Positions 1-64,000 of a stretch of 64,000 nt of DNA are shown in pieces. A program made the position numbers and the translations under genes. This DNA is from Eledone cirrhosa. Lineage: Eukaryota. The DNA lies in assembly GCA_964016885.1 (NCBI GenBank), contig OZ024763.1, positions 17,174,001 to 17,238,000 on the forward strand. Direction: 5' to 3'. Below the pieces are notes generated by a model. It was not told the DNA's origin. It worked only from the letters and a program-made list of their open reading frames with translations, and searched no databases. The stretch's first letter is position 1. Every line of letters begins with the position of its first letter.

Positions 1-170
1 TAACCACAGCTAGGTGTTGTGCTACAAATATAAGGCTTTCAGCCGCACACTTCAAAACACCTTGCTTAACTCTTCAGCATTCGCATTACTCTAGTATTGT
101 ATTTTTGCAGTAAAGGCTTTATCTCACATAATATGGAATCTATGAGATTTTGGTGATGTTATTATTTATT

Positions 171-286
171 TTGAGTTCAAATCCCGCCCAGGTTAACTTT
201 GCCTTTCATCTTTACGGGGGTCGATAAAATAAAGTACCAGTAATGCACTGGGGTAATTGCTGCCCTTGTGCCAAAAGTGGAAACAA
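171..286 (+). mobile_element. tRNA-derived SINE family A, 5'-truncated copy
   Basis: TGAGTTCAAATCCCGCC (B-box-like)...CTTTGCCTTTCATC...GGGGTCGATAAAATAAAGTACCAGT...CCTTGTGCC..AAGTRGAAAC; more than 10 near-identical copies in this window. Confidence 0.8.
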
Positions 287-287
287 T

Positions 288-686
288 TATTTATTTTGAG
301 AACAATACCATAACATTGGTATAAGCAGCTGGTTATGGCTGGTTTGAATAGAAAGATATGAGAGAATTCTGGCCAGATACGGCCGGTTTAAATGCTAAAG
401 GATTAAGCCATGTCCACAATATTGTTTGTTCCTTGATATCCTGTGTATTTCTCTTAAACTGACAATGCATTTACATTACTCAATATATATACTGCTATAT
501 TTTCATGATAAAGGCTTAATCTTACATAATTACCTCACATAATATCGAATCTATGATATTTTTATATTATTTATTTTGAGAACAATACCTTAACATGAGT
601 ATGTGTGGCCAGTTACAGCCAGTTAGAATAGAAAGATATGAGAGAATTCTGGGCGGATATGGTTGGTTTAAATGCTAAAGGGTTAA
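288..686 (-). mobile_element. Two remnants of a DNA-transposon-like end (TTAACCCTTTAGCATTTAAA on the minus strand)
   Basis: 288-406 and 565-686 are homologous to each other and to 32395-32920; the TTAA-CCCTT terminus resembles piggyBac-type ends (inference). Confidence 0.5.
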
Positions 687-849
687 ACTGACCATACATT
701 CTCATTCCTGGAAGATCTTCCTTTCTTTTCTCTTCAGTTCTTTGGTTAAACTCTTCTTTTCCAACCATTTCTACAGCATTTATACCCGTATCTTCTGCTG
801 CATATTACAACAACCCTTTGTCACTGTTTAACCAAATATTCCTTCCTTC

Positions 850-1076
850 CTTCATCCTCTCTTCTTCTTCTTCTTCTTTGCCTTCTTCGCCTTCTTCTTC
901 TTTGCCTTCTTCGCCTTCTTCTTCTTCTTCTTCTTCTTCGCCTTCTTCTTCTTCTTCGCCTTCTTCTTCTTCTTCTTCTTCTTCTTCTTCTTCTTCTTCT
1001 TCTTCTTCTTCTTCTTCTTCTTCTTCTTCTTCTTCTTCTTCTTCTTCTTCTTCTTCTTCTTCTTCTTCTTCTTCTT

Positions 1077-1107
<31 letters not shown>

Positions 1108-1270
1108 TTATTATTATTTGCCTTCTCCTTCTTCTTTGCCTTCGCCTTCTTCTTCTTCTTTGCCTTCACCTTCGCCTTCTTCTTCACCTTCGCCTTCTTC
1201 TTCTTTGCTTTCGCTTTCTTCTTCTTCGCCTTCTTCATTTTCTTCTTCTTCTTCTTCGCCTTCTTCTTTA
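850..1270. repeat. (TTC)n microsatellite with interruptions
   Basis: Seen directly; explains the poly-S/poly-K ORFs. Confidence 0.97.
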
Positions 1271-1641
1271 TCATCACCATCATCAGTATTAGTACTACCA
1301 TTGCTACAATGCCTAAGTCTTATAGGTGAGTAGAGATAATAAAATTGTTCAGTGTTGATGAGTTTCTCAAGTGTAATAGAACGGCAAAGTAATACTGAAG
1401 TAGACAGACTCAATTATTAAAACTAGATTGTATCGAGAGAGAGAGAGAGGGGGAGGGAGTGAGACAGAGAGAGAGAGAGACACACACACACAAACAGAGA
1501 GAGAGAGAGAGGCAGTGTGAGAGAGAGAGACAGAGAAGTGAAATTACTAGAGTAATATTTTTTATTGGGGTAAAAAATTGTATTTATTTCACCTAATTTC
1601 CAATTGATTTTTCTATTAAGGTGTTGGACAGTTGATCAGAT

Positions 1642-2278
1642 TGTCAGGCACTGACCTGAGTATTGCTACTGTTACTGTAGTGATGGTCACTTGAGCTGGT
1701 GTCAGGCACTGACCTGAGTATTGCTACTATTGCTGTAGTGATGGTCACTTGAGCTGGTGTCAGGCACTGACCGCAGTATTGCTACTGTAGTGATGGTCAC
1801 TTGAGCTGGTGTCAGGCACTGACCGGAGTATTGCTACTATTACTGTAGTGATGGTCACTTGAGCTGGTGTCAAGCACTGACCGCAGTATTGCTACTATTA
1901 CTGTAGTGATGGTCACTTGAGCTGGTGTCAGGCACTGACCTGAGTATTGCTACTATTACTGTAGTGATGGTCACTTGAGCTGGTGTCAAGCACTGACCGC
2001 AGTATTGCTACTGTAGTGATGGTCACTTGAGCTGGTGTCAAGTACTGACCGCAGTATTGCTACTATTACTGTAGTGATGGTCACTTGAGCTGGTGTCAGG
2101 CACTGACCTGAGTATTGCTACTATTGCTGTAGTGATGGTCACTTGAGCTGGTGTCAGGCACTGACCGCAGTACTGCTACTGTAGCTGTAGTGGTGGTCAC
2201 TTGAGCTGGTGTCATATTACTGATCAAAGTTTGTTGTTATTACTGCAGCTGTAGTGATGGGCACTTGAGCTGGTGACA
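1642..2278. repeat. Minisatellite of about 51-58 bp, about 11 copies
   Basis: Unit TGTCAGGCACTGACCTGAGTATTGCTACTATTACTGTAGTGATGGTCACTTGAGCTGG. Confidence 0.93.
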
Positions 2279-2706
2279 TAATACTCACCACAGACTAGTT
2301 ACTATGACTAGAGTCTTGCTACTGCTTCTACAGATGTAGGACTAGTGTCCGAAATGTTAAGACTCTTTTACTATATTAAGAGGGAAACTAATAATATATA
2401 TCTTCAACGTACTGTATCATTTGCTTTGTTATTTCTGTTTGCCTATATATTTTGCACATATATATATATACATACATATATACCCCCCCTCCCCCCACCC
2501 ACACACTTATATCATTCTCTCTCGACAAACCACAAACCCTCCATCTCAATTCTACTTTTGAAAAGCATAAGAACTGTGAAACCGGTAAACGAAATAAATA
2601 AATATTCTTAAAAGGATTCCAGTTGCATTTTCGATTTCTTTTCCTTATATATATATATATAGTTTAGCGAGGTTTTTTATATGAAATGGTGTGTCGAAAC
2701 AGATAT

Positions 2707-3087
2707 TGTTATATTTGGGGAGGGTCATATTTGCGTAATATTGCCAGAATTAATAACAGAACACACTTACTAAATAAATATATAGACAGACTGAATAAAA
2801 AAATGGCGTAGACATACAACACAACAGGAGGAACAATGAATATAACACCACTGACGATGTTGCAGATGTGCAACGAAAGATTTATGTAAACTATATATAT
2901 GTGTTTGTGTCTATATTGTATCTGTATTATTTTTGACCGCCGGTCAGTCAATGGCAACATTGAGGACCGAGTAAGTTAGATCGCAGATATAAAAGACAGC
3001 GAGAAGCGAAAACCAACCAAACAGTGAGTGTGTTCTGTTATTAATTCTGGCAATATTACGCAAATATGACCCTCCCCAAATATAACA
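2707..3087. mobile_element. Non-autonomous TIR element (MITE) with TGTTA...TAACA ends, possibly Ginger-type
   Basis: About 60-bp terminal inverted repeats (2707-2768 and 3026-3087) flanked by ATAT on both sides; solo ends at about 6590-6619 and 54153-54200. Confidence 0.7.
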
Positions 3088-3121
3088 ATATATATATATA
3101 TATATAATATATATATATATA

Positions 3122-3230
3122 CAATGATATTAAATAAATGGAAACTATATTTATAAAAGCCATATTTATTCTATTATATATATTTCAAGGGTACCAAAAA
3201 CTTTGATACGCTTTCATCAGATAAAATAGA
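3122..3230 (-). mobile_element. Penelope-like terminal remnant with hammerhead-like core
   Basis: Minus strand CUGAUGA-stem-GAAA-UAUA-UA followed by AATAAA; homologous to 56561-56668 (+). Confidence 0.55.
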
Positions 3231-3396
3231 ACATGTGTTTTATAAATTTTGACATAGCCAAGGAACATACCTAAACGGTTGAAGTTTTCCTTGGATATTC
3301 ATTGAATATTATACCCCAGAAAACTTGTTGGGTGCTCTGAATCAGTTATAAACATTTATATTTGTTGAATTACCAACAAATTGAATATCCCTTCTG

Positions 3397-3457
<61 letters not shown>

Positions 3458-3561
3458 AGGGAGTGTAACGTGGAGTTACTGTAGGTTCACCCGAGTGAGC
3501 ACTCGATATTTAAGTTCACTTCTGTGTGGAGGTGTAGAGCTAAACAGAGTGTATTATAGTA

Positions 3562-3731
3562 AGTATTGGTAGAGGGTTGGACGCCATGCTTTCTAGCATA
3601 GTTACGTCCCTTTACAGTCTGAGTTCAAATCCCGCCGAGGTTGACTTTGCCTTTCATCCTTACGGGGTCGATAAAATAAAGTACCAGTAATGTACTGGGT
3701 AATTGCTGGCCTTGTGCCTACAGTAGAAACA
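3562..3731 (+). mobile_element. SINE family A copy
   Basis: Same consensus as 171-286, including the 5' tRNA-like head. Confidence 0.85.
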
Positions 3732-3741
3732 CTTATAGTAA

Positions 3742-3819
3742 AATAAAACAAGGACGAGTGGTTACTCCTTCATTATGTTTATTAAACGTAATGGAGTAAC
3801 GACTCATCCTTGTTTTATT
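3742..3819. repeat. Imperfect palindrome, arms about 38 bp
   Basis: AATAAAACAAGGACGAGTGGTTACTCC...GGAGTAACGACTCATCCTTGTTTTATT. Confidence 0.85.
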
Positions 3820-3896
3820 CTATTAAATATATATATATATATCATCATCATCATCATCATCTCCATTTATCTTTATCTGTATACATTTCTATATAT

Positions 3897-3936
3897 CTAA
3901 TCCTTGTCTCTTTTCTTTTTCCTATTTCAGGTGAGT
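3897..3936 (+). promoter_or_regulatory. Strong 3' splice site immediately followed by a 5' splice site (candidate recursive splice site)
   Basis: CTAAT branch point, long polypyrimidine tract, then TTTCAG|GTGAGT. Confidence 0.55.
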
Positions 3937-4721
3937 AACATTGATATTTTCCTGTTTACCTTCAATGTCCAGTTTTATAAGGTTTGACATTTAATTCACT
4001 TTTCCTTCTTCATATATTAAATGTGACAAAACATGTTTTATCTATTAATGGTTTATATCCAACCAAATCTGTTCCGATCCGATCCGATCCGATCCGATCC
4101 GATCCAATCTAGGGCCGTCCCACTTTTGTTTCAGGGTGACCCACATCACTCTCTGTTTAACGGTGTAGCTTATATTATACATAAATGTAAACATTGTTAA
4201 ATTCTGAAGAGCTGATTTACCACGGTGCTGTTGCAAAATATTGGAAATTGAATATTTCTGATAAATCTTATTGGACTAGCATTTCTAGATTGTGTTTACC
4301 TGTAGATTGGTGAAACACCTGGCAACTTCTTTTTCTACCTTTTAAGGGTCTTCACTCTATTCCATAACATATTGGCACATGAGCACATCATTCTTTATAT
4401 TAATTTTATATTCTCAGTGCTTAAATGTCCGAGAGATCGGCTAAGTATCTTCTTGTTTATATATGTGTATATATATTATAAATACTTTCTTAACCCAGTT
4501 GTATGCTACCTGGGGTTTCAAAGGCTGCTCAAGCTTAGGTCATAGAGACACTGTGTCAGCTAGTGTTATCTTTCAGGCAAGGCTGAAAGATAACCAACAT
4601 AGTGTCACTATGACCTATGCTAGAATAGGCTCATTACAATATATTTTGGCACTGTATTTAATATAGAACACTCTTTTCCATTTATCTACTCTACAGAAAC
4701 CCTTGACACTATATATGTATA

Positions 4722-4772
<51 letters not shown>

Positions 4773-4847
4773 CGCACCATTTCCTTTCGCTATATGTCTC
4801 TGCACCACTCCCCTACACACCCTTTGAACTCTGTTCCCACACACTTC

Positions 4848-4882
4848 TCACCTGAGGAAGGGCTTATGCCCGAAACGTCGTT
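4848..4882 (+). ncRNA. Minimal hammerhead-like motif with weak helix I
   Basis: CUGAGGA-A-GGGC(UUAU)GCCC-GAAA-CG-UC; AATAAA about 40 nt downstream; lies in an insert between (TA)n tracts. Confidence 0.55.
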
Positions 4883-4969
4883 CCCCACCACCACCCCACT
4901 CTCCAGAGCGTGAAATTAATAAACATTCGTTGTACTGCCTCTCTGTTTTGTTCCTGTTCAAATTTTTCC

Positions 4970-5019
<50 letters not shown>

Positions 5020-5117
5020 TACACATTGCTTTTTTATTTTTTTTTCCTTCTCTCTCTGATAATGTATGTATGTGTCTATATATATATCTGTATGTGTGTA
5101 TGTTTGCAGATATATAT

Positions 5118-5271
5118 ACTCTTCTCCTCATTCCAGCCATCCGGCTGAGGCCATGCTGGGGAGCCGCCCTTAGAAATGCTTACAGCACCTAAGTTTCCCA
5201 AGGGGTCGCCCATCTAAGTACTAACCAGGCTCGACGTTGCTTAACTTCGGACGAGAACCTGTGTTTTCAGC
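5118..5271 (-). pseudogene. 5'-truncated 5S rRNA-derived sequence (5174-5271) with a SINE-like 3' tail (5118-5173)
   Basis: Minus strand GCTGAAAACACAGGTTCTCGTCCGAAGTTAAGCAACGTCGAGCCTGGTTAGTACTTAGATGGGCGACC...GGTGCTGTAAGCATT follows the metazoan 5S consensus with a 7-nt deletion. Confidence 0.88.
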
Positions 5272-5294
5272 TTATATATATATATGTCTATGTT

Positions 5295-5348
<54 letters not shown>

Positions 5349-5586
5349 TATGTTTGCATATATATATATGTCTATGTTTGCATATATATATATGTCTCTG
5401 TTTGCAGATATATATATATATATATATATATATATCTGTTTTCAGATATATATATATATATATATATGTCTCTGTTTGCAGATATATATATATATGTCTC
5501 TGTTTGCAGATATATATATATATATATATAGATATATATATATGTCTATGTATTCATATATATATATATATATATATATGTCTATG

Positions 5587-5622
<36 letters not shown>

Positions 5623-5724
5623 TCTGTTTTCATATATATATATATATATATATGTCTATGTATTCATATATATATATATATATGTCTCTGTTTTCATATA
5701 TATATATATATATATGTCTATGTT

Positions 5725-5768
<44 letters not shown>

Positions 5769-5849
5769 TATGTTTGCAGATATATATATATATATTTATA
5801 TGTCCATGTCTATTTTTTCATATATATATATATATGTCTCTGTTTGCAG

Positions 5850-5880
<31 letters not shown>

Positions 5881-5967
5881 TATGTTTTCATATATATATA
5901 TATATATGTCTATGTTTTCATATATATATATATATATATGTCTGTTTTCAGCATATATATATATATA
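5272..5967. repeat. (TA)n-based compound repeat with TGTCT(A/C)TGTTT(G/T)CA spacers
   Basis: Seen directly. Confidence 0.93.
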
Positions 5968-5968
5968 A

Positions 5969-6298
5969 AAGTATGTACACGTACATACATATATGTATAC
6001 AGACGTACAGTAGTATGTATATATACATACATGTACACATATATATATGTATGTATGGATTCACCGAACATTTATTATAATGCTCGGTGTGTTGGTAAAC
6101 AAACATCCCGTATTAAGCTGTAGTGTCTAGCAACCATCATTGCTCGTTTGTTCAACACTGACAAAGGAACGCTGTACTAGTTTCAAGCTTATTAGCTATC
6201 GTCAGCAACGTATGTATACCTTTCTGCCAGATTGTTGAACGTATATACTTACCTTATGCATATTAACGGCTGAGTAGCTCAATTTGCATATCGAGTGG
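5969..6298. repeat. Dispersed repeat of about 330 bp, unclassified
   Basis: Near-identical copy at about 31780-32108. Confidence 0.85.
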
Positions 6299-6342
6299 GT
6301 TAATTGGCCGGGTGCACCGAAAACGATAAACGGAAAAATATG

Positions 6343-6394
6343 CTTTGTTCTGTCCTACGCCATCTTGTTTTTGATGGCGTAGGATAGAACAAAG
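6343..6394. other. 22-bp near-perfect hairpin
   Basis: CTTTGTTCTGTCCTACGCCATC / 8-nt loop / GATGGCGTAGGATAGAACAAAG, with one G.U pair. Confidence 0.85.
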
Positions 6395-6719
6395 GAGAGG
6401 CACAAAAAACAAAAAAAAAATCCCCAGTCACTGAAGAGGTCACAGAATGTGTGACGAAAGAACTTTGACAATATATAAACAACCATCTGGTTGTGGAACC
6501 AACCAACCAACCGGAAATTTATAAATTCCTAAATTTATAAATTTATTATAATAAATTGAAGTGAAAGCAACTGGTGCGTGTGTTTCTTATTGGCAACATG
6601 ACCCTCCCAAAGTATAACAATATCGGCTTCAACACACGTTTTCAGATGAAGAATCTTGCGAAACAAATTCAGAAACGAAATATATATATATATATATATA
6701 TATATGAAAATATAAACAT

Positions 6720-7700
6720 ATATATATATGTCTATGTTTGCAGATATATATATGTGTGCCTATAGATGCCTGTATATGGGTGTTTGTGCATATATATATA
6801 TGTGTGTGTGCATATATATATATGTGTGTGTGTGTCTATCTATATCTGTGTATGTATATGTCTATATCTGTGTGTGTATGTCTATAACTGTGTGTGTGTG
6901 TATGTCTATAGCTGTATGTGTGTGTGTATGTCTATATCTCTGTGTGTGTGTATGTCTATAGCTGTGTGTGTCTGTCTATATCTGTGTGTGTATATGTCTA
7001 TATTTCTGTGTATGTCTGTCTATCGCTGTGTCTGCGTATGTCTATAGCTGTGTGTGTGTATGTCTATATCTCTGTGTGTATATGTCTATATGTGTGTATG
7101 TATATGTCTATATGTGTGTGTGAGAGCCGTAAGATATATAAACATCTCCCTGCTGTGTATATGTCTATGTATATGCGTGTATATGTCTATATCTGTGTGT
7201 ATGTATATGTCTATATGTGTGTGTATATGTCTAAATCTGTATGTATATGTCTATATATGTGTGTGTCTGTCTATATATGTGTGTGTCTCTCTATATGTGT
7301 GTGTCTGTCTATATGTGTGTGTCTGTCTATATGTGTGTGTCTGTCTATATATGTGTGTGTCTGTCTATATGTGTGTGTGTCTGTCTATGTGTGTGTTTCT
7401 GTCTATATGTGTGTGTGTCTGTCTATGTGTGTCTGTCTATGTGTGTCTGTCTATGTGTGTATGTCTGTCTGTGTGTGTATATGTCTATATGTGTGTGTGT
7501 CAGTCTATATGTGTGTGTGTCTGTCTATATATGTGTGTGTCTGTCTATATATGTGTGTGTGTCTGTCTATATATGTGTGTGTCTGTCTATATATGTGTGT
7601 GTCTGTCTATATATGTGTGTGTCTGTCTATATATGTCTGTCTGTCTATATGTGTGTGTGTCTGTCTATATATGTGTGTGTGTCTGTCTATGTGTGTGTGA
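6720..7700. repeat. (TG)/(TA)/TGTC compound microsatellite
   Basis: Seen directly. Confidence 0.93.
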
Positions 7701-7814
7701 GAGCTGTATATGATATCAGCTGTCATTCCTCTCAGATATCAGTGGAGTGTATTTAGATATTGCATGGCAGCCATTGGAGTTAGAGCAAGGGGGACTAAGT
7801 TGGACAGCTACACT

Positions 7815-8757
7815 GTGACAGGGTGACATGGTGACATGGTGGCATGGTGACATGGTGACACAGTGGCATAGTGACATGGTGACATGGTGGCATGGTGACA
7901 CAGTGACATGGTGACAGGGTGACAGGGTGACAGGGTGACACAGTGGCATGATGACACAGTGGCATAGTGACATGGTGACAGGGTGACACGGTGACACAGT
8001 GACATAGTGACATGGTAGCATGGTGACAGGGTGACACAGTGGCATAGTGACACGGTGGAATGGTGACACAGTGACATAGTAACATAGTGACATGGTGACA
8101 CAGTGACATGGTGACACAGTGACATAGTGACACGGTGGCATGGTGACACAGTGACATGGTGACACAGTGACATGGTGACACAGTGACATGGTGGCACAGT
8201 GACATGGTGACACAGTGACATGGTGACACAGTGACATGGTGACACAGTGACATGGTGACACAGTGACATGGTGGCACAGTGACATGGTGGCACAGTGACA
8301 TGGTGACACAGTGACATGGTGACACAGTGACATGGTGACACAGTGACATGGTGGCATGGTGGCACAGTGACATGGTGAGACAGTGACATAGTGGCCTGGT
8401 ATCTCAGTGACATGGTGACACAGTGACACGGTGACATTGTGACAGGGTGACATAGTGACACAGTGACAGGGTGACACAGTGACAGGGTGACACAGTGACA
8501 GGGTGACAGGGTGACACAGTGACATAGTGACACAGTGACAGGGTGACACGGTGACACAGTGACAGGGTGACAGGGTGACACAGTGACATAGTGACAGGGT
8601 GACACAGTGACAGGGTGACAGGGTGACACAGTGACATTGTGACACAGTGACAGGGTGACATAGTGACACGGTGACACGGTGACACGGTGACAGTGACAGG
8701 GTGACATAGTGACAGGGTGACACAGTGTCATAGTGACACAGTGTCATGGTGACACAG
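7815..8757. repeat. 8-bp GTGACA(CA/TG/GG/TA) tandem repeat
   Basis: Seen directly; explains the His/Cys/Val-rich ORFs. Confidence 0.95.
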
Positions 8758-8842
8758 CTCCACAGCTATTATCCTTCAAATCTTTCTCATATGCTTACTT
8801 TTCCAAACAATAAAAGTGTTAACTTAAAATAACAAGAATGTT

Positions 8843-8884
<42 letters not shown>

Positions 8885-8929
8885 AACATTCTTGTTATTT
8901 TAAGTTAACACTTTTATTGTTTGGAAAAG

Positions 8930-8944
<15 letters not shown>

Positions 8945-8960
<16 letters not shown>

Positions 8961-9545
8961 ATACATGTATGTGTGTATACATGTGTGTGTTTATACATGT
9001 GTGTGTGTATACATGTATGTGTTTATACATGTATGTGTTTATACATGTGTGTGTTTATACATGTGTGTGTTTATACATGTGTGTGTTTATACATGTGTGT
9101 GTTTATACATGTATGTGTTTATACATGTGTGTCTTTATACATGTGTGTCTTTATACATGTGTGTGTTTATATGTGTGTGTTTATACATGTGTGTGTGTAT
9201 ACATGTGTGTGTTTATACATGTGTGTGTTTATACATGTGTGTGTATACATGTGTGTGTTTATACATGTGTGTTTATACATGTGTGTGTTTATACATGTGT
9301 GTGTTTATACATGTGTGTGTGTATACATGTGTGTGTGTATACATGTGTGTGTGTATACATGTGTGTGTTTATACATGTGTGTGTTTATACATGTGTGTGT
9401 ATACATGTATGTGTTTATACATGTATGTGTTTATACATGTGTGTGTTTATACATGTGTGTGTTTATACATGTGTGTGTTTATACATGTGTGTGTTTATAC
9501 ATGTATGTGTTTATACATGTGTGTGTTTATACGTGTGTGTGTGTG
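8945..9545. repeat. 16-18 bp (TG)nTTTATACA tandem repeat
   Basis: Seen directly. Confidence 0.95.
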
Positions 9546-9630
9546 TGGTATATATGTATGTATGTATATATAATGATGACATTTTGTTTACATGGTTCTA
9601 TTGATTATTGATCTAGTATACAGAATATTA

Positions 9631-9672
<42 letters not shown>

Positions 9673-9726
9673 ATAGACAGACCATTAAGTGGTCCACACA
9701 TCCTTGTTCAGTTAATTCCTCATATA

Positions 9727-9770
<44 letters not shown>

Positions 9771-9962
9771 ACTTGCTTACTTGTGAGTTATGGCAGTTTT
9801 AATTAGCTATTTAACTACGAAGCCGCTATCTTAGCAAATAGCCAGTTAAATTGTTTTTCATTGAATATACTCTTTACATGCGATGTCGTCATCATCACTG
9901 TTTAACGTCCATTTTCCATGCTTGCATGGGTTAGATGGGCCGTCCATGTCATGACACAAGTT

Positions 9963-10002
9963 TCCCCTGATAATGGGTTTTTAACCCTGAAAATATTTGG
10001 GA
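9963..10002 (+). ncRNA. Minimal type-I hammerhead-like motif
   Basis: UCCC-CUGAUAA-U-GGGU(UUUUA)ACCC-U-GAAA-AUAU-UU-GGGA, then ATTAAA; G8A change in the core. Confidence 0.6.
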
Positions 10003-10182
10003 TTATTAAATTTGCTAAGGTAAGATTCGCTTGTTATCTTGCCACCTTTAATTTTCTAATGCATTGTATGGTTTTTAAAATTATTTAAATTTAAATTCAA
10101 AAATGCTTTAAGTAAACTACAACACTCTGTTATATATATATATATATGTGTGTGTATATATATATGTATATATATATATATA

Positions 10183-10350
10183 TGTAAATGTGGTTGGTGT
10201 TAGGAAGGGCATCAGCTGTAGAAGACCTGCCAGGTACAGCCCTATACGAGTGAGACACGGTCACCCAATCGATCTTGCCTCAAGTGCGACAATTCCTCGT
10301 CTAACCCATGCTAGCGTAGAAGATAGACGTTAAACGATGATGATGATGAT
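10183..10350 (+). mobile_element. RTE-type 3' end / SINE tail with (GAT)n terminus
   Basis: GGTGTTAGGAAGGGCATC...CTAACCCATGCTAGCGT..AAGATAGACGTTAAAC(GAT)n; many copies in the window. Confidence 0.75.
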
Positions 10351-10587
10351 ATATATATATATATATATATGTAAATATCTTTAAGTCGTTTGGAAGCCTC
10401 GACAATGCAAATGGGTAAATCTCCGGGTAACAAGGTCCGGTGGTGGAGAGAGAGATGTAAGTGGGTGTACGTTGAGATGCGTGGTGTGTATAAGATGTGT
10501 GAGATGTGTAGAATGAAGGGAAGAGTATAAAGGATAAAATAAAAATAACAACACAAGAGAGAGTTACCTTGGGAGAGATTTAATAGT

Positions 10588-10623
10588 CCCTATATATTTC
10601 GGATTCACATCCATCAACTGGGG
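10588..10623 (-). ncRNA. Hammerhead-like motif with variant core CAGUUGA
   Basis: CCC-CAGUUGA-U-GGAU(GUGA)AUCC-GAAA-UAUA-UA-GGG; stem II covaries with the copy at 56379-56414. Confidence 0.55.
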
Positions 10624-10661
10624 GTTTTTTTTCTGGGGTGGGGGAAAAGGTTGTCTGTCGG

Positions 10662-10710
<49 letters not shown>

Positions 10711-10841
10711 GTGAGGTTTTTTTTACAAAATGAAAAATAACCGAGGTGTCCTACACGAGTGAAAGTATAAAGAAAAAGAGATGAAATCGAAAATGCAACT
10801 GAAGTCTTATTTTTTTTTTAAATATATATATTTATTTGGTT

Positions 10842-10879
10842 CCTTTACCGGTTTCGCAGTTCTTCTGCTTTTCAAAAGG
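10842..10879 (-). ncRNA. Minimal type-I hammerhead ribozyme, U3:A8 variant
   Basis: CCUU-UUGAAAA-GCAG(AAGAA)CUGC-GAAA-CCGG-UA-AAGG, then AATAAA. Confidence 0.75.
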
Positions 10880-10932
10880 TGAGTTGAGATGGAGGGTCTG
10901 TGGTTTTTCTCATATATATATATATATATAAT

Positions 10933-11113
10933 AATTGTTTCTACTATTGGCACAAGGTCAGCAAATACTCAGTACATTACTGGTACTTTATTTTATCGAC
11001 CCCCGGAAAGGATGAAAGGCAAAGTTAACCTCGGCGGGATTTGAACTCAGAATGGCAAGGGCCAAAACTCTATGCGTCAAAGCATGGTGTCCGACCCTCC
11101 ACCGATGCTGCCA
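10933..11113 (-). mobile_element. SINE family A copy
   Basis: Reverse complement of the family A consensus. Confidence 0.85.
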
Positions 11114-11316
11114 AACTGAAGTTGTAGCCACAGTATAGAAGATACCAACTGACATGTTTGGGGCAGCCACAAAGCACTCAATTGTACGAAAAGGGATACA
11201 TTTTTTGTCCTCAGTAAACACACAAAGTCAGGAAAGTGTGAGACCAAGAATAAAGTATCCAATTGCATACAGCCATAATAAATAGCACAACATCGATAAA
11301 TACAAACAAGTCGAAG

Positions 11317-11385
<69 letters not shown>

Positions 11386-11571
11386 ACCAAAGATTAATAT
11401 GGTTTGTTGATTACTCAACGAATACAATTTTACAAATAAACAACCAATATATACTAAAAAATATATATATATATGTATATATATATATAATAAAATATAG
11501 AGAAAAATACTGCAGGTAGCACATGGATAACATGTAATAAAATGAGTCCCTCATCAGTGATTTGCCGACGA

Positions 11572-11630
<59 letters not shown>

Positions 11631-11633
11631 AAT

Positions 11634-11672
<39 letters not shown>

Positions 11673-11807
11673 AATGTATATATATATATAAATGTATATA
11701 TATATATATATGTATATATATATAAATGTATATATATATGTATATATATATGTATATATATATATGTATATATATATAAATGCATATATATATGTATATA
11801 TATATAA

Positions 11808-11842
<35 letters not shown>

Positions 11843-12135
11843 TATATATAAATGTATATATATAAATATATATATATATGCATATATATATTTTTTAATG
11901 CTATCACCACACATTATTGTTGAATAATTTATATATTTAATTTTTAGTCATATTGTATTTATTGTATGTATGGCTACTTGCAACTATATAGCTCTTTGTC
12001 TGGAAGTCTTCAATGGACAAATATCATTATAGAGGTGGGGGGGGAGGGTACTTGTGTATCTGTTGTATTGTCTTTCTGGTCTTTATCATGTGGTAAACTG
12101 GTGGTTCTTGGGTTAAGAGCATGTCCAAATATAGA

Positions 12136-12170
<35 letters not shown>

Positions 12171-12334
12171 TATGGTATATATATACATACACACTCATAT
12201 ATATATAGATAGATATAGAGATATATACACTGCAAACTGCGCACACACACACATATATATACACAAAACATATGCTCACACACACACACACGCACACACA
12301 TATATATACACAAAACATATGCTCACACACACAC

Positions 12335-12371
<37 letters not shown>

Positions 12372-12406
12372 GATATATACACACACTACAAACTACACAC
12401 ACACAT

Positions 12407-13020
12407 CAGGGTAGGAGTGGAGTTTAGTGAGGAATTCCAGATACAAGTAGGTGAACATCAGGGTTCAGTCCTCAGCCCGCTCGTGTTCATTATAGTCCTC
12501 CAAGCCATAACAGAGGAGTTTAAGACTGGCTGTCCATGGGAACTTCTCTATGCTGACGATCTGGTTCTTATAGCAGAATCAGTAGAGGAGCTAGAGAATA
12601 AATTCTGGCTATGGAAACAGCAGTTGGAAGCAAGAGGACTGAGAGTGAACCTAGCTAAGACAAAAGTGTTGATGAGTAGAAAAGAGGACAAAACTCTGAT
12701 TCCGTCAGGGAAATGGCCATGTTCGATATGCAGAAAAGGAACTGGCATAAATTCTATAAAATGCACACAATGCAGATCCTGGGTACATAAGAGATGTAGC
12801 GGGATAGCAGGCAAACTAACAGGTAGGGAGAACTATGTATGCAGTAGATGTACAGGGAAATTAGACAGTAGAAGTCGCATTGATAGAAACATTTTTCAAA
12901 TGCAGGAGGGCGCTATAGAAGTGGTGGATAGCTTCCGGTACCTAGGAGATTAGATTAGCATGGGAGGGGGGTGTTCCGTGGCCATAGTATCTAGAATAAG
13001 GACGGGTTGGAAGAAGTTGT
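12407..13020 (+). mobile_element. RTE-clade LINE reverse transcriptase fragment (decayed) with an embedded C4HC3 finger
   Basis: HQGSVLSPLVF...ELLYADDLVL...NLAKTKV...CSIC...CTQC...HKRC...CSRC...SFRYLG, in-frame stop, then SRIRTGWKK. Confidence 0.93.
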
Positions 13021-13318
13021 CTTGCTCATATGGGAACTGATTCTGGCTTGATTTCTACAGCTGGATGCCCTTCCTAACACCAACCTCATTTACAGTGAGT
13101 GGTGGGTGCTTTTTTGCCGTGGCGCCTCCACGACCACTTTGCAGTGGAATGATATGGACCCCAGTCCCTATCATCTCATTTCTACATCTGAGTAAACTGG
13201 AGCAATGTGAAATAAAGTGTCTTGCTCAAGGAAACCACACATCACCCGGTCTGAGAATTGAACTCACAACCTTTCGATTGCAAGGCCAATGCTCTAACCA
13301 CTAAGCCATGTGCCTCCA
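13021..13318 (-). mobile_element. tRNA-derived SINE family B (Meta-like core, RTE-type tail)
   Basis: Minus strand GGAGGCACATGGCTTAGTGGTTAGAGC (A box)...GAGTTCAATTC (B box)...CCTTGAGCAAGACACTTT...GGTGTTAGGAAGGGCATCCAGCTGTAGAAA. Confidence 0.85.
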
Positions 13319-13375
<57 letters not shown>

Positions 13376-13395
13376 AACGTGCAGAGTCATATATA

Positions 13396-13606
13396 TCATC
13401 ATCATCGTTTAACGTCCATCTTCCACACTAGCATGGGTTAGACGGGTGTTGTCCCACTTGAGGCAAGGTTGGTCGGGTGACCATGTCTCGCTCGTATAGG
13501 ACTGTCTGGCAGGTTTTCTACAGCTGGATGCCCTTCGTAACACCAACCACATTTACAGTGTGGAACTGGGAGGTTTTTACCGTGTTACCTACACGCCCAC
13601 ATTACA
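13396..13606 (-). mobile_element. RTE-type 3' end fragment
   Basis: Homologous to 24878-25076, 33356-33585 and 47732-48090. Confidence 0.75.
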
Positions 13607-13627
13607 AATACATGTATATATATATAT

Positions 13628-13659
<32 letters not shown>

Positions 13660-13745
13660 ACATTATGAAGAGAGAAGAAACATTTAGATATAATTAGTAA
13701 TAAAATATAATTAGTAACATAATTAGTAGTAAACTACTCCTAGAT

Positions 13746-13835
13746 TCCTCGACTACGTAGTTTCGTGGCATAAACAAAAACAATACATCATAAAGATATA
13801 GAGTCCTTGCGAGGTCTGCCGACTTATCAAGAGGA
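13746..13835 (-). ncRNA. Type-I hammerhead ribozyme, U3:A8 variant, GUC cleavage triplet
   Basis: UCCUC-UUGAUAA-GU(C)GGCA...UGCCAC-GAAA-CUACGUAG-UC-GAGGA; 5-bp helix I, palindromic helix III. Confidence 0.82.
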
Positions 13836-13946
13836 TACCTCATTTTACTAGTCTCAAGAACGCGTCTACACGACGTGAGAAAGAGTCCCAAAAGGCGGAG
13901 GGGGAGATATATATGTATAGAAAGTATTGCCGCAAGAAGCTGTTCC

Positions 13947-13990
<44 letters not shown>

Positions 13991-13992
13991 TA

Positions 13993-14183
13993 TAGTAACA
14001 AGTATGACCCCGACGGCAGAGCTCAAACCGTTTCGACGGCTAATTCAGTCCAGAATTAGCCATCGAAACGGCTTGAGCTCTGCCGTTGGGGTCATACTTG
14101 TTCCTATTACCCACTCTACTACCCTAAGAACTGAGTACTTTGGTGCGTTATGGTCCATCTGGTTCCTTACCACATTTCCTTCG

Positions 14184-14185
<2 letters not shown>
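13993..14185. mobile_element. Penelope-like terminal remnant folded into a palindrome
   Basis: About 50-bp inverted arms (13996-14046 and 14053-14102); same family as 33948-34946; flanked by (TA)n. Confidence 0.65.
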
Positions 14186-14258
<73 letters not shown>

Positions 14259-14283
14259 TGTATATATATATACATATATATAA

Positions 14284-14320
<37 letters not shown>

Positions 14321-14321
14321 T

Positions 14322-14652
14322 GGAGGCACATGGTTTAGTGGTTAGAGCATTGGCCTTGCAATCGAAAGGTTGTGAGTTCAATTCTCAGACTGGGTGATGT
14401 GTTGTTTCCTTTATTTCACTTTATTTCACGTTGCTCCAGTTTACTCAGCTGTAGAAATGAGATGATAGGACTGCGGTCCATATCATTCCACTGCAAAGTG
14501 GTCGTGGAGGTGCCACGGCAAAAAAGCACCCAGCACTCACTGTAAATGAGGTTGGTGTTAGGAAGGGCATCCAGCTGTAGAAATCAAGCCAGAGTCAGTT
14601 CCCATCCCACCCTTGCAAGCAGGGAAAAAGCGGACGTATGATGAAATGATGA
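14322..14652 (+). mobile_element. SINE family B, near full length
   Basis: A/B boxes, core and RTE-type tail ending in GAT repeats. Confidence 0.85.
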
Positions 14653-14708
14653 AGATATATTTATACTTATATATATATTTATATTTATATATATATATAT
14701 GCATACAT

Positions 14709-14785
<77 letters not shown>

Positions 14786-14838
14786 CATATGTATCCATTC
14801 TTTTTATAATAATAGGCACTGAAAACACTCACACATAC

Positions 14839-14869
<31 letters not shown>

Positions 14870-15313
14870 ACGCACACACACACAACGCACACACACACAA
14901 CGCACACACACACACACAACGCACACACACACACAACGCACACACACACACAACGCACACACACACAATCACAACGATTAAACAAATCATGCCCCCTCCT
15001 CGTAGCTCTATTTCTATGATATTACTATAAGTCACTGACCCTTACAAGTCATGCAATTCGATTATATGATACTGAAGCCACCCCCACTCCCCAATCTGAT
15101 CTTGTAATGTTTATTTAGTAGATTATTCTGGTTGTGACAGGGTCAGTTATCTGCTGTGTAAGTGTGTGTATATATATATATATATATACACACACACATA
15201 TGTATATATATATACACATGCATATGTATAGATATATATAAACATATATATGCAAATACATATGTATATATATATATAAATATACATATGTATGTATACA
15301 TATACATATATAC

Positions 15314-15363
<50 letters not shown>

Positions 15364-15593
15364 ATATATATATGTGCATATATATGCAGGTGTATATATA
15401 TATATATATGCATATATATTTACATATATATGTATGTGTATATATGTATGCATGTATGTATATATATGCATGTGTGTATATCTATTATATCTATACATGC
15501 ATGTGTGTGTGTATATATATGTATATATATATATATATACATACATTGTACTATAGAGAAGATAGTGTGTTCCTAAATTGCAGTGTATGTCTG

Positions 15594-15624
<31 letters not shown>

Positions 15625-15673
15625 GTATAATATATATATATATATATATATGTATAATATATATATATATATG

Positions 15674-15728
<55 letters not shown>

Positions 15729-15997
15729 ATATATATAAAACCTATTTTCAGCTGTAAAATGGCTAACACGATGTGATGTATACTTTAACATACATGTTCC
15801 TGAATTAACCAAGTTGCCTGTATGGGGGTCACTTGACCTGCTGGAAATAGCAATCAAATCTCCCTCAGATTAGACCTTACCATCTTAATCAGAAAGAAAC
15901 AAGGAGGAGGGAGGGACATGCTCATATCATTCTCTGTATTTCATGTTTGAGAAACATTTATGTGTGACCATGATTTGATCATAGCTGACCTGGGGCT

Positions 15998-16940
15998 AAA
16001 CAACAATAATAACAACAACAACAACTGCTACAATAACAACTGCTACAATAACAACAACTGCTACAACAACAACAACTGCTACCATAACAATAACAACAAC
16101 TGCAACTATCTCACTGAGAACCTCCACAATGACAACCAAAACAACAGCTACAACAACAACAATAACAATAACAGCAACAGTGACAACAACAACCAACCAC
16201 AATCACTACAACAACTATGACTATCACCACCACCACCACAACAACAACAACAACCATAACAGCAAGCAACCACCATAACTACCACAACAACCACCACCAC
16301 AACCACAACAATAACCATAACAACAACAACAACAATCACAGCAACCACCATAACCACCATCACAACAACAACCATAACAACAACCACAACTACCAACAAC
16401 CACAACCACCACAACAACCACCACCACAACAACCACCACCACAACAACCACCACCACAACAACCACCACCACCACTGCCGCCATTACCACCAACAACTAC
16501 AACCACCACAACAACCACCACCAACAACCACCACCACCAACAACCACCACCACCACCACCAACAACCACAACAACCACAACCACCACCACCACCACCAAC
16601 AACCACCACCACCACCAACAACCACAACCACCACAACAACCACCACCACCACCACAACCACCACCACCAACAACCACAACCACCACCACAACAACCACCA
16701 CCACAACAACCACCACCAACAGCCACAACCACCACCACTGCAGCCATTACCACAACAACCACCACCACCAACAGCCACAACCACCACCACAACAACCACC
16801 ACCACCACCACAACAACCACCACCACAACAACCACCACCACCAACAACGACAACCACCACCACCACAATAGCCACAACTACCACCACTACCACAGCCACT
16901 ACCACCACAACAACCACCACCACCACAACAACAACCATAA
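15998..16940. repeat. (AAC)/(ACC) trinucleotide low-complexity tract
   Basis: Seen directly. Confidence 0.95.
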
Positions 16941-17132
16941 CATCTAATTACCAGTTATATATTGTATAATATAATCAACTATAGTCCTTCGTTATCATTA
17001 AATATATGGCTTTATTTGAGAATCAGAAATCAATATTATATAAAACCTGGTTAGTGAAAATAGAGGAGGTTTCTTGAGTTGGGGAAGTAGTGTTGTATTA
17101 GTTTTAATATCGTACAGTCATTTAAGTTCGTT

Positions 17133-17615
17133 CCTCTAGATTCTAAGTTCAAATTGAATCAGGATTAACTTTACAATATTTTAATTTTTCCTCTAAATTT
17201 TAAGTTCAGTTTGAACCAGGATCAAATTTGCAGTATTTTCATTGAGTTCAAATTGAACCAAGATCAAATTTACAGTATTTTCAATTTTTTCTAGATTCAA
17301 GGTTCAAATTGAACTAGGATCAACTTTACAGTATTCTAATTTGTGACCTCTAGATTCTAAGTTCAAATTGAACTAGGATCAACTTTACAATATTTTAATT
17401 TGTGTCCTTTAGATTTTAAGTTCAAATTGAATCCAAGTTTTTCCACTGGATTCTAAGTTCAAATTGAACCAGTATTAACTTTTTAATATTTTCAAATTTT
17501 CCTCTTGATTCTAAGTTCAAATTGATCTAGGATCAACTTTACAATATTTAAATTTTTCCTCTAGATTCTAAGGTCAAATTGAACAGGAATAACTTTACAA
17601 TATTTTCAATTTTAA
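17133..17615 (+). repeat. Degenerate tandem repeat of about 58 bp, probably derived from SINE A
   Basis: CTCTAGATTCTAAGTTCAAATTGAACTAGGATCAACTTTAC resembles the SINE A segment TCTGAGTTCAAATCCCGCCGAGGTTGACTTTGC. Confidence 0.7.
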
Positions 17616-18201
17616 CTTTAGAGAGAGAAAGAAAGAGACGGTTGGATAGAGAGAGATTGAAAATGATAGAGAGGAAGTGAGAAAAATATATAACGGAAGA
17701 ATCGATAACCATTATTGGACCTTCAAATGATGAAAAATAACATTGACCATGGCAGGATTTGAACTCAGCAAGCCAGAGCAATTTGTCACCCTTTGTGTGT
17801 GTGTAGGGCTGCATTATCCAATGTGTCCTTCCCATATTCAAGACAGTTCGGTGTCATGTGGCCGATTTAGATGCAGTTTCTAACAAGTTGAGTGACTTCC
17901 AAAGAGCTTAGATTTTTTATTGTTTGGTTGGTTGGCTGATTAGGGTGAAATTGTTGTTGTTGTTTAACCCCAGGCTGGCTTTACTTGATCAAACCTATGA
18001 TCAAAGACATTTCAGCTACAGACATCCTATCTTTATTATTATTATTTATTTTTTTGGCAGGTGGGGCAGGGGTCATAATGTAGCTAGGATTACATTATTT
18101 AATGCAGACCTGCCAACTTCTAAAAACCTAAACAGGGAGTACAAGGAAAAAAAGTGCCCCAAAAGGGGGAGAAATGAGGCAAAATAGGAGGATTTTTACA
18201 T

Positions 18202-18381
18202 AATTGTTTCTACTTTTGGCACAAGGCCAGCAATTACCCAGTGCATTACTGGTACTTTATTTTATCGACCACGAAAGGATGAAAGGCAAAGTTAACCTCG
18301 GCGGGATTTCAACTCAGAATAGCAAGGGCTGTAACTCTATGCATCAAAGCATGGCGTCTGACCCTCTACCAATACTGCCAA
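18202..18381 (-). mobile_element. SINE family A copy (older diverged copy at about 18630-18790)
   Basis: Consensus match. Confidence 0.85.
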
Positions 18382-19340
18382 TGAAAGCTATACCATTTTC
18401 ACAAGAGAAGACATCTCTCACCCACCTCAAAGTGGGTGGGGGATCTCCCCGTCTGACGCGGAGAGTTGACACATCTGCCAATGTGTCTTTTTTTTTTTTT
18501 AAAGACAAAAGGATAAAGATCCCATAACTCTTTGTGGAGTCATAGAGGTACCATCATATGGTGTGTCTAGGGCAGTTTTAAACCTGGTAGAGCCCAACCC
18601 TCTCCAAGTCTGAACACAGCCTATTTTTCTATAGAGGAAGAATTGACCCCAGTACAGGACTGGTACTTTTTTTTATCAACCTCAACAGGATGAAAGGCAA
18701 AGTTGACCACAGCGGGATTTGAACTCAGAGCGCGCAATGAGGTGGGACAAATACCGTAATGCCTTCTTAACAACTCTGCCAATTCGCTGCCTACAATAGA
18801 CAATAGAGTGCAATATAAAAGAGATTTAGCTATTATTTCTAGCAGATTGTGCTGCTACATAGAGGATTCCTTAATAGGACTTTATATTTTGTTATTATTT
18901 GTTTTGCAACAGATAATTAAAGATGTGACTATCGACAATAATTAAAATAACTGTGATCATACTTCTCTCAGTTTATTTTCTAATTATCAAAATTATGGAA
19001 ATTAGTTTATACAATTAACATTGCTTTCTAATTTAATAGATCAGTTGTAATTAGCAGCTTTTGCATCTCATCATATCATTTTGATTCAAACATCTTTTTA
19101 GTTTAATTTTTTTCAGCTTTAAGTGTCTGTTCATTTTAACATTGTCATTATAAACCATATCTCCACCCCAGGCCTACACGATGCACACCCTCTCCAACTC
19201 TTCACCCGAAATATTTTTCACCTGCAAACCACTAACCCTGGGTGCTATGCTAATCACTAGCCTAAATCTCCTCCTCATCCCATGGAATGCTACCCTCTTT
19301 CAGAATTTGAAACTCCCTAGAATTCCTTTCTTGTTTATTT

Positions 19341-19617
19341 ACTGCAAGGTGGTCGTGGAGGTGCCACGGCAAAAAAGCACCCAGCCCACACTGTAAAGTA
19401 GACGTGTAGGCGCCACGAAAAAGCACCCAGCACTCACTGTAAATGAGGTTGGTGTTAGGAAGGGCATCCAGCTGTAGAAATCAAGCCAAATCAGTTCCTG
19501 TATGAGCAAGGCATGGTCAGCCGACCAGACACTGCCCACAACAGGACAACCCGTCTAACCCATGCTAGCATGGAAGAACGGACGTAAAACAGTGATGATG
19601 ATGATGATGATGATGAT
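19341..19617 (+). mobile_element. SINE B / RTE 3' end fragment with (GAT)n tail
   Basis: Shared tail consensus. Confidence 0.75.
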
Positions 19618-19619
19618 TC

Positions 19620-20880
19620 TTAACCATAGTATCAGAGCTGTGATCTCTTGATTTGGAGAAGTAGTAGCTCTACCTGGAGTAACTCCCTGATCTCTGAACT
19701 ATATGCTCGATTGAATAACGTTACTCCAAAGACCCTTTGAAGAAATCCCATTTCAGCTGCTTATATTATAACTACTTGACCATCGGAGGTGTGATCTCTC
19801 GATTTGGAGAAGTTACAGCGTAGCTGGTCTGACTGCCTGATCTCTGAGCTATGTATTCTATTGAGTAGTGTTACTCCAAAGACCCGTTGAAGGAACCCCA
19901 TCTTGGCCACTTGTATTTTTCTAACCTCATGGCCATAGTACCAGCAGAGCTGTGATCTCTTGATTTGGAGAAGTCATGTATCTACCTGGAGTGATTAATT
20001 GATCTTTGATCTATACACTCTGTCAAGTAACGTCACTCCAGGGACCCTTTGAAGGAACTCCATTTCATCCACTTGTAGTCCAACCACATGACCATAGTAC
20101 TGGAACTGTGATCTTTCTATTTGGAGCAACTCTCCGATCTCTGAGCTACGCACTCTGTCAAGTAACGTCACTCCAGGGACCCTTTGAAGGAACCCCATTT
20201 CATCCACTTGTAGTCCAACCACATGACCATAGTACTGGAACTGTGATCTTTCCATTTGGAGCAACTCTCCGATCTCTGAGCTACGCACTCTGTCAAGTAA
20301 CATCACTCCAGGGACCCTTTGAAGGAACCCCATTTCATCCACTTGTAGTCCAACCACATGACCATAGTACTGGAACTGTGATCTTTCCATTTGGAGCAAC
20401 TCTCCGATCTCTGAGCTACGCACTCTGTCAAGTAACATCACTCCAGGGACTCTTTGAAGGAACCCCATTTCATCCACTTGTAGTCCAACCACATGACCAA
20501 TATACTGGAACTGTGATCTTTCTATTTGGAGCAACTCTCCGATCTCTGAGCTACGCACTCTGTCAAGTAACATCACTCCAGGGACCCTTTGAAGGAACCC
20601 CATTTCATCCACTTGTAGTCCAACCACATGACCATAGTACTGGAACTGTGATCTTTCCATTTGGAGCAACTCTCCGATCTCTGAGCTACGCACTCTGTCA
20701 AGTAACATCACTCCAGGGACTCTTTGAAGGAACCCCATTTCATCCACTTGTAGTCCAACCACATGACCAATATACTGGAACTGTGATCTTTCTATTTGGA
20801 GCAACTCTCCGATCTCTGAGCTACGCACTCTGTCAAGTAACGTCACTCCAGGGACCCTTTGAAGGAACCCATTTCAGACT
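19620..20880 (-). repeat. 135-bp tandem array (about 6.4 homogeneous copies at 20016-20880 plus degenerate copies) derived from RTE LINE C-terminal coding sequence
   Basis: Unit translates to LQVDEMGFLQRVPGVTLLDRVRSSEIGELLQIERSQFQYYGHVVG; homologous to the RTE fragment at 44910-45100. Confidence 0.9.
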
Positions 20881-21637
20881 CTTATATTCCTGATTTCATT
20901 CTTTCAAACAATACCCACAATTCCTGTGAAGTGAAGCGCACCAAATTAAAGATAACAAGTTTGGCTTTTACACATACTCAGTAGTCTTGAATAATCATTC
21001 CCCTCCCGCACACTCATACACATACACACACATACACACCACACACACCGCTTATTAATTTTTCAGATTTTTTCCAACCCCATGCTTATTAAATTTTGTT
21101 AATCTATCTCCATTCAAATTATATTTTAAGTGGTAGCATTCCTGTGACAGTTCATTTTCTTTATACATTAAAAAAACATTATACATGACAAAAGAAGTAC
21201 ATTCCTAGAAATCTCATACATTATAAAATAAATAGGATGGCTTGAGGTCTCAATATGTAAACTAAATGACTAATTCTGGTTTAAAAAAAAAATTCAATGG
21301 AGACAACCTAGAAAAATTTACCGATTTTCTGACTACCCCCTGCATATTCCAAACCCTTCACTTATTCCAGTCTCCTGTTTTTTCCAACCCCCTATCATTG
21401 GGACCCGAAAATATTTCCCTTTTATGATGACCAAATACTGCAGCTCACACATTCCTGCACCGTTTCCTTCAATTCTTGCCTTTAATTTAACCTCATGCCC
21501 TCCATCGTTCACGATAACGACCCTGAGATAGTATTTGTGCTAGTGATAGTAAATGGTGCTAAATTGCAACTATTCGATGTGGGCATGTGACTACTCTGTC
21601 AAAGGTGCATAATGTCACCACTCCTGTTCATAATAAT

Positions 21638-23200
21638 AATTGTTTCTACTTTAGGCACAAGGCCAGCAATTACCCAGTGCATTACTGGTACTTTATTTTA
21701 TCGACCCCGTAAAGATGAAAGGCAAAGTCAACCTCGGCGGGATTTGAACTCAGATCGTAAAGGGACGTAACTATGCTGGAAAGCATGGCATCCGACCCTC
21801 TACCGATTTGTTTCTACATAAGGCACAAGGCCAACAATTTTGAGGGAGAGGAAAGTCAATTAAATGAACCAATTACTGGTACTTTATACTTTATTTTATC
21901 AACCCTGTAAGGATGAAAGGAAAAGCTAACTTCAGAATATAAAGGGGCCGTAACATGCTAAGCATGTTGTCCAATGTTCTGCTGATACTGCTAATCTACT
22001 GCCATTATAATGATTTCTAGTATAGGCACAAGGCCAGTAATTTGGGGCGGGGGGGGGGGGAGGAGAAAGTCAATTAAATCAACCCCAGTACCTGACTGGT
22101 ATTTTATTTTATCAACCCTGTTAAAGATGAAAGGCAAAGCTAACCTCAGTCATTTTGAAGTCAGAACGTGAAGGGCCATAACTCTATGCTGCAAAGCATG
22201 GTGTCTGATGCTCTACCGATTCTACTGACAATCCACCAATAGTAATAACACAGAAAAAATTAAATAGCAATAATAATAATAATAAAAATAGTAGTAGTGG
22301 TAGTAGTAATAGTAGTAGTGGTGGTAGTGGTAGTAGTGGTGGTGGTGGTGGTAATTGAAATCAAAGCTGACCTTGGCAGGATTTGAACTCAGAGCATAAA
22401 TCGTCGTAACAATATGCTTAGAAAGCATATTGTCCATCTGATGCTCTACTACTTCTGCCAAAATAATGGCCCTACTATTAACATTATTTGTTTCTACATT
22501 TGGCACAACGACAGCAGTTTGGCGGAAGGGGGGAAAAGTTGACTAAATCAACCTCAGTGCATTACTGGTATTTTATTTTATCGACCCTGTAAAGATAAAA
22601 GGCAGAGCTTACCTGAGCAGGATTTGAACCTCAGAACCCAAAGCACCATGACTAAATACTTACACAACATATTGTCCATCTGACGCTCTACTGATTCTGC
22701 CAAAATAATGACCCTGGATTGGCAGTATCGGTGGAGGGTCGGACGCCATGCTTTGAGGCATAGAGTTACCTCCCTTTATGGTCTGAGTTCAAATCCCACC
22801 GAGGTTAACTTTGCCTTCCATCCTTACGGGGTCGATAACATAAAGTACCAGTAATACACTGGGGTAATTGCTTGCCTTACGCCAAAAGTAGAAACAATTA
22901 TTACAGGGTCGATAAAATAAAGTACCAGTAATGCACTGGGATAATTGCTGGCCTTGTGCGAAAAAGTAGAAACAATTATTTGTTTCTACATTTGGCACAA
23001 CGACAGCAGTTTGGAGGAAGGGGGGGGAAAGTTGACTAAATCAACCTCCAGTGCATTACTGGTACTTTATTTTATTGACCCTGTAAAGATAAAAGGCAGA
23101 GCTTACCTGAGCAGGATTTGAACCTCAGAACCCAAAGCACCATGACTAAATACTTACAAAACATATTGTCCCTCTGACGCTCTACTGATTCTGCCGAAAT
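21638..23200. mobile_element. Cluster of at least 7 SINE A copies or fragments of different ages, in both orientations
   Basis: Copies start near 21638(-), 21810(-), 22015(-), 22350(-), 22490(-), 22716(+) and 22980(-); 22485-22710 is duplicated at 22976-23200. Confidence 0.8.
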
Positions 23201-23367
23201 AATCGCCCCCTTCTATTAATATTAATATTAAAATCATATCCGATATTTTTTCAATTCAATTTTTTTTTTTTTCTTTTTCATTGTATTGTTTTGATTTTTT
23301 TTTTCTGATTTTTTTTTTTGCTTTCCTTCCATTTTTCATTCGTTTGTTTGTTTGTTTGTTTGTTTGT

Positions 23368-23399
<32 letters not shown>

Positions 23400-24119
23400 A
23401 AATTGATTTTGTGTCATCTGTCAATTGAATTGGTTGAATATATCTTATTTATTTTTATTAACTTAGCCAAGGTTATTTATTGTATAAAACAGTTTTTTCA
23501 GTTTAGGGTGAAACCTTTAATTCATTATACCTACATGTATGTATGTGTGTGTGTATGTATGTATTTGTGTGTATGTGTGTGTATATATATATATTTATAT
23601 ATATATATGTCTGTCTGTCCATATGCATATATATGTATGTACATATATCTATAAGTGCATATATATATATATATGCATGTATATAGACATGTTTATATAT
23701 ATGTATATGTATATATGTATGAGCATAAGTATATATACATGTGTATATATAAATATATATATATGTATGTATATATATATATATGTATGTATGTATGTGT
23801 GTGTGTGTATATATATATGTATGTATGTGTGTGTATATATATATATATATATATCTATGTATGTGTGTGTATATATGTATGTATGTATGTGTGTGTATAT
23901 ATGTATGTATGTATGTGTGTGTATATATGTATGTATGTATGTGTGTGTATATATGTATGTATGTATGTGTGTGTATATATGTATGTATGTATGTGTGTGT
24001 ATATATGTATGTATGTATGTGTGTGTATATATGTATGTATGTGTGTGTGTATATATATATATATGTATGTATGTGTGTGTATATATATATGTATGTATGT
24101 GTGTGTATATATATATGTA

Positions 24120-24164
<45 letters not shown>

Positions 24165-24185
24165 ATATATATATATATATTTATG

Positions 24186-24216
<31 letters not shown>

Positions 24217-24467
24217 GGAGGCACATGGCTTAGTGGTTAGAGCATTGGCCTTGCAATAGAAAGGTTGTAGTTCAATTCTCAGACCGGGTGATGTGTTGCT
24301 TCCTTGAGCAAGACACTTTATTTCACATTGCTCCAGTTTACTCAGCTGTAGAAATGAGATGATAGTCACTGGGGTCCCTATCATTCCACTGCAAATGGTC
24401 GTGGAAGTGCCACGGCAAAAAGCACCCAGCCCACTCTGTAAAGTGGTCGTGGAGGTACCACGGGAAA
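24217..24467 (+). mobile_element. SINE family B, 3'-truncated
   Basis: Consensus match. Confidence 0.85.
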
Positions 24468-24700
24468 AAGTTATAAGAATCAAAGTTCTGATCAAATCAT
24501 TTATATGCTTACAATTGTTTCCTCCAAACCGAGGTTTGGATGCTTTGGAGCAATTTATTAATGGATGATCACAAATATGACCTCCTTTTCAACCCAAGAG
24601 ACATACAGATACATATGCTCCGAAGAATCCAAACCTCGGTTTGGAGGAAACAATTGTAAGCATATAAATGATTTGATCAGAACTTTGATTCTTATAACTT
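24468..24700. mobile_element. Penelope-like inverted terminal remnant
   Basis: About 85-bp inverted arms (24468-24553 and 24615-24700) containing a hammerhead-like motif. Confidence 0.7.
24613..24665 (+). ncRNA. Type-I hammerhead-like motif (U4C)
   Basis: AUAUGCU-CCGAAGA-A-UCCAAAC(CUCG)GUUUGGA-G-GAAA-CAAUUG-UA-AGCAUAU; 7-bp helix I. Confidence 0.72.
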
Positions 24701-24877
24701 ATATATAACTGCTCTGTAAAACAGCTGATGTTAGTACATTGAGCTATTTAACTTACTGGTAATAAGGTAGTAATATATTACTGCCTATCACTATTTAGGG
24801 TTTGTAAAAATATATATAACTACAAAAGGCTTTTGTATTTGCATAACCATAAATAGTATCCTTAATACTATATATAT

Positions 24878-25076
24878 CATCATCATCATCATCATCATCG
24901 TTTAACGTCCGTGTTCCACGCTTGCATGGGTTTGGACGGGGGTTTTCCCACTTGAGGCAAGAGTGATTGTCTTGCTCGCATAGGACTGTCTGGCGGGTTT
25001 TCTACAGCTGGATGCCCTTCCTAACACCAACCACATTTACAGTGTGGGGCTGGGAGGTTTTTACCGTGTTGCCTAC
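24878..25076 (-). mobile_element. RTE-type 3' end fragment
   Basis: (ATC)n-GTTTAACGTCC...GGATGCCCTTCCTAACACC. Confidence 0.75.
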
Positions 25077-25355
25077 ATATATATATATATATTTATATAT
25101 ACACACACACATATATATATATATATATATTTATATATACACACACACATATATATATATATATATATTTATATATACACACACATACACAGACATATAT
25201 ATATATACACATACACAATTTTAGATTTCTGGTTTATAAAATATTTAAATTTTTATTTCTTATATTCTTTTTCATTCAATACATACAATTATTACCATTA
25301 CTACGATGTCAGTCCTTGTGGACAATAGAGGAATCATTATTAGCATTATTACGGT

Positions 25356-53035: not shown

Positions 53036-53679
53036 TCACTAAATAGAGGGCATCTGTAGTACAGGCATGAAACCAAACTGCATCTTGTCTAGTTTGACTC
53101 TTTCACTAATTAGCTGTACTATAAGTCCTTCTCTCACCTTCATAACTTGGTCCATTAGTTTTATTCCTCTATAGTTGCTGCTTTCTACAGCATCACCTTT
53201 GCCCTTATAGTAATTTATAATTGTACTGCTGCACCACTCATTAGATATGACACCGTCATGTATTACCTGATTCACTGCGCTGGTTACTAGCTTGACTCCT
53301 ACTTCTCCAGATGCTTTTAGCATCTAAAGCAACTATCTCTGATGATCCAACAGCCTTTGTTCTGCATGTCTTTAATTGCTTCTTTAACCCTATAACTGTC
53401 AACTTCAATGACAGGCCCTTCTGTTGAGTGGGTTGGGGGAAGTCTCACCTCCTCCCAGTCATTCTCTACATTCATCAGTCACTCATAGTAACATTTCTTG
53501 GCCTCTTTATATATATATGTGTGTGTGTGTGTATATATGTATATATGTATATATATGTGTGTGTATATATATGTATATATATATATATGTGTGTGTGTGT
53601 GTATATATGTATATATATGTGTGTGTGTGTATATATGTATATATATATATGTGTGTGTGTGTGTATATATGTATATATG

Positions 53680-53748
<69 letters not shown>

Positions 53749-54087
53749 ATATATATGTACATATATATGTGTGTGTGTATATATATGTACATATATATAT
53801 GTGTGTGTGTGTATATATATATATGTGTGTGTATATATATGTATATATATATGTGTGTGTGTGTGTATATATATATGTGTGTGTATGTATATATATGTAT
53901 ATATATATGTGTGTGTGTGTGTATATATATATGTGTGTGTGTATATATATGTATATATATATATGTGTGTGTGTGTGTATATATATATGTGTGTGTGTGT
54001 ATATATATGTATATATATATATGTGTGTGTGTGTATATATATATACGTGTGTGTGTGTGTATATATGTATATATATATATGTGTGTG

Positions 54088-54138
<51 letters not shown>

Positions 54139-54196
54139 GTATATTTTTTAATATTAATTCTGGCAATATTACACAAATATGACCCTCCCCAAGTAT

Positions 54197-54265
<69 letters not shown>

Positions 54266-54357
54266 AACATGCATTCATATATACATGCTAGCATGGAAGA
54301 TGGACGTTAAACGAAGATGATGATGATGATGATGATGCAAGATGTCCTGTGCAGGCA

Positions 54358-54409
54358 ATATTTATTAAAATGCTGTTGAAGTGTGGATACATTTTTTTGG
54401 GACACCCTG

Positions 54410-54411
<2 letters not shown>
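54358..54411 (-). mobile_element. Tc1/mariner-type TIR remnant
   Basis: TA-CAGGGTGTCCCAAAAAAATGTATCCACACTTCAACAGCAT on the minus strand; related mini-element at 63308-63392. Confidence 0.55.
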
Positions 54412-54457
<46 letters not shown>

Positions 54458-54556
54458 CAGAGAGAGAGAGAGAGACATGCATACACACACACACACATAT
54501 ATATATTAACACACACACACACACACACTCACATATATATATATATATCAACACAT

Positions 54557-54592
<36 letters not shown>

Positions 54593-54648
54593 TAACACAC
54601 ACACACACACATATATATATATTAACACATACACACACATATATATTA

Positions 54649-54684
<36 letters not shown>

Positions 54685-54794
54685 TAACACACACACACAC
54701 ATATATATATTAACACATACACACACACATATATATTAACACATACACACACACACATATATATATATTAACACATACACACACATATATATTA

Positions 54795-54826
<32 letters not shown>

Positions 54827-54927
54827 TAACACATACACACACACATATATATATTTGTCAGTAGTCATGTGAAAAGGGTTAACCTCACAAATGAGACAGC
54901 AATATATTGTGACAAGTGGTGAGACAG

Positions 54928-55732
54928 TGCCCTGGGGTAGAGAGTGTGGTGGGGTAGAGTGTGCCCTGGGGTAGTGTGTGTGTGCTGGGGTAGAGAGTGC
55001 CCTGGGGTAGAGTGCCCTGGGGTAGAGTGTGGTGGGGTAGAGTGTGGTGGGGTAGAGTGTGCTGGGGTAGAGTGTGCTGGGGTAGAGTGTGCTGGGGTAG
55101 AGTGTGTTGGGGTAGAGAGTGCTGGGGTAGAGTGTGCTGGGGTAGAGTGTGCTGGGGTAGAGAGTGCTGGGGTAGACAGTATGCTGGGGTAGAGTGTGCT
55201 GGGGTAGACAGTGTGCTGGGGTAGAGTGTGCTGGGGTAGACAGTGTGCTGGGGTAGAGTGTGCTGGGGTAGACAGTGTGCTGGGGTAGACAGTGTGCTGG
55301 GGTAGAGAGTGCTGGGGTAGAGTGTGCTGGGGTAGAGTGTGCTGGGGTAGACAGTGTGCTGGGGTAGACAGTGTGCTGCGGTAGACAGTGTGCTGGGGTA
55401 GACAGTGTCCTGGGGTAGAGTGTGCTGGGGTAGAGTGCCCTGGGGTAGAGTGTGTGCTGGGGTAGAGTGTGCTGGGGTAGAGAGTGCTGGGGTAGAGTGT
55501 GCTGGGGTAGAGTGTACTGGGGTAGACAGTGTGCTGGGGTAGAGAGTGCTGGGGTAGAGAGTGCTGGGGTAGAGTGTGCTGGGGTAGACAGTGTGCTGGG
55601 GTAGACAGTGTCCTGGGGTAGAGTGTGCTGGGGTAGAGTGCCCTGGGGTAGAGTGTGTGCTGGGGTAGAGTGTGCTGGGGTAGAGTGCCCTGGGGTAGAG
55701 TGTGCTGGGGTAGACAGTGTCCTGGGGTAGAC
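54928..55732 (+). repeat. 16-18 bp G-rich minisatellite
   Basis: Unit GTGTGCTGGGGTAGA(CA/GA); one GGGG run per unit. Confidence 0.95.
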
Positions 55733-56062
55733 ACACTTCAAACCAACACATTGTATGGATAAACAAACATGAAGTTGGAGATAATAATATTATACACACA
55801 TACAGATACACACAACCACATACACACACACTCACACACACACAAACACATATAAACACACACACACATACATAAATATATATACATAGACACACACACA
55901 CATTCGCAAACACATATATATACACACACAAACACATATATCCATATACACACATATATATATATATATATATAATGTAGGAGGTGAGTTTTATTGTAGT
56001 ACAATAAAGCAATGCAGATATCGGATAAGAAGCACTCTACAGTTTGTGGGACTGGAGTATGC

Positions 56063-56166
56063 ATAATATAAGATCAAAAGATGGTTAAAGGAGTTCCATA
56101 TATTTTGTGAAATGCGCATAATAAAATATATGGAACTCCTTTAACCATCTTTTGATCTTATATTAT
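56063..56166. repeat. Palindrome with 44-bp arms
   Basis: ATAATATAAGATCAAAAGATGGTTAAAGGAGTTCCATATATTTT and its reverse complement. Confidence 0.9.
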
Positions 56167-56378
56167 ATATATATATATATATATAAGAGGGTGTTAAAGT
56201 TTGCTTGAAGCATTGTGAAATGTGTAAAATACGTAGTTTAGAAAGCCACAACAATGCAGAGGGAAATCTCGAGGTAGGAAGTGAATGATAGATAAGAGAA
56301 ATAGGAGAAAGTGAAAATAGAGAGAGACAAAGATGAAAACAAAACAAAGGTAGAAGGGTTACCGTAGTGGAGATTTAA

Positions 56379-56414
56379 TCCCAATATTTCGGGCTCACGC
56401 CCATCAACGGGGGA
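56379..56414 (-). ncRNA. Hammerhead-like motif with variant core CCGUUGA
   Basis: UCCC-CCGUUGA-U-GGGC(GUGA)GCCC-GAAA-UA-UU-GGGA-UUAAA. Confidence 0.58.
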
Positions 56415-56560
56415 AAGTTCCAAGGGGGGGGAAACAGGCTAAGCGGAGAAAGTTGTGATGTCGTTAAAACAGGAATGCCGTTATGTGGAGAAAATTATTT
56501 AAAATTTAAATGAGGGAAAGAATGTGCGTGCGCATTATATATATATATATATATATATAT

Positions 56561-56666
56561 TGTATTTTGTCTGATGAAGGCACACCATAACTTAACTTGG
56601 TATCCTTGAAATATGTATAATGAAATAAATATGGTTTTATAAATATAGTTTCCATTTATTAATATC

Positions 56667-56668
<2 letters not shown>
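56561..56668 (+). mobile_element. Penelope-like terminal remnant with hammerhead-like core (56571-56617)
   Basis: CUGAUGA-AGG...CCU-U-GAAA-UAUG-UA, then AATAAA; inserted in (TA)n; homologous to 3122-3230. Confidence 0.55.
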
Positions 56669-56729
<61 letters not shown>

Positions 56730-56862
56730 TATGAAACGAAAGGAGCTGTGTGGTTACTAAAAACAAGGTTTAGGACGGTGGTAAGTACGGAGCAGGAAGA
56801 GAAAGGAAGAAAGGAGTTTCCATCGTCAGCTGTAAATGTTTCCCCAAACCGATCTTTCGGCG

Positions 56863-59800
56863 CTGGATTACAGGACATTGGTGGAGTTTGGGTGTGCATG
56901 AGGCCTTTTATTGGCACTGGATTACAGGACATTGGTGGAGTTTGGGTGTGCATGAGGCCTTTTATTGGCACTGGATTACAGGACATTGGTGGAGTTTGGG
57001 TGTGCATGAGGCCTTTTATTGGCACTGGATTACAGGACATTGGTGGAGTTTGGGTGGGTGCACCCGAGGCCTTTTGTTGGCGCTGGATTACAGGACATTG
57101 GTGGAGTTTGGGTGTGCCCGAGGCCTTTTGTTGGCGCTGGATTACAGGACATTGGTGGAGTTTGGGTGTGCCCGAGGCCTTTTGTTGGTGCTGGATTACA
57201 GGACATTGGTGGAGTTTGGGTGTGCCCGAGGCCTTTTGTTGGTGCTGGATTACAGGACATTGGTGGAGTTTGGGTGTGCCCGAGGCCTTTTATTGGCGCT
57301 GGATTACAGGACATTGGTGGAGTTTGGGTGTGCATGAGGCCTTTTATTGGCACTGGATTACAGGACATTGGTGGAGTTTGGGTGTGCATGAGGCCTTTTA
57401 TTGGTGCTGGATTACAGGACATTGGTGGAGTTTGGGTGGGTGCACCCGAGGCCTTTTGTTGGTGCTGGATTACAGGACATTGGTGGAGTTTGGGTGTGCC
57501 CGAGGCCTTTTGTTGGTGCTGGATTACAGGACATTGGTGGAGTTTGGGTGGGTGCACCCGAGGCCTTTTGTTGGTGCTGGATTACAGGACATTGGTGGAG
57601 TTTGGGTGTGCCCAAGGCCTTTTGTTGGTGCTGGATGACAGGACATTGGTGGAGTTTGGGTGTGCCCGAGGCCTTTTGTTGGTGCTGGATGACAGGACAT
57701 TGGTGGAGTTTGGGTGTGCCCGAGGCCTTTTGTTGGTGCTGGATGACAGGACATTGGTGGAGTTTGGGTGTGCCCGAGGCCTTTTGTTGGTGCTGGATTA
57801 CAGGACATTGGTGGAGTTTGGGTGGGTGCACCAGAGGCCTTTTGTTGGTGCTGGATTACAGGACATTGGTGGAGTTTGGGTGGGTGCACCCGAGGCCTTT
57901 TGTTGGTGCTGGATTACAGGACATTGGTGGAGTTTGGGTGGGTGTGCCCGAGGCCTTTTATTGGCGCTGGATTACAGGACATTGGTGGAGTTTGGGTGCA
58001 CCCGAGGCCTTTTGTTGGCGCTGGATTACAGGACATTGGTGGAGTTTGGGTGGGTGCACCCGAGGCCTTTTGTTGGTGCTGGATTACAGGACATTGGTGG
58101 AGTTTGGGTGGGTGCACCCGAGGCCTTTTGTTGGCGCTGGATTACAGGACATTGGTGGAGTTTGGGTGTGCCCGAGGCCTTTTGTTGGCGCTGGATTACA
58201 GGACATTGGTGGAGTTTGGGTGTGCCCGAGGCCTTTTGTTGGTGCTGGATTACAGGACATTGGTGGAGTTTGGGTGTGCCCGAGGCCTTTTGTTGGTGCT
58301 GGATTACAGGACATTGGTGGAGTTTGGGTGTGCCCGAGGCCTTTTATTGGCGCTGGATTACAGGACATTGGTGGAGTTTGGGTGTGCATGAGGCCTTTTA
58401 TTGGCACTGGATTACAGGACATTGGTGGAGTTTGGGTGTGCATGAGGCCTTTTATTGGTGCTGGATTACAGGACATTGGTGGAGTTTGGGTGGGTGCACC
58501 CGAGGCCTTTTGTTGGTGCTGGATTACAGGACATTGGTGGAGTTTGGGTGTGCCCGAGGCCTTTTGTTGGTGCTGGATTACAGGACATTGGTGGAGTTTG
58601 GGTGGGTGCACCCGAGGCCTTTTGTTGGTGCTGGATTACAGGACATTGGTGGAGTTTGGGTGTGCCCAAGGCCTTTTGTTGGTGCTGGATGACAGGACAT
58701 TGGTGGAGTTTGGGTGTGCCCGAGGCCTTTTGTTGGTGCTGGATGACAGGACATTGGTGGAGTTTGGGTGTGCCCGAGGCCTTTTGTTGGTGCTGGATGA
58801 CAGGACATTGGTGGAGTTTGGGTGTGCCCGAGGCCTTTTGTTGGTGCTGGATTACAGGACATTGGTGGAGTTTGGGTGGGTGCACCAGAGGCCTTTTGTT
58901 GGTGCTGGATTACAGGACATTGGTGGAGTTTGGGTGGGTGCACCCGAGGCCTTTTGTTGGTGCTGGATTACAGGACATTGGTGGAGTTTGGGTGGGTGTG
59001 CCCGAGGCCTTTTATTGGCGCTGGATTACAGGACATTGGTGGAGTTTGGGTGCACCCGAGGCCTTTTGTTGGCGCTGGATTACAGGACATTGGTGGAGTT
59101 TGGGTGGGTGCACCCGAGGCCTTTTGTTGGTGCTGGATTACAGGACATTGGTGGAGTTTGGGTGGGTGCACCCGAGGCCTTTTGTTGGTGCTGGATTACA
59201 GGACATTGGTGGAGTTTGGGTGTGCATGAGGCCTTTTGTTGGCGCTGGATTACAGGACATTGGTGGAGTTTGGGTGTGCATGAGGCCTTTTGTTGGTGCT
59301 GGATTACAGGACATTGGTGGAGTTTGGGTGGGTGCACCCGAGGCCTTTTGTTGGTGCTGGATTACAGGACATTGGTGGAGTTTGGGTGTGCATGAGGCCT
59401 TTTGTTGGCGCTGGATTACAGGACATTGGTGGAGTTTGGGTGTGCATGAGGCCTTTTGTTGGCGCTGGATTACAGGACATTGGTGGAGTTTAGGTGGGTG
59501 CACCCGAGGCCTTTTGTTGGTGCTGGATTACAGGACATTGGTGGAGTTTGGGTGTGCATGAGGCCTTTTGTTGGCGCTGGATTACAGGACATTGGTGGAG
59601 TTTGGGTGTACATGAGGCCTTTCATTGGTGCTGGATTACAGGACATTGGTGGAGTTTGGGTGTGCCCGAGGCCTTTGTTGGTGCTGGATTACAGGACATT
59701 GGTGGAGTTTGGGTGTGCATGAGGCCTTTTGTTGGCGCTGGATTACAGGACATTGGTGTAGTTTGGGTGTGCATGAGGCCTTTTATTGGCACTGGATTAC

Positions 59801-62330
59801 AGGACATTGGTGGAGTTTGGGTGCACCCGAGGCCTTTTGTTGGTGCTGGATTACAGGACATTGGTGGAGTTTGGGTGTGCATGAGGCCTTTTGTTGGCAC
59901 TGGATTACAGGACATTGGTGTAGTTTGGGTGTGCATGAGGCCTTTTATTGGCGCTGGATTACAGGACATTGGTGGAGTTTGGGTGGGTGCTAACGAGGCC
60001 TTTAATTGGCGCTGGATTACAGGACATTGGTGGAGTTTGGGTGCACCCGAGGCCTTTTGTTGGTGCTGGATTACAGGACATTGGTGGAGTTTGGGTGTGC
60101 ATGAGGCCTTTTATTGGTGCTGGATTACAGGACATTGGTGGAGTTTGGGTGTGCCCGAGGCCTTTTGTTGGTGCTGGATTACAGGACATTGGTGGAGTTT
60201 GGGTGTGCCCGAGGCCTTTTGTTGGTGCTGGATTACAGGACATTGGTGGAGTTTGGGTGTGCATGAGGCCTTTTATTGGTGCTGGATTACAGGACATTGG
60301 TGGAGTTTGGGTGTGCCCGAGGCCTTTTGTTGGTGCTGGATTACAGGACATTGGTGGAGTTTGGGTGTGCCCGAGGCCTTTTGTTGGTGCTGGATTACAG
60401 GACATTGGTGGAGTTTGGGTGTGCATGAGGCCTTTTGTTGGCGCTGGATTACAGGACATTGGTGGAGTTTGGGTGGGTGTGCCCGAGGCCTTTTGTTGGT
60501 GCTGGATTACAGGACATTGGTGGAGTCTGGGTGTGCCCGAGGCCTTTTGTTGGCGCTGGATTACAGGACATTGGTGGAGTTTGGGTGTGCCCGAGGCCTT
60601 TTGTTGGCGCTGGATTACAGGACATTGGTGGAGTTTGGGTGTGCCCGAGGCCTTTTGTTGGTGCTGGATTACAGGACATTGGTGGAGTTTGGGTGTGCCC
60701 GAGGCCTTTTTTGGTGCTGGATTACAGGACATTGGTGGAGTTTGGGTGTGCATGAGGCCTTTTATTGGCACTGGATTACAGGACATTGGTGGAGTTTGGG
60801 TGTGCATGAGGCCTTTTATTGGCACTGGATTACAGGACATTGGTGGAGTTTGGGTGTGCATGAGGCCTTTTATTGGCACTGGATTACAGGACATTGGTGG
60901 AGTTTGGGTGTGCATGAGGCCTTTTGTTGGCACTGGATTACAGGACATTGGTGGAGTTTGGGTGTGCATGAGGCCTTTTATTGGCACTGGATTACAGGAC
61001 ATTGGTGGAGTTTGGGTGTGCATGAGGCCTTTTGTTGGCACTGGATTACAGGACATTGGTGGAGTTTGGGTGTGCATAAGGCCTTTTGTTGGCACTGGAT
61101 TACAGGACATTGGTGGAGTTTGGGTGTGCCCGAGGCCTTTTGTTGGCGCTGGATTACAGGACATTGGTGGAGTTTGGGTGTGCCCGAGGCCTTTTGTTGG
61201 TGCTGGATTACAGGACATTGGTGGAGTTTGGGTGTGCCCGAGGCCTTTTGTTGGCGCTGGATTACAGGACATTGGTGGAGTTTGGGTGTGCCCGAGGCCT
61301 TTTGTTGGCGCTGGATTACAGGACATTGGTGGAGTTTGGGTGTGCCCGAGGCCTTTTGTTGGTGCTGGATTACAGGACATTGGTGGAGTTTGGGTGTGCC
61401 CGAGGCCTTTTTTGGTGCTGGATTACAGGACATTGGTGGAGTTTGGGTGTGCATGAGGCCTTTTATTGGCACTGGATTACAGGACATTGGTGGAGTTTGG
61501 GTGTGCATGAGGCCTTTTATTGGCACTGGATTACAGGACATTGGTGGAGTTTGGGTGTGCATGAGGCCTTTTATTGGCACTGGATTACAGGACATTGGTG
61601 GAGTTTGGGTGTGCATGAGGCCTTTTGTTGGCACTGGATTACAGGACATTGGTGGAGTTTGGGTGTGCATGAGGCCTTTTATTGGCACTGGATTACAGGA
61701 CATTGGTGGAGTTTGGGTGTGCATGAGGCCTTTTGTTGGCACTGGATTACAGGACATTGGTAGAGTTTGGGTGTGCATGAGGCCTTTTATTGGCACTGGA
61801 TTACAGGATATTGGTGGAGTTTGGGTGTGCATGAGGCCTTTTGTTGGCACTGGATTACAGGACATTGGTGGAGATTGGGTGTGCATGAGGCCTTTTATTG
61901 GCACTGGATTACAGGACATTGGTGGAGTTTGGGTGTGCATGAGGCCTTTTGTTGGCACTGGATTACAGGACATTGGTGGAGTTTGGGTGTGCATGAGGCC
62001 TTTTGTTGGCACTGGATTACAGGACATTGGTGGAGTTTGGGTGCACCCGAGGCCTTTTGTTGGCGCTGGATTACAGGACATTGGTGGAGTTTGGGTGTGC
62101 CCGAGGCCTTTTGTTGGCACTGGATTACAGGACATTGGTGGAGTTTGGGTGTGCCCGAGCCCTTTTATTGGCGCTGGATTACTGGACATTGGTGGAGTTT
62201 GGGTGTGCCCGAGGCCTTTTGTTGGCACTGGATTACAGGACATTGGTGGAGTTTGGGTGTGCATGAGGCCTTTTGTTGGCACTGGATTACAGGACATTGG
62301 TGGAGTTTGGGTGTGCATGAGGCCTTTTAT
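56863..62330. repeat. 54/58-bp satellite array, about 100 copies
   Basis: Unit CTGGATTACAGGACATTGGTGGAGTTTGGGTGTGC(AT/CC)GAGGCCTTTT(A/G)TTGG(CA/TG/CG). Confidence 0.98.
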
Positions 62331-62572
62331 TAATCAAAGGGCCAGGTGGAAAAGGAGAGAGAAAGAGAGAAAAAAAAGGGGAGAAAAAAGGAGAGAGAAA
62401 AGGAAAGAGAGGGAAAGGAGGAAGAACAGGGGGGTGGGGAAAGGATGAGGAGAGAGGAAGAAAGGGGGAAGGGAAAAGGAATAGGAGAAAAAAAGTGTAC
62501 AGGTCCCACGGTGGGAAGACACAGATGAAAGAAACATGCAAAAAAGTAACTGTGCAAAAATAGGGAAAGTAA

Positions 62573-62610
<38 letters not shown>

Positions 62611-62636
62611 ATATATATATGTGTATATATATATAT

Positions 62637-63032
62637 ATATTAATAAGAGGAATTCCAACTTTGTCTGATTTACTCGTTTTATTTACAATCCTTTAAAATA
62701 TATATAATACGGTATTATAATGAAATAGTATGATAGAATATTAAATTCTAAGTGTTAATTGAACAAGTACTTTCATGCTTTCGAAATCTTCAGGTTCATG
62801 ATATGTGGTGACAGTCGAGTTTGCAAATTCAACTGTTGAAAATTGCAAACTCGACTGTCACCACATATCATGAACCTGAAGATTTCGAAAGCATGAAAGT
62901 ACTTGTTCAATTAACACTTAGAATTTAATATTCTATCATACTATTTCATTATAATACCATATTATATATATTTTAAAGGATTGTAAATAAAACGAGTAAA
63001 TCAGACAAAGTTGGAATTCCTCTTATTAATAT
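62637..63032. mobile_element. Near-perfect palindrome of about 395 bp (Penelope-like inverted terminus) in (TA)n
   Basis: Arms about 197 bp centred at about 62834; each arm carries a hammerhead motif. Confidence 0.8.
62871..62909 (+). ncRNA. Minimal type-I hammerhead motif (mirror copy at 62760-62798 on the minus strand)
   Basis: UGAAC-CUGAAGA-UUUC(GAAA)GCAU-GAAA-GUAC-UU-GUUCA; stem II is weak. Confidence 0.68.
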
Positions 63033-63075
63033 AATCTTCTATACACAATCATACACACCCGTGTATATTTACCTA

Positions 63076-63109
<34 letters not shown>

Positions 63110-63307
63110 CTCACAGACACACAATCACATGTTCACATACATACATGCATACTGACATACAGATACTCACACACACATGCATACATATACATATAAACAC
63201 ACACATACACCACACAAAAACACCCTCACAAACACACTCACATGTAGACATAAACTCACATAGACGTATGTGTGTATATATATATATATTATATATATAT
63301 ATATGAG

Positions 63308-63392
63308 AGAGAGGTTGTCCCCAAAAAATGTATACACACTTCAACAGCATTCTAATAAAAGTGTGTATATATTTTTTGGGACAACCTCTCTC
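63308..63392. mobile_element. Tiny mariner-like MITE
   Basis: GAGAGGTTGTCCCCAAAAAATGTATACACAC...GTGTGTATATATTTTTTGGGACAACCTCTC; homologous to 54358-54411. Confidence 0.55.
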
Positions 63393-63542
63393 TCATATAT
63401 ATATATATATATATACACACACATATATAGACACGCGCATACAAACACACACACACACATATATCCACACACACATATATACACACGCACACATACATAT
63501 ATATAGAGACACACACACACAGTCACATACAAGCATTCACAA

Positions 63543-63575
<33 letters not shown>

Positions 63576-63640
63576 TATTCCCATACACACACGCACACGC
63601 AGACATATCATCAGCATCACCATACGTCTGCTCTTCCCTG

Positions 63641-63682
<42 letters not shown>

Positions 63683-63743
63683 TACATATATATATACATA
63701 GACACACACACACACACATATCCATAAACACATATATATATAT

Positions 63744-63792
<49 letters not shown>

Positions 63793-64000
63793 GACACACA
63801 CTCACACAAACACATATATCCATACACGCACACATATACACACACACACACACACATACACACACACATATATATATATATATATACATAGACACACACA
63901 CACGCACACACAAACACATCCATCCACACACACACACATATTTACACACACACACACACACACACTCATATCCACACACACACATATTTACACACACACA

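What the first reader, a model, noticed from the sequence alone, without database searches (positions are those of the whole stretch)
13746..13835. Best-preserved hammerhead: GUC site, U3:A8 compensated core, long stem II insert
Minus strand reads UCCUC-UUGAUAA-GUCGGCA-(about 46 nt)-UGCCAC-GAAA-CUACGUAG-UC|GAGGA. The canonical C3-G8 tertiary pair is replaced by the compensatory U3-A8. Helix III is a 10-nt palindrome that could fold in cis or pair as a dimer. The predicted cut is between 13751 and 13750. This is the most likely copy to be active.
Basis: partly seen in the sequence, partly recalled or inferred. Interest (0 to 1): 0.75.

Follow-up and report, generated by a model that had tools for sequence, protein, structure and literature searches.

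The report
Hammerhead fragment of a jumping repeat
This is a lone, truncated piece of a non-coding repeat found in thousands of copies in this animal genome; it carries an already known variant of a predicted self-cutting RNA and was likely pasted in by borrowed Penelope-type retrotransposon enzymes, so it is an ordinary member of a known kind.

Summary
The motif is there as described: a type I hammerhead on the minus strand (13835 to 13746) with a U3-A8 core, a 46-nt helix II insert, a 10-nt palindromic helix III and a predicted cut at 13751/13750. It is no chance match. It lies in a solo, 5'-truncated 252-bp piece of a ~593-bp non-coding repeat; 6,056 genome sites match its 5' half, 6,042 with U3-A8. 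[quoted passage not shown] U3-A8 cores, palindromic helix III and dimer cleavage are published for PLE hammerheads. 'Most likely active copy' is not supported: this hammerhead is identical to most family copies, has no tandem partner, and its monomer fold is predicted to be weak. Core and helices are unchanged in a 78%-identical sister subfamily, but without compensatory changes. Cleavage, expression and the autonomous partner are not shown. Unusual points: the long insert and a 165-nt tail (30-40 bp is typical). The scan already reported this family twice elsewhere in this genome.

The parts
13658..13909 (-). 5'-truncated solo fragment (unit positions 1-239) of a ~593-bp non-coding hammerhead repeat (non-LTR retrozyme / non-autonomous PLE); its 3' end is the family's first fixed end (E1)
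   Evidence: blastn to family loci, 91.7% to the L023 unit over 252 nt, no other copy of the unit in the window; end class E1 followed by (AT)n
13746..13835 (-). type I hammerhead motif, U3-A8 core
13831..13835 (-). helix I, 5' arm
   Evidence: helix I 97.9% of cells paired in 39 copies
13824..13830 (-). core nucleotides 3-9 (U3 at 13830, A8 at 13825)
   Evidence: 6,042 of 6,056 genome matches are U3-A8
13817..13823 (-). helix II, 5' arm with one bulged C
13771..13816 (-). 46-nt helix II insert: internal loop plus a predicted 14-16-bp hairpin
   Evidence: folds; 87.5% of cells paired, 9 of 16 pairs vary on one side only
13765..13770 (-). helix II, 3' arm (closes G10.1-C11.1)
13752..13761 (-). 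10-nt palindrome: helix III (3 bp + 4-nt loop as monomer, 10-bp duplex as dimer)
13750..13751 (-). predicted cleavage site after C17 (GUC triplet)
   Evidence: position read; cleavage itself not tested
13746..13750 (-). helix I, 3' arm
13705..13730 (-). copy-specific rearranged patch (net 13-nt gain, approximate limits) downstream of the hammerhead, outside its helices
   Evidence: alignment to L004
13615..13660 (.). (AT)n tract at the 3' end: the family's insertion target
   Evidence: 83 of 91 family arms ending at E1 or E2 are followed by (AT)n

Best explanation
The motif is the hammerhead of a ~593-bp non-coding repeat with thousands of copies in this genome, and this copy is a solo, 5'-truncated insertion that was likely made by the enzyme of an autonomous Penelope-like element and is likely a weak or silent by-product rather than the family's active source. 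Likely cycle: a tandem source copy is transcribed (inferred); two neighbouring hammerheads pair through the 10-nt palindrome and cut at GUC (predicted); the unit-length RNA, probably circularised (inferred), is bound in trans by a PLE reverse transcriptase/GIY-YIG protein (inferred; partner not found), which nicks (AT)n and starts cDNA at one of two fixed points, 80 and about 245 nt 3' of the cut (the two ends are shown; their meaning is inferred from PMC11167929). Copying runs through the cut site for a variable length and leaves 5'-truncated monomers, tandems and two-armed inverted insertions (shown). The window copy is the simplest product: one arm started at E1 that stopped after 239 nt.
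For: Copy number: 6,056 exact matches to the 5' half, control pattern 0. Tandem period 590-607 nt, mostly 591-595; of the first 100 listed sites 56 are in tandems, in 57 insertions, 29 solo, 12 two-stranded and all 12 divergent. In 60 non-overlapping loci, 91 of 98 arms end at unit ~239 (52) or ~404 (39); of 34 inverted pairs 28 have one end of each kind, 2 have E1 twice, 0 have E2 twice, 4 have another end. This matches the published PLE layout: partial tandems, inverted 5'-truncated copy, tail at one end only, (TA)n targets (PMC8557442 passages), with the tail lying between two RT start sites (PMC11167929). The unit has no match to 7 PLE proteins of this genome. Autonomous RT+GIY-YIG elements exist in the genome, and one with a 938-aa frame carries its own U3-A8 hammerhead. 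A sister subfamily (about 78% identical) has the same period and both ends, with 0 fixed differences in 44 core and helix columns against 90 of 501 outside the motif; for the 25 columns not used to find it, P=0.007. Copies within one insertion share a haplotype: 11 discordant of 540 comparisons at 16 common polymorphic columns; overall 1.0% within against 2.7% between insertions, as expected if each insertion comes from one unit-length template. Helix III is unstable as a monomer and stable as a duplex; in a real L023 tandem the double hammerhead is 2.5 kcal/mol better than two monomers.
Against: No cleavage, transcript or circle is shown. No compensatory base-pair change supports helices I-III, and the covariation score was below all 500 shuffles; the support is invariance only. 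The hammerhead fold is rare in predicted ensembles: 0.017 for the 90-nt motif, 0.0015 for the window fragment, about 0 in the whole unit, and the double-hammerhead fold lies 13.6 kcal/mol above the free minimum (tertiary contacts are not modelled). Arms do not preferentially start at the cut site: 2 of the arms listed start at unit 160-161. In the one PLE reconstituted in vitro, hammerhead cleavage was not needed for insertion (PMC11167929). The unit shows no similarity beyond simple repeats to any autonomous PLE in 50 GIY-YIG loci (only 150 of 10,596 candidates were scored). Rfam gives no match.
Confidence: 0.72

Rival explanations
1. Same mobile family, but the hammerhead does not cut in the replication cycle: the fold is kept as a protein-binding or folding signal, or cuts only rarely, and uncleaved tandem RNA or template jumping makes the arrays.
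For: Low predicted occupancy of the active fold; arms read through the cut site; hammerhead mutants did not affect insertion by an anole PLE in vitro and no reads ended at its cut site (PMC11167929); metazoan PLE hammerheads cut poorly in vitro (PMC4209133).
Against: All catalytic positions and the GUC triplet are unchanged between subfamilies that differ at 18% of other columns; the two longest invariant runs of the unit are the two hammerhead halves (the 3' half was partly selected by the search pattern).
Confidence: 0.13
2. The ~593-bp unit is the pseudo-LTR of a full-length autonomous PLE that was not sampled, and the window piece is just its 5'-truncated 3' end.
For: 5'-truncated PLE ends are common; the window has one at 10698-10915, 96-97% identical to the end of the L061 element. 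Only a small share of family loci was inspected.
Against: Units are joined head to tail without any frame between them in arrays of up to 5; PLE-protein matches in family loci belong to other families inserted nearby; no same-strand spacing of 2-8 kb among the first 100 listed sites.
Confidence: 0.08
3. This particular copy is an active monomeric ribozyme that cuts a host transcript and has been kept for that role.
For: All core positions are intact and a 3-bp helix III can be drawn; helix I has pair probability about 0.88 in the 110-nt context.
Against: The copy is a recent member of a young family (mean 2.0% from the column majority), identical to many others in the motif, inside a microsatellite- and repeat-rich tract; helix III probability 0.01-0.09. 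Whether a gene spans the locus was not tested.
Confidence: 0.05
4. Chance resemblance to a hammerhead in repetitive DNA.
For: No Rfam hit; folding z-score -1.02.
Against: 0 of 200 shuffles meet the strict descriptor; the two halves are the most conserved parts of the unit; the carrier has PLE architecture, where such motifs are the rule.
Confidence: 0.01

Closest known systems
Animal non-LTR retrozymes (Cervera and de la Pena 2020, PMC7229834, parts 2-3 of 6 read; Li, Clavereau and Pollet 2026, bioRxiv 10.64898/2026.07.22.740005, part 1 of 5, section 12 and passages read)
   Same: Non-coding, dispersed short tandems with one type I hammerhead per unit; thousands of copies; solo monomers common; co-occur with autonomous PLEs and are proposed to be their non-autonomous derivatives.
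   Different: Unit of ~593 bp is above the 150-450 bp of the 2020 paper but inside the 51-972 bp range of the 2026 preprint; U3-A8 core and a 46-nt helix II insert; circular RNA is shown for coral, mussel and axolotl but untested here; the window copy is a 252-bp fragment.
Hammerheads of Penelope-like elements (Cervera and de la Pena 2014, PMC4209133, parts 1-2 of 4 read)
   Same: Type I topology, helix I of 4-5 bp, larger helix II, palindromic helix III implying dimers; U3-A8 variant reported in Schistosoma Cercyon PLEs (about 1,300 hits); bulge inside helix II as in Drosophila virilis Penelope.
   Different: No unpaired nucleotide between A9 and G10.1; longer palindrome (10 nt); long structured insert in helix II; carrier has no ORF.
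EN+ PLE insertions and non-autonomous PLEs such as Chlamydomonas MRC1 (Craig et al. 2021, PMC8557442, passages read); anole Poseidon PAc (Frangieh et al. 2024, PMC11167929, parts 1-2 of 4 read)
   Same: Partial tandems, inverted 5'-truncated arm, a tail at one end only, (TA)n targets, two fixed 3' ends read as two RT start sites.
   Different: Tail here is about 165 nt against the 30-40 bp stated in both papers; no autonomous partner with matching 3' end was found, whereas non-autonomous Chlamys generally resemble their partners there.
Natural U3-A8 hammerheads (Perreault et al. 2011, PMC3088659, passages read)
   Same: C3-G8 covaries to U3-A8 in several natural examples; such pairs were already known to be active in vitro.
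   Different: Activity of this sequence is untested; within this family there is no C3-G8 form (0 of 6,056).

Membership tests
Type I hammerhead ribozyme | Three helices around the core, open ends in helix I | tested here: met
   5 + 6 + 3 bp (10 as dimer)
Type I hammerhead ribozyme | Conserved core (U4 G5 A6 A9 G12 A13 A14 A15.1), G10.1-C11.1 pair and NUH triplet | tested here: met
   Read; no fixed change between two subfamilies. Numbering and consensus follow PMC4209133 and general knowledge.
Type I hammerhead ribozyme | Watson-Crick pair between positions 3 and 8 | tested here: met
   U3-A8 in 6,042 of 6,056 matches; 6 C3-A8, 8 U3-G8, 0 C3-G8
Type I hammerhead ribozyme | Compensatory changes in the helices among homologues | tested here: inconclusive
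   39 copies: 0 two-sided changes in helices I-III, which are nearly invariant; covariation score below 500 of 500 shuffles
Type I hammerhead ribozyme | Match to a curated Rfam hammerhead model (a convenience test, not a defining property) | tested here: inconclusive
   0 matches up to E=10 at 13660-13920; the long insert and variant core may fall outside the models (inference)
Type I hammerhead ribozyme | Loop 1 - loop 2 tertiary contact | not tested
   An internal loop in helix II is predicted but no partner was modelled
Type I hammerhead ribozyme | Mg2+-dependent site-specific self-cleavage | not testable with these tools
   Needs a bench assay
Non-LTR retrozyme | Non-coding tandem repeat with a type I hammerhead in each unit | tested here: met
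   Family: period 590-607 nt, arrays up to 5 units per arm, no match to 7 PLE proteins. The window copy itself is a solo fragment.
Non-LTR retrozyme | Dispersed multi-copy family co-occurring with autonomous PLEs | tested here: met
   6,056 matches; RT+GIY-YIG frames of up to 1,096 aa in the genome
Non-LTR retrozyme | Expression as linear and circular unit-length RNA | not testable with these tools
   No run on record as RNA was available to lay
Non-LTR retrozyme | Target-site duplication (when present, longer than 4 bp) | tested here: inconclusive
   Ends lie in (AT)n, which hides duplications
Non-autonomous Penelope-like element | Partial tandems, inverted 5'-truncated arm, tail at one end only | tested here: met
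   28 of 34 inverted pairs have one E1 and one E2 end; 12 of 12 two-stranded insertions are divergent. Tail is about 165 nt.
Non-autonomous Penelope-like element | Insertion into (TA)n | tested here: met
   83 of 91 E1/E2 arms
Non-autonomous Penelope-like element | 3'-end similarity to an autonomous partner | tested here: inconclusive
   None in 50 GIY-YIG loci, a small sample of 10,596 candidates
Autonomous Penelope-like element | Single ORF with RT and GIY-YIG endonuclease | tested here: not met
   No tblastn match of 7 PLE proteins to the unit or to the window

The most novel reading that the evidence does not exclude
This family is a clean genomic record of how a PLE enzyme copies a ribozyme-made RNA circle: two enzyme molecules start at two fixed sites 165 nt apart on the same unit-length template, one for each target strand, and run round it through the re-ligated cut site, which gives one-haplotype, two-armed insertions with a tail four to five times longer than those described; the conserved 46-nt helix II hairpin would be the switch or protein-docking site that times cleavage.
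Probability: 0.25. Interest if true: 0.55.

Novelty: new member of a known kind. Interest (0 to 1): 0.27.

Why it matters
As flagged, little: U3-A8 hammerheads with palindromic helix III in PLE-related repeats are published, and this copy is a fragment. The family has modest value as a test system: it is short, young, very abundant and has two sharply fixed ends 165 nt apart, so it could test whether ribozyme cleavage and RNA circles take part in PLE-driven retrotransposition, which is proposed (PMC4209133) but was not needed in the one in vitro system (PMC11167929).

Tried and rejected
1. Rfam: whole window (no hammerhead among the 150 of 367 rows shown) and local region (0 rows). 2. Expression: no RNA holder listed among 6 runs; this says nothing on expression. 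The 'goes back 593' joint in one contig of run X4 was rejected as evidence of an RNA circle, because a collapsed tandem gives the same joint and the run is not on record as RNA. 3. Autonomous partner: blastn of the unit against 50 GIY-YIG loci, reading of sequence downstream of 13 PLE frames (output partly cut), a pattern for other families with the same helix III (21 of 22 hits were truncated or mutated family members, 1 unrelated) and loose ends in contigs found none. 4. A within-array T/C hot spot 15 nt 3' of the cut (unit 174), first read as a possible misread or ligation scar, was rejected: all 9 discordant insertions come from one search, which ranked hits by likeness to the window copy (T there), and none from the 20 loci taken from the position-ordered list. 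5. Covariation test of the named structure did not exceed shuffles. 6. Lunse, Weinberg and Breaker (PMC5785218) is not held; only its title was seen in a reference list. 7. A guess that the host is a cephalopod was untested and used only to aim one literature search; an octopus repeat paper (PMC13282606, passages) has 0 occurrences of 'hammerhead' or 'ribozyme'. Searches listed no paper on this family; supplements were not opened and those of PMC4209133, PMC8557442 and the 2026 preprint may list similar motifs or longer tails.

Full report
Observation. Rfam found nothing locally up to E=10, and the 110-nt region folds no better than shuffles (z=-1.02).

Carrier. The window lies in a 3.0-Gb genome of 1,796 contigs, in a tract rich in microsatellites and repeats. 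A DNA search returned 40 matches at 91-100% identity (counts are lower bounds). These define a non-coding unit of about 593 bp; the window holds only unit positions 1-239, at 13909 to 13658, and no other copy. The piece has a private rearranged patch downstream of the hammerhead. A 20-nt pattern for the 5' half of the motif, allowing C or U at 3 and A or G at 8, matches 6,056 sites with 0 control matches; 6 are C3-A8 and 0 are C3-G8, 8 are U3-G8, leaving 6,042 U3-A8. The variant core is therefore the family standard, not a trait of this copy. Among the first 100 listed sites, 56 are in head-to-tail tandems spaced 590-607 nt; they form 57 insertions, 29 solo and 12 two-stranded, all 12 divergent. 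Seven PLE proteins of this genome do not match the unit or the window.

Ends. In 60 non-overlapping loci (71 examined, 11 overlapping duplicates dropped), 91 of 98 arms not cut by a locus edge stop at unit ~239 (E1, 52) or ~404 (E2, 39); 83 of those 91 run into (AT)n; 5' ends are scattered. Of 34 inverted pairs, 28 have one E1 and one E2 end, 2 have E1 twice, none has E2 twice and 4 involve another end; about half would be mixed if ends were drawn independently at 52:39 (arithmetic). Contigs of run X1 show (AT)n loose ends at the same two places. This is the published PLE footprint: partial tandems, an inverted 5'-truncated copy, a tail at one end only, (TA)n targets (PMC8557442 passages); in an anole PLE the tail is the stretch between two RT start sites (PMC11167929). 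The tail here is about 165 nt against 30-40 bp in those papers. The window copy ends at E1.

Homologues. A loose end in run X5 led to a sister subfamily (186 matches to the pattern, nearly all inspected ones of this subfamily), about 78% identical, with the same period and both ends. Between subfamilies (101 and 66 pieces) there are 0 fixed differences in 44 core and helix columns, 11 in the 46 insert columns and 90 in 501 other columns; for the 25 motif columns not used in the search pattern P=0.007; mean departure from the column majority is 2.0% in the main and 5.6% in the sister subfamily. On an alignment of 39 of 67 distinct segments, helices I-III are paired in 97.9-99.1% of cells and the insert hairpin in 87.5%, the latter kept by one-sided changes in 9 of 16 pairs; but only 1 cell shows a two-sided change and the covariation score is below all 500 shuffles. 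So the structure is supported by invariance and context, not by covariation.

Autonomous elements. A GIY-YIG search scored 150 of 10,596 candidates. Frames of 938 and 1,096 aa and several shorter ones carry RT and/or GIY-YIG matches. The 938-aa protein has a C-x4-C-x2-C motif before the endonuclease, the linker described for Neptune and Nematis (PMC8557442); clade placement was not tested by a tree. That element carries a different U3-A8 hammerhead with a 6-nt palindrome, identical to the window motif at 10879-10842. The unit shows no similarity beyond simple repeats to autonomous elements in 50 loci (one locus merely contains a family insertion), so the mobilising partner is unknown.

Mechanism. 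Shown: dispersal, tandems, two fixed ends, (AT)n targets, conserved motif. Within 54 insertions with repeated positions, copies differ at 1.0% of sites against 2.7% between insertions, and at 16 common polymorphic columns only 11 of 540 comparisons are discordant. New alleles thus reach all units and both arms of an insertion, as expected if each is copied from one unit-length template (a circle, or a linear monomer reused by template jumps); a homogeneous tandem source is not excluded. Predicted: helix III is unfavourable as a monomer hairpin (+1.5 kcal/mol) and strong as a duplex (-12.9); in a real tandem the double hammerhead beats two monomers by 2.5 kcal/mol but lies 13.6 above the free minimum; the monomer fold has probability 0.017 in the 90-nt motif, 0.0015 in the window fragment and about 0 in the whole unit (tertiary contacts not modelled). 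Inferred: transcription of tandem sources, dimer cleavage, circularisation, and copying in trans by a PLE protein. Against the cleavage step: arms read through the cut site (2 of those listed start at unit 160-161) and cleavage was dispensable for an anole PLE in vitro.

This copy's 90 nt equal the commonest family sequence. It lacks a tandem partner, so it could dimerise only between separate molecules. The window holds other hammerhead-like motifs, one identical to that of an element with a long open frame. Nothing singles this copy out as the most active.

Known and new. U3-A8 in PLE hammerheads, a short helix I, a long helix II, a palindromic helix III and low activity outside dimers are in PMC4209133; natural U3-A8 covariation is in PMC3088659; non-coding tandem carriers are the non-LTR retrozymes (PMC7229834; 2026 preprint, units 51-972 bp); a review restates the dimer model (PMC6765202 passages). 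It works like, and meets the sequence-level tests for, a non-LTR retrozyme of PLE origin; cleavage and circular RNA could not be tested. Four literature searches listed no paper on this family; supplements were not read. The scan's own index gave nothing by sequence but, by words, two earlier reports on a 591-595-bp U3-A8 repeat in this genome and three on similar repeats in other genomes. These are unchecked AI notes; my family and end analysis came before them, and the one-template test after.

Verdict. Real motif, new member of a known kind, interest 0.27. The most novel reading left open (two fixed starts 165 nt apart on one RNA circle, with the insert hairpin as a switch) has probability about 0.25 and would merit about 0.55.

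Noticed in passing
window 10698-10915, minus strand: 5'-truncated 3' end of an autonomous PLE family (96-97% to L061, which has a 938-aa RT+GIY-YIG frame); carries a second U3-A8 hammerhead at 10879-10842 with a 6-nt palindromic helix III and ends in (AT)n.
   Followed up: yes
window 3228-3167 (minus) and 56563-56627 (plus): Two related hammerhead-like motifs with C3-G8 core, 8-bp helix I and AU-only helix III; a relative is visible in L004 near 2410-2470.
   Followed up: partly
window about 4845-4890 and 6425-6470, plus strand; 35554-35489, minus strand: Further hammerhead-like cores of other families: two C3-G8 motifs (the 6431 one recurs in L040 and L074) and a weak U3-A8 candidate.
   Followed up: no
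window 13992-14200, with relatives at 33933-34094 and 34880-34961: Neighbouring repeat with a fold-back of about 116 nt (inverted truncated arm plus longer arm, both ending in (AT)n), again a two-armed layout with two different ends.
   Followed up: no
window 13400-13606 and at least 9 other places (e.g. 24893, 47737, 33562, 10342, 19597): Abundant ~200-bp interspersed repeat, SINE-like, 77-88% identical between copies.
   Followed up: no
window about 12420-12960: Fragment that looks like a LINE reverse transcriptase (244-aa open frame at 12219-12953, plus strand); family judged by eye, no profile search run.
   Followed up: no
window 5177-5287, minus strand: 5S rRNA-like sequence above the Rfam gathering score (46.1 vs 38 bits), probably a pseudogene or 5S-derived SINE head.
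   Followed up: no
L068, L078, L079 (downstream of their PLE frames) and L064, L071: Other PLE families of this genome appear to carry U3-A8 cores with a short palindromic helix III (L068, L078, L079; partly decayed) or C3-G8 cores (L064, L071); read by eye and not recovered by the strict descriptor.
   Followed up: partly
L030, L056, L091, L092: The hammerhead repeat often sits at the (AT)n end of, or next to, other PLE insertions, consistent with a shared target.
   Followed up: partly
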